From the NCBI GenBank assembly GCA_977017575.1, contig CDRNVI010000138.1, forward strand, positions 40,214 through 104,213: 64,000 nucleotides of DNA. Direction: 5' to 3'. The notes under the pieces are model-generated. The model searched no databases. It was not told where the DNA came from and saw only the letters and a program-made list of their open reading frames with translations. A program made the translations under genes and the position numbers. Shown here piece after piece: positions 1 to 64,000 of this stretch. How positions within the stretch are numbered: the stretch's first letter is position 1; each line of letters begins with the position of its first letter. Origin of the DNA: Paramoeba atlantica (taxonomy: Eukaryota; Protista; Discosea).

Positions 1-349
1 CCACTTTGATTTTCACTATTTTTGAGATGAAAATACTCTTTGTCGACGCTTGAACGCACGAAGGGAACCAACTCTCATAGTAAATTATTATGAAAAAGTC
101 CATACCAAAAGTTAAAAGCTGATGTCATTTTCGTCGATGTCACCTTTTTTTATTTTACTGTAAAACTCACTAAAATAAAAATTGGGGTGTCCATTTTCAT
201 TGGGACTCCCGAAAAAGCGCTCCAAAAAATTGCTAAATATTTTTCGTCTGCCAACTGAGGCGAATTTTGTTCTCTTTCTCAATTTTCTTGTGTTTCTTTC
301 TTTTTTTTTTATTTTTTTGACATCTTTCTTCTGTTCCAAAAAAGAAAAT

Positions 350-2012
350 ATGGCTTCTGAAGGTCACCCACTTGAACAAACACCTCCTTTGTATTTGACC
401 GATCGTCGATTTCTTTTGACTTGTAGTGATGATGTTGTGAGTCCCCAAGAAAAAGAAACACACAAACGTTTTCTCTTGGAGGAGATCGAGAAGAAAGGTT
501 TTTTGTTCTGTTTTTTTTTTTTTCAAAACAAAGTTGGAGATATCGTTCACTTTTCTTCTTCTCTATCTATGATAGAGAGAGAGTCTCTTTCCTGAAATTT
601 TTCATTCATCTTAGGTATGGTTCATCTCTACCTTGCTCTTTGTGATCAATTCAAATGGGCCAAAGACGAGAAGAAAGTTGATGAGATGAAAGAAAAAAAC
701 TCGAAAATTGTTGAAGGATTGAAGAACAAAATCGAAGATGCTGTGGAGAACTTTGGTGAAAGTGAAGTCAGAGAAGCAACCTTAGCAGAAGCTGAACATT
801 ATTGCCGAATTGTGGATAAAGAAAACGCAGTAAATGCGTATCGAGAAACTCTTTCAAAAACAATTGGAAAAGGTGAAAAACTTGACATTGTCTTTTCATT
901 AATTCGGTTGGGTTTCTTTTGGCGTGATTCCCCTCTTATTTTGAGAAACATTGAGCAAGCCAAAGATCTTCTTGTCACTGGTGGTGATTGGGATCGAAAA
1001 AATCGTCTCCATGCTTATGAAGGTTTTTTTCTTTTAACTTTTCTTTTTTTTTCTTTTTTTTTTTTGGTGAGGGAGGGAGGGAGGAAGGGAGGGAGGTGGC
1101 GGGTTGTATTTTGTTTTTGGCATTTCTTGTGTTAAAAGGCCGATTTGGGTGGGTATTTTTTTTTTAATGAAAAAAAAACCCAAGAAGAACATAATTTTTC
1201 TTTCTTTTTTCGAGAACACACAACCAAAAATTCTCACCGTCACACAAACAACAACAGGTCTTTACTTCATGTCAATTCGTTCATGGGATGAGGCAGCCAC
1301 GTTGTTCCTTGAAACTCTTGCTACATACACTTGCACTGAATTGTTCGAGTACAAACGTTTCATCTTTTACACTGTGGTGCTGTCGTTGGTGACTCTTCCT
1401 CGTCCAGCTCTCAAGAAAAGGATTCTTGAATCTCCTGAAGTTCACGGTGTAATTGACGAGATTCCCAGTCTTGGAGATTTGATTAATTCATTCTATAATG
1501 CCGAGTATCGTCTCTTCTTTCAATCACTTGGTGTCATTGTTGATCAGCTCAAAAAAGATCGGTATTTAAGTAATTTTGCTGGGTACTTTTGTCGAGAGAT
1601 GAGAATCAAAGCGTACAATCAATTACTTGAATCCTATCGTTCTCTTCAAATCCGCAACGTCGCAGATCAATTTGGAGTCACTCCTGAGTTTATTGATACT
1701 GATCTTTCACGTTTCATTTACTCTGGACGTGTGTACTGTAAGATTGATGCTGTTCGTGGGATTATTGAGACCTCTCGTCATGACGTTAAAAATACTCATT
1801 ATCAGGTTATTTTTCTTTAACCCATTTTCTTCTTTAACCCATTTTCTTCTCATTTTTTCTTTCCTGAACGTGGGAATTTTCATTTTTTTATTGTTGCTTT
1901 TTTTTTGCTTTTTTTTTTTGAACTAAATTTCTTTTTGTTTGACTAGATGACTTTGAAATCTGGAGACAATCTCATGCACCGAGTCCAGAAATTATCTCGT
2001 GTGATTATCTGA
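350..2012 (+). CDS. RPN7: 26S proteasome regulatory subunit RPN7/PSMD6 (PCI domain); exons 350-497, 615-1022, 1258-1805, 1947-2012
   Basis: GT-AG splicing joins the frames into one protein with GGDWDRKNRLHAYEG, YCKIDAVRGIIET and C-terminal GDNLMHRVQKLSRVII*, all matching RPN7 family motifs. Confidence 0.95.
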
Positions 2013-2101
2013 TTCAAAACAAATCCCCTTTTACAACAACAAACAAAAAAAGTATAAAAAAATTCTAAAAAAAAATATAAGTTTATGTTTTTTAATTTTC
2101 T

Positions 2102-2886
2102 CTAATACCCATCATACCCTGGACTCGAGTCATCAAAGAATCTTTTTCAATATCATAAGGATGAGTCTTTGATGGGATCTCAAGAATTGTTGGGAGAGCG
2201 CTCGCCCGATTTTCTGTGAGTTCGAAATATTCATCAATTGCCCCTCGAATTTCGTTGGCAATCTAAAAAGGAAGAGGAAACAATTTCAGAAAAAAGAATC
2301 TCGAAAGTAAAAAATCAGACTCTATTTTTATACGAAAAAAACAAACGTATTGGTTAATCAAAAGAATAGCAATGTCATCTCGACGAGTAAAAGTACGGAA
2401 TGCATTCTCAATTTGTCCTTGGGTGGTCTCTGTCGAAAGAAAAGACAAAAAAAAAGGTCAAAAAAGATATAAGAACTCGAAAAAAAAGTCATTTCTTTCT
2501 CTCTAGATCCGAAGAATCAAAATTATCAAAAAGATTTGAACTTGAACTGACGAGGAAGAAGTTGTTTTTAAAAGATTCTTTTCTTTGCATATCACTTTCA
2601 CCAATTCCGGTCAATAAAAATCCGGTAATTGTGTCCTATGAGAGGCCAAAGAAGAAAGAGAGAGAGAGAGAGATAGAATAAAGAGATAAAAAGAGTCAAA
2701 ATCTCAGAAGTGGAGGGAGTCGAAGAATAAGTTCAACAGCGGGAAGAAAGAGGTGGAAAAAAGAGAAAAAAAAGGGAAGGAAGAAAAGAGAGGTCTCAAA
2801 GAGTGAAAAGGATAGAAAAGAAAAAAGACCTCATCACCAATAACAGAAACGAGGTTACCATCTTGATTTCCGATCAACTTTGCCAT
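2102..2886 (-). CDS. VMA7: V-type H+-ATPase subunit F, 4 exons
   Basis: Spliced translation MAKLIGNQDGNLVSVIGDE-DTITGFLLTGIG...RDDIAILLINQY-IANEIR...LPTILEIPSKTHPYD matches ATP6V1F motifs. Confidence 0.93.
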
Positions 2887-3290
2887 TTTTTTGTTTTTTT
2901 GAACCCACAAGAAAAGAAAAAGAAAAAGAAAAAGAAAAAAACACGATTTGCCACGGCAAAAAGAAAAAAGAGCAGACAAATCATTAGAGCTCTAATTTTA
3001 GCTCTTGCCAAGAGTTTTCTCGAAAAGTTGCCAGTTTTTTTGATTTTTCTTTTTCTCATTTTTCCATATCTCCAACTTTTTAAAAAGACTTGGAATAGGA
3101 AGGGTCGAAAAGGAGCAAATGGCTAATTGAACCGTTTCTTTTTTTTGATTTTACAACGCTTGGACAACTTTGAAAGGAAAAAAAAGAGGTCCCACTTCTC
3201 CTCTTCCTCCTTTTCTCTTTCTTCTTCCTCTCCTTTCTCTCTCTCTCTCTCTTTCTCTCTTTCTCTCCACTGGAGTCCAAAAAAACACCG

Positions 3291-6200
3291 ATGTTTCACA
3301 TTTCTCCAACCCTGAGACCTTGGCAAAAGAAAGATCCATTCAGCCTTTCTTCTTTCCCTCCAAAACCACCACAACCTTCATGGGGTTCTCCTGCGCTCAA
3401 AACACAACAGCATAAACCACAAGAAAATCGAACTGCTCCTTCTCTTGTTGATCTTTGTCTTGATACTCTCATTCTTTCTTTTTTCTTAAAAGGTTCAATA
3501 TTTTTCTTTTTGTTGTTGTTTTTTTTCTTCTTCTTCCATGTCCTTCGGTCTCTCTCGTATTGATCGTTCAAAATTTTCCTTGTTTCTTCTTAGGAGTTTC
3601 TGAGAAAGATGAACAAAAACGTGTCGAAATTTTGAATCGAGTCTTTAAACGAAAGAATTTGAAAAGTTTTTGTTTTTCGTCTTTTCTTGAAAGAAAGGTC
3701 TTGAATCCCTTGGTGCTTCGTTCGTTCTCAACCTCGAAAGGGAGTTTTATTACATCCTTGGACATCTCTGGTTCACGAGTTTCGAATTATGCCCTCTCGT
3801 TGGTTGGCGAGATTCGCAGTTTGACAACCCTCTCTCTGCGATCTTGTACCAACTTTGATGATGGAGGTCTAGCTGCTCTTGCTCGTGGATCTTGTTCCAA
3901 ATACCTCAAAAATCTCGATCTTTCGAAATGTCGGAAAGTATCTGATGCAGCAATCACAGTTTTGACCTCTTTTGAGAATCTTCGGTTGTTGGACTTGTCA
4001 GATTTGTTATTGACCGACGCTGGGATCAGTGAACTTCGATTCGGTTTTCTCAAGTTAGAGTTTCTCTCTCTTTCGAGAACAAAAATTACAGATGAAAGTC
4101 TTGAAATCTTATCCTCTTCTTTTGGGGAGAGTGATGATCCAGAAAAAAAAGACAAGAAAGAGGCTACTGGGCTTATCTCTTTAAAGAACCTCAAAATATG
4201 TTCTGTTGCGGTCACCTCAAAGGGGCTCCTCTATCTGACCTTATTTCCTTCTCTTGCTTTAGTCGATTTGTTTGGGACTTGGCCCTCTTCCGAAGAAGAA
4301 GAAAAATTTTGGAAAGACTTTGAAGTATCCCTCACAAAGAATCGACCTGGTACTTCGTTGCATCGAAGTGCTGGAAAGCTAATTTTGATGCCTCCTCAGA
4401 TTAAAGAAGATCGTTCGGAATTTGAACAAAAGCGTGAGTGGATCTTCAAATGCCCTGTTCAAGATCTTTGGAATATTCGAAGACTTATCCCACTTTTGGA
4501 AGCCTCTCGTAACCCGTCTTCCTGTGGCTCCTTTGTTCCCCGGAAAACAGTTTTAATCTCACAAGGAAAGCCACAATCACTGAACTCCCCAAATATAACT
4601 TCTTTTGCTGGTGGTGGTGGTCCCAGGAATAATCCTCGGCTCACTTTTTCAACTCCCCAAACAAACCGTTTTGCCGCCAAGTTTTTACCGACGGCGACCA
4701 CAACACACCCAGCTGAACATCATCACCCACCACATGGAGGTGGCGGCCAAGGACTACGTTTTACGACCCCTCAAATTTCAAGGCATCATCAACAACAAAC
4801 CAGTCCCCGCCAACCATCCCCAACATCCCCGCAGCCCGTTGAATCTTCAGAATCAGGCCACCACCAACAAAAACCAAATTTGTCTCCATCAAAAAAGACT
4901 CAAGAAGGAGGAGGAGGGGCGAGCGAAAAAGAAAACTCTTCTGCTCAATCAACCCCGTTCACCTTCAATCGCCTCTGTTTAGTTCGACAGAAATCTGATG
5001 AAAAAAATCTTTCCCCCAAAAAGAAAAAAACTGGTCCAACTACCCCAGCCAAGAGGATTTTGTCGTATGATGAAGAGACACCAGAAAACAAGAAGACGCG
5101 GAATAGTGAAGATGAAGATTCTATTGATGATGATGATGAGGTTGTATTAGGCCCAGAAGATTTCCCAGAAGGAACTTATTGTCCTTCTTGTAAGCAAGGA
5201 AATATCAAACCTCAGTATTTCTGTTTGGAGGATCCTGACCTCTGCGTTCGCTGTGCTCAAAAGAAAGGCCTCTGTTATATCTGTATCCGGCCGACTTCTC
5301 GACCTTCTATTTGCCTAGATTGTTCTCGCAAACCTCTCGCAAAAAGAAAGTGTGAATCGTGTAAAATCCGAGGACGAGTTTCGAATGGGAATCAGATGGG
5401 TTTTTGTGATCTTTGTTTTCCTGAAATCACACAATCGAGGGAGCGAATAACAAGGAAGAAGAAGATCTCTCTTCCACCAATACTGATGAAAGCCCCAAAG
5501 AAGGAAGAGATGCGCGATAACGACGAATTGTCTGGTACTGATGAAACAAGTCAAAATCTCCAGAAAAGTCCGATCATCGTCCCTGCAGAAACAGAGAAGA
5601 GCACAACACCTCCTCTTCGAGGAATCTCATCATTTAGTGGTTCTATTAGTAGTGGTTCTGTTTCCCAAAGCCAAAGTCCTCCACGAAAAAGGATTAAACG
5701 ATTATCGAAATTCGAAAAGATCAGAGAGCAATCCCTCTTTTCTGAAGGAGGATCCTCTTCTTCGCAGCCAAGCGAGTCGTCAAATGGCTTTCCTCTTCGA
5801 CAGCCAGAAAAGAAGAAGAGGAAGGTGTCTGCTGAAAGTCCTGTTGTTATTGTTCGTGAGTCCCCAAAATTACAAAGAAACAAAGCCCGTCTCCCAAGAG
5901 CGCCTTCAATTGAAATGATGGATTGTGGGAAAGAAAAACAAAGTTTGCCGTCAAGCCAAGAAGAGCCCAGAAAAGGAGGAAAAAGATTGGAGGTGGTGAT
6001 TGAAAAGGAAAACAAACACCAACACCAACACCACGATGATCAGTTATCTCTTTTTCAAGAACAACCGATGGCTTGCAAATCTGTTGAAACAAAAAATCAG
6101 AAAAATACGCCCAGAAGACAACAGCAGCGCCAACAAAAGCAACAACAACAAAAGCAACAACAACCTCGAGCACCTCCTTCACCGAGTGTCGTACCATCTC

Positions 6201-6436
6201 CTCCTCCAAATACGGGTTCTCGATTGAGAAGACCAACACCTCGAACACCAGGAGGAAGCCAAGATGCTTTGTTGCAGAGTGCATTGATGCGTTCTCGTTT
6301 GGAAGTGGATCGTATGAAAAGGATTCAATCTTATCGTGAGACAAGACTTTATTGTGAGGATCATGCCTCGAAAAAAAGGAAACGCACCCCCTCATCATCA
6401 TCCCAGTCAACGTCGACTGAAGATGATGAATTGTGA
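3291..6436 (+). CDS. RNI-like leucine-rich-repeat protein with a Cys-rich zinc-binding region and long disordered S/P/Q-rich C-terminus; exons 3291-3492, 3594-6436
   Basis: Exon 1 carries an APSLVDLCLD motif (BC-box-like). The phase-1 intron 3493-3593 joins it to the 958-aa ORF, which has LRRs such as LKNLDLSKCRKVSD and LRLLDLSDLLLTDAG and five clear CxxC pairs plus a CPSC. Confidence 0.75.
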
Positions 6437-6723
6437 AAAAAAAAAGATGATTTGTCAACACAAAAGAGAAAACTTCTTCCATTTTTCTCTCTTTTACTTC
6501 TTATTTATCGCGAGACCAAAAGTTTCTCACAAATAACAACAACAAAAAAAAGAGCTCCAACAAGAAAAACAAAAGCCAAGAAAAATACAAGAAAAATAAA
6601 TTTATCAAAAAATAAAAAAGAAATAGTTATTTAAATCACTCATCAAGATCAAATAAAAATATGATCAAGGTCGTAGAATTTTTTTGAGACGAATTGATGA
6701 CGAATTTGATGATGAAGATGTGA

Positions 6724-7732
6724 TCACATGTCCATCATAAACTCTGTATCAGGATCATCTCCCCAACCATAACCCTCATCATCATCCTCCATGTTCATGT
6801 TGCTACTACTTGAAGAAGAAGACCCTCCTTGGAAATATTGTTGCGATTCGCTTATTGCTGTTTTCCTTGTTGCCCGGCAATGGAAAAAGACCATCCGTTT
6901 CATCTTCTTGTTATAAAAGAAATAGTTGAATCCCCAACTGTTTTTTTGTTTGTTTTTGAGTAAAAGAGGAGAGAAAGGAAGAAGTGGGGAGAGTTTCCAC
7001 ACTTCAAATCAAAAAAAAAAAAAGAGCTAAACGAACATTCGCCCATCTTGATAGAAAGGATCAGAATCAGGATCGGGAAAGAAAGAGTACACAAGACAAT
7101 CCTGCAAGAAGGGAGAAAAGAGGTTAAAAACGAAAAACAAAACAAAAAGAAGAATAAAAGTTAAAAAAAAGAATGAAAAAAAAAAGAATGAAAAAAAAAA
7201 GAATGAAAAAAAAGAGGGAAAAAACAAAAAAAAAAGAGGGAAAAAACAAAAAAAAAAAAAGAGGGAAAACAAAAAAAAATCTGGAAAAAACCTTCAACAT
7301 AATCTCCCGATCAAGAGTGGACCAAAGTTCCTCCTGAAGTTGCCCCGGAAAATGAGGAAGAGTAGACTGAAGAGGAGAGTTGATAGAATTACAAACTAAA
7401 TACAAGTTTGTTTCATCACGAAACTCTTCCGGTTTTGCGTTACTAAAATCATAATCCGGGAAAATAGCGTTCAAGGTCGCCACAAGAAAAATGAATGTTT
7501 TTCGAGATGATGTATCAGAGAGAGGGCCAAAAGGAGAAGATGCAATGCTCTCACAATGACTTGGTGATGTTGCCAATTCAGCATACATGTTGTCCATGCT
7601 TTTGTACAATTTTCTGTCCGATCCGGGCTTGCAGGAGTACGCCTCAAGAACAGATTCGATCCGAATCCCATTCAACTCTTTGTTCAAGGAACTCGTCAGT
7701 TGGTCAAACTCATAAACTTCCAGAAACTTCAT
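6724..7732 (-). CDS. MAF1: MAF1, repressor of RNA polymerase III, 3 exons
   Basis: Motifs MKFLE, LEAYSCK...DRKLYK, SSRKTFIFLVATLNAIFPDYDFS, CLVYSFFPDPDSDPF and IWGFNYFFYNKKMKR, plus an acidic tail. Confidence 0.93.
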
Positions 7733-8402
7733 TTTGATTTCTTATTTTCTCTTATCGTTGTTAACAATGTCCTTTTTTCTCTTTAATGCGGTTGCGGCAG
7801 TATTACGAAAAACCAACTACAAATCGAAAATATTAAACTCTCCGTCGAACTCAAATGCATCGAAGACAAACAACCACTCTTTTGACCCAGGTGCTACAGT
7901 CCAAAAAACCAGTAGCAAGAATCGAAAAAAAAAAAGTGACAGAAAAAAAAAGATCAAAAAAATAAGCACTGGTCACCCACCAAAACAAAAACACAATCCT
8001 CACTTCGCCTCAACAAACTCAAAAAAAAAAAACAAAACCAAAAAACGGAAAAACAGAAAATAACACGCCAAATTCGTTTACCATATTTAGGAGGATTTCG
8101 TTTTCTCAGAACGAATTCAAAGGTGCGAATATTTCAAGCTTTTTTTATAACGAGGGTCGGGATTTTCTATCTTCACTCGTTCGCCAAAAAATTTTTCACT
8201 GAAAATTGGAAACCACACAAGTTAATACCTTATTTAGAAAACACAGGTTTGGAACCAACTTATTCTATTTATGGAATAAACGGGTTTGTCGACTTCGAAA
8301 CGACAAACCGTTCCTTTTTTCCCCTTTTCTCCTTTCTTCCTTTTGGGATTGAGAGAAAGAGAGGAAAACCAAGTCGAATCTTTTCACTTTTCTTTTTGAA
8401 AA
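7733..8402. promoter_or_regulatory. Probable bidirectional promoter shared by MAF1 and midasin
   Basis: 670 bp between head-to-head start codons. Function inferred from position only. Confidence 0.45.
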
Positions 8403-11400
8403 ATGAAATTTTTTGCTTGGGATGTTCGACCCTCGCTTAAGACATTAGTAGAATGTTTCCTGACTGATTCAAACGATATCCGACGTTCTTTCCTTTTCTC
8501 TCTTGTCGAAAAAACATCATGTACTTCGAAAGGGAGCGTAAATCAACAAGAAAAAGATCAAATGTTACAAGTTTTAGTTTCATGTCTTTTGGATCCATTG
8601 TATACTCTTTCTGTTGTTCGTCTCTTTCGACCTCTTCTTCCTGAACTGATGGCTCGGTTACTTCGAAGTCACCGTGCTTTTCAATGTCTTGCTGGTTCTT
8701 TTTGTTGTTCTTCCTCTTCCTCTTCTCCTTCTCCTTCTTCTTCTTCTTCTAGTCTTGGAAATAAAATGGGATGTACGACGAGAGTTCTTGTTTGTTTGAG
8801 TCGGATCTTGCCTCTTTTTCCACAAAGTTTTGAAATTATCTTTCAATTTTTCAGCCATTGCCCTTCTCCTTTGGATTCTCTTTCTTTCTCTCTAGAACCT
8901 CTTTCTGCTGATGCACCAGCAACAACAACATCTTCTACCAATTATTCTGAAGTTCTTGGATCCTTTCTTGCGCTCTTTACGACCAATTCTTCTTGCTCCT
9001 CCTCTTCTTCGTCTCAACAAAAAGAAATTCGAGAAAATGTTGTACAACTTTCAAAAAGTACAAAAGAAGAGAGAATGAATGAGAAGATGAAGAATAAGAA
9101 TGGGGTTCATATTCTCTTATCTGCTTTACGTTTTCTTCGTTTTTCATCAACAACTTTTCGTAATTTGTGGAATTGGACTCCTGTTATCTCTTTACTTTCT
9201 CATTCTGATCCTCTTATTCGTTCTTTGGCAAAAGGGTGTGCTCATTCTCTCTTTTCTGTCTCTCAAGAACTCTCTCTTTTGCCTAAACCCGATTTTTCTG
9301 TCGCAAGGAAGGAGAAAGAAAGAGAAAAGATGGATATTGATTTTCAACATCATCAACAAGAAGAGGAAGAACAAGAACAAGAACAAGAACAAGAAGAAGA
9401 AGGAAAGGGATTAGAGCAATATTGCCAATTTGACGAAGACAAAGAATTGTTAGAAAAAGCTGTTTTGTGGATTGAGACAGAAATTCAAACAGAGCGCAGT
9501 TTGTTGTTTTGTGACACCCGACCAAAAGAGTCACAGGAAATTACAATCGATGTTGATTTGAGTGATGGTAGAGTTGAGGCAATTCGTCATATTGGTGATG
9601 TTACTTGTGATAGAGTTGAGAAAGAAAAGAAAAAGAAGAAGAAAGAAAGAGAAGGAAAAGGAGAACGAGGGAAGAGAAGAGAAAGAGAGAGAGAAAGAGA
9701 AGAAGAAGAGGAGGAGAGTGGGACAGTGATGATCACAGAATTGAATCTTTCTCGAGATGTTGTTGTTGATTTGTGTGGTGTTTTGCTTTTTCGTCGTCAT
9801 CATCAAGAGAAAGAAAGAGAGACTGATTTTTTGGGGGGAGAGGAGAGAGAGGAGAGAGGAGAAGGAGAAGGAAAGAAGAGAAAGAGAGAGGGGGAAGGAG
9901 AGAGAAGGGATGGGGAGGTTGAGGGAAAGAGAGAGAGTTTGTCGACTTTGGAGTCGAGAAAGTTTGTTTATACTTCTACTTCGGAGGAGTTGATGGTTTC
10001 TTTGGCTCTTTCTGTTAGGCAGAGTTTTCCTGTTTTGTTGTCTGGCATTCCTGGTTCTGGAAAATGTTTGTTGTTTTTTTATTTTTTTTTATTTTTATTT
10101 ATGTTGTTTTATTTGTTTATCTGTTTGCTTGTTTTGTTTTTTGTTTTTTGATTCAAGTTTTTTTTTCAATGATTATCATTTTTTTGTTAATTTTTTCAAT
10201 CGTTCACTAAAAACAATTTTTGATCTTATACATTAATTCCAATCCAAAAAACCAAAAACACAAAAACAAAACAAAAACAAAAACAAAAACAAAAAAACAA
10301 AACAAAAACAGCGGTACTAGTAGAAGAAATAGCAAGAATGACAGGAAATGAAGAAGATCTTATTCGAATTCATTTGGGTGACGAGGCTGATTCTAAGTCT
10401 CTTCTTGGTATGTATGTTTGTACTGATACTCCTGGTCAATTTAAATGGCAGGTTTTTTTTTTTTTTTTCTTTTTCTTTTCTTTTTTTTTTTTTTTATTGT
10501 TTTTTTTTTATTGTTTTTTTTTTATTGTTTTTTTTATTGTTATTTTTATTTTTCTTTTTATATTTTATGTTTTCTTTTCTTTTCTTTATTTTCTTTTTAT
10601 TGCTCATGATCATTAAAATTATGATTTATTTTTATTTATTTTGTGGTTCGGAAAAGGATTTTGATCTGATTTAAACATTTCTCTCCCCTTTCTCTTTTTT
10701 CTTTCTCTCTTCTCTTTCTCTCTTCTCTTTCTCTCTTCTCTTTCCCTTCTCTTTCTCCCCCCCAATCCAGCCAGGAGCATTAACACAAGCAGTGGTAGAA
10801 GGAAAATGGATTTTAATTGAAGATATTGATCTCGCCTCTGTTGACGTCATCTCTATGCTTTTGCCTGTTTTGGAAAATCGGACTTTGTGTGTCACGTCGA
10901 GAGGGGAGGTTCTTTTTTCTTTTTCTTCTTTTCTTTTTCTTCTTTTCTTTTTCTTCTTTTTTTTTTCTTCTTTCTCTCTTCCTTTCCCCCTTTTTTCCTT
11001 TTTATTGCTTCTTTTCTTTCTTTCTTTCTTTTTTTCTCTGTTCTCCCTCCTTTTTTCTCTTCTCTTTTCTCTCTAAAAAAAAGAATGACAGGAAATTGTT
11101 GCAAGTCCTGGGTTTCGCATTTTTGCAACTTGTACTCTCCAGCAAGATCGTTATGGCAATGTAATTTTTTAATTTAATTTTCTTTCTTTATTCTTTATTG
11201 TATTAATTTAATTTTCTCTCTTATTCTTGATTATATTATTTTATTATTCTTTCTTGATTTTCTTAAATTCAAATTTCAAACCTAAAAAAAAAAAAATTCC
11301 TTTCTGAACAGGCAATTGGAGGACCAACAACTAATCGAAATTTAAAACTATTTTCAAGTTTTTTAACTCAAATTGAAGTTCCGCCTCTCCCCTCTCAAGA

Positions 11401-12345
11401 ACTTCTTTCTGTTATCAAATTTCGTTTCCCCTCTCTTTCTCCTCTCTCTTCTTATTTTGTTGATACTTTTTTTTCAATTCAAAATCGATTTTCTTCTTCT
11501 TCTTCTTCTTCTTCTTCTTCTTCTCCTTCTTCTCCTTCTTCTCCCTCTTCTTCTGAGGAAAATGAAAAAAAAGGAGATGGAGATATGGAAACAGAGTTAA
11601 AAGCACTAGAAGGAAGAGGAGGAGGAAAGATGAGATGGTTATCAACAAGAGATTTAATGAAATGGTGTCACAGAGTTGAGTCACTCGGTTATGCGTCACA
11701 CGAACTTCATAAATCCGATCTCCGTCAACAACAATCCCAAAAAAAGAAAAAGAGTAAAAAGAAACAAGAAGAGTCAGAAAAAGAGAAACAAGAAAGAGAA
11801 GAAAGAGAAAGAAAAGAGAGAGAGAGAAAAGAAATGGGAACAATTGCATTAAAAGTGAGAGAAACAGTTTTTCAAGAGGCAGTGGACTGTTTTTGTGCAT
11901 CAATAATGAACAATTTTCATCGAAATTTCATTATCCGAAAAATTGGCCTTTTTTGGAATCTGTCCGAAGAGCGGATTGTTTATTGTTGTGACACCTATAA
12001 GAGTTCTTGTAATGTCACGGAGATGGATGTCACGCTTGGCAGGGTCAGTTTGCCTGTTGTTAAGAGGAAAAGTGCTTCTGAGGTTTTTATTTTATTTTCT
12101 TTTTTATTTTTTTTTTCTAATTTTTTTCTTTCTTTCTTTTAGTTGAATTTTAAATTAATTTTTTTATTATATTAATAAATAATAATAATAATCATAATAA
12201 AATAGGAAGAAGAAAAGAAAAAGAAACTGTTCGCGGGAACAAGAACTGCTTTGAGATTGTTGGAGCGATTGGCCATTTGTGTTTTTATGTCTGAACCTGT
12301 TCTTTTGTGTGGTGAAACAGGTTCTTATTTTTATTTTTATTTTTA

Positions 12346-12376
<31 letters not shown>

Positions 12377-13160
12377 TTTTCTTTTTTTCTTCTCTTTTTC
12401 TCTCTTCCCTCTCTCCCTCAATCTCCCCTCACTCCCAAAAACAGGAGCGGGAAAAACAAGAGTGGTACAACATCTCGCAGATATAACAGGAAATGAACTT
12501 GTTGTTCAAAATATGAACCAACAATCCGAATCTTCTGACATGCTTGGTGGATTTAAACCTGTTAATTTTCTTACTTTGGGTTCTTTTTTTTTTTTTCTTT
12601 TTCTTTTCTGTAATTATTATTTATTTATTATTGATGTGATTATTTCAATTATTATTTTTAATTCTATTATTTTTTGTCATGATATTTTATTTTCATTCCT
12701 CTAATTTTTGTAAAATTCTGATTATTTTCATTTTCAAAAAAAAGCTCTCCCTCTCAAAAAAGTATTCATCAAACTTTTTGTCAAAACATTTTCCCGAAAG
12801 GAAAACAAATCTTTCCTCGAAAGATTAGAGCTCTTTTTTTCTCGTCAAGATTGGAAAAAGTTTTTTCAACTTATTTTTAATACCATTCAAAAAGTTGAGA
12901 ATATTTTTGAAGGGAGTGGGTCGTTGGGTGGTGTCACAAATTCTGTTGGAAAGGAAGATTTGCCAAGGAAGGGAGAGGGAGAAGAGAGAGAGGAAGAGAG
13001 AGAGGAAAGAGAGAGTGAAGGAAATGCAGAGGGATTAAAGAGAAGGAGAGAAGATGGTGGAGAATTTGAAGAAAAAGAAACTCAAAAGAGAGGGAAAGGT
13101 GCGAGAAAGAGAAATCGAGCAAAGAGACAAAAGAGGGAAGAATCTTCTACTGTAGCTATC

Positions 13161-13191
<31 letters not shown>

Positions 13192-16100
13192 CCTCAACAA
13201 CCCCAACCACCAAAGCAAAAGTTTCCCCTCCCAAAAAAGGAAAAGAAACAAATACAAAAACAACAACAACAACAACAACACCAAGAGTACTTTCAATCCA
13301 AATGAGACAACACTGGCGTAAACTCAAAGGGGCAGTGGACCGTCTCTCATCCAAAATGGAGGGTCTAAAAAACCATTTTACGTTCACTTTCGAAGAAGGG
13401 GTCCTTGTCCGAGCAGTCAAAGAGGGTAAATGGGTCCTATTAGACGAAATCAATTTGGCGTCACCCGAAACTCTTGAAAGTATCTCAGGCCTTTTAGATG
13501 GTGGGTCGATCTGTCTCACTGAAAGGGGTGACGTTGTTAATGTTCCACGTCATCCAAATTTTCGACTCTTTGCGTGTATGAACCCTGCAACTGATGTCGG
13601 GAAGAAGGATCTTCCTCCTGGATTGAGAAATAGATTCAGCGAATTTTGGGTTGATGAGATTCATACCCGTGACGATCTCTCTCTCTTTGTCAGGACTTAT
13701 TTGATGAATACAGTCCCCGTTCCACCTGTTGATCAGATTGTAAGATTTTTATTATTCTAATTCTTTTCTTTTTTTTTTCCTTTTCTTTTTCTTTTTCTTT
13801 TTTTTTTTTTTTTTTTAACACTGTTTTCCAAAAAAAAGGTTTCATTTTATTTGGACATCCAAAAAGCAGCCAAAGAGACCTTAACAGATGGAACCAATCA
13901 TCGCCCACATTATTCTCTTCGTACTCTTGTCCGGGCTCTCGACTTTACTCGGCGTCACACATTATTGTATGGATTTTCTCGAGCACTTTATGAAGGATTT
14001 TCGATGGGGTTTTTGTCACAACTTTCTGTGGCATCTGCTGAAACGGTTCAGGCGATGATAAGGCACCATTTTGTGTCTTCAAAGAATCCTTTGAAACAGT
14101 TTTTACAACAGCCAAAAGCTCCTTCTTCTTCTTTTGTTTCGTGTATGGGTTTTTGGATAGAAAAAGGGGGGGAGAGGCTGGACCCGATGAAACATTATAT
14201 TATTACTCCGACGATTGAGCGTCACCTTCGTGATTTGACGAGGGTTGTGTTGTCACGTTCTCCTGCTCTTTTACAAGGTTTTTAATTTCATTTCTTTTTT
14301 TTTTTTTTTTTAATTTGATTTATTTATTTTATTAATTAATTTTATTTTATTTTTATTTTATTATCTTTTTTCAATTTCTTTTTGTTCTCTGTCTCTTTTT
14401 TTCTCCTTCTTTTTTCCTCTCACATGAAAAACAAAATAGGACCAACATCAAGTGGAAAAACAAGTATGGTTGAATACCTTTGTAAATTAACTGGCCATCG
14501 GTACATTCGTATTAACAATCATGAACATACTGATCTTCAAGTTTCTTTTCCTTTTTTTTCTTTTCTCTTCAAAATTCCCTCTTTCCCTCTTTCCCTCTCT
14601 CTTTCCCTCTCTCCTTTCTCAACTCACATCTCACACACACAAAAACAAAAAAGGAATATTTGGGAACATATGTAAGTAACGCAGAAGGAAAACTAGAATA
14701 TCAAGAAGGAGTCCTTGTCCAAGCAGCAAGAAGAGGAGATTGGGTCGTCCTGGATGAGCTAAATTTAGCTCCTTCTGATGTTTTAGAAGCTCTAAATCGT
14801 CTTTTGGATGATAATAGGTACCTCTTTTTTTTTGTTTTATTTTTTGTTTTTTATTTAATTGTTTGGTCTGGTTTTTTGAGTTTTTTTAATTTTTTTCTTT
14901 TTTTTATTTTTTCTCATGAAAAAATTATGGGATGTTCTCTATTTCGATGTTCTCTTCCTTCTCCTTTTGTAATTAATCTTAAAAAAAAAAACAGGGAACT
15001 CTTTGTACCAGAGACACAAGAAGTTGTAAAACCACATCCTCATTTTATGTTATTTGCGACTCAAAATCCTGCTGGTTTGTATGGGGGTCGTAAACAACTC
15101 TCTCGTGCTTTTCGAAATAGGTTTTTTATTTTTATTTTTATTTTTATTTTTATTTTTATTTTTATTTTTATTTTTATTTTTTATTTTTTATTTTAATTTT
15201 ACTTCTTTTTTCTCTTTCTTTTCGCCCTCATTTCGCCTCCTTCTTGATGCACCAAAATTTTAAAAACCTAATTATTTAATTATTTTTTTAAATAATAGGT
15301 TTATTGAATTACATTTTGATAATATCCCAGATGATGAACTTGCTATTATTCTTGAGGTTTCCTCCATTTTCTCATTCTTTTTCTTCCCTTTTCTTCTCCA
15401 TTTTCTCTCTCCTCCTTTTCTCCCTTTCTCTCCTCTCATGAAAAACAAAACAGAAAAGATGTGAAATTGCTCCATCATATTGTAAGAAATTAGTAGCGGT
15501 TATGAACGAGTTACAAGCGTCACGCCAACATTCTCAAGTCTTTGCGGGAAAACAGGCTTTCATTACTCTCCGGTTTGTTTATTCTTTTAAGAGATGATAA
15601 AAAAGAGAGAAAGAATGGAGAGAGAAATAAAAGAGAAAAAAGAAGAGAAAAAAGAAAAACAAAAAAAGAGAGTCAAAAAAAAGAAAACAAATGACCCATA
15701 ATTTTAAAAACAAAAATAGGGACCTATTTCGCTGGGCAAAAAGAAAAGCGGTCGGATATGAAGAATTGGGAGAGGCGGGGTATATGTTGTTGGCGGAACG
15801 TCTTCGCAATGATCAGGAGAAAAATGTTGTTCGTTCTGTTATTGAAAAACAATTGAAAATTTCTTTGAATATGCCTCTTCTTTATCTTCGTCATTTTCAG
15901 GTTTTTTTTTTTTTTGTTTGATTTCTTGTTTTGTTTTGTTTGTTTGTTTGATTCTTTGATTCTTTGTTTATTTGTTTATTTGTTCTTTTTTCAAAATCTC
16001 ATCGAAATTTCGCAGAAACATAAAGAGGTGATTCAACAAATTGGGGACAAAATTGGAATAGGAACCATTGTTTGGACGAGTAGTATGATTCGTCTCTTTT

Positions 16101-19100
16101 CTCTTTGTTCTCTTTCTATGGACCATCTTGAACCTGTTTTGTTGGTTGGGGAGACTGGCTGTGGTTCTCTCTCTTCTCTCTTTCTTTTCTCTCTCTTTTT
16201 TATTTCTTTCTTCTCTTTTAAATTCCTTTTTTTAACCCCTGACCCTCTCTCTCTTTCCCTCTCTCTCCTTTTTCTTTTTTCTCCACCACAGGAAAGACGA
16301 CAGTGTGTCAAATATTGGCGGAATTATACAAAATTAAACTTCACACTTTAAATTGTCACCAACACACTGATACATCTGATTTATTGGGTTTTTCTCTCTT
16401 TTCTTTTCTTTCTCTTCTCCTCTCTTCTCCTCTCTTCTCCTCTCTTCTCCTCTCTTCTCCTCTCTTCTCTCCCTCAAAGATTCTCGATTTAATTCAAAAT
16501 CAAAAGGTTCTCTGCGCCCAGTCCGTGGAAAAGACCAAATTCGGATCAAATTGTGTTCCCTATTGCGGGCAATTTTTGAAGAATCATTTCAAAAAATGGA
16601 TGAGAGTCACAATGGAGAGGAAGAAGGAAAGAAAAGGAGTCACGGTGGTGTCACAAGGGATGACTTGGAGGTTGGGATTAAGAGTTTGAAAAATGGGGAA
16701 ATTGGGCGGGGTATAATTTCTACCTTTGAAAAAATTGTTAAAAGTGGAAAAGGAAAGAAGAATTTGAGTGATGCTCAGAAGATTATGGCTGAGGTTTTGA
16801 TTTTTTTTTCTCTTTCTTTCTCTTTCTCTTCATTTCTCACGTAAATAATAGTATCGTTCTCTCTTTGCATGGCATGATGGGCCAGTAGTACAAGCAATGA
16901 AAGAGGGTGGTCTCTTTTTGATGGATGAAGTCAGTCTTGCTGAAGATTCTGTTTTAGAGAGAATGAATAGGTTTTCCACTCCCCCTCATATCCCTTCTCT
17001 TTCTTCTCTCTTTCTCCTCTTCCATTTTTTTCTCTCTCCTCCCTCTCTCTCCTCCCCCTCTCTCCTCCCTCTCTTTCTTCCATTTCTAAAATCCCGAAAT
17101 CAGTATCCTGGAAGCAGACAGAACACTAGTATTACCAGAGAAAGGAGGAGAAGTCATCTGCCAAATTGTGGGACACCCCTCTTTTCGTGTTGTTGCTACT
17201 ATGAATCCTGGTGGTGATTTTGGAAAGAGAGAGCTTTCTCCTGCTTTGAGAAATCGGTTTGTATTTTTTTTTGTTCTTTTTTTTTTTTGGGGGGGGGGGG
17301 GATTTAAATTAGAATGAAAATACTTTTTTTGAAATGGATATTTTAAAAAAAAATCTTATAAATACCCAACAGATTCACCGAAACCTGGGTTCCAAATGTG
17401 GACAACCGTGATGACCTCTTACAAATTCTCTCAGAAAGAATGAAAATTCCCAAAACAGTCAATCCAAATTTTTCCTGTGAAATAATTGGAGGAAGAATTT
17501 TAGATTTTATTGATTGGTTAAAAAAAGAGAAAAATTTAACTCGTTTGGTTGTCAGTTTGAGAGATCTTTTGACTTGGATTCAATTTTTGAATGTTTGTTT
17601 TGATGATCTTTCTTCTTCTTCTTCTTCTTCTCGTGTTTTGAAGTGTTCTATTTCTTCGATTGATGAAGCGTGTGTTCATGGCGCTTTTTTGGTCATTTTA
17701 GATGGGTTTGATTTTTACTTTTTTTTTTCCTTTTTCATTTCAGATTTCTTTCTTCTTTTTGCTAATTTTTTTTCGTAGGCTTGGGACAACTGGATCAGGC
17801 ATTTTTTCGGTTGAAAATGTTCTCTCTCTTCAAAAAGAGTCTGTTCAATTTTTAGTTCATCATTTAGACCAATTGCAGCAAACCCGAATTTTAAAATCTG
17901 TTGGTTTTGAAATTTCAAAGACAGAAGAGAGAGAAAAGGAGAGAAGAAAGGGAGATGATGAAGATCAGTGTATTCCTCAATTTCGTCAGTTTGGAAATGT
18001 GACAACTTTTGGAATTGAGCCGTTTTATATTGAGTGTGGCGGGATTCCTGATAAGGGAGTCAATTATTCGTTGTGTGCTCCAACAACGTCACGGAATGTG
18101 TCACGATTGTTGAGGGGTATGCAATTGCCTAAACCTTTGTTGCTTGAAGGATCTCCTGGTGTTGGGAAAAGTATTTGACTTTTTTTTTTGTTGATGAAGA
18201 GAAAGAGGAGAGAGAAAAAGAGAGAAATTGAAATTTTCTAATTCATTTTCCTTTCTCAGCATCTCTCGTAATTGCGCTTGGTAAATCAGTTGGAAAAAAT
18301 ATTGTTCGAATCAACTTGTCAGAACAGACAGATATAATGGATTTACTTGGTTCTGATCTTCCTGTTGAGGGTGGGTCTGGTGGTGAGTTTGCATGGAGAG
18401 ATGGAATCCTTCTTTCAGCAATTAAAGCAGGTCCATTTTTTTTTTTTTAATTGAAAAATTTCTTTTCAACTCCTAATTTCATTTTCATTAAACAAAAAAC
18501 AAAAAAAAACAGGAGATTGGGTCTTATTAGATGAATTGAATCTTGCATCACAATCAGTGCTAGAAGGACTTAATGCAATTCTTGACCACAGAGCATCCAT
18601 TTTCATTCCAGAACTTGATCGATCTTTCAATTGTCCACCAGGATTTCGTGTATTTGCTTGTCAAAATCCTATCTCACAAGGAGGTGGTCGAAAAGGACTC
18701 CCTAAATCATTCCTCAACCGATTTACTCAAATTTACATTGATCCTCTCTCTTTTGATGATTATGTTTTTATTTTGGGGCAGTCGTTTGAGTCTCTTCCAA
18801 GCGAGCTTCTTTCCAAAATGGTTACTTTTAATTCTCTTCTTTTGGAGGAGGTCCAAAAGGGAATAGTGGGGCGAGTGGGTGGACCTTGGGAGTTAAATTT
18901 ACGAGATTTGGTTCGGTGGGGAGAATTGATGGTTGCGTCACAATCAGAGGAAATGGGGTGGAATCCTGGAGATTTTTTGGATATGATTTATTTACAAAGA
19001 ATGCGGACTATTACTGATCGTCAAGAAGTGGTTAAGATTTATAATCAAGTTTTTTCGAATGCAAAACTTTCTCTTTGTTCTGAGACACTGACTATTCGCC

Positions 19101-22100
19101 CTGTTACTGACGATGATGAGGATTCTATGTCTTCAAAATTGAAGAATTACAATCGAATCCGAATTCTCCCTTCCTATACCCAGATTGGAGGAACATTTCT
19201 TCCACGTGACGCTAGCCGTCCTCCTGCAACCTCTGATTTATCGACAATTCATCTTGATCCACCCCCTCTACTCGCTCTTCCCCCTCAATTGAGCATGGCG
19301 GAACACGTTATGAAGTGCGTTGAAATGAATTGGATGCCAATTTTAATTGGTCCCGCAGGAAGTGGAAAGACGTCACTCATTAGATATTTGGCAAAGTTGT
19401 CTGGGAGGGTATTAGATGTTTTTGCAATGAATAGCAGTGTTGATACCATGGAACTTTTGGGTGGATATGAGCAGGTGGAAGAAGGGAGATATCGAAGGCG
19501 GGTGATTGAGATTTTGTCCGATGTTGTTGAATGTCTTTTAAGGTGTTTATTATTGAGGTTTTATCAAGGTGAAGTGGAGGGTTTGAAGCGTCATAGTAAT
19601 GTTGATGCAACATTGAGTGCTGTAGGAGAGGGTCAGGTTTGTTTGGATAAGATGAATGAGATTTTGGATTTGTGGAGAGTTGTCAGGTTTCATCATCTTT
19701 CTTCTTCTTCTACTCCTTCTTCTTGGAAGGTGAAGAAAGAGATGGTGTTGCAGCTGTTTGGGTTGATTGAAAAAACTTCAGTTTCATTTTTCATTCCAAT
19801 TCCAACAACTCCCAACACTCAGAACAAACAAGAAGAATCGGAAACATCTTCTTCTCTCCCTTCCTCTCTCTTCTTTAACCACACAATCCACAAAACATGT
19901 TCGTCATCCCCTTCACTCCAAGAAACAAAAGCAACCATTCAACAATGGGCCGACATCCTCGCCGAACAGAGCGTCTCGGGAAAATTCGAGTGGGTCGATG
20001 GGATGCTCCTTCGAGCGATGCGAGATGGCCACTGGCTATTAATAGACAATGTCAATTTTTGTGCTCCAACAGTATTGGATCGTCTCAATCCGTTAGTAGA
20101 ACCAGGCGGCTCCCTAATTGTAAATGAAAGAGGCACACTCTCAAATGGGGAATTACATGTGGCAAAACCTCATCCAAATTTCCGGTTATTTTTGACTATG
20201 GATGCGGCGAGTGGGGAGGTGTCACGTGCAATGAGGAATCGGGGAGTCGAGATGGTGATTCTTCCCCCTTGTTCGTCAAGTGCTGCGGCTGGTTCTTTCT
20301 TTTTTCTTTTTTGTTTTCACTTCTCTCCTCTTGATTTAACATTTTTTATTCTTTTTTAGATACACTCATCAAAGCCGAAAAAGTCCCTCCAGTTTGGTCA
20401 TCCAATCTTCTCCACATTCATAAAATCTCAATGGAATTTCTCTCAAATCTCTCCTCATCTACACACAATGATTCAATCCGTCAACTGCTTCAATGTGTTC
20501 GGTTAACAATTCAGCAACTTGAGTTAGGGAGTCACGTTTCTTCTTCGCTTTGTCACTCAATTTATCAGGTTTATGGTGGAGATGTAGTCACGTTTTTGAG
20601 AGAGGGAGAGAGAGAGAAGGAAAAAGAGGAAGGAGAGAATGTGGTGATGGAAGAGAGAGAATCTTCTCTTTCTTCTTCTCTTTCTTCTCTTTCTTCTTCA
20701 TCTATCTCGACCCACTCTCTTCTCTGTGGTTGGAAAGAGTTCTCTCCTTCTCTATTTCAAGATTCTTCTCTCTCCTCTCTCTCTTCTTCTGTCTCTCTTC
20801 TCTTTGATGTTTCTTCTCTTCTCGCCAACCAATATCTCTCCTTTTTGTTTTGGAAAGAGAGAGAAGAGAAAGAAGAAGAAAAAGAGAAAGAAAGGAGAGT
20901 GATGGTGAAAGAATATATTGAAATAGATCCTTTGTGTCTTCGTTCTGTTGAACCCTCTCTTCTTTCTGAAATCTCTTGTCCTTCTTCTCTCTCTCCTTCT
21001 TCTCCTTCCTCTTCTTCTTCTTTCCCATTCTCTACTCTCTCTACTCTCTCTTGTCAAGTTCCAAAAGAACCTCTCTCACCTTTAAAAGGAGTCTCTCTTG
21101 AGAATTTAGGAACAATTTTGGTTTCTTTGATTGTCGAAATTATCCCTTCTTCTCTTTCTCCTCTCTCTTTTCTCTCTTCTTCTTCTTCTTCTCTTCCTCT
21201 CTCTTCTTCCCAAAAAGAAGAACTTTCGAAAATGATTCTTCTTTCTCTCACTCCAGTTAAAACAATTTTGAAAATTTCAAGAAAAGTGAGAGCGGAAAGA
21301 AAAATTGAGAAGGGAGAAAAGAAAATAAAGAGAGAAGGAGAAGAAGAAAAAGAGACTGAAAGAGAGAGAGAAGAGAGAGAGAAAGAAGAGAGGTGGGAGA
21401 GAAAACTTTCTCTTTTTGTGGAGCAAGTGGAGTGGGGTGTTTCTGCTCTTTGTTTTGTTTATCAAAACGACGCAGTTTTTTCTCTACAAAATGTAGTAAA
21501 GGAGAAATTGTTTTCTTCTCTTTCTTCTTCTTCTTCTCTTTCTTCTTCTCTCTCTCCTTCTCTCTTTCTTCTTACAGATCAACCTCTTGACGTGTTTCAA
21601 AATGAGCCTCTCTTTCGTCAATTATTTGGTTTTTTTTCTTTATTATATTTTCTTCTTTTTTTTCTTTTCATTCTCTTTCTTTTTCTGACACTACTCAAAA
21701 AAGGGAGAGAGAGAGAAGAGAGAGAAAAGAGAAAGAGAGGATTTGCGCCTTTGTTTCCTTCAACAGATACAGCTCTCTTATTGTGTGGAGAGAGAAGAGA
21801 GAGAGAAGAGAATAGTGAAGGAGAGAAAGAAGAAGAAATATCTTCTCTTTCATCTCTTTCTTCTCTCTTGAAGTTGGCATATTTTCTCTCTTTTCAAGAG
21901 AAAAAAGAGAAGTTTCTTTTTGAGAGGTTTCTTTTTTTATTTCTTTCTTGAATTTTTCTTCTTCTTTGTTGTTAATACAATTTCTTTTTTTTTTTTTATT
22001 TTTTAGTGCAACATCAAAAGAAGATGAAGACAAAACACTGCTTCAAATGTCACGTGAAACCTATTTCCAAAAATTGGACCCCTCCGATCTCCCTCCTCTT

Positions 22101-25100
22101 CTCTCTCCCCTCATACAAAATCTCTACCCTTTTCTCCTCTCTCTTGACAATCTTCTCTCTTCTCTCGTCAAAAAATCAGCTTCTTTTCTCCCTTCTTCTC
22201 TCTCTTCTTCTTCTTCTTCTTCTTCTCTCTTCCAAGAAAAATTTATTCAAAATCTCATCTCCCTTTTTGAATTAAGGGTCTATTTATCAGATAATCTGGA
22301 CCAAAGAAAGTTAAATAAGCCCACCCTCTTAGATATATGGAACACTCTCTCTCTTCATGTCAAACAATTATTAGCCCCAATTCTGAGCAATGACCCTAAA
22401 TCTAATTCGTCATCTCTCACAATTGCAAGAGTGAGAGATCTCCCTGTTTCAATTTCAGGACCCAATTTTTCGGCTCTTCTTCGTGACATCTTCCACACCA
22501 CTGGTACAAACACAAACCTTGAGCACTTTTTGCATTTTTATAATGCATTTGAGGAACAAATCTTCCTGTTAATTCGACCAGAAACTTCCATTATTTCGAC
22601 CCCTCGATCTGGTGGGAAGAGCGCTCTCTTGGGTACATTATCTTCGACGATTATGGCAAATTATCAAAAAAGGTGTGGTAATGTGGCGACATTTCGGTGC
22701 CAACTTTTATTTTTACTTTTTGAGAGATTGAAGAGAGTGTCTAGAGATTTATTTTCACATCGAAATGATCCCTTTAATATGGATGGAAGTTTTAGTGACC
22801 CGCTTCCATTAGCTGTGCGTCTTCAAAGTGACACCAAATTTTCTCAAAAAAGGGGAGACATTCACGAGTCGATTTTAGAGGGAATTGGGACCATTTGGAA
22901 ACTGAATGGTGATCCTGGATTTGTGGCTGCCATTCGATCTGTTGAGGAAAGAGAAGAAATAAGAGAAGAACAAAGTGATGGAGAGGATTCGTTTATTCAG
23001 AGAGTTTTGAAGAAAATTCAAGGGAGCGGTTTTGGTCAAGTTATCACAGATTTTTCATCGAAAGTTGATTTATTGCGTTCTGTCACAAAGGTGTGTGAAT
23101 TTTTGGAAAAAGATGTGGCTGGTTTTTCTTCTGTGACTGCTCTTTCGAGCGTGACACCATCGTTGTTTAAGGGGGAAATTCTTCCAGAGTTAGGTCGATT
23201 CCAATTTAAACCTGAGCTGGTGGGACTTTTTGAAGATTTACATTCGTTGCGAACTCAATTTTCTGTGACTCCTCAACTCTTACATCGTGTTATGCGTCAC
23301 TTTTCTCAATTTGAGAAATCAACGGTGTTGAGTGGAGACGGAGAGACCCTTTCTTCTTCTCTTTCTTCTTCTCTTTCCTCTCTTTCTGAAATGGTCGCAC
23401 ATATTCTCAATTTAGGGGGAGGTTTGATGAAAGGGACCATACCCCCCACTGACTTTGTCCCCTTTTTATTATTATTGTGGGAATTGAATCAAAGTGAAGA
23501 AGAGAGAAGAGAGAAAGAAGAGAATACTCTATCAAAGGTTTGAATTCTTGGTTTTGTAAAAAAATAATTGAAGAAAAAAAAAACTAATTTCTTGAAATAG
23601 AGAGAGAAAAAGAAAGCACTTCGATTGGGTGGTGTTTTTGAAGAAATTGACCATTCTTTTTCCTCTCGTTTGTGGGACTCACCATTCTCTTCTCTTTTGC
23701 CATTATTGGACCAGGTTTTCCTTTCTTTCTTTTTAATTAATCCCTTCTCAAAATTTCATAATTTAAAAATATTCTTTTTGCAAAACCAGACACCAGAAAA
23801 AGCCAACACCCCAGGAATTGTGACACCATTTTCGCCCATTGGCGGTTCTTCCACTGAGTCTCCGACTTTGGCTGGCCCTGGTCTCTTATACTGTGCCACT
23901 TCCTCAAAAATAGCATTTTCCTTGTTGAAAGTGGGACAATCATTGGGTGATGAGACACCCATTGAGATGGTGTCACAGAAATTGAATCAATTGAGGGAGT
24001 TCATTGGTCAACTTGGAGGGGAGAGAAAGAGAAGAGAAGAAGGAGAAGAGGAGTTTTGTCCCGAGAGAGGAGATTGGTTAAAGGTTTGTCTTAAGGTGAT
24101 TCAATTGGTTGAGACAGGGGCGATTGGACCCTCTGACATCATCAAAGGAGAATTAGTTGGCATTTGTGAGAGGGCTTTGAGGGTGATTGTTGGTGAAGAT
24201 TCTTCTCTTTCTTCTTCTTCAATTCGTGTTCCTGATCTCTCGCTTTCTTGTTTGGATGATGTGACGCAAGGCTTATTGAAAACGGTTGTGGGAGGATTAT
24301 GTTCTCTCCTGAGTGAAAGAGAAAGAAAGGAAGAAAGTGAAGAAGAAGAGAGAGAGTGGTGGGAAGAGAGGCGGAAAGAATTAGGAGAAGTGATGGTGAA
24401 TTTAGGGATGATTCGAATGAGATTATTATTACCATCTACATTAGTTGACCCTAATTTAAAATATACAGTCAGGAGAGAGAGAGGAGAGGAGATAGAAACA
24501 AGATTGAGAGAGGAAGGAGAGGGAAGAGAGGAGATGGAGAGAAGGGGAGAGGGTGGGGGAGAGAGAGTTTGGAGAGAGAGGGAGAGAGAGAGAAAGAGCG
24601 TTGGAGAGGTGGTTTGTTTGTTGAGGTGGAAGGAGATTCCCAGGAGTTTTGAAGGTGCTTGTTCTTCGATCAGTCACAGGTTTTTTTATCTTTTTTTTTT
24701 TTTTTTTTGTTTTTTTAAAGAATTTTCACAAACAAATCAAATTTTCTTTCTTTGAAATCAATTTTGTCTAACTTTAATTATTTTAGTTCAAAATTCGAAA
24801 AACTCGCACAAGAAATGCACCATTGTTCAGCAACATTAACCAGTGTCCCAAAAGTATCACAACTATTAAATGAAATCACTTCTTCAAAAGGCAATATTTC
24901 TGATCGTCTTGTTGAGCAAGAGGTTTTCTCTTTTCTCTCTCTTCCCTTTTTCATTCTCTCTTTTCCTTTCTCTTTCCTTTCCTATCTCACTTTTCTTTTT
25001 TCTCCACAGAATCTATGGCAACAAAACACCGCCCACTTCATCTCTAACCTCGAAAAAAATTTCCCTCACTACCGCGACATCTATGTTCCCTTTTGCAATG

Positions 25101-26574
25101 CGATCTGGGATATCAAATATGGAATGCGTCTTGCTCTCCTTTCACACTCTCTTTCTTCTCTCTCTTCTTTAAAGAAAATGAAAAAGAGTTTTGAGAGGTT
25201 GGTTCAATTTCCCAGAGGGGGTCAAGTGGACATGAGAGGAGGTTTCGATGAGGGGATGGGACACGTGGGGCGAGTTGATTGGTTGAGGGAAGAGGTTATT
25301 GAACAGAGGAAGTTGCTTTCTTTTCTTAAGAATGTAAATTTATTTTTTTCATTTTTTCTTTCTCTCTCTTTTTCTTTTCTTTCTCTCTTTTTTCTCTCTT
25401 TCACTTTTCTTCCTCATTCTCATTTTCTTTTCTTCTTTCCAGACCAAGCTTCAATTTAAACTTCAATTCCAAATCCTATTTCGGTCTCTCCGTCTCTCAC
25501 TCTCACACCAATCTCTCTCATCTCTCTCTCTCCCTCCTCCCCCTCCTATCTCTTCCTCTCTCTCTTCTCCCTCCTCCTCTCAATCCTCTCTCCTCTCCCC
25601 CTCTCATCTCTCTCTCTACAACTCCATCTTTTCTATCATTGTCCAGCTCTGGGAACAAAATGTTGAGAGAAAGAAGAAGAGAGAAGAAGAGATAAATTCT
25701 TTATATAAATATAAAGAGGTTGAGCGTGGAGGAGAGACAGAGGAAGAGAGAGAAGAGAGAGTGTTTAGAGAGAGTTTTCCTGATTATTATGAGAGTTTTG
25801 GGGATATTGAAGAGGAAGGAGAGACAGAGGGAGAGAGAGAAGACATTGTTCCTCAGGTTGGAAACAGTTTTTGTTGATTCACTATTTAATATTTATTATT
25901 TATTATTTATTTCTTTATTTCTTTATTTCTGATTTTTTTTTTCTTCTTCTTATTTTTTGTTGAATTTTTGATTTCTTTTCGAAAAAATCAGATTTAAAAT
26001 TGATATTTCTTTTTTAGAGCGTTGAATCCAAAAAAGAAGAAGAAGGAGATTGGATCACAGAAGAAGATCTTTACCATATGTTTTGTTGTCACAGAAAAAT
26101 ATTTGAGTCTTCACTCTCCCCTTCTCTTCTCCCTTTTGAATCTCTTTCTCCAGTTTGTTTCTTTCTCATTTTCCCTCTCTTTTCTTTTTTCTAACTTCTC
26201 TCTCTTCCCAAAGATACGAGAAGCCGAAAAAGCACAAGAGATTGGACACAAAGTCTCTTCTGAACTCTTCCGTGACACCCCCACATTTTCCTTATTTGGA
26301 GGTCATATGGACTCCATTTCTATGTCATCTCATATTATTATGGCTTCTCAGATGTGTTCTAATATCTCTTCCTCTTCCTCTTCTTCTTTCTCTTCTTCTC
26401 CTTCTCCTGCTTCTACTTTCTCTTCTCCTTTTGCTTCTCTTTTTGACGAGGGTATTCGTCACAAAGGGGCCTTAATTGGAGCAAGGAAATGCTATGATAT
26501 TTATCGAGATCCAAATCAAAAAGAAGCTCAGGTATTTATTTTTTTTTCCTCTTTTTTCCCCTTCTATTCCTTTT

Positions 26575-26610
<36 letters not shown>

Positions 26611-29600
26611 TTCTCATTTTCTCATTTCCTCTTCCTTTTTTTCTTTTTATAAAGATTGCAGCAATCCCAATTATCGAAACAAGAAATCGATGTGGTGTCC
26701 TCCTCCAAGAATGGGAAGATCACCCCCTCCTCTCTCAAATCTATCGTCTCTCCTCTCGTCTTCTCTCTTCTCCTTCTTCTCTCCCCCTTAAAAAATTAAT
26801 GGCGGGGACAGAACTTTTGCTACAGAAGATCAAAGAGTGGGGAAAATATGCTCATAAGGGCGTCACGATGTCAAATGAGGGAGAGAGGTTGACTGAGTTG
26901 TGTGGGAGGTGGAGGAAAGAGGAGTTGGAAGGATGGTCACGCTTAATTATTGCAAAGGATTTTGAGTGGAGTCGTAGAGTGGCGTCACAGATGTGGTTTC
27001 GGATGTATAAGTTGTTGGTTTTGAGGGAAGGGGGAGGTGAACAGAGAGGAAAGGAAGAGATGGAAGGAGGAGAGGAGAGAGAGGGAGAGAGAGAAGAGGG
27101 AGGGAGATGGGATGATGAGGAGCTGACGTGGTTGTTTGAATTTTTGAGTGAATTTATTGAGGGGGCAAAAGTGGGTGATTTTCCTGTTAGGCATAGTATG
27201 TTGGCTATGTTTGGGTATCATTTGTATTCGAAGGGTGTGGCGTCACAAGATTTGAGAGAGAGGTTTTTTTTTTATTTTTATTTTTATTTTTATTTTTATT
27301 TTTTTTTATTTTTTTTTTTTGATTGGTTGTTTAACTTTTTTTTTTTCACAGAAATTTAGATTTAAGAATTTCACGACTTCTCTTACATTTGCACGCCTAT
27401 TATCGCCAATTTTATTCGACCTATATTGAAATCCGAGAAGTTCCTCTCTTCCTCTCTCTTTTCTTCTTTCTTCCTCTCTCTTCTCTTTGTTCATTTTACT
27501 TCTCTCTTTTTTGTCTCCTCTCTCCCTCCTCTCAATCACCCTCTTTTCTTCTGACATCTCTTTTCAATAGGAACAAAGCAGGCCGATTATTGAGAAAATG
27601 AACAGAGCAATTAAATTGGCCAAGTGGGATGATATTACTTATTATATCCAAAGAATTCAGGTCTTTCTTTCTCTTTTTTCGCTCTCTCGCTCTCTCTCTC
27701 TCTCTCTCCTTTCATCTCTTTTCTCTTTTATTCCTAAAGGAAATAATAATAATTGATTCTTTTTTTTTGTGAAGGTGGAAAAAACAACTCGACAATTGCA
27801 TAAAATGTGTATTGAAGAAGAGAAAGCTCTTGGACAGAAAATGGATATCGGTTTCTCTCTCTTCTCTCTTCTCTCTTCTTTTCACTTTCTTCTTTCTTCT
27901 TTCATTTTTTTTTCATAATTCTAATTTTTCTCTTTTAGTCTGGCAAAGATACGAAGAAAGAGAAGGAGAGAAGCTTTTAGGAGAAGATGACAGAGAAGAA
28001 AGGAAGAGAGAAGGAGATAGAGAGAGAAAGAAAAGGGAGAGGAGAGAGAGAAAGGAGAGAAGGAAAGAAAGGAGGGAGAAAAGAGAAGAGAAAAAGAGAG
28101 AGGAGAAAATGGGAGAGAAGAAGAGAAAGAAAAGAGAGAGAGAAAGGGAGATAGAGAGACAAGAAAAGGAAAAAGAAGAGAGACAAAAGAAAAGAGAAGA
28201 GATGGAGAAAGAAGAAAGAGAGAGAGAAAAAGAAATTGAATTTAATTTCTTTTCAATTGAGACAGAAAATTTTCTTTCTCATATCATTTCTCTCTCTGAA
28301 TTCCTCTCTTCTCTGAAATTTCAATTTTATTCCTCTCAACTTCCTCCTCTCTCCTCTTCTTCTTCTTCTCTTTCTTCCTCTCTCCCCCATCTCTCTTCCC
28401 GCCTCTCTTCTCACCTTCTCTCCTCTCTCCTCTCTCTCCCCTCTTCAAAACAAAGAACTCTCGCTCTCTCTTCTCTCTCTACTCTCCCTGCTCTCCTTCT
28501 CTCACGCACTCTCTACTTCCAAAACTCAAAAAAAGCAACAAAACAACAAAAGAGACTCTCTCTTTCTCTTCTCTTCTCTCTTTTGAAAGATATTGGTGTC
28601 ACAAGTGGTCTTGCGGGAATTCCAGGAGGTGTCACACGTTCTGCATGGGTGATGTCACAATCTCTTTTATTCCCCCCCTCTGTGCACAGTTTCGATTTAG
28701 AAAGTAAAAGAGAAAAAGAAAGAGAAACAGAAAGAGAAAAAGAAAGAGAAACAAACCACATCATCAACCTCTCTTTCTCTCCCATTCACTACACTTCCTC
28801 TCTTGTTTCTTCTCTCCTTCCTTCCTCTCTCTCTCCTTCTTCACCATCTCCATCTTCACACTTTCTCTCTCCCCTCTCTCCCCTCCTCTCTCAAACCCAC
28901 TCCCTCCTCTACAAATCGGACAAACAACACTACTCCCTCCTCTCCCGGATCCAAACATTGCGTAGCGTCACAGAACAGCGCTTAAATAGAGACCTAAATG
29001 ATAGAGAGAGGAGAGAGGGGAGAGGAGTTGGAGAGAATATGTTTTATTGTGTTTTGAGACAAAGAGAAGAGATTGTCAGGTTTGGAGATGGGATGAATTG
29101 TTTGGTTTCTTTATGTTTTGCTTTTGGGAGGTTGGTTTCTAGTCCTGTTTCTCCTTTGCAATTTCAGGTTTTTTTTTTATTTATTATTATTTTTTTATTT
29201 TTTTATTTTTTTAGTTCTTTTATTTATTTATTTAATAATTTTTAATATTTTGAAGAACCGAAATTAACAAATATTTTATTTTCTTAAAGATCAAAGAAAG
29301 TTTCTTCACCGCAAAAGATTGTCTCCTTCACACACTCCAAATGCTTGTTGAATTTAAGATTTCAATTTCTTCTCTTCAAAAAGGAAAAGTGTTTTCTTCC
29401 TCTTCTTCTCCAAAATGGAAAGAAATTTTAAATTATATTTCAAAAGAAGAAGAAAAGTTGTCAAAATTACGGGACAAATGTCTCAAAATTCTTCTCTCTT
29501 TTACCTCTTGTAAAAGAGAAGGAGGTGAAGAAAGAGAAATAGAGAGAGAGGAAGAAGAAGAGAAAGGGAATGTTTTATTTAGTTTGGAGGATGGAGAAAA

Positions 29601-32208
29601 TGTTTTGGAAATTGTAAAAGAAATTCTTTTATTTGGCGACTCTCTGACGAGGTTTCTTTTCTTTCTTTCTTTTTTTACAATCTTTTTTGAATTTCTAATT
29701 CTTTTCCTCTCATCCTATTTCTCTCACTCTCTCTCTTCTCCTTCTCTTTAAATCAAAAGTAATGTACTTTCCAAGCTCCCTTCATCAATCACAAACTCAA
29801 TCTCTTCCCACCTCACACAAAACAAACTTCTTCTCTCAAAACCTCTCTCTATCCTCTCTGTCCTCTCTCAAAATATTCCCCCCGCCTATAAAAATATTTC
29901 CCCCGCCCAAGAAAACTCTGCCGAAGTGTCACATTTATCCGAAGTTGATAACGAATTCGTTGAGGGGTTCCTTCCACTCTTTGATCGCGGAATAAAATCT
30001 ATTTTGGTTTGTACTCAGAGAGTGGTTAAATTGGCGGAGAAAATGAAATTTTTGGAAGGAAAGAGAGGAGAGGAAGAGAGAGAGGAAAGGTATGAGAAAG
30101 AGAGGAAGAAAGCTTTGGAGAGGAAAGAGAGAAGAGATGGAGGAGAGAGTAGTGAAGATGAAGAAGAGATGGAAGAGAGTGATGAAGAAAGAGAAGAAGA
30201 GAGAAAGAGAGAAAGGAGAGAGAAAAGAGAAAAGGAAAAACCAAAAGCGGGAGAAGAGGAAGGAGAAGAAGAAGAAGAAGAAGAAATTGGGATTGAAGAG
30301 ATGGGAGAAATTCAATTTGGTGCATTGTGTGACTACCACACAGAGATTGGATCAATTTTATTTGAGAGGTCACGAATTATTGAGAAATTGAGAGAATTGC
30401 ATTCTTTTGTATTGGAGTATATTGGGGCCAATTCTCCTCTTTCTTCTCCTTCCTCTCTTTCTTCTCTTTCTTCTCTTTCTTCTCTTTCTTCCCCATTTTC
30501 TCCAGGTTTTCTTGCAACATTATCATGGGCATCTCAAAGGTCTTTTCTATCTTTTCTTTCTTTCTCTCTCTCCTTCCTTTTTCTTTCTTTCTCTCTCTTT
30601 CTAATCTCTCTTTTCTAATTTCCAACAGATTACATGATCTCTTCCCTCTTATTCTTCATCTTTCAACATTCTCTCTCTCTGCATTCGGCGAATATGTCAC
30701 ATTTCATCACGTCACAAGTCGTTGCGCAGCGTCACTCATTCGATTATTTACAACATTGATGAGGAAGGGATTTTGTGCTGTGGAAGAGGAAGAGGAGGGA
30801 GAGGGGGAGAGAGGAGAAGAGGGAGAAGAAGGAGGGGTTGGATTGGCAGAAGGAGAGGGAGAGAAAGAGAGAGAGAAGGGAGAAGAGGATGAAGAGAAGT
30901 TGTTGGAGAAAGGGAAGGAGGAGGAAGAAGAGAGAGGGAAGAGAGAGATTGAGGAAGAAGAGGGGGGGGTGGAGATGGAGAATGATTTTGAGGGTGAGAT
31001 GTTTGATAAGAAGAGAGAAGAGAGAGAGGAGGGAGAGGAAGAGGGGGAGGAGAGAGAGGAAGAGGAGATGGAGAGAGAGATGGGGGAGGTGGATAGTGAA
31101 GAGGAAGAGATTGTTGATGAGAAGATGTGGGGAGATGAAGATAAAGAAGAGGATATTGAGAGAGAGGAAGAGAAGATGGAGAAGAGAGATGGAGAAGATG
31201 GAGGAGGGGAAGAGGAAGAGAAAGAGTTGATGGCGAAGGGAGAAGAAGAGGAGAAAGAGAAGGGGAAGAAGAAAGATGAGAAGAAAGGGAAAGAGAGAAA
31301 AGAAGAAGAAGAAAAGGGAAAAGAGAGAGGAGAAGAAGAAGAGGGAGAGGGGGAGGGGGAGGGAGAAGAAGAAGAGAAGAGAGAGGGAGAAGAGAAAGGT
31401 GAAGAAGAGAAAGAGAAAGGAGAAGGAGAAGAAGAAGAAGAAGAAGAGGGAGGAGTTCATGAAGAAAATTATCAAGAAGATCAACATTTAAACCCCAAAA
31501 AAGAAGATAAAGAATTTGAATTTCCTGATGAAATGGAAATTGGAGAAGAAGAAGAAGAAGAGAAAGAGAAAGAAGAAGAAGAAGGAGAGGGAGATGAAGG
31601 AGCTGAGGGAGAGAGAGAGGAAGAGGAAGAGAAGGGAGGGAGAGAGAGGGATATGAGAGAGGATTTGGGAAAAGAAGAGGGGGATGAAGAAAAAGAAAAG
31701 GGAGAAGAAGAGGGAAAAGAAGAGGGAGAAGAGGAGAAAAGAGAAGAAAAAGAAGATGAAGAGATGGGAGAGGGAGAAGGAGAAGAAGGAGAAAGAGAAG
31801 AGAAAGAAATCGGAGGAGAGAGCGACGAAGACGAAAAAATGGAAGAGAAAGAAGAAGAAGAAGAGAAAGAGAAAGAAGAAGAAGAAAGAAATACAGGTTT
31901 TTCTGAACAAAGAGGAGAAAATGCACAAGAAGAAGAACAAGAAGAAGAAAAAGAAGAAGAGGAAAATTCGGTGGAAATGTCAATGAAATCTCAATATGAT
32001 GATGTGGCTGAAGGTGTCGAGGATATGACTGCCAATAGCGCTGCGACACGTGGAGGAAATGAGGGAATGGAACAGGTTTTGTTTTTTTTATTTTTTATTT
32101 TTTAATTATTTTTTTAATTTTAATTTTTATTTTTTAAATTTTGTTTTATTGATATTTTGTTTACAATTTTTTTCCTTCCCAAACTACAGAAAAGAACAGA
32201 AGAGCAAG

Positions 32209-32240
<32 letters not shown>

Positions 32241-34154
32241 GATTCTTCTTCTGAAAGAGATCAATTTTCTTCTGGAAAAAGTTCGCATGATGAGCCTCAA
32301 CAAAAGAGGTTTTCTTTTTCATTTCCATTTTTTTCTTTTCTTTTCTTCTTTTCTCTTCTTATTTAATTTATTGGATCATTTTTCTCTTCTCCCTCCCCTC
32401 TCTCCCTTCCCTCTCTCTCTTTCCTCTCTCTCTCAACAGAGAAAAAATGGAATACAACCCAAATTGGAACGCAGGTGATGCACAAAAGAAATGGAAAGAT
32501 CGTCTCAATTTATTAGAAAGAGAGAGAGAAGGAGGAGAGAGAGAGGAAGAAAAGAGAGAAGAGAGAGAAGAAGAGGAGGAGGGGAGAGAGGGAGAGAGAG
32601 AGGAAGAAGAAGAGGGGATGTATGAGATTGTGAGAGAGGAAGAAGAGAGAGAGAGAGGAGAGGAACAGACTCTTGCTCCTTCTGCTCCTGATTCTGCTAC
32701 TGTTCCTTCTTCTGAATTAGAACAAGAGAAAAAGGTTATCTTCTTTCTTTCTTCTCTCTCTTTCTTTCTTTTTCTCTTCTCTCTCTTCTCTCTCTCCCTC
32801 TCTCCCTTCTTCTCTCCCTTCTCTTCTCTCTCTTTCTCTTTCTTTCTAACAAACAAACAAAAGGAAAAAGACGAAAAAGAAGACGAAAAAATGGAAGATG
32901 CTTTTTCATTAGAAGAAGAGAAAGAGAAAAAGAGAGAAGATCTTTTGGAGAAAGAGAAAGAAGAAGAAGAGAAGGGAGAGAAAGAGGAAGGAGAGAAAGG
33001 GGAGAGAGAGAAGAAGAAAGAGGAGGGAGAGGAGGGGGAGAAAGAGGGGGGGGAGAGAGAGGAAGAGAGAGAAGAGGTTTGTTTTTTACTTATTTATTTT
33101 TATTTATTTTTATTTTTATTTTTATTTTTATTTTTATTTTTATTTTTATTTTTTTTTTTTATATTATTTTTTTTTTGTATTTTACTAATTTATTTTTCTT
33201 TTTTTCCTTCCATTCGAAATTTCTCTTCTCTCTCTCCTCTTTCTTCTCTTTCTCAGATGCCACAAGAAGAAAGACCACCACTCATCCAAACCCAAACCGA
33301 AAAAGAAAAAGAAAAAGAAAAAGAAGAAGAAGAAGAAGAGAGAGAGAGAGAAGAACTAACAGAAGAGAAAGTAAGAGAGTTGAGAGAGGAAATGGAGACT
33401 CATTTTGAGGCTCTTAGGAGAGATCCTTCTCTTCTTCAAGAGGTTTTTTTCTTCTTTCTTTCTTTCTTCTTCTCTTCTCTTCTCTTCTCTTCTCTCCTTT
33501 TTTCATTCTAAAAAAAAAGGATATTCAACAACGACACAACAATAAATAAATAAATAATAATTAATTAACAAACTGGGACAAATAATGAACAATGTAAAAG
33601 ATTAACAAATCGCTTGTCGCGAGATCTTTCTGAACACTAAATAATAAATAATAAATAAATAATAATAAATAATAATAAATAACAAATAAATAATAATAAA
33701 TAAATAAATAAATAAATAAAAATTGATAATTAGTAATAAAACAAACAGGGACAAATAATATGGGAACAATGCAAAAGATTAACAAGTCACTTGTCACAAG
33801 ATCTTTCTGAACAATTGCGTCTCATTCTCGCTCCTACTCTCGCTTCGAAATTGAAAGTTTTTATTTTTATTTTTTTTTATTTTTATTTTTATTTTTATTT
33901 TTTATTTTATTTTAATTTATTTTAATTTATTTATTCTTTTTGATTATTTATTTTATTTTTCTAAAAAAAACCTCTCTCTCTTTCCTCTTTTACTTTCTTC
34001 TTCTCTTTTTTGAAAACTCAACTTTTTAATAAAAAAGGGAGATTACGCAACCGGAAAAAGAATAAGTATGAAAAAAGTGATCCCATACATTGCAAGTCAA
34101 TTTAAGAAAGACAAAATTTGGATGAGAAGAACAAAGGTTCATTTTTATCTTATT

Positions 34155-34185
<31 letters not shown>

Positions 34186-34807
34186 TTTCTTTTTTTTAAT
34201 GATTGTTTTTTTTTAATTCTCTTTTTTTTCTTCTCTTTTTCTTTTTCTCTCTCTCCCCTCTCTCTCTCTCCCCTCTCTCTCTCCCTCTCTCTCTCTCTCC
34301 CCCTCTCTCCCACACAACAACAGCCAGAAAAACGAAACTACCAAGTAATGATAGCAATTGACGACTCAGAAAGTATGTCACACAATAAAGCGGGACAGCT
34401 GGCGTGTGAGTCACTCGCCTTGATTGGTAATGCTATGTCTAATTTGGAAGTTGGTCAAATTTCTCTTGTTAAGTTTGGTGATGGTGTTCAGGTTTTTGTT
34501 TTGTTTTTATTTTATTTTATTATTATTTTATTATTACTTTATTATTTTTATTATTTTTGTTTGTTATTTTTGTTTATTATTTTTTGTTTTTTGATTTTTG
34601 ATTTTTGATTTTTGATTTTTGATTTTTGATTTTTGATTTTTGATTTTTGATTTTTGATTTTTGATTTTTGATTTTTGATTTTTGATTTTTGATTTTTGAT
34701 TTTTAAATTGGTAAATATTTTTTCTTGATTTTCCATTTGATTTTTCTCTTTTTTTTTTCCCTCCATCATCTAATCTTCTCTTCTCCTCTCTCTCCACTCT
34801 CTCTCTC

Positions 34808-34842
<35 letters not shown>

Positions 34843-35513
34843 TCTCTCTCCCCTCCTCTAGCTTGTACACCCATTCGAAGAACCATTTGTGGATCAAGTG
34901 GGTCCTCGTGTAATGTCACAATTTTCTTTTAAACAAAAGAGAACAAATGTGGCAAAGTTTATGGAACTTTCTGTTCAAATGTTGGAACAACAAAGGTTCT
35001 TTTTCTTTGTTTTTTTTTTATTTTTTTAATCTTTTAATTCTTTGATTCTTTTATTCGAATTTTTTTATTTTTTATTTATTTTTTATTTTTTTGATTTTAT
35101 TTTTCTCTTTTGATTTTTATGAAAAATCTTTTTTTTTTCATAATTTCTATTTTTCAAAAAAAAATTAAAAAAAAAAAAAAAACAGAATGTTATCAACAAG
35201 AGGATGTGACACCCGCCAACTCCTCCTCATCATCTCAGACGGCCGCCTCGACCAAAGAGAAAAAGTCGAATTTTGGGCAAGAGAAGCAGAAGAACACAAC
35301 ATCTTTGTAGTCATTATCATTTTAGATTCAATTTTAGGAAAAGATTCAATTTTGGATTTAAAGAGCGTCACGTTTGTAAAAGGAAAACCAGTTGTTCAGA
35401 GATATATGGATCAGTTTCCTTTTTGGTATTATGTTGTTATTTCTGATATTAAGGCGTTGCCTTCTATTTTGGCTGATGCTTTGAGGCAATGGTTTGAATT
35501 GTTGAATTCTTAA
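8403..35513 (+). CDS. MDN1: Midasin/Rea1 AAA-ATPase (six AAA modules, linker, D/E-rich region, MIDAS/vWA), many introns
   Basis: After splicing there are six Walker A motifs (GIPGSGKS, GETGAGKT, GPTSSGKT, GETGCGKT, GSPGVGKT, GPAGSGKT) and Walker B/DEINLA motifs. Also EQLRLILAPTLASKLK-GDYATGKRISMKKVIPYIASQF, MIDAS DDSESM, and terminal LPSILADALRQWFE. Confidence 0.95.
30775..31975 (+). repeat. About 1.2 kb almost purely A/G tract encoding the midasin D/E-rich region
   Basis: GAA/GAG/AGA-dominated sequence with very few pyrimidines, in frame with ORF 30525-32105. Confidence 0.85.
33568..33813 (+). repeat. Degenerate intronic duplicate (33568-33636) of the acceptor and first ~65 nt of the downstream midasin exon (33749 onward)
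   Basis: The two copies align directly. The intronic copy has CAG>CTG at the acceptor, a 4-nt deletion and five further substitutions. Confidence 0.9.
34593..34703 (+). repeat. (GATTTTT)n heptamer microsatellite in a midasin intron
   Basis: About 16 contiguous copies. They produce the spurious antisense KSKIKNQ ORFs in the track. Confidence 0.9.
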
Positions 35514-35878
35514 ATTTTGTTGTTTGTTTTTTTATTAATTAATAAAGAAGTGATTTTTTGAAAACAAAAAATAATGATTTTTTTGAGGGGAAAAGGAGTG
35601 TCACTTTTTTGTTCAAGAATGTTATGTTTCTTGTTTTATGTTGTTAATTCTAATCTTGTGTGTTTTATATTTTGGCTCATGATTTACTGTGGGCAATGAT
35701 TGGAACTGTTGAATTAATTCTTCATTTCTTTCTAAAATGAAGGGAAAACTCACGAAACTAACTCTTCTTCTACAAAAAAAAAAGAATGAAAAAAAATTTG
35801 GTCACCAAAATACCAAAAAAAAAAAAAATAAAAAATAATAAAACAGGGATAATTCACAATTTTCTCTTTTTTTTTTTT

Positions 35879-38800
35879 TCATTTCAACATATCCCGATCC
35901 AACCACAAAGACTTAGCATTCTCAATCATACGACAAACACACATATTACACAAACCAACATGAGAAAAAGACTCCTCCGCCCCCAAAGTCGCAGAATAAA
36001 GTAAATTTGGCCCAAAAACAATAGAAAGATTTTTCGCTGTCATTTTGTTTTTTTCTGATTTTTGGACTAGTTTGTGTAAAAGTAAGAAGAGAATGTTGAG
36101 TGCTCTTCGGTTTGGTTCGGGGAGTTTGAGGATTAGTTCTGTGATTTTTGTGGCCCATTTGTCTGGTCCTAGCTGGTCGTAATTTGCTGAGGAGATGGAA
36201 TAATTTAATGGAAATAAAAGTAAAATAAAATAAAATAAAATAAAATAAAATCAAAAAACAACAAAAGAAAAAAGGGGGGAAAAAAGGAAAAAGAAAAGAA
36301 AAAAGAGAGATAAAAAAAAGAGAGAGAAAAAAAAAAAGAAAAAAAAAAAAGAACCCTCAGCAGCGACAAAATCATCATACAAACCAAAAGACAAAAGAGG
36401 CTCAGGAAGTTCTCTCAAATATTGTTTGAGACATGACGCAACTGTATGTACACACACCTCTGATAAATCGATTGGTTGTGTTGGTGAACATTCTGTGAAG
36501 AGAAGAGAAGAGAAGAGGAGAAGAGGAGAAGAGGAGAAGAAGAGAAGAGGAGAAGAAGAGAAGAGGAGAAGAAGAGAGGAGTGGAGAGGAGAGGAGGTGA
36601 GAAGAGAAGGGGAAAGAAATCAATTTTTAAATAAGAAATTATTGAAATGAAATATTTTTATTCTTCTTTTCTTCTCTCCTTTCTTTCTCCCAATCTTTCT
36701 CACCTCTCTCTCTTTCTTTTCTTTTCTTTTCATAATTATTAAATCAATATCAAATAAAATATTTAATCAACAAAAAAAAAACCATCAAATTTTTCACGAA
36801 GAGCGACAATCCCATCTTTTGAACCACTCACACGAAAAATGCCTTCTGTTTCTAATCCTATTTTCTCGCTTAGATCTAGAGAAGGAGAGAGAAAGAAGAG
36901 AAGAGAAAAAAAACTTCCAAACAAAGATAAAAATAGATTGTTCCAAAACAATAGGAAGACACCATCTTTGAGAAGAGACAAGGAAAGAGAAGAGAAGAGA
37001 AGAGAAGAGAAAAGAAAAGGAAAAAACCTTCCGAAAACAGCAGGAAGACACCATCCTTGAGATGAGACAAGGAGAGAGAGAAGAGAGAGAGAAGAAAGAA
37101 AATACCTTCCAAACAAAGACAAAAAATAGACTGCTCCAAAACAGCAGGAAGACACCATCCTTGAGATGAGACAAGGAGAGAGAAGAGAGAGAGAAGAGAG
37201 AGAAGAGAGAGAGAAGAGAGAAAATACCTTCCAAACAAAGATAAAAAATAGATTGTTCCAAAACAGCAGGAAGACACCATCCTTGAGAAGTCTCGATAAG
37301 CACCTCCTCAAGTGGCGCCCCGAACACTTTTTTTTGTGGTCTTTTTTTTTTGTTTAAAAGAAAAGAAAAGAAAAAAATGAATGTTAAAAATAAAAATGGT
37401 GATGAAGGTAATTTTTATTATTATTTCGGTTGAATAATAATTAAAGACTCTTTCAATCTTATTTAATTTCAAATAATGATATTTTTAAATGATGATATTT
37501 TTAAGAAAGAGAAAGAGAGAGAGAGAGAGAGAGAAAACCTATGATAAAGAATAACAAATTCAGGTAAAAGAACACTGCGATTTTTAAATCTTTCTTCTCG
37601 ATAAAGATCAGTAGGTTCTTCGATATAAAATAATTTTTTCCAAAATTTGGTGCTTATTACTGGCTGGAAAGAAGGAGAAAAAAAAGAAAGTTTGTATTTT
37701 TTGAAAGAAAATAAAATGGGAAAGAAAGAAAGACAAAAGAACAGAAAAGAGAAGAGAAGAGATGAGAAGAGAAGAGAAGAGACGAGAAGAGAGAAGAGAG
37801 AGAAAAAGAACAAACCCGAAAAGCTCGAAAAAACATTTTAGTACTTGTCGTAGGGTGTACAATATACACTCCTTGCACATTCTTTCTATATCTGTTTCAC
37901 CAGTATTTTTAATTATTTATTCTTATTTCTTCTTATTAATTTACTTCTTATTATTCTTATTCTTTTTTATTCTTTATGATTATTTATGATTATTCTGAAT
38001 TAATATTCTCAATTAAACTTTCTCTCTTTCTCCCAATTGTTTTAATAATTTCTTTCTTCAAAAAAAAAGTACACAAACTTGCGACCAAAAAACTCATGAA
38101 CTTTCTTCAAAAAAGCATAATTTGGACGATTTTCAGAGGACATTCCAGAATTGCAAAATACCAAAACATATGGTTGATCAACAACTGAATCCATTTTCGA
38201 AATAAAATATAAAATGAGACGTGCCATGTCTACTTGGTTTGCTGGAATTTGTCTATAAAAATAATATTAATTAATTGATTATGAATGGAAACAAAATCAA
38301 TTGAAAAGAGAGTAAATTCAATTAATTCATGGAATAAGATTCATTTTTGAATTTAGATTTTGAATTTAATTTAAACTAGTTTAAATTTGCTCACCTGCCA
38401 ATTAACACCAGGATCTGATTCCCAAATGTATCCTTTCCTATGGAAAGAGAAGAAAAAGGATCATAAAGAAATATAAAGAAAAGAAAAGAAAAATTCAGAA
38501 AAAATTCAAAACAAAAAAAATCAAAAAGAAAAGTGAGTGATTGAAAAATAAAATCTCTTCAAACCAGAGAGGTAAAAAAAATTCTTGTCATCCAAATCAG
38601 TAAAATCTTCATTTTTTGACAATTCCAATAAAAGATCATACTCAGTTCTACAAACAAAAGATATTAGAAATCAAAAATTAAAAAAAAATCAATTGAAATT
38701 CTCTTAAAAATGAAATCTTTCACAAAAATCAAACATTTCAAATCATAAAATGAATCTAAAAGAAGAAAAAAAAAAAATGAATAACTTTTCAGAATCACCA

Positions 38801-40743
38801 CGACCAACTTCAACAAAATCATTCATTGCAAGTCCCTCCTCTTCCTTTTTCGTGACACCCCCCCGTGACGCCAAGTCCCCCTTTTGTTGTTGTTGTGTTT
38901 GTTGTTGTTGTTGTTGTTGTTGTTGTTGATTTTCCATTCCCTCAAAAATAGAAACCATTCTCCTGACTCTCTCTTGCGTGACATGATCTTCTTTCTCAGC
39001 TTTTAGAGAATTTGCTCTCTCTCCTTGTTCTCCTTGTTGCGATGAATCCTCTTCTCTTTGAGCCCAAAAAACATCAGCTGCAGGAGATGAGAGAAAATTT
39101 TCTGATTCTCTTCTTGTTGAAGAAGAGGTTAAAGAAGAGATTGAATCAATTGAATCTGAGATGGTATCCGTGATAGAGCCTGGAGAGAAATAATTTCAAT
39201 AATCAAACAATTTTTTCAAAAAAAAGAAAAAGAAAAAAAGAAAAAAAGACATTCAAAAAATAGTTTTAAAAATAAATAAGAAAATTTCTCCCAAAATAAA
39301 ATAAAATAAAATAAAATAAAATAAAATACTTCCAATTGAAGTAAGTGTTGATCCAAGCTTTGCAATTGACCACCCTTTCGTTTCTTTTGTATGTTGATCC
39401 AAATTGCCATCTTCACTATCCTGACGAGGGGCAGGCTAAAAAAAAAAAAAGAAAGAGAAAGAGAGAAAGAGAGAAAGAGAGGAAAAAAAAGAAAGAAAAC
39501 AATCAAAAAATAGATCAAATCTTTCTCCAACACAAAATAAACAAGAATTCTCAAAAAAAAATCAGTATTTTAGTGAGTAAAATTTGAGAACCTTTGAGTC
39601 AATTCGCCGAACTCTTCTGATTGCGCTGACACTTTGTGATTTTTCGAGATTGCGATTGGGAGCTGGGTCAATTCATTAAAACAAAAAGGGGAAAATTTGA
39701 TATTGTTAGAGAGAGAAAAAGCAGAAAAAAAGAATAGAAAATAAAAAAAAGGTTTCATCTGTTTCGCAAAATATTTGTCAAAAAAAAAATGTCAAACATG
39801 TCGTGACAAGATCATGACGCAAAGGTCTAGGGGGGGGAGGGCCAGGAGAGAGAGATTTTCGAGAAGGAACTTTTGGAGGAGGAGATGTTGGTTGAGAGAT
39901 TGTTTCTCCTCCTCTTTGTGTTGTTGTTCTTTTTGTTATTGTTGTTGTTCTTGAAATTGATGTTGGTGATGTTGGTGAAGAAGAAAGAGAAGAGGAAGGG
40001 GGAGAAGAAGAAAAAGATGGGGGAGGAGTAGAAGGTGTCGGTTTTGGTGTTGGAAGAGCTCTTCCTGTGGTTTGTTGTTGTTGTTGTTGTTGTGGTTTGT
40101 TCATTTGGATTGTGTTTCTGGATTGGTTTTGTGGTTTGTTTGTATTTCTAATTTGGTTTGGGGTCAATGAAATTGTATTTCGATTTTGGTTTGGTGATTT
40201 CTTCATTGAGGTTATGGTTTGGACTTGTGGTTTGTTTGTTGAGATCGGAGAGTTGGAAATTTGAGGTCTTATTGATGAATAATCATAACGTGATTTGTAT
40301 GTTGACCTTTTTCGTGTTTCTGAAGGGAATTCAAGAGAAAATGGTTTAAAAGTTCAATAAAAACTTATTCAAAAAGAAAATAAAGTGGATTTGAAAAAAG
40401 AAAATGAGAAAACCTTTCAGATTGGCAGAGGATGGTGTTTTTTTTGGAACAAGTTTTGCTCCACAGACACCACAAAATTTTCCTTCAGGGATCAAGAGAC
40501 TGAATCAGTTACTTTTCTTTTTGACTTAATTTAAAAAAAGAAAGAGAAAAACCATGTCTTTCACCAATACAATTGGGACAAACAAATTGTTCAACTCTCA
40601 CAACAAGTTTCTTCCCACAAATCGGACAAAAATTTCCATCCTTCCTGAAAAGAAAAAGGGAATCAAGAGAGAGAATTTGTCTTTAAAATCTTTGGCTCTT
40701 TTCCTAACCTCGTAGCGCAACAAGTCTCGCAGTACTTTGTCAT
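35879..40743 (-). CDS. ARHGAP1/8-like protein: N-terminal double zinc ribbon, Q/P/S-rich linker, CRAL-TRIO (BCH) domain, RhoGAP domain
   Basis: Spliced motifs MTKYCETC...FCPICG...CPNC...KFCGVCG; YVLVFCNSGMSSENRP and VYIVHPT (CRAL-TRIO); FGAPLEEV, GLETEGIFRVSG, VASCLKQYLRELPEPLL and NKMTAKNLSIVFGPNL (RhoGAP). Confidence 0.85.
36905..37290 (-). repeat. Tandem array: the 3' end of a RhoGAP exon plus donor, followed by three degenerate copies inside the intron
   Basis: TCTCAAGGATGGTGTCTTCCTGCTGTTTT...GGAAG recurs four times on the minus strand (near 37228-37290, 37104-37166, 37026-37062, 36913-36973), separated by CT microsatellite. Confidence 0.9.
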
Positions 40744-41255
40744 GAAAAAGTGAAAGGAGAGTGAAAGAAGAGAGGGAATGTGAGAGAAAAGAAAAGTGAA
40801 AAAGAAAACAAAAATCGAAAAAACAAAAATAGAAATTCTATTTGTGGAAGGCTTATAAGTTTCTTAGAATTTTATGACATCACCAATCAAAAAAGGCTTT
40901 TTAGGTCCATTTTTTGATAGGAAAATATTCAATTTGATTTTCACCCCCAAAAGAAAACTTTTTTTCTATTTTTTCTCTTTTTTTCCTAAATTCGCTGAAT
41001 CACGATTTTCGAAGAAACCGCTTTTTCACTTTGTTTTCGCAATAACGAAAAGGTCCGAGAAAAAGAAGAAGAAAAAGGCGAAGAGGAGAAGAGAGAGAGG
41101 AAAGAAATCCTTGAAGAAGAAGAATTCAGTATTTGGGTGAAAGAAATGAAAACAATTTCTTATTTGGTGAGATTAGAAAAACTACAATATTTCAAAAAAG
41201 AAAAATTACAACAAATCAAACAAATTGAGTAACCCCCTCAAAGAAAATCGAAACA

Positions 41256-44200
41256 ATGGAAACGGAAGATCAAAAAGAGGGAGAGAGACAAAAACGGAAT
41301 GACTATCTTGAATTGTTTCGGAATATGAATTGGAATGTCAAACTTGCTCTTATTTTTACAGGTTTTTCCGCAATTAAAGGATTAAAAAAAAGGAAAAAGG
41401 AAAAAGGAAAAAAGGAAAAAAGGAAAAAAGGAAAAAAGGAAAAAAGGAAAAAAGGAAAAAAGGAAAAAAAGGAAAAAAGGAAAAAAAGGAAAAAGGAAAA
41501 GAAAGAAAAGAAAAAAGAAAAAAAGAAAAAGAAAAAGGTTTTAATATTTAAAACAAAAAAAGGAGGGAATATTGCCACCTGGGCAATCACACAGGGACAG
41601 TTACTCTCTGGTTATTTGTATCTTTTGACTGGCGGTTCTAATTCTTTTATTGGTACTTGTAATGCCATGACCGGCTTAGCTCAGGTTTCTTTTCTTTCTC
41701 TCTCTCTCTTCAAACAGTTATTGGCATTCTCAGTTGGATCCCAATGACAACAACAACAAAAATAACAACAAAATAAATAATAAAGAAAGAAAAGAAAATA
41801 AAATCAAGAATCAAAAAAAGAAAAAAACAGTGGCATTCCCGGTAGGATGTACCAATCACAAAATCAACAATAACAACAAGAACAAATATAATCAAATAAA
41901 ATAAAAATAAAATAAAAATAAAATAAAAAATAAAAAATAAAATAAAAAATAAAAAATAAAAAATAAAAAATAAAAAATAAAAAATAAAAAATAAAAAATA
42001 AAAAATAAAAAATAAAAAATAAAATAAAAAGTAAAAATAAAAAATAAAAATAAAAAAAAAAAAAAACAGTTAGTGGCATTCCCGGTAGGATACCTGGGAG
42101 ACAAATACAGAAGAGACTCTCTCTTTCGTGTTGGGGGAGTTGTTGGCATCTTTTGTATTATTCTTTCTATTTTTGGCTTTTGTTTTGTTCCTCCTTTTGA
42201 AGGTTTTTGTTTTGTTTTTTTTTTTGGAGAGAGAGAGAGAGAGAGAGAGGAGAGGAGAGAGAGAGGAGAGAGGAAAGAGGAGAGAAAGGGAGGAAAAGAG
42301 GAGTAAAGAGAAAAGAGAGAAAGAGAAAAGGGGAAATGAGGAAAGAGGAAAAGAAATTTTGAATAATTTACTAAAGAAAAGAAGAAGTGATAGGAGAGAA
42401 AGAGAGAAGATAATGAGAGAAAAAACAAAAGAGAAAAAGAAAAATGGAAATAAAATTGTTAATTTTGTTGTATTCAAAAAGAGCCTGATTGTCCGTCTAT
42501 TGGAACCGAGGTTTATTTTTATTTTTTTTTTATTTTTATTTTCTTGGATTTTTTTTTATTCCTTTTTTCCTCTTTTCTCATTTTTAAAATCTTCTTGTAG
42601 GAAGGGGAAGATTGTTCAGAATCTAAAGTACTTGGTTGTTTTGGCTCGCTTTGTATTTTTATTTATTTGATGGTAGCTTCTTGGGGTAATTCATATCTTT
42701 TTATTTTAATTGTTAAAACAATTGTTGAGATATAAAAAACAATAATATCTCCTCCAAAAAATAAAAACCCAAAAAAAAATAAAGAAAAATAAAAATAAAA
42801 AATAAAAAAATAAAAAATAAAAAATAAAAAAAAAATAAAAAAAATAAAAAAATAAAAAAAATAAAAAAATAAAAAAAAATTAAAAAAAAAAACAGGACTA
42901 TGGGGAGGAACAACAAACCCAACACTCGAATCAATATTCGCAGACAGTGTAGAAACAGGAGATCGAACAACAATTTACACCACAAAATTTCTTGTCTTTC
43001 GAATTTCCCAAAGTTTTGGGCCATTGCTTGCGTGTGTTATGTTGTTGATTTTGGGAGATGAGTGGAAGATGTCTATTTTGAGACCTATTCTTGTTGTTGG
43101 TTTGTTTTTGTTTTGTCTGTTTTTGTTTTGTCTGTTTTTTTTTTTTTTTGTCTGTTTTTTTTTTGTTTTTTGCTTTTTGTTTTTTTTTGGTTTTTTTTTT
43201 TTAATTTTATTTTTTTTGATTTATTTTTTTTTTTCACCCTCTTTTTTTTCAATCATTAGGAGCTCTCTTTTGGATCATCCCTGTGACTACAACATTCCTC
43301 TTCGATGACGACAAAGCTCTCGGCCGAACCAGCGAAGGAATTGGATCAGAACAATACTCCAAATTAACAGCACAACAAACAGATGATGAAGAAATTGTCG
43401 AGGATTCTTTTACAATAGAAGAAGAAGAAGATCCAGGACCAATTTCAGTGAATGAACGACGTTCAAAGTGTGGATCGGACATTAAAGCTTTGTTTGGTGC
43501 GTTGTTTTCTCCTTCTTCGCCACATTTTGTGCCTTTGATGTTGAGTGGGAGTGATTTTATTAATGCTTTGGCTTCTGGTTTTTTAATTTCTTTTTTTATT
43601 TCTCTTTATTTCTTTTTTTTTTCTTCTTTTCAAATTTCTCTTCTCTCTCTCTCTTTCTCACTCTTCCCTCAACCACTCAGGAATGACAGTCAAATTCTTT
43701 CCTCTTTTCTTTCAATTTAAGTCAAATATGTCACCACTTGGCGTCTCAATTGTTTATTTAATTATTCCTCTTGCTTGTGCTTTTGTCTCTTTTGTAAATG
43801 AGAGAATTGCAAAGAAAGTGGGGAGAATTCCGATGATTTTTTTTTGTCGAGTTTTGTTTTTTTTATTCTTATTCTTTGATTTATTTCTTCTATTTCATTC
43901 AATTTCAAAAAAAAAATATTGTTTTTTTTTGTCTCCAATTTAATAACTTTTATTTCTTTCTCTCAAAAAGCTATTTGGAGTGACTCTTCTTTGCCTGATG
44001 ATATTATCAACAAACGCCTACATTGTTTCGACACTTTTTATCCTTCGAACCGCATTAATGCGCTCTCCTGTTCCACTTGTTAGATCAGTTTTGATGGATG
44101 TTGTCAATAAATCTGATCGGGGAAAATGGAATGCTGTTGAGAGGTTCTCTTATTTCTCTCTTCTCTCTTCCTTTATTCTTTCTTGTTCTCTTTTGAAGGG

Positions 44201-44616
44201 CTATTTTTTTTGACTCTCTCTCTCTCAATAGCTTTTCTTCTTTTTCTTTTCTTGGTAGCGCAATGGTGGGAGGATTTCTCATTGATTGGAAAGGATATGG
44301 TGCCTCTATTCTTGTGACTGGTAGGATCTCTCATATTTTTTTTTAAACAAATTTAATAAGTTTTTTCTTTCGAATCTTTCTCTCCTTTTGTTTCATTTTC
44401 TCATTTTGGCTCAAAAAATGTACAGGATTTTTCCAATACATTGCTCTTATTCCTCTGATCCCTCTCTTCCGATATTTCTCTGAAGAGGAAGTTCAACAAG
44501 CCAGAATCCAAAATATTCAAGACCCTTTTCAGTCTCAAGAAATGAGGGATGTGAGTGAAGAAGTGAACGAAGAAAGAAATGAAGAAGGCAAGGAGAGTGA
44601 AGGAACAAGTGATTGA
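41256..44616 (+). CDS. Major facilitator superfamily transporter, multi-exon
   Basis: Hydrophobic helices with LVAFPVGYLGDKYRRD (MFS motif-A-like) and SFVNERIAKKVGRIP, RSVLMDVVNKSDRGKWNAVE, and an acidic central loop and tail. Confidence 0.8.
41685..42095 (+). repeat. MFS intron containing two degenerate copies of the downstream acceptor plus exon start
   Basis: AAACAG-TTATTGGCATTCTCAGTTGGATCC at 41712 and AAACAG-TGGCATTCCCGGTAGGAT at 41824 match the real AAACAG|TTAGTGGCATTCCCGGTAGGATACC at 42064. Confidence 0.8.
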
Positions 44617-44771
44617 ATTGAAGGAGGAAAAGGAAGGAGGGAAAGGGTTCTTCTTTTCATCCGACGGAGAGGCATTCTTTTTTAATCAAAAAAATAAAAA
44701 TAATTAACTCAAAAATGATTGAAATTTTTTATTTTTACATTCACTTATTTGTTTGACAATCCAAAATAACT

Positions 44772-47700
44772 TCATGTAGCAAGAAGCCCCTGAAATTGCT
44801 GATACTCCACACGATGTTGAATTGTTGTTGCAACATCCCCAGTCGCAAGATGAACAAGAATAGCCATCTTTTGTTCATCTAAAAACTTTTCCAGCTCCTT
44901 GTTCCAAGAACCTTCTTCAAAACGAATTTTCAGGAGTTCATACTCCGAAAGGAATTCGCCATCTCCTCTTTCTCCTCCCCAAACACCCGACCCAGAAGAA
45001 AAAAAACCTCTCCCATACTCAACAACATCTTCACAAAATGTCTCAAAGAGGGGTAAAGCTTCATCTAATATTCCATCCAGTTGCGTTCTTTTTTCAACCT
45101 TGCTGTTTTGACCAGAGACTACCGGTCCACCACTATTCCTCCGGCTACCAGTCCCAGTATCGCTCGAACGCAAACTCCAATTCGATAGGAAACTCCCATT
45201 TGCTCCACTGTCACTACTTCTAAGAAGACCCCCCCCACTCTCTCTTCTTTCCCCTCCTGTCGGATTTGAAAATCTTGAACGACAAGCAAGCTTCATCAAT
45301 AACTTCCCAACCAGCGTCAATCCCTTTCTCTTCTCTCCTTCAAATAGAAGAGAGTGCGAGGTAATCTGAGGAACAAGGAGGCGAAGAAAGATGACAGACC
45401 CAACAGCCCAGTAGCTGAGAGGTGTTTTGTCGGTTCTTTTTGTGTATTTTGAAGCTCGAACCATTTCCCAAACACAATAAGAGAGAACACAAAGACCTTG
45501 TGGGAACAGTTGAACATTCAGTAATTGCGCAATATTACTCACAAATCGTTGTTGGAGTTTGGTTAAATTCTTTCCTTGTCCAACAGAGAGTGGCTTCATC
45601 AACGTCTCCAACTTCTTCTTCTTCAAATCTCTCCCTAACTTTAACAAAGGATCCAAAAGAGATTCCGCCTTTGGACGAAAAGGATCCAATAAAAATCTCA
45701 ACAAACACACACTCAGAGATCTCTCCCTCATCACCACCGAAATACTTTTAACTCTTTTGATCTCATCCTCCAAAAGAAGCTTAAACAGATTCTCTGGTTC
45801 TTGGTGTAGATAAAGAAAATAACTAATCAGAGTATCCAGATTAGCAGGAGGGGGATTTAGTGCCAACAAAGTCTGAAGAATCGCTTGTGGAAGGAAATGG
45901 GAGTTTGAAGTGAGAAGAGAAGATACCTCGTTCAGTTTTATTGAATCTAGGGAAAGAATAAGAAAAAGATAGATAAAATTGAAAAAAAAAGGATTGAGAA
46001 AAAGAAAAAAAAATTCTACGAACAAGGAATATGACAAACTTCACGACCAGGATCACTTCTTACTGGAGAAGAATGAGAAGGAGACTGAGATATCAAACTG
46101 TCATGTGCACCCATCGATGAGAAAGATCTGAAATATTTCTTTTGCGAAGGAGCTTTCGTCTTTTGCGTTGAAGAAGGAGATTTCGTCTTTTGCAATGGAG
46201 GAGATTTCGCCTTTTGCGATGGAGGAGATTTCGCCTTTTGCAAAAAAGGAGGAGATTTCGCCTTTTGCGAAAAAGGGGGAGATTTTCCTGGCGGAGGAGA
46301 ATGAAAAGAAGGGGAAAAAGAAAAAGAAGGGGAGAAAGAATAAGAAGGAGAGAATGAAGAAGAAGAAGAAGAAAGGGGATTCTTCCCCGCTCCCAATTTT
46401 TTAAATTCATGGCGAAGGAATGCAATCACACTTAATGTGTTCTCCACCTCTTGAGTCGAAAGAGATTCAAGCTCAGAAATTTTGGTTCGAAATTCGACCG
46501 TTTTGCCACAAATAATTTTATCGAGATTTGCAATGTCATTGAAATCAAACGTGTCTTCTTGGAGAGGTGGAATTTCTAGTTTCTCACCTTTTCGAAATTC
46601 CATTTCACATAATTGTGTCATTGCTTGGGAATCAAGAAGGAGCGCCTCCTCTTCTTCCTCAATCCCTCCTCCCATTTCTCCCATTTCCTCTCCTCCAGGA
46701 TACCACCCCATTCCTTGGAAGAATTTCTCTCCTTCTTCCTGTTCCTTCTCCCTCTCTTTTTCTTTCTGCTTCTCTTTCTCCTTTTTAAACCCAATTTCCC
46801 TCAAAAAAAGATCAACAAGAAGAAAAGCATCTTTCATAAACTCATTCGCAAACTTCATCGAATCTCTCTCAAACATTTGACCAATTGAGGCCATCAAAAC
46901 CATCTTGGAAAGATATAAACTCGCCCATTCAGTCTCTTCACCCAACTCAAGACCAAGGTTCTTCTTTGGTAAAGCCAAAACAGGACAGCAAAAACGCGCA
47001 AAAAAAGAACCAGCCAAAAAGTTCTTTTGTTCCTCAATTCCAAATTGTTCTTTGACAACCTCAGAAGCAGCAAGAGTCACCGAACGGAATTCAGATGGCA
47101 AAACTGTCACAGATCCAACCAACAAACGAAGAAACTTCAAAAACAATCTCCCAATAAACATTTGGCTTGAATTTTTTGCACTTTCACTCAAAGCGGCCTC
47201 AGGAGAGGGAGGGATGTTTTTCTTCTCTGAAGAGAAAAAACTGTGGACAAAAGAATGAAGGTAAGAGACCCCTAGATGGTTGTTGAAAAGACGGTAGAAA
47301 TTAAGAGGGATGGATTCCATTCGAAAAATTTGATGAGGGTTTCGTTTTTTTTCAACTTCATACTTGGTCATCGCTATTTATGATTTAAGCAATTTTTAAA
47401 AAAGAAAGAAGTCCAATTCGAAAAAATAAGAAAAAAAAATTAAAAATAAGAAAAAAAAAAAACCAATCAAAGCTGTCTCTGTCAATTCACACTTGGAACA
47501 CAATTTATAGAAAGAGGAAGAAAACTCACATTCATCATCCTCAGCAGCTTCAGCAGCGATATCAACCAAAACAGAAAAAGCAACAGAATCCTCAAGTGTA
47601 TTTTTCAAAGCACAAACAAACGATCGTTCCCCGCTTAACTCAGAAGAGATAATAGAAGAAGACAAAGAAGCAGATTGCCTTTTCATTTTTGTTTTGAATT

Positions 47701-49349
47701 TCGAAAGTAGTGGTGTAGTAGTGGTAGAGGATCTCTCTCTCTTTCCTTCTTTCACATTCCTCTCATCACATGCGAGATCGGATCCTTCTGACAAACTCTC
47801 TTCGAGTACAGTCTGAGGAGACCCAGAAAGAACAATGTTGACTTGTAAAAGAAATATTTCTTCGTCCGATTTAGCATTAAAACAAATTGTGGGTTCGTCC
47901 ATAAGTGTATTGCTCGAACAATCAGAATTGCTTCTTGTTCGCGAGCAAAGATCATCATCAGAACGGATCGACCGCAGAGGGCCACCTCTGGTGGGAATTA
48001 TTGTTGGTGAATAAAAAGGATTGAGATATCAAAATCAGAAAAAAAAATAATGAGGAAATAAAAAACCTGGATTTTTTTTTCTGAGACTCTCTCTTTTTTG
48101 ACCTCAACCAAGCTCCAAAAGAATTAAGAATTTCCAAAGAAAGTGCTGGATCTTGATCACGAGACGACAATACAGCTCTCTTCATTTCGGTAGCTCTCGT
48201 CGCAAACAAGTGATTAAAATATCGAATCGGGTTCAAATGAAGTTTGTCGAACCGAAGAGGGGTAACAACACTTTCAACTTGACACTTACTTTCTGTCTTT
48301 TTCAAAGCCGCAAAAGGATTCTTGGAGTTGGTTGTTGCTCCTCGGGCTTTGATCTTTTTAATTTCTGCTTTTGTTGTTTCTACATAGACCCTTCTCTCCT
48401 CCTCTCTTTCTTCACACCAATCTCTTGGAAAGAAACCAAACTCCACCAAAATAAGGTCTATTTTCTCAAAGCCCTTTTCGACATCCTCGTTCGCAAATTT
48501 CATATTCTCGCTCTCAAAAGTTTGTCTATTCGCCGCAGCTTGTAGCATTTTCGACATTAACAAACACAATTTCTTCATTGAATCAGCAATTTCGCTGTCA
48601 ATTAAATTCTGAGGAAGGGCTAAAGCAGGACATAAAAATCGAACAAAGAAATAGCTATCAAGAAAAGTTCTTTCACTTTCTTTTCCGAATTTTGCGACAA
48701 CTCGTTGCGAGAGAACGGAAACCGTGCTTTTCATTTTATTTGGTATCTATTTAAGAATTTTTGAGAAGGAGGGAAGAAAAAAAAAATGTTATAAAATATC
48801 TCACTTGAGCAAAAAAAAAACAAACATTATCAAAAAAAAAAGAAGAGAGACAAACCTCACCGACTGACCCAACAAGAATTTTTAACAAAACTTGAAAAGA
48901 ATCACCAACTCTCTTTCGAGTCAAATTCCTCGAAAAAGAATCTTTTGAATTAATATTTGCCAAATTCAAATCCCCAGAGAGAATTTTCTTCTCTCCATAA
49001 GAAACAAAAGCTGAAATAATTATTCGAAGATAATTATCCCCGATCTTGTGGTTGAAGATGGAAAAAAATTTAGTTGGAACTGAGTCAATTCGAAAGAGAT
49101 TCATCACTTGTTCACGTTTGGCGATCTCATGGTCCGCCAATCCTGTGTCCTTTTGGATCAGAAAAAAAAAAAGTGTGCCAAAGCGAAAGAGAAAGAAAAA
49201 AAAGAACCAAGAAGTGCATCTTGATTTAAGTTGACAAGTTCACTCAGGGCAAAGAAGTTTTCTGTAAATTCATCAAGATCTGGATGGGGCAAATCAATAA
49301 TCCCTTCCAAGACGGCAGGAGAAGCGAGGACCCGACAAAAGGAACCCAT
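44772..49349 (-). CDS. Single large protein with three tandem RasGAP-like domains
   Basis: ORFs 49158-49505, 48751-49140, 47958-48734, 47396-47902, 46016-47371 and 44772-46037 join by phase-compatible GT-AG introns; the last junction is the least certain. Finger/FLR motif pairs are LFRIDS + FVRFLCPAL, IFRMES + FARFCCPVL, and VMRERS + FLRLLVPQI. Confidence 0.75.
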
Positions 49350-50420
49350 CGAAACAAAAAAAAAAAGACAACAGCACAACAAAAAAGTGAAAAAAAAAGT
49401 GAACAGCAATAGTTGTACTAGTTGGACAAAAAAAATGAAGAAAAAAAAAGAAAAGAAGAAAAGTGAAAAAACAAAAACAAAAAAAAAGTGAAAAAACAAA
49501 CACAAAAAAACTTAAAAAAAAAACAAAAACGAAAAACAAAAGGATTGGTTAAAATATGAGTACGAATGGAATCTGCGTCTTTTTATTTATTTTTCGTGTT
49601 AATTTTGACGATCTTTTTCTTTTGAAAATACTCCAGAAAAAATGTTTCCCCAAAAATGGGGCCAAAAAACCCAAACAAGGAGGAAATAGTTGGGCGTCAC
49701 TTGTTCACTTTTTTGGTAAGTCCCCTCAAAGACACACAGTTTTCAGTTCTCGCGCCCAAAGACCTCTCAACACCCCACTTCGAGCGCCAGTTCGGTTTGA
49801 ATGACTTCGAAAGATGGTAAAGACAAAAGCCACCCCTGAAAAGTGACACCCCCTGTTTGTTATCTGTTCGAAAACCTGTTTTCAATTTTTCAAATAATTA
49901 ATTTCTGGTGTTGATCGGATGGCAGACGATCGAGAGTGATTGATGATGTCATCTTTGGAACTTTTCGCAAATTGGCCTTGTTGAGAGCGAACTAATTCGC
50001 CTAACCGTTGAGAGGTCTTTTGAACCATTTCTCCTCTCCATCTTCCTGAAATTTAATACCCCTACCTCTTTCCTTTTCTTTTCCTTTGCTTTTTTCTGAA
50101 TAAATTCTTTCTTTCAAAAAAAAAAATAAAGCTTTAGAATGACAAAGGTTCTGCACTTTGGACAATCCATTCAAATTGGGTGACAAAAGGAAGACTGTTC
50201 CCTCTTCCCACTTTTCCAATGAAGAGCATCCTTGATCAAACCACAAATTGAACAGTGAAAAGTAAAGCAAATTAGTCTCATTATTATTATTTTCTTTAAT
50301 GCTTGAATGATTATTTCAAGTGGTCAATGGGAGTTGTTCGTTCGGGCGATTGAAGTCAACTTTTTTGAGCTCAAAAGACTTAAATTTAAAACCAAAGAAT
50401 GAACTTCACCAAAAAATTCA

Positions 50421-51091
50421 CTAATTTACCGACTCAAGGGGCTCGATCATTACCACACTATTTCCTCGAACGACGGTCATCCCAATCGACTTCCTCTCAC
50501 CACTTGAAAGAACTTCATAGGTTTCTGCAGGTTTTCTGAGAATCGACTCCAAGAAACAAGAAAAAGAGAACAAAAAAGGAGGAAAGAGAAGAGCAAGGGA
50601 TAAAGAGAGAGAAAGAGGAGAGAAAAATGAAGAGAAGAAAAGAGAAAGAAGTGAAGAGAGAAGGAAAAAAGAGAAAGAAGAAAAGAGAAAGAAGAAAAGA
50701 GAAAGAAGAAAAGAGAAAGAAGAAAAGAGAAAGAAGAAAAGAAAGAAGAAAAGAGAAAGAAGAAAAGAGAAAGAAGAAAAGAGAAAAAAAAGAGCAACAA
50801 AAAGGAGAGGGGGAAAATAAAGAAGAGAAACAGGAAAATTTCCTCAAACAAACCTTCAACAACAAGATTCATGAATTGATCATAACCACGAAGAAGACCT
50901 TCGATGTTCCTTTTACCATTGAGTTTGATAAGCACTCTCCTGTCCAAAAACCTGGCCAAAAATAAAACAAAAGTTCAAAGATTGAAAAAGGAGAGCCAAA
51001 AAAATAGAAAAAAGAAAAGAGAAGAAAAGAGAAGAAGAGAAAGAGAAGAAAGAAAGGAAAAGAACAATTTCAAATCGGGACCAGCACCCAT
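50421..51091 (-). CDS. SNRPG: Small nuclear ribonucleoprotein Sm G, 3 exons
   Basis: Spliced MGAGPDLKLFLDRRVLIKLNGKRNIEGLLRGYDQFMNLVVEETYE...IGMTVVRGNSVVMIEPLE shows SmG-type Sm1 and Sm2 motifs. Confidence 0.9.
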
Positions 51092-51293
51092 TCTTCCTGA
51101 AACTGAAAAAAAAAACGAGAGAAGACGGCAAATCGAAAAAAAAAAGTTGGTATCTTTTTGGCCAACGAAAAAAAAAATATCAATCGAAGAAAACCATATT
51201 TTTTTCTAAATAAGGTTAATAAAGGTTTTCTTTCCGCCTCCTTTTTTTTTCGCGTCGCTTGACTGGTTCGTTTTGCCAAGAATAGAGGAGAAA

Positions 51294-52564
<1,271 letters not shown>

Positions 52565-52980
52565 ACATTCAACATGTGATTCACCACACACACAACACAC
52601 GGAATCACCCAACAACAATTTAAAAAAAAAAAAAACAATAAAACAAAACTTCATTTTTTTGTGTATCAGAGCCAAAGAGAGAAAAAAAAAAATCAAGACA
52701 AAATCAAAAAAGAGCAATGATTTTTTTCGGTGACGTGGATTTATAATATTCGAAAAGACGAAAAAAGACTTTTTGGGGTGTTAAAAACAATTTTATGACG
52801 TCATTATTTTTGTTGCGTTGCGGTTGTTTTTTGTTTTTTTTGGCTTTCATTGGTCCCAGATCAGAAAGAACAAAAAAGAAGAGAAGAGAAAAGAAAAAGG
52901 AAAGAAAGGTTCAAAAGAGGAAGAGGGGAATCAATCATTTAATAATATTGATTCAGACATAGAAGTTACTGTTTGAATCA

Positions 52981-54060
52981 ATGAATTTCTTCAAAAAGAA
53001 GAAAAAAGAAGGTTTTTTTTTTATCGAGATCTCTCACACTCAAAAAACAAAATTGATTCTAAAAGAGTTTTGAAATAGATGAGTTTGTCCTCTCAAGACC
53101 TCAAGAGTTTAAAACAGTTTCAAGTATCAAATATGATGCAGACAAAGTTTTTTTTTTTTCACACACACCATCTTCCTGTTTTTTTTTTATGATTTCATTT
53201 TTTTTCTCATAAATCTTCACCACAGGGGAGCTGGAAAACAACAGGGTTACCCCAAGAATGGATGACAATGCTTGGAAGCTCAGGTTTTTGTCATTTTTTT
53301 TTTGAGATGAAAGAGAGAAATCCATTCCCATTCTTTAGATTGGAAATTGAAAGAACAAAACATTGCTGTGTTGTGTTGAGAGTTTAGTGGGAGAGAGAAG
53401 AGGGAAGAGAATTTGGGAACCCAAATGTGAAAATTTTTATGGTTGGTCCTCAAACAAAACTCCTTTTTATCAGGTTTTACGGAGGAAGAAGTTCAAGAAG
53501 AAAAGGAGACTTTAATGGCGGTTTTAAAATTTCAAGAACGGATGGGGGTTCTCTCTCTTGATTTTTCTTTCCCTTCACCCATTCTTTTTCTTTTTTTTTT
53601 AACCCAGAATTTAGGATATGGGAGGAAAAATGACAGAATCAGAAGAGTATGATGATGATGAGTACGATTTTGACGAAGAGGTGGAAGTTCCAAGTACAAA
53701 ACTCAACCCTTTGGGGAATTCCACTGACCCAGCTCTTTTAAAGAGGCCACTCGGATTACAACCTACCAGTTCTCCTCAAAGACCTATCTCCCCAAATCAA
53801 AGATCTCTTTCCCCAAGACAGTCATCGAGTCCCTTTGGGGCCAAGGCGGGTACTCGCCGAGGGGGAGCCGCCGCCCCTCTTCCTCCTGGAGCACCAGGGC
53901 CAGGAGACCGGGGCCAAGCACCTGCTCCACCTATTCCCTCAGATCAAGCTCCTCCTCCTCCTCCCCCTACTTCTGCTGCTCCTCCTCGACCTGATGAAGA
54001 AACTCCTCGTAAACCCCTTCGAATTGGCAGTGGTTTTTTTTCTTTTTTTTTTCTTTTTTT

Positions 54061-54092
<32 letters not shown>

Positions 54093-57000
54093 TCTTTTTT
54101 TTCTTTTTTTTTTGAGATTGTTGAGGGTGGGGAGTTTGTTTGGAAGAGATTTTTTATTTATTTATGAATAACAAATTTAATTTTATCTAATGTTATCAAA
54201 ATAGAACGAAAGATGAAAATGAAAGATTCATTCGGTTTGTTTTTTCAAAAAATTATTTCTACAAACACAAATCTCACATTTTTTCTTTCTCATCAGGAGA
54301 TAGCCCGCCATCGAGACCAAGCGGCCCAGCTCCCTCTGGACCACCAGATAGACCAACTGCCCCCGCTCCCGGTAGACCAACTGGCGCTGCTCCCTCTGGA
54401 CCTCCAGGTAGACCAGGCGGCCCAGCTCCTTCTGGACCACCAGATAGACCAACCGCACCTGCTCCTGGTAGACCAACTGGTCCTGCTCCTTCAGCGCCAC
54501 CACCAGATCGAATTGCTCCTGGTCCTCCTCCATCATCCACTGGGTCACCTTCGGCCAAGCGTGCTTCAGCAAGGCTGGGACGTCCCGCTATGCCTGACCG
54601 GCCGACCCAACCTCTCCCTCCTGTCCCCCCTGGTGGAACAAAGTAATGATTTTTTTTTTCTTTTTCTATTTTCTTTTTCTTTTTTTGATTTTTTCTTTTT
54701 TTGATTTTTTTCTTTTTAAAATAGAACAACTGATTCTCCAAAATCATCACCTCTCCATGTTTGCTTTTTCTTTTTCTTTTTTTTTCAATGCAAGAAAGGA
54801 AACTCATTTTTTTCTTGAAAAAAATAGCAAGATGATGATCTCCCACAAATGTTTCCAACAAAGAAGATTCCTGCTTCATCAACTCAGAACTCATCAACTC
54901 CTCCCTCCTCACCTTCTGTATCAGTTACTATTTTCTTTCTCTCTTTTATTGTTCATTTTCAAAAGATATTAATCATTAGTTTCAGGTTAGAGGTGATGAT
55001 CTTCCCCAAATGTTTGGTGGTGGACCGAAAAAACGCGCACCACCATCTTCTTCTTCTCCAGCTCCCACACCATTATCAAATGGAGATGTATTGATTTCTT
55101 ATTGATTTCTTCTTTTTTTGTTTTTTTATTGTTAAAAAGTGATTGACTTTGGGGAATGTAGGATGATCTTCCATCGATGTTCTCGAAACCTCGTGGACCT
55201 CCTTCTCATACACCAGCGCCTGTTCTTACCACAACAGTTACAACCTCTCTCTTTTTTTAAACTTGTTTATTCTTTTGAATATTCTTGTCAACAATTTCAT
55301 CAATAATTTGGATAATCCAACAAATTATTTGGTTTTAAAAAGCATCTAACTAACTTCCCAATTTTTTTTTTCTTTGTTCTTTTACCACAGACACCAACAC
55401 CAACTGCAACACCAGTAATAAAACCACCATCAGGAAGACCTCCTCCCCCTGGACGTGGAAGAGGGGGTCCTCCTCCTCCTGGTGGTGGTGGTGGGAGAGG
55501 TGGTCGTGGTAGAGGTGGTGGTGGTGGCGGAGGAGAAAGTTTGTCTTTTTCTTTTTCTTTTTCTTTTCTTTTTTCTTTTCTTTTTTTTTCTCTTTTTCTC
55601 TTTTTTTTATCTGAGTTTGAAAATATTTGATCCACAGAGAAGAAAGGTCCTTCAATTAGGGAAAGGTTAGCAGAAGTAGTAAATATGGAAGATCCAAACA
55701 CTCTTTATTCTGATTTGACCAAAATTGGTGAAGGAGCCAGTGGGAGTGTTTACTCTGCAGTTCAAAATGTATTTTTTTTTTTTTTGTATTTGGGTTTTAG
55801 AAGAGAGAAGAGGAAAGGAGAGGGATTAATTCATTTTTTAACTTTGATAAAACAGGCAACTGGAAAGAAACTGGCCATCAAACAAATGGTTTTGTGTCGT
55901 CAACCTAAACCTGATGTATTGATTAATGAAATCCTTCTTATGAAATGGTTTTTCTTTTTTTTTATTTGTCTTTATTATTGAAAAACTATTTTTCCATCTT
56001 ATAATAACCCATAACCCAATTAAAATAAAAAGGTTGAAGGAGAAGAAGATAAAGAGTATTCAAGTTAGAATTCTATTACCAAATAAAAAAAAATAACAAA
56101 TAAGAATATCATTCCAAGAAGATAAATAAATTAATGAAAAAAAATGTAGTTGTCAACATCCAGCAATTGTTGGATTTCATGACAGTTTCTTGCTTGAGGA
56201 AACTCTTTGGGTTATTATGGAACTTGTCGAAGGTGAAGATTTAACACAGGTTAACTTTTCTTTTCTTTTCTTTTGTTTTTTCTTTTTCCCTCTCGTTAAT
56301 TTCTCTTTCTCTTTCACTTTTTTATCTCTCTTTCTCTTTCGTTTATTCCTTTCTCATGTGGGTTGATTAGGTTTTGACTTGTAATGATCTTACTGAACCT
56401 CATATTGCGCTGATCACTCGTGAGGTATTATTCTCTTCTCTTTTATTTGTTTATTTGTTTATTTTGTTTATTTGTTGTTAGTTATACTATTGTTTAATAT
56501 TGTCATTTTGATAATAAAATTTTATTTATTGTTTGTGTTTTTTGTTTGTGTTTTTTGTTTGGTCTAATTAGTTTTAAATTAGTCATTACTTGCTCTTGAT
56601 CATCTTCATCAACAAAGAATTATTCATCGCGATATTAAGAGGTTCCCTCTCTTTTTATTTATCAATTTTTAACATTTAAGAAATTAATCCTTAATAATCT
56701 GTTTTATATTTCTTTTTTGCGCTATTTTTTCACCATTTAACATATTTTTTATTCCACATTTTTTATTTTTCATTGATATTTTGGGATTAGTGATAATATG
56801 ATGGTTTCTGGTGTTTCTGGGGAAATTAAATTGACAGATTTTGGGTTTGGTGCGCAACTAACGAATGAACAATGTTTGATTTCTCCTTTTTTCATTCTCC
56901 TTTTTCATTTTCTCTTTCCTCCTCTTCTTTTTTGTTTGGGGGCAATCAAGGAAAAGAGAATAAAAATAAGTCATCTTTTCTTTCTGATTGTCAAAAATAG

Positions 57001-57783
57001 CAAATCGAAAGTCAATGGTCGGAACATCTTATTGGATGGCTCCGGAAGTGATTCAATCTGATGAGTATGATATTAAGGTTTTTCTCTTTCTTTCGCTTAA
57101 TTACCCCTCTTTTATCTCTCTTCAAAGAAACATTTTTTCTGTTTCTTTTTCTTTTTCATTAATCTTCATTATTTGGGTTTGGTATTAATATCTCTTTCAA
57201 GGTTGATGTTTGGTCATTGGGAGTAATGGTAATGGAGATGATTGAGAAAGATCCTCCTTATATGGGGATGCCTCCCACCCGTGTACTTTTTAATATTTTG
57301 AAGAAGGGCTTACCTGATTTGAAGGTTGTTTTTCTTTTTTTTTTTTTTTTCAAAATATTCAAAAGAGTTTATTCCCTTTCTTCCTTTCATTTTTGATTTG
57401 AATGTTTCTCTTCTATTTCAAACGATTACTCATGATCCTAAAATAGGAACCCGATCAATCTTCACCTGAAATTAAAGATTTTATTTCTCAGTGCACTCAG
57501 GTTTTTATCTATTTCTTTTTTTGTTGATTGGTTGGTTGTCTTTTCTTGTGAAAGTTTCTTTGTGTGTGTGTTGCTGTTCTTGTTTTCTTTGTCCTTTCTC
57601 TCATATTCTTCTTTATTTCAGAGGGAGCCAGCTGACCGTCCAACATGTGCAGAATTATTGTGTCATCCATTTCTTACAAAGGCCTGTGAGATGACTGAAC
57701 TTATCCCATTGGTCGAGGTTGTGAAAGAAGAGAAAAAGAATAGTTATTTGGATGACGAAGAAGAGGAAGAAGAGGGATGGTAA
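52981..57783 (+). CDS. PAK: PAK/STE20-family kinase with a divergent CRIB/autoinhibitory segment and proline-rich linker
   Basis: GLPQEW...AVLKFQ (CRIB/AI), GEGASGSVY, LAIKQM, HRDIK, DFGFGAQL, GTSYWMAPEV and DVWSLG across in-phase exons. Confidence 0.9.
54321..54500 (+). repeat. Internal ~96-bp tandem duplication encoding GP/RP-rich repeats in the PAK linker
   Basis: GCGGCCCAGCTCCYTCTGGACCACCAGATAGACCAAC occurs at about 54321 and 54417. Confidence 0.75.
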
Positions 57784-57882
57784 GAAACAAAAGAAGGTGA
57801 CCAATAAATTCAATTGGATTAATCATGTTTTCTCCTTTAAATATTATTTTTAGTTTGGGTTCTTCATTGCCAATGAAGAAGA

Positions 57883-59691
57883 TCAATTTACAATTTGTTC
57901 ATAATCACTTTTTGACATCAAAGCTCTTCTTGAAAAAATCATCTCTTTCCACCAACCACAAAAAAGAGAATTTGACCAAAGGAGAATCATACCAGCAGCA
58001 CCAGGAAGGATTGCGGTGAACATAAACAAAAATATGAAGGGTTCTCCAGTATCAAACTTCCGTTCGCATGGTGGTGGGCTCTCTTGCGGGTGAGAAGCAA
58101 CACAATCCATGAAATGAACAATCGTTGAATCTGAAATGCTATTTACTGTCACGGCATACAAAAATGTGAAGAAAGCGACAATAACACCGAAAAAACCAAA
58201 GAGGAGCGATCTCCTATCAAAAAATATGAGATAAAAACAATTTTGTTGAGAAAAAAAAAACTAAAATTTAACCATTGGAAGTAAATGATTTCTCTTCCTC
58301 GTTTCAGATAGAGAACGACGCTTGTGACACAAAGGATGGCACTAATGGATGTTTCAACGAGAAGGGGATAATCAAGGAGAGCATTGAAAACCTGATTATC
58401 TGTTTCTGATGGAAAGGCATAAATTGGTAATGGGATAGAATGTCGAGAGTTTGATGTGAGCCCATAAGTTAAGCATGTGACAGACAGCACAAGAGAGAAG
58501 CAAATACACAACCCTTCCATTAAAATTATGATTCTTGGGTTGACTGGTTGTTTGATAAACTTTTCAAAGAATGTTGTGTGCGATCTGATTTGAGGGAGTT
58601 AAGAGAACTTAAGAAATAACTTTGAAAAAGAGAGTTTTTGGATGAACCTCATTGAAGAACAGAAGAGGTTGAAGCAGAAGAGCAGCCAGTGAGTAAAAGC
58701 CAGATGAACAAAGAGAGCCCAAAGAGAAAATTGGACTGAAGATCGTGTTGAATTGTCAAAGGAATCGACAGCTTTCCAATAATCTTTCATTCCATCACAA
58801 ACAAAAGTGTGTGCTCCACCTGTCTTTGTTCGTCAGATTCGCAAAGAAAAAGGAAGGGCCGATGAAACATGAAACAAACCAGCAAAGGTGGCCCAAGCAA
58901 GTGATAAGTATGCAAAGGGGAAACTTCCAAAACAAAGAAAAATGATGTAGTTTGGATACCTATTGGCGAAAAATGATGTTGAAAAAAATACAAAAAGAAA
59001 AGAGAGAGAAACAAAGAAATAACCCTAAATTGTTCATAAAGTATTGGGGGAGAACCGCAATTCCCAAAATCACAAGAGAAATAAAGGAGAAAAAACAACT
59101 TAAAATTGACAACCATTTCTCTAATGTTTCTCCAAAAAGGTATTGATAACACTCGACAACACATTCACCATTATCATCAGAAATAAAAGGATCAGGACAA
59201 CACTCAATTTGCTCCTTTGAATTATTCAAACATGTTTCTACTGCAATTGGTGTCTCTTTTACTTGAGAAATTTGTTTCTGCACTTTTTCTTGACAGTCAT
59301 TTGTTGGTGTTGATGGCGAAGAGAAAACAAAGGAAGAGCAGTTGAGTTCAAAATCGCTCGAACAAGCACCAGAAACTTGGATACAATACTCTTTTTCCAA
59401 ACAGAGCTGTTCTTCAAGAGACGAAGATTCACATGAAAAAGAACCAAACTTCAATTGACAATAATAAGACAAAAATGGTCGTCGACAAGTTTCTTGAACC
59501 ATTCGAACATCAGAAACAACCAACGAAACATTCGCATCAAAGAAATTTTTTTGTTCGCTCTCTTCAATCAACACCTCCCCAAACAGCACGCCTGTACATT
59601 CATTTTGAAGACTATAATGAAAACATTCACTTTTATCAGCATGGCAAAAGGAAGGAAGAACAAGAAGGGTCCATGCGAACACCAACCACAT
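57883..59691 (-). CDS. Frizzled/Smoothened-like 7TM receptor with signal peptide and Cys-rich extracellular domain
   Basis: Signal peptide MWLVFAWTLLVLPSFCHA, a CRD-like Cys pattern, a CPDPF...CVVEC linker, and about seven hydrophobic segments over several exons. The ORF-track start at 59748 is GTG; the first ATG is at 59691. Confidence 0.7.
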
Positions 59692-59932
59692 CCAAACTCT
59701 GCTTCTTTTCCCAAAAAATAAAAAAAGTATTTTTGTCCGACCCGTCACTCAAAATAAAGAGAAAAAGTCCCGACTCAATCTTTTCGGGAATTCTCTCTCC
59801 TCTCGCTTTATTTTTTCCGCTTTCTCCTCCTTTTTTTCTCTCTCTTCTTTCACAACTTTTTTGGAACCCGCAGAAAAAACCTCTTCTCTTCTCTTCTCTT
59901 CTCTTCTCTCTGTGTCACACAAAAAAAAGAAG

Positions 59933-60905
59933 ATGGATGATGATGATGATGAAGAATATCCAAAGAAACAGAGGAACTTTTTGAGTGTGGAGATGAAGAA
60001 GTTGTGAAAGTTCTTCTTGGAAACAAAAACAAACAATTTGAACTTGATATCAACTTCCACTTCAAAAACAAGAAGGTTTTTTTTTTTCAAACTCAATTTC
60101 TCTCTCTTTCTCTTTTCTCTCTCTCTCTTTTGTTGTTCTGATGGATTTTATTTGTTGTTGTGGGTTCATTGTTGGGTTGTTTCATGTGTGTTGTGTTGAT
60201 ATTTCTTTTGTTTTTATTCTTTTTTTAACAACTTTCTTTTTGTTAAAAGGATGGATGGACTGCTCTTCACATAGCTGCTTCCAAAGGTTTTGAACAAATT
60301 GTGAAAATTCTTGTTGAACATGGATCCGATGTTGATCTTCAAAACACAGTTTTGATTTTCATCATTTTCTCATTTTTATTTGTTGTTGTGGGTTCATTGT
60401 TAGTTTGTGTCATGTTGATTGTGAACAGTTGTGTTGTATGGTATTTCTTTTGTTTTTATTCTTTTTTTAACAACTTCTTTTTGTTAAAGTGTGGATGGAC
60501 CACTCTTCACTGTGCTGCTAATAGAGGTTTTGAACAAACTGTGAAAATTCTTATTGAACACAGATCCAACATTAATATTCAATCCCTAGTTTTCATTTCT
60601 TTTTCTTTTTTCTTTAATATTTTTGTTGCAACAGTTGATTTGTTGAATTGTGATGGGTGGGTGGGTGGGTGGGTGGGAAATGAAGAGTTGGAGGGGTTTG
60701 GAGTGGTTTTTTTTTAAACTCTCTTTTTTCTTATTTTTTTATTGTGTTAGGATGGGAAAACAGTGCTTGATGTTGCAAAAGATCAGAACATTGTTGCATT
60801 GATCATCCAATTGAAGGTTTTAATTTTTATTTCTCTCTCTTCTTTTTTTTTTGACATTTTCATCATTTCTTTCAATTTCCTTTCTTTTGATTGTTGTAGG
60901 GATGA
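59933..60905 (+). pseudogene. Short ankyrin-repeat gene, apparently frameshifted near its start
   Basis: 99-nt phase-0 exons DGWTALHIAASKGFEQIVKILVEHG and CGWTTLHCAANRGFEQTVKIL with near-duplicated introns. The ATG at 59933 is out of frame with ELFECGDEEVVKVLL. An assembly indel is possible. Confidence 0.65.
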
Positions 60906-61352
60906 ACAATAAAACCAGCTCAATCAACAAAAAGAGAAAATTAAAGTTTTGACAATAAAAAAACAACAATTTTCTTGGAGATATTTTGAAACATCTCAGA
61001 AATATTTTCAAAAAATCTCAAAGATATGTCAAGAAAAGAAGAAAACTAAATATTTGGAGATATTCTGAGTTTCTTAGATATCTCAAGACAACTTCAACTT
61101 TATTGACCAATCAAAACAAAACACATTGGCATTTTGAGTGAAAAACTTGAATATTTGAAGATTTCTCAGAGCAGTTTCAAGATTTCTCAAAATTTTTAAG
61201 ATTTCTTTCCAATTGTTACAATTATTTGTCACACAATTGAGCCCAGAAAAGGGCCTTTCTAAGAAAGTTTGTGAATATTGAGTGCCCTCCAGAAAAAACA
61301 ACATTCAAGAGGTTTAAGAAATCAAGAAAGAATCAATTTCAGGTGTTTAAAG

Positions 61353-61578
61353 TTAACCCTTTGGCCCCTTATAATGCATATTTGCATCATAAAAATGCTT
61401 TTTCAAAAGTTGAGATCTCTCACTTAGAGTGAGAAAAAGAAAATTAAAAAAAAATCAACAAATAGAGAGAAGGAATCTTTTTTAGTCTTCTCCTCTTTTT
61501 TGAATAAAAACTATTTCAATTCAACCCAGCACCATGCAAATCAAAAAAAGATTTTTATGATGCAAATGTGCATTATAA
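61353..61578. mobile_element. Possible piggyBac-like terminus with an internal 28-bp inverted repeat
   Basis: TTAA followed by CCCTTT at 61353-61362. Arms 61369-61396 and 61551-61578 are reverse complements with one mismatch. I found no matching opposite end. Confidence 0.3.
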
Positions 61579-61611
61579 AAAATTTCTGTTTTGTGGATAT
61601 GTTCCCAAATA

Positions 61612-62035
61612 GGGTTGGTGCCCGTAGTTTAGTCGTAAATTCAACTATGTCCAACTCCAGGGGGGCGAGTTCAAATCCCAGTTTTTCAATATTATGGAAA
61701 ATTTTTCTGGTGCTGTAGAGTGATTTGATTGGAGTGAGGAGCTCTTGAAGAAGTGTGAAAATCGGAACAGGTTACATCTCAGCCCTGTCTGCTAAAAAGT
61801 TGAGGATAAATTCCCTTGGAAGGAGCTTTGGATTATTCTCCCTTCTGATGTGCATCCTCCAGCCTGAACTTGCAGAAGTTCTAAAGTTCAACATAAAGAC
61901 CGACTGAACTAAGCTGAAGTTTAAAACTTCACCTCTCATTAGAGGTTAAAAACAAACATAATTTAATGTAATTCAAATGGCTTAGATTAAGAACTACTAA
62001 TTGAATAAAGTCTGCCTCAAAAAGAAAAAAAAAAA
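61612..62035 (+). mobile_element. tRNA-headed SINE-like retroposon, ~424 bp
   Basis: Perfect 16-bp direct repeats GATATGTTCCCAAATA at 61596-61611 and 62036-62051. A-box-like TAGTTTAGTCG (61625) and B-box GTTCAAATCC (61669) lie at tRNA spacing. AATAAA precedes an A-rich tail. Confidence 0.75.
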
Positions 62036-62358
62036 GATATGTTCCCAAATAAATTCTAAAACAGGACAATTTTTTTTCTGTTTTTCTTTTTTTTTTTTTG
62101 GTTTTTTTTATCAAACCAATTTTACCTTTTTTTTAGTAAAAAGGGGTTTTAAACAGGTTGGTTTTGGGTGGTCAGAACCCAACAACTTTTTTGGATTTGA
62201 GGGTGTATCTTCATTCCTCACAATCACAAAATTCCTTGATAAGAGTTTCATTTTTCAAAAGCCCAGAAAAATTCATTCAGAATCAACTTCTCTGCCTCCA
62301 AAAAAAAAAAAAATAGAGGGTTCAAGATACAATTAACAAACAGAGAAATGGTGCAGAG

Positions 62359-63095
62359 TCAAAAACTATGCCTTGAATGAACTACTTTGTGAAATCCATA
62401 AGTTAGCAATGTGCTTTGATGAGATAGAATTCACCCATGTACCCTGAGAACTTAACAAGTGAGCTGATGCAATTGCAACTGCTGCAAGTTGGTCTAAAGA
62501 GGATGGAACATGTGCTGTGAATGACCATCATTGGGATCCAAGATCACAACATGTTGCAGAAACCAGTGAAGAGTGGATTATTTTGAATTCAACCCTGTGG
62601 AACTGGATCAATTCCCCCCTCACCCGTGACTGGACTTTCCCCATCCCCCCAGGGAATTTTGTAAGGAAATTCCAAGGAAACATGGTGACAACCCCCCATG
62701 TTTTGTTTCTGACCCAAACTGCTCTTGAGAATGCTCTAATTCTCCCTGTAATAATTACTAAAGATATCCAAGGATGGTTCCATCAGTTCCAAGAGAGCAA
62801 TCTGGTGAGGAGCTTTATTGAGGAAGATTTTCAAAGAAATGTAATTAACTTCATAGAAACCTCCAAACCAAATTCACTCCTTGGTTTTAGAAGGCAAACA
62901 ATCAAACACAAACCCCTTAGTGAGAACTAAAGTTGGTAAAGAAACTCCAATGCATCCCATGCTGAAGAGATCTTTGGATCTAACTCTTAATTTATCTTCC
63001 CTCCCCCCCCCCTTTCTTCCCCCCTCTTTTCCATCCTAGAGATGGTTTTTAACTCTAATAAATGGCACCTGGTGTCTGAACCTTAAAAAAAAAAA
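62359..63095 (+). mobile_element. 5'-truncated non-LTR retrotransposon (LINE): RNase H C-terminus, C-terminal extension, 3' UTR, poly(A)
   Basis: 17-bp TSD AGAGAAATGGTGCAGAG at 62342-62358 and 63095-63111. Frame FDEIEFTHVP*ELNK*ADAIATAA continues into ORF 62517-62930. AATAAA at 63057, A-run 63085-63095. Confidence 0.85.
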
Positions 63096-63357
63096 GAGAA
63101 ATGGTGCAGAGATGAAACTGAGAAATAAACTCAGAAATCAAATCAGGGAAAAACAAGAGTGAGAGCTTTATTTTGACTTTGGTACTTAGCACTAACTATT
63201 CACAGAATGCAGAGGGCAAAGGACTAAGTCACCAAGTTCACCAAAAGGAAAAATGGAGGTTTGGGAACTGGATCAGCAATTCATTGAAGGGGAGAAATGG
63301 ATCAAAAGAGTGACATCATCATTGGAACAAAAAGACCACAAGCAAGCCTTAGGCTAT

Positions 63358-63681
63358 TGTCAATTGACACTCCCAGTTGAGTCCTCTACGGAATAGTATG
63401 GAGATAGAGACAAGAACAGAGAACAAGAACAAAGAACAAAGAAAGAACAAGCTTGGTTCAATGTCTTTTATCAAATGCGTTCCAAAAGCCAAAAAGAACA
63501 AAAGAAAGTTTACACTCTTTCGCCCACAAATGGGTCCAAAGAACAAAACCTCTTTTGTACAAAAAAGGGCAACAAATAATTTACAATTATTCACAATCGG
63601 AAAACACACACAAAACAGTTCAGTGTTTCTGCTCACCAACAAAACGACAAAGTCAACAAAACCAACTATGACAACCCAACA
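63358..63681 (-). mobile_element. Probable 3' LTR of a Ty3/Gypsy chromovirus
   Basis: On the minus strand a G-run polypurine tract (GCGGGGGG) abuts TGT, and the segment ends in TTGACA. An alternative start at 63673 gives TGTCA...TGACA termini. It lies downstream of a chromodomain ORF, and CpG reappears at this boundary. Confidence 0.65.
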
Positions 63682-63788
63682 CCCCCCGCAAGTGCACTTG
63701 CTCGCAATTCACGACACACAATAAAAACAAAACAAAACAAAAAGAACAAAACAACCAACACAACAAGCATCACAACAGAAATAGTTCC

Positions 63789-63957
63789 TCATTTCTTCTT
63801 TACATGCCGTGTCGATTTTCTCCACTTTGCATTGTATTCTCGAATCACATCATCTGCCAAAAAATCACTCGCAGGTTGCCAAGATGTCTCATCATAATAT
63901 TTCCATTTGACAAGGTACTCCTTCTCACCATCTTTGCCCCGATCATCCAAAATTTTC
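63789..63957 (-). CDS. Chromodomain, C-terminus of an LTR-retrotransposon integrase, interrupted by a LINE insertion
   Basis: KILDDRGKDGEKEYLVKWKYYDETSWQPASDFLADDVIREY fits the chromodomain consensus (EYLVKW.GY...TWEP). Confidence 0.8.
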
Positions 63958-64000
63958 TTTTTTTTTTTTAAAGGTTCAGACACCAGGTGCCATTTATTAG
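63958..64000 (-). mobile_element. 3' end and poly(A) of a second copy of the same LINE (continues beyond the window)
   Basis: The reverse complement CTAATAAATGGCACCTGGTGTCTGAACCTT is identical to 63055-63084, followed by one extra T and a 12-nt A-run. Confidence 0.85.

What the first reader, a model, noticed from the sequence alone, without database searches (positions are those of the whole stretch)
59871..63357. Sharply bounded CpG-void domain of about 3.5 kb
I count 7 CG dinucleotides in 59871-63357, five of them in the SINE. The 730 bp just to the left has about 20, and normal levels return to the right of 63358. The domain covers the ankyrin gene and the old TEs. Established knowledge: 5mC deaminates to T. 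Inference: repeat-targeted CpG methylation, or a RIP-like process, acts in a genome whose ordinary genes keep CpG.
Basis: partly seen in the sequence, partly recalled or inferred. Interest (0 to 1): 0.75.

Follow-up and report, generated by a model that had tools for sequence, protein, structure and literature searches.

The report
CpG-decayed repeat island at contig end
A 3.5-kb stack of nested mobile elements and a broken ankyrin gene copy has lost almost all its CG pairs through C-to-T changes, the usual footprint of DNA methylation confined to repeats. The enzyme cannot be looked for here, because the assembly holds under a tenth of this organism's genome.

Summary
Window 59871-63357 has 7 CpG against 66 GpC, while the 59.9 kb to its left has 1088 against 1078 (Fisher p 6e-13). 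The loss happened in place. Against their own repeat families, the copies in the domain kept 0 of 7, 1 of 12 and 5 of 10 ancestral CpGs. Every loss is a CG>TG or CG>CA change, retention follows the order of nesting, and almost nothing else has changed.

The sharp right border is the junction with a younger LTR-retrotransposon end that kept 11 of 11 ancestral CpGs. The left border is the CpG-bearing 5' region of an ordinary gene. The ankyrin gene is a damaged member of a large gene family.

Repeat-confined cytosine methylation followed by deamination is the best reading. A RIP-like process is not excluded.

The assembly mixes two eukaryotes: a complete intron-less kinetoplastid and about 8% of the intron-rich organism that holds this window.

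The scan has noted the same footprint many times on other DNA of this genome. It is a new member of a known kind, of modest interest.

The parts
59738..59870 (.). CpG-bearing 5' or intergenic region of the ordinary minus-strand neighbour gene (ORF 58960-59748). It forms the left border.
   Evidence: 7 CpG in 133 bp, the last at 59869. The next 1750 bp hold a single CpG.
59881..59909 (.). (CTCTT)n microsatellite upstream of the ankyrin gene
   Evidence: Sequence. Matches simple repeats in other loci.
59933..60944 (+). Ankyrin-repeat gene copy. Its five exons are 59933-60075, 60250-60348, 60490-60588, 60751-60816 and 60900-60944. It is probably a pseudogene.
   Evidence: Pfam Ank hits on exons 2 and 3, E 6e-11 and 7.5e-8. 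GT/AG borders and reading frames checked. The exon-1 ATG is out of frame with the ankyrin frame, whereas a C163 paralogue is intact. The second codon of the last exon is TGA where C163 paralogues have CGA. CG:GC in 59871-60920 is 1:10. The family has at least 220 matches on contigs C140-C235.
60945..61595 (.). Unclassified DNA with no CpG. It holds a 35-bp inverted repeat at 61369-61403 and 61545-61578.
   Evidence: The interval 60921-61611 has 0 CG and 13 GC. The inverted repeat appeared as minus-strand self-matches. The listed rows show no other copy; 70 rows were not listed.
61596..61611 (.). Target-site duplication of the SINE, GATATGTTCCCAAATA. The second copy is at 62036-62051.
   Evidence: The two 16-mers are identical.
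61612..62035 (+). tRNA-like-headed SINE with an A-rich tail. It kept 5 of 10 ancestral CpGs.
   Evidence: 43 matches (164 first-look candidates), 40 of them near-full-length copies at 96-98% identity. In the family alignment of 40 copies the window copy has 5 CpG transitions, 2 other C>T, 2 A/T transitions and 0 transversions.
62052..62334 (.). Unclassified DNA between the SINE and repeat Y, with no CpG
   Evidence: The interval 62036-62358 has 0 CG and 3 GC. Only simple-sequence matches were found among the loci held.
62335..62358 (+). Head of repeat Y. Y was split by the 737-bp element and resumes at 63112.
   Evidence: Five other Y copies begin with the same 24 bases and have unrelated left flanks.
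62359..63094 (+). 737-bp poly(A) retroposon inserted into Y. Its 17-bp target-site duplication AGAGAAATGGTGCAGAG lies at 62342-62358 and 63095-63111. It kept 1 of 12 ancestral CpGs.
   Evidence: About 40 full-length copies at 87-98% identity, nearly all starting at the same base. TSDs are identical. The copy has 6 TG and 5 CA losses, 5 other C>T, 1 A/T transition and 0 transversions.
63112..63372 (+). Body of repeat Y, cut off on the right by the LTR element. It kept 0 of 7 candidate ancestral CpGs.
   Evidence: Copies on C209 (three), C171, C199 and C153. In the alignment all 9 differences of the window copy are C>T or G>A. Y continues beyond this point in L074 and L075.
63375..63682 (-). 308-bp LTR at the 3' end of a chromodomain-bearing LTR retrotransposon. 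It forms the right border and kept 5 of 5 ancestral CpGs.
   Evidence: Solo 308-bp matches and paired matches 4.8-6 kb apart on C178, C167, C193, C142 and C199. Retention counts.
63683..63958 (-). Internal end of the same retrotransposon, carrying the chromodomain ORF 63789-63983. It kept 6 of 6 ancestral CpGs.
   Evidence: Pfam Chromo, E 2e-7. Family alignment.
63960..64000 (-). 3' end of a second, inverted copy of the 737-bp family, followed by the end of contig C138
   Evidence: It is the reverse complement of 63050-63085. Locus L001 is cut at C138:104213, which is window position 64000.

Best explanation
The domain is a stack of repeated DNA near a contig end. Its base is a damaged member of an amplified ankyrin gene family, unclassified DNA and a short repeat (Y). 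Two retroposons later inserted into that base. All of it has undergone cytosine-to-thymine change in place, on both strands, about 25-70 times faster at CpG than at other cytosines, until nearly every CpG was gone.

The most likely cause is heritable 5-methylcytosine confined to repeats and silent genes, followed by spontaneous deamination. The neighbouring expressed genes are unmethylated and keep their CpGs.

The borders are historical rather than active. On the left is the 5' region of an ordinary gene. On the right is a younger LTR-retrotransposon insertion that has not yet decayed.

Shown: the deficit itself, its direction, its decay in place, its dependence on insertion order and its restriction to repeated DNA. 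Inferred: that methylation is the agent.
For: 1. CG:GC is 7:66 in the domain against 1088:1078 in the rest of the window, with a TpG/CpA excess.

2. Changes polarised against the families. The 737-bp copy kept 1 of 12 ancestral CpGs, with 6 TG and 5 CA losses. The SINE kept 5 of 10 and Y kept 0 of 7. Together they show 9 other C>T changes, 3 A/T transitions and no transversions. Odds ratio for CpG versus non-CpG C/G positions is 38, p 4e-18.

3. Losses are private and independent. At every site of the 737-bp family some copies carry TG and others CA.

4. Retention follows the nesting order fixed by intact target-site duplications: Y 0%, then the 737-bp element inside it 8%, then the SINE 50%, then the LTR piece that truncates Y 100%. 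Y against the LTR piece gives p 8e-5.

5. Three LTR pairs differ by 17 C>T/G>A changes, 2 A<>G changes and 0 transversions, and most of the C>T changes are at CpG.

6. Decay depends on place, not only on age. L014 keeps 12 of 12 CpGs in CpG-normal flanks. Flank CpG o/e correlates with CpG retention (rho 0.49, p 0.009).

7. The ankyrin copy has TGA where paralogues have CGA, and the C218 paralogue is 0 CG: 26 GC, while the C163 array keeps 36:61.

8. G+C of the domain (34%) is close to the window mean (36%), and C>T and G>A changes interleave. The process is therefore CpG-specific and two-stranded.

9. Repressive CpG methylation of transposable elements and silent genes, without gene-body methylation, is documented in Acanthamoeba and Cyanophora (bioRxiv 10.1101/2025.04.15.648976).
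Against: No methylation data are available. No C5-methyltransferase (PF00145) or SRA domain (PF02182) was found in the assembly. This carries almost no weight, because control families show that only about 8% of this organism's genes are present.

Elsewhere some SINE, LTR and Y copies carry 16-45 non-CpG C>T changes with two or fewer other changes. CpG-only methylation does not explain these. They need non-CG methylation or a separate hypermutation process.

For the ankyrin kilobase alone the deficit is only borderline against its CpG-poor family (1:10 versus 36:61).
Confidence: 0.6

Rival explanations
1. A RIP-like, homology-triggered hypermutation (RID/DNMT-like or deaminase-driven) hits duplicated DNA in bursts, with CpG as its preferred context. 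Methylation would then be secondary or absent.
For: The spectrum is almost purely C>T/G>A with no transversions. The distribution is heavy-tailed. Most SINE copies have 0-4 non-CpG C>T changes, but six distinct copies have 13-45 with two or fewer other changes, often next to another copy. One Y copy has 16. Every part of the domain with a known family is repeated DNA, including the ankyrin gene. CpG-context (TpCpG) RIP-like hypermutation is known in Pucciniomycotina (PMC3318451).
Against: In this domain the loss is CpG-specific, with almost no drop in G+C (34% against a window mean of 36%) and graded retention that follows insertion order. That looks clock-like, not burst-like. Short units are affected (308-bp LTR, 283-bp Y). 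Ankyrin paralogues only 65-83% identical are CpG-void in some places (C218) but not in a dense tandem array (C163), where RIP should be strongest. There is no CpA or TpC preference among non-CpG sites.
Confidence: 0.2
2. Repeat-rich, late-replicating or poorly repaired chromatin raises C>T at CpG without 5mC. Weak uracil or T:G mismatch repair, or another cytosine modification, could do this.
For: The enzyme search is blank. The decay depends on place.
Against: From established knowledge, I know of no mechanism that gives a 25-70-fold CpG preference without methylation. The blank search is uninformative.
Confidence: 0.1
3. No special process is at work. The inserted families are CpG-poor by nature, or simply old.
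For: The ankyrin family is AT-rich and low in both CpG and GpC, even in the C163 array. The 737-bp ancestor already has a CpG o/e of only 0.36.
Against: Other family members retain 10-12 of 12, 8-10 of 10 and 7 of 7 CpGs at the very sites where the window copies carry TG or CA. A/T-site and transversion divergence of the window copies is about 0.3%.
Confidence: 0.05
4. It is an artefact: a chimeric join, or systematic base-calling errors at modified CpGs in a long-read assembly.
For: The domain lies at a contig end in a two-organism assembly.
Against: All repeats of the domain occur only on contigs of the same intron-rich organism. Target-site duplications are exact. The void includes 1.3 kb with no CpG at all, and errors would need to be near 100% and site-specific. 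Even this artefact would imply methylation.
Confidence: 0.03

Closest known systems
Repressive CpG methylation of transposable elements and silent genes without gene-body methylation, as mapped in Acanthamoeba castellanii and Cyanophora paradoxa and compared there with fungi and diatoms (Sarre et al., bioRxiv 10.1101/2025.04.15.648976)
   Same: Repeats and a silent, damaged gene copy carry the mark's footprint. Ordinary expressed genes nearby show none. CpG is the preferred context.
   Different: Only the mutational footprint is seen here, with no methylome. The organism is unidentified. Some copies elsewhere show heavy non-CpG C>T change, which recalls the all-context methylation reported for Naegleria in the same paper more than the Acanthamoeba pattern does.
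RIP and RIP-like TpCpG hypermutation in Pucciniomycotina (Horns et al. 2012, PMC3318451)
   Same: C>T transitions on repeated DNA, a CpG-centred target and both strands affected.
   Different: In this domain there is almost no drop in G+C, and the decay is graded by insertion order. There is no evidence of a fungal host, of a RID gene or of a link to a sexual cycle. TpCpG preference could not be tested with 10-12 sites per family.
CpG decay of methylated transposable elements in vertebrate genomes (e.g. PMC12582260)
   Same: The same chemistry and read-out: methylated elements lose CpG to TpG/CpA, and young insertions are still CpG-rich.
   Different: There the whole genome is depleted and islands are the exception. 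Here the genome keeps CpG and depleted islands are the exception.

Membership tests
5mC-driven CpG decay of methylated repeats | CpG deficit with matching TpG/CpA excess, not explained by base composition | tested here: met
   CG:GC is 7:66 against 1088:1078. TpG and CpA o/e are 1.28 and 1.24 against 0.93 and 0.98.
5mC-driven CpG decay of methylated repeats | Polarised CG>TG and CG>CA changes in place, far above other substitution types | tested here: met
   23 of 29 ancestral CpGs were lost in the window's copies, against 9 of about 540 other C/G positions. LTR pairs show 17 of 19 differences as C>T/G>A.
5mC-driven CpG decay of methylated repeats | Confined to repeats and silent genes, while active genes keep CpG | tested here: met
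   1-59870 has CG:GC of 1.01. Every part of the domain with a recognisable family is repeated DNA.
5mC-driven CpG decay of methylated repeats | 5-methylcytosine actually present on this DNA | not testable with these tools
   No read-level or bisulfite data are available.
5mC-driven CpG decay of methylated repeats | A C5 DNA methyltransferase gene (DNMT1/3/5 or similar) in the same genome | tested here: inconclusive
   PF00145 gave no candidates even at E<=10, and PF02182 gave none. Controls show only 1 of 14 proteasome genes, 1 of about 9 CCT/HSP60 genes and 0 NSUN genes on this organism's contigs.
Fungal RIP | C>T/G>A transitions limited to duplicated DNA | tested here: met
   The spectrum is transitions only and lies on repeat families. 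Unclassified parts of the domain cannot be judged.
Fungal RIP | Characteristic dinucleotide target: CpA in Neurospora, TpCpG in Pucciniomycotina | tested here: inconclusive
   CpG is preferred 5-19-fold. CpA shows no preference over CpT or CpC. There are too few CpG sites to test TpCpG.
Fungal RIP | Marked AT enrichment and nonsense-riddled sequence in affected DNA | tested here: not met
   The domain's G+C is 34% against 36% for the window. Ankyrin exons 2-4 are open. Some copies elsewhere do show this.
Fungal RIP | RID-type methyltransferase-like gene and premeiotic timing | not testable with these tools
   The genome is about 8% represented and there are no life-cycle data.
APOBEC-type editing of retroelement cDNA | Strand-specific G>A on the element's sense strand | tested here: not met
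   C>T and G>A are about equal and interleaved in the window copies and in hypermutated copies, for example 28:30 and 26:25.

The most novel reading that the evidence does not exclude
The intron-rich amoeba-like organism runs a repeat-triggered, CpG-first cytosine hypermutation of the RIP type outside the fungi. It would act without a canonical DNMT and be able to convert a third of all cytosines in some copies.
Probability: 0.12. Interest if true: 0.8.

Novelty: new member of a known kind. Interest (0 to 1): 0.3.

Why it matters
The domain gives a clean, datable record of repeat-confined cytosine decay in an unsampled protist: four nested insertions with 0, 8, 50 and 100% CpG retention. This fits the view that repressive methylation of transposable elements is ancestral in eukaryotes.

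For the scan itself the more useful result is that this assembly is a mixture. One part is a complete kinetoplastid. The other is roughly a tenth of a second eukaryote. Any claim about this genome that rests on a gene being absent, including the earlier 'no methylation enzymes' note, needs re-reading. Notes that merge 'amoeba' and 'trypanosome-like' traits may be describing two different organisms.

Tried and rejected
- Rfam and ARAGORN on the window found nothing.
- The ESM Atlas search with a midasin fragment gave no usable taxonomy.
- Two exact-protein look-ups aimed at naming the source record found nothing, because records of this genome are left out.
- A literature search by assembly statistics found nothing relevant.
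Small fetches still worked.
- Strand-run analysis gave one copy (L010) at p 0.003 and a few strand-biased copies (L006, L024, L029). Across about 24 copies this is not convincing, and the window copy gave p 0.21. I dropped it as evidence for a processive deaminase.
- Pfam found no domain in the 137-aa ORF of the 737-bp element.
- The TET/JBP-carrying transposon noted earlier in the scan was not recovered by PF12851. That search hit only the kinetoplastid JBP1/JBP2-like genes.
- I did not use the large protein search. Nothing in the claim depended on it, and it returns no organism names.
- The ankyrin exons were searched one by one by reference.
- I do not take this contig for human.
- Changes were polarised with column majorities over short pieces (738 bp or less, and a 584-bp end piece of the LTR element).
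Full report
OBSERVATION

The count is exact. Window 59871-63357 holds 7 CG, five of them in the SINE. The 730 bp to the left holds 20 and the 643 bp to the right holds 13.

The whole window is low in both CpG and GpC because of purine and pyrimidine tracts, so I used GpC as the control. CG:GC is 7:66 in the domain and 1088:1078 in 1-59870 (Fisher p 5.6e-13). No other stretch of the same length falls below 26 CG. The three longest CpG-free gaps of the window all lie inside the domain. TpG and CpA are raised. The domain is real and far beyond chance.

WHOSE GENOME THIS IS

The assembly (45.7 Mb, 248 contigs) holds two eukaryotes.

- The window's midasin gene is split by introns. A second midasin, only 47-54% identical, is one uninterrupted 4576-codon frame on C14 and C23.
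- All NSUN, CCT/HSP60 and proteasome genes with long open frames lie on contigs C2-C103, mostly in near-identical pairs.
- Every copy of the window's repeats lies on C137-C239.
- The intron-less partner has JBP1- and JBP2-like genes. From established knowledge this marks a kinetoplastid.
- On the intron-rich organism's contigs I found 1 of 14 proteasome subunit genes, 1 of about 9 CCT/HSP60 genes and no NSUN gene. Roughly 8% of its gene set is present.
- The four-exon CCT hit on C140 shows that the search does see split genes.

It follows that the blank searches for PF00145 and PF02182 say nothing about this organism. The same applies to the earlier scan note s1-405743, which reported that none of the usual enzymes could be found.

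I could not name the organism. It is not human: genes are dense, introns are 100-250 bp and CpG is normal in genes. An amoeba paired with a kinetoplastid recalls Paramoeba with its Perkinsela symbiont. That comes from memory and was not tested.

ANATOMY

From left to right:

- The CpG-bearing 5' region of an ordinary minus-strand gene, to 59870.
- A (CTCTT)n tract.
- A five-exon ankyrin gene, 59933-60944.
- 650 bp of unclassified DNA.
- A 424-bp SINE (61612-62035) with an exact 16-bp target-site duplication.
- 280 bp of unclassified DNA.
- A short repeat, Y, split after its first 24 bases by a 737-bp poly(A) element (62359-63094) with an exact 17-bp duplication.
- The rest of Y, to 63372.
- The 308-bp LTR and chromodomain end of an LTR retrotransposon on the minus strand (63375-63958).
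- The inverted end of another 737-bp copy, then the end of the contig.

Sources for this layout are. Y continues in other copies beyond the point where the window's copy stops. So the LTR element inserted into Y.

DIRECTION OF CHANGE

I aligned each family and inferred ancestral CpGs as sites where some copies have CG and the rest have TG or CA.

| Element (window copy) | Ancestral CpGs kept | Other changes |
|---|---|---|
| 737-bp element | 1 of 12 (6 TG, 5 CA) | 5 other C>T, 1 A/T transition, 0 transversions |
| SINE | 5 of 10 | 2 other C>T, 2 A/T transitions |
| Y | 0 of 7 | all 9 differences are C>T or G>A |
| LTR piece | 11 of 11 | not tallied here |

CpG positions mutated 38 times more often than other C/G positions (p 4e-18). 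At each site different copies carry TG or CA, so the losses are independent events and not inherited subfamily states.

Retention follows nesting order: Y, then the element inside it, then the SINE, then the LTR that truncates Y.

Three LTR pairs, identical when they inserted, differ by 17 C>T/G>A changes, 2 A<>G changes and no transversions. That is an unbiased record of change in place.

Decay also depends on place. A copy in CpG-normal flanks keeps 12 of 12, and flank CpG o/e correlates with retention (rho 0.49, p 0.009).

THE ANKYRIN GENE

It belongs to a family with at least 220 DNA matches. The family is built from a 240-bp exon-plus-intron module, often in tandem arrays.

- The closest array, on C163, keeps CpG (36 CG: 61 GC).
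- A paralogue on C218 has 0 CG: 26 GC.
- The window copy has 1 CG : 10 GC.

Its first exon has the ATG out of frame with the ankyrin frame, whereas the C163 paralogue is intact. The second codon of its last exon is TGA where C163 copies have CGA. It is therefore a decaying copy, not an ordinary host gene.

Taken alone, this kilobase is only borderline against its CpG-poor family.

MECHANISM

Several features fit spontaneous deamination of 5mC in DNA that is methylated mainly at CpG:

- The spectrum is transitions only.
- It strikes both strands, interleaved.
- It is strongly CpG-first.
- It barely lowers G+C.
- It is graded by insertion age.

Such methylation would be confined to repeats and silent genes. 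This pattern has been mapped in Acanthamoeba and Cyanophora.

Strand-specific cDNA editing is excluded.

A RIP-like process remains possible. Elsewhere a minority of copies carry 13-45 non-CpG C>T changes with almost nothing else, which CpG-only methylation does not explain. All-context methylation, as reported for Naegleria, or a separate hypermutation could explain those copies. The window's domain itself shows only the CpG-specific regime.

BORDERS

The right border is an age discontinuity at an insertion junction. The left border is the edge of an active gene's 5' region. Neither requires a dedicated boundary element.

STANDING

The scan's first readers noted the same footprint on many other stretches of this genome, and one follow-up reached a similar reading. 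This is a new example of a known kind of genome defence footprint. Its main added value is the dated stratigraphy and the recognition that the assembly is a mixture.

METHOD NOTES

Column majorities over short repeat pieces were used only to polarise changes.

Noticed in passing
whole assembly; e.g. C14:302316-306413 versus window 18539-20356: The assembly is a mixture of two eukaryotes. One is a complete, intron-less, JBP1/JBP2-bearing kinetoplastid on contigs up to about C103, mostly as near-identical contig pairs. The other is about 8% of an intron-rich organism on contigs C137 and above. Earlier notes that call this genome both 'amoeba' and 'trypanosome-like' may be mixing the two.
   Followed up: yes
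L013:1044-1467, L034:1-424, L063:2096-3300, L032:2882-3300 (SINE copies): Six distinct SINE copies are hypermutated. They carry 24-58 C>T/G>A changes on both strands with two or fewer other changes, while most copies have 0-4 non-CpG changes. The distribution is heavy-tailed, and the hypermutated copies are often next to another copy.
   Followed up: partly
window 59933-60944; C163:76100-82600, C178:90500-98000, C190:158900-167800, C148:54000-57500: The ankyrin gene family has at least 220 DNA matches. It is built from a 240-bp unit of one 33-codon exon plus its intron, repeated in tandem inside genes and in gene arrays. Intron sequence is conserved at 70-83% between copies.
   Followed up: partly
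L010 (C165:19891-20628); also L006, L024, L029: In a few copies of the 737-bp family the CpG losses form strand runs, for example TG x4 then CA x7 (runs-test p 0.003), or show strong strand bias (11:2, 10:1, 17:6). This is not significant across all copies.
   Followed up: partly
window 61369-61403 and 61545-61578: A 35-bp inverted repeat flanks about 140 bp inside the unclassified CpG-free stretch. It could be a small foldback or MITE relic.
   Followed up: no
window 60656-60678: A (GGGT)n run lies inside the third ankyrin intron and is conserved in the C163 paralogues. It has potential to form a G-quadruplex.
   Followed up: no
L036:1501-1924, L033:1505-1930, L032:1501-1924: CpG-intact SINE copies (8-10 of 10 kept) sit in flanks with no CpG at all over 2 kb. 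Young insertions land inside old CpG voids, as the LTR piece does in this window.
   Followed up: partly
C178:114645-120212, C167:139574-145505, C193:12202-16990, C142:47738-53742, C199:22059-27627: Full-length copies, 4.8-6 kb long, of the chromodomain-bearing LTR retrotransposon whose 3' end forms the right border of the domain. The LTRs are 308 bp.
   Followed up: partly

Follow-up and report, generated by a model that had tools for sequence, protein, structure and literature searches.

Is the insert at positions 61596–62051 a mobile element and, if so, is it a short interspersed element (SINE) whose head descends from a tRNA gene? The question comes from an initial annotation of the window, by which we mean the whole stretch of 64,000 nucleotides of Paramoeba atlantica DNA analysed here. 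From the letters alone, that annotation proposed a new tRNA-derived SINE family at this locus. Animals, plants and a number of fungi have familiar SINEs; reports from protists are few.

An insert with the anatomy of a SINE

The outline drawn by the initial annotation is confirmed. An insert of 424 bp stands between the two perfect copies of a 16-bp target-site duplication, and AATAAA and an A tail are located at its 3' end (Table 1). The duplicated sequence, GATATGTTCCCAAATA, is the sole perfect 16-mer direct repeat found on scanning positions 61000–62600. The element is short (under ~600 bp) and non-coding; in the consensus of its family, here called SINE family A, no frame stays free of stops for more than 57 codons, and the region of that longest frame is partly deleted in a second family, B, described below. 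AATAAA also precedes the tails of family B and of a neighbouring long interspersed element (LINE).

Table 1. Positions of the insert, its parts and the neighbouring LINE copies in the window
Feature	Position	Strand	Evidence or remark
Left target-site duplication, GATATGTTCCCAAATA	61596..61611	.	16/16 perfect match with 62036–62051
SINE family A, full-length copy, 424 bp	61612..62035	+	Multi-copy family, consensus match
tRNA-like head	61612..61681	+	Weak collinear match to host tRNAs; homologous to family B head
A-box-like motif, TAGTTTAGTCG	61625..61635	+	2 mismatches to TRGCNNAGTGG
B-box-like motif, AGTTCAAATCC	61668..61678	+	1 mismatch to GGTTCRANNCC
Internal T5 run 1	61682..61686	+	Directly 3' of the T-arm-like part; T5 or longer in 28/30 copies
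Internal T5 run 2	61702..61706	+	Present in 27/30 copies; T4 there in family B
Central core common to family B	61741..61828 (element ~130–217)	+	nhmmer, shuffles, identity
AATAAA	62004..62009	+	9 nt before the A tail; AATAAAGTCTG kept in 28/30 copies
A tail, AAAAAG then A11	62019..62035	+	Direct sequence reading
Right target-site duplication, GATATGTTCCCAAATA	62036..62051	.	Perfect repeat of 61596–61611
5'-truncated LINE copy	62359..63095	+	RNase H end, C-terminal domain, 3' UTR, AATAAA, A tail
Another copy of this LINE (3' end with A tail)	63959..64000	-	97.6% identity to LINE positions 699–739

Copies, mobility and age of the family

A search of the insert's own assembly returned 162 candidate copies. 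Among the matches listed, at least 41 are near full length, at 94–98% identity, and all lie on contigs C137–C236. We read 61 loci of the same genome and based copy-level statistics on 30 non-redundant copies, scoring duplications in the 28 with enough flank. All 28 have a target-site duplication of their own, differing from copy to copy and 13–22 bp long (median 16). The 5' start is equally regular: 29 of the 30 copies open with a single base (G in 24 copies, T in 5) followed by GGTTGG, and some copies carry 1–4 extra bases at the 5' junction. The expectation of a multi-copy SINE with its own duplication at each copy and a constant 5' start is thereby borne out, and the 162 candidates and 28 distinct flanks exclude a single-copy origin. 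Family A has what defines a SINE in this respect: dispersed copies, duplications of their own, a constant 5' end and an A-rich tail.

Public reads give a second view of the same boundaries. Contigs from four independent sets of public reads all part company at the 61611/61612 boundary, continuing into differing flanks, and the summed contig depth of family A is 10^3–10^4 times that of unique flanks, a figure that is not a copy number. The 5' junction of the window insertion is bridged without difference by one contig from these sets, and an empty-site allele of the insertion was not seen among the contigs of the four. These data bear on the possibility that we are dealing with segmental duplication or an assembly artefact and not with mobile DNA. 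True duplicate loci with identical flanks do exist (L005, L009 and L010; L011 and L012), but 28 differing flanks with 28 differing duplications, together with the same boundaries in four independent read sets, leave that explanation a negligible probability. We regard the window insert as almost certainly a member of a mobile, SINE-type retroposon family.

The target sites point to how the copies were inserted. In the 28 copies scored, the base at -1 is T or G, that at +1 is a purine in 24 and that at +2 is A in 20. This target, loosely T/RA, resembles nicking by an L1-type endonuclease. With a duplication of ~16 bp of its own, an A tail, a constant 5' end and the loose T/RA target, each copy bears the footprint by which spread through target-primed reverse transcription is shown. 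Variants at position 85 and a G in the tail at consensus position 413, neither of them at a CpG, co-vary across copies, which implies at least two source lineages. Since this G is common to 14 of the 30 copies and varies together with position 85, the start of the tail must be templated.

Compared with the consensus of the 30 copies, the window copy shows 98.1% identity, and copies reach ~98.1% on average; at non-CpG sites, divergence from the consensus is 1.1%. CpG sites behave very differently. Substitutions per site amount to 0.16 at consensus CpGs versus 0.011 elsewhere, a 15-fold excess that directly records mutation aimed at CpGs, with methylation of the repeats as the probable route. 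The consensus has 9–10 CpGs, 7 of them within the first 77 nt. The initial annotation had counted five CpGs in the window copy and had taken the three in the head to have survived there. The count is right, but selective survival is contradicted by the losses, which reach four of seven CpGs in the head versus one of three in the body; three of five lie in the head because consensus CpGs are concentrated there, and not because they are protected. Family A is thus young, high-copy and non-coding, a new family of a well-known kind, its newness being judged from the literature only.

Promoter layout of the head

The head of family A consists, in order, of a 6-nt leader, a D-arm-like part and a T-arm-like part, without the 3' strand of an acceptor stem. 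The A-box-like motif lies 13 nt from the element's first base; its core, TAGTTTAGT, is kept in 30/30 copies, and the AGTCG variant of the A box is common to family A and host tRNAs. The B-box sequence GTTCAAATCC is kept in 27/30 copies. Both boxes proposed by the initial annotation are present, and its spacing of 44 nt is to be corrected to 43 nt, start to start, in the window copy; in host tRNA genes the distance is 43–44 nt.

How specific is such a pair? We scanned 502 kb of host DNA on both strands for an A box with at most two mismatches followed 30–60 nt later by a B box with at most one. The scan gave 87 pairs, only three of which lie outside family A heads and tRNA genes: one is the head of family B in L007, and the other two are a single site in the duplicate loci L011 and L012, which is probably a chance match. 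Shuffled DNA gave one match in 132 kb. Because the pair is found in these 502 kb almost nowhere but in tRNA genes and the two SINE families, its occurrence in family A is more than chance. An internal Pol III promoter is present, at the level of motifs.

Whole-tRNA models do not see the head. ARAGORN reported no tRNA in the window, in the consensus head with its thresholds loosened or in the family B head, and its 60% threshold yielded one meaningless call. Searches of Rfam at E up to 10, with 901 nt and with slices of 101 nt (a family A copy with a consensus-like head) and 131 nt, returned chance-level matches only and no tRNA, 5S, 7SL or snRNA; the family B head likewise had no Rfam tRNA match. 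The predicted fold of the family A head is a long hairpin in which GGGUUGG pairs with CCAACCC, not a cloverleaf. Direct alignment to host tRNAs is collinear and weak. Among the 17 isoacceptor species compared, a set in which tRNA-Val is absent, the best match is tRNA-Asp(GTC) at p ~0.013, with TGTC of the head aligned to its anticodon. The head had initially been likened to tRNA-Val-type starts; against this set, without tRNA-Val, its likeness to host tRNAs is marginal, and tRNA-Asp comes first.

A sister family and the origin of the head

Family B helps to place the head. Its copy at L007:612–935 is 324 bp long and ends in a poly-A tail; the assembly holds 89 candidates at 88–92% identity, with the same contig partition as family A. 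The two families are related along their whole plan. Their heads are similar at p ~0.008, with GTTCAAATCCCA identical 12/12 in family B, and their 3' regions, AATAAA included, also at p ~0.008. Between these lies a central block of ~90 nt that nhmmer aligns from HMM positions 135–217 to L007:726–803 (E=5e-7), with z=13 against shuffles and 78–80% identity over 67 nt. Conservation between the two families is highest in the A and B boxes. The common plan of head, core and tail indicates that A and B descend from one ancestral SINE, of which B is the older and shorter descendant. Two pattern scans of JGI metagenome contigs did not find the core.

It is in family B that a tRNA is more readily recognised. 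Its head scores 46.5 against host tRNAs, where the maximum of the null was 37 in 300 shuffles (p<0.003), and the alignment is collinear from the D arm to the T arm; the best match is tRNA-Thr, and the similarity is generic. As family B is collinear with A and its head matches host tRNAs, the tRNA origin of the family A head is argued through its sister. We conclude from these alignments that both heads go back to a tRNA-derived head, from which A would have drifted further, and we consider it quite likely that the family A head itself is tRNA-derived. What holds of the tRNA-derived head first proposed is a type-2 Pol III layout and a probable origin traced through family B; recognition by ARAGORN or Rfam does not.

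A candidate partner LINE

A truncated LINE lies ~300 bp downstream of the family A copy. The duplication that flanks it, (A)GAGAAATGGTGCAGAG, is 17 bp long and occupies 62342–62358 and 63095–63111, and contigs of other runs extend upstream of 62359 with one common sequence. The second copy in the window is inverted and is cut by the contig end. The fragment at 62359–63095 has two coding parts: the last stretch of an RNase H domain (with TGA stops) and a lineage-specific C-terminal domain of ~150 aa. This domain has 18 relatives among 1.8 billion representative proteins, all of them short fragments, so that the protein search gave no full-length ORF2 among these 18; two contigs from those protein matches hold truncated copies only. 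Longer relatives of the C-terminal piece carry RVT_3/RNase_H. RNase H of the RVT_3 type is seen in plant L1 elements, and its presence in relatives of the candidate LINE is a likeness to the L1 partners of plant SINEs.

Longer frames are present in the assembly, which contains ~50 copies of the neighbouring LINE with open frames of up to 1,440 aa. The 1,440-aa frame, on C142, has an APE match (PF03372) at one end and the RNase H and C-terminal domains at the other; its putative reverse transcriptase falls outside the best 150 RVT_1 matches. A second LINE family, 46–48% identical, has a 1,489-aa frame of the same layout on C180. An ORF in L029 that bears a reverse transcriptase was also considered as a LINE and rejected, since its gag zinc knuckles and YFTEIDL-type reverse transcriptase mark an LTR-type element.

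Could family A itself have arisen from a LINE, whether by internal deletion or out of LINE untranslated regions, with A and B boxes that are coincidental? The window copy adjoins LINE remnants and matches them in tail type and in the length of its duplication. A SINE review describes EhLSINE1/2 and EdSINE1 of Entamoeba as SINE-like elements with heads of unknown origin and partner LINEs of the R4/RLE type, so that the amoebozoan short retroelements reviewed are LINE-paired and SINE-like; these, together with trypanosome RIME/ingi, serve as models for such a derivation. In family A, however, comparison with the 3'-terminal 739 nt of the neighbouring LINE gave no significant similarity: the best local score was 23, whereas shuffled sequence averaged 18 and reached 31. 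The SINE nhmmer profile matched no LINE in the host DNA examined, including the 5' part of the L007 LINE with its endonuclease domain. The initial annotation had named variable 5' ends matching a LINE 3' UTR as evidence against its proposal; comparison with the 3' region of the neighbouring LINE revealed neither 5' ends nor a tail that match it. The A and B box pair is also far too specific for chance, and the family B head matches tRNAs. A LINE derivation is accordingly very improbable.

The same comparisons describe the pairing of the two elements. Against the 3' end of the neighbouring LINE, the 3' part of family A lacks the derivation that marks pairs of the stringent type. Nor do the ends of family A coincide with LINE ends, as judged on that 3' end and on one LINE 5' part, that in L007. 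With no sequence in common between SINE and LINE, we infer a relaxed, poly-A pairing from co-occurrence, tail type and duplication length. The elements that move family A are likely to be APE-type, RNase H-bearing, poly-A LINEs.

Transcription and termination

Both T5 runs fall within the first 95 nt of the element, and in many eukaryotes runs of this kind would end Pol III transcription. The shortest T run that suffices as a terminator varies among eukaryotes, from ~T4 in vertebrates to T6–7 in budding yeast. In ~44 of the host's own tRNA genes with distinct flanks, a T run begins 0–4 nt downstream and is mostly T7–T19, most commonly T8–T11; short terminators are represented by one T5 and one T6. 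Because host tRNA genes end in far longer T runs, the internal T5 runs of family A are probably leaky, weak stops in this host. They are found in 27–28 of the 30 copies, which means that the source genes carry them. The caveat of the initial annotation, that T5 runs at about 61682 and 61702 could terminate Pol III early, is correct as to the runs; the early stop is doubtful, given host terminators of mostly T7–T19.

The reading that we consider rather probable as a single account combines a tRNA-descended head, Pol III transcription and copying in trans by a LINE. The first 70 nt would be a strongly diverged tRNA gene that kept its boxes and their spacing and lost its anticodon and acceptor stems. 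Pol III would begin transcription at the first G, which precedes the A box by 13 nt, and would read past two weak T5 signals, host terminators being much longer T runs. The RNA would carry an encoded A-rich tail, possibly lengthened via its AAUAAA signal, and poly-A LINEs of this genome, of the APE type and with RNase H, would copy it in trans via the poly-A, with no common 3' sequence required, as with Alu and L1. The first base of family A, usually G and 13 nt upstream of the A box, fits the start expected of a type-2 promoter. Pol III transcription of family A, taken by itself, appears somewhat probable from these features.

A clearly less probable alternative is that the tRNA head is a relic. 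The RNA would then be made by Pol II, from a few master copies or by read-through, with the A and B boxes as leftovers; it would be cleaved and polyadenylated at AATAAA and copied by a LINE in the manner of a processed pseudogene, a chain of events to which we give the same minor weight. AATAAA, which both SINE families and the LINE have kept, stands 9 nt ahead of the tail, the two T5 runs follow directly on the head in 27–28 of 30 copies, and the cloverleaf is lost. In one run presumed to be RNA, from a list in which none is recorded as such, the SINE is embedded in a longer contig, and all of this would suit a Pol II transcript. Yet a constant 5' end 13 nt upstream of the A box is the outcome expected of a type-2 internal promoter, and the B box is perfectly conserved between families that are only ~75% alike. 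At least two source lineages and a very high copy number are also easier to understand if daughter copies carry their promoter, and in this host the T runs that end Pol III genes go well beyond T5. As to the polyadenylation signal, Borodulina and Kramerov reportedly found in 2008 that polyadenylation of some Pol III transcripts of mammalian SINEs depends on AAUAAA, in which case AATAAA is no argument for Pol II. The Pol III account outlined above remains our preferred one.

Comparison with known SINEs

The closest parallels are tRNA-derived SINEs with poly-A tails that L1-type LINEs mobilise, namely those of plants (Brassica S1; maize ZmSINE2/3 with LINE1-1_ZM) and the rodent B2 and ID elements. 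They too are a few hundred bp long with A and B boxes near the 5' end, and they share with family A an A tail, a nearby AATAAA, duplications of ~15 bp, loosely T/A-rich targets and, going by its candidate partner, an APE-type LINE. Maize SINEs, according to the SINE review, have tRNA heads and L1 partners. Family A, compared with these elements by description, differs in that its head is so diverged that it goes unrecognised by tRNA finders and that two T5 runs lie inside the part presumed to be transcribed; its host, unlike theirs, is a protist. Alu and L1 resemble family A and its LINE in that poly-A tail, duplication length and target type are all that the partners have in common, with no 3' sequence. 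The Alu head, in contrast, is derived from 7SL and that of family A is probably of the tRNA type, and for family A mobilisation by the neighbouring LINE is inferred.

The central block of ~90 nt and ~80% identity between A and B recalls the conserved central domains of CORE, V, Deu, Ceph, Meta and bivalve HCD-SINEs, as these are presented in PMC11481361 and PMC4758252. Here the domain links two families in one genome and may reflect ordinary common descent. The Entamoeba SINE-like elements, whose hosts may belong to the same supergroup, are short and non-coding, as family A is, and depend on LINEs, as family A probably does. They differ from it in their heads of unknown origin and their R4/RLE-type LINEs, whereas family A has a probable tRNA-type head and an APE-type, poly-A candidate LINE. 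In the literature searched we found no tRNA-type SINE described from Amoebozoa.

The host and what the families mean for it

The assembly mixes at least two eukaryotes. Matches to family A, family B and the neighbouring LINE occur only on C137 and higher, and LINE-type reverse transcriptase matches, among the best 150 RVT_1 matches, lie mostly on C1–C111. The tRNA genes clustered on C53 stand apart: their tRNA-Lys(CTT) differs, and T runs after them are short or absent.

Some observations on the window stand apart from the SINE. Its contig is also found in the ENA metagenome assembly ERZ24900291, as ctg3958l. Genes of the window (midasin, ankyrin-repeat exons) are interrupted, apparently by short introns, and the best non-self match of the midasin exon is 45% identical. 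An HSP70 is 79–80% identical to fish and 76% to plant sequences; in the HSP70 tree the query falls in a strongly supported metagenomic clade on a long stem, unresolved against animals. A search with the actin-fragmin-kinase ORF returned its self-match only. An inverted repeat of 35 nt at 61369–61403/61544–61578 was considered as a MITE and rejected, as it is single-copy in the assembly.

A tentative and rather doubtful extension of our reading would make the host a marine amoebozoan. Families A and B would then be the first tRNA-type Pol III SINEs of that supergroup and form a small superfamily with a central domain of its own, tolerant of T5 because termination would need T tracts of at least 7.

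Family A leaves the accepted picture of SINE function unchanged. Its interest is moderate, and would be somewhat higher if the host is amoebozoan and Pol III does read through T5. Internal T5 runs set against tRNA terminators of T7–T19 suggest that Pol III terminates in an unusual way in this lineage. Being young, high-copy and flanked by clean duplications, the family is a ready marker system. If the host is amoebozoan, a pair made up of a tRNA-type SINE and a poly-A LINE would be added to that supergroup.

Two contig sets and their tRNA genes

Assembly G000 appears to be a mix of two eukaryotes. Among the matches listed, the 424-bp tRNA-headed element (SINE A), its shorter sister family (SINE B) and the poly-A LINE that is the candidate partner of SINE A are located solely on contigs C137 and higher, and C1-C111 hold most of the LINE-type reverse transcriptase (RT) matches. 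The sequence of tRNA-Lys(CTT) in the C53 set (locus L047) differs from that in the C137-and-higher set (L031-L045, L048-L060), where at least 13 identical copies are dispersed. On these higher contigs the T runs closing the host tRNA genes are unusually long, mostly T7-T19 and most commonly T8-T11, beginning 0-4 nt past the tRNA 3' end and often followed by additional C/T-rich tracts. The C53 cluster packs nine tRNAs within 1 kb, with T runs of T4-5 or none.

SINE insertions and the LINE

The features located are collected in the table below.

Coordinates of features in the window and in other host loci (L numbers)
Feature	Location	Strand	Details
Strongly skewed stretch	window 30001-32000		GC skew 0.64, AT skew 0.41
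35-nt inverted repeat	window 61369-61403 and 61544-61578		just upstream of SINE; 91% complementary, 140 nt apart
Short high-depth stretch	window 62274-62340		3' end is TCTGCCTCC then A14
LINE C-terminal domain	window 62463-62927	+	~150 aa
SINE family B copy	L007:612-935	+	324 bp
SINE A copy	L009:1501-1924		within C-terminal coding part of cytosolic HSP70 paralogue, L009:59-1513
LTR-type retrotransposon interrupted by SINE A	L029:552-3140	-	SINE A copy at 1501-1922
ORF with actin-fragmin-kinase catalytic domain (PF09192)	L036:1-1332	+	

The SINE A insertion in the HSP70 paralogue, whose target-site duplication is AAGGATGAAGATGAGGA, was found on three contigs (L005, L009, L010), two of which carry an extra 67-nt copy of the SINE 3' end after it. 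Within the interrupted LTR-type retrotransposon, SINE A sits between gag, with its two CCHC knuckles, and RT, and other copies (L017, L019, L020, L021) are flanked by Copia-type and Ty3-type pol fragments.

Family B is a second, older SINE family, represented by 89 candidates at 88-92% identity in the assembly search. It has a clearly tRNA-like head; a core of some 90 nt, together with the AATAAA/A-tail end, is common to families A and B. Many family B copies are clustered on C144, C182 and C184, where the same LINE remnant adjoins them, a pattern suggestive of the duplication of a single nested insertion. The C-terminal domain of the poly-A LINE had no Pfam match, and a search of 1.8 billion representative proteins returned just 18 relatives, all short fragments.

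Sequences around the SINE

The 3' end of the high-depth stretch resembles the terminal GTCTGCCTC and A tail of the SINE, and the stretch may be the far 3' terminus of a related retroposon, present here as a truncated copy. Contigs from other runs have breaks at 62300 and 62334. The inverted repeat accounts for a weak miRNA-like Rfam match; it looks like MITE ends but is single-copy in the assembly. The skewed stretch contains long, low-complexity ORFs that overlap on both strands. A word-indexed protein search with the actin-fragmin-kinase ORF found no match beyond its own copy.

CpG mutation

Across 30 SINE A copies (L001-L030), substitutions are 15 times as frequent at consensus CpG sites as elsewhere. 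This excess indicates CpG-targeted mutation of repeats in the host, probably by way of cytosine methylation.
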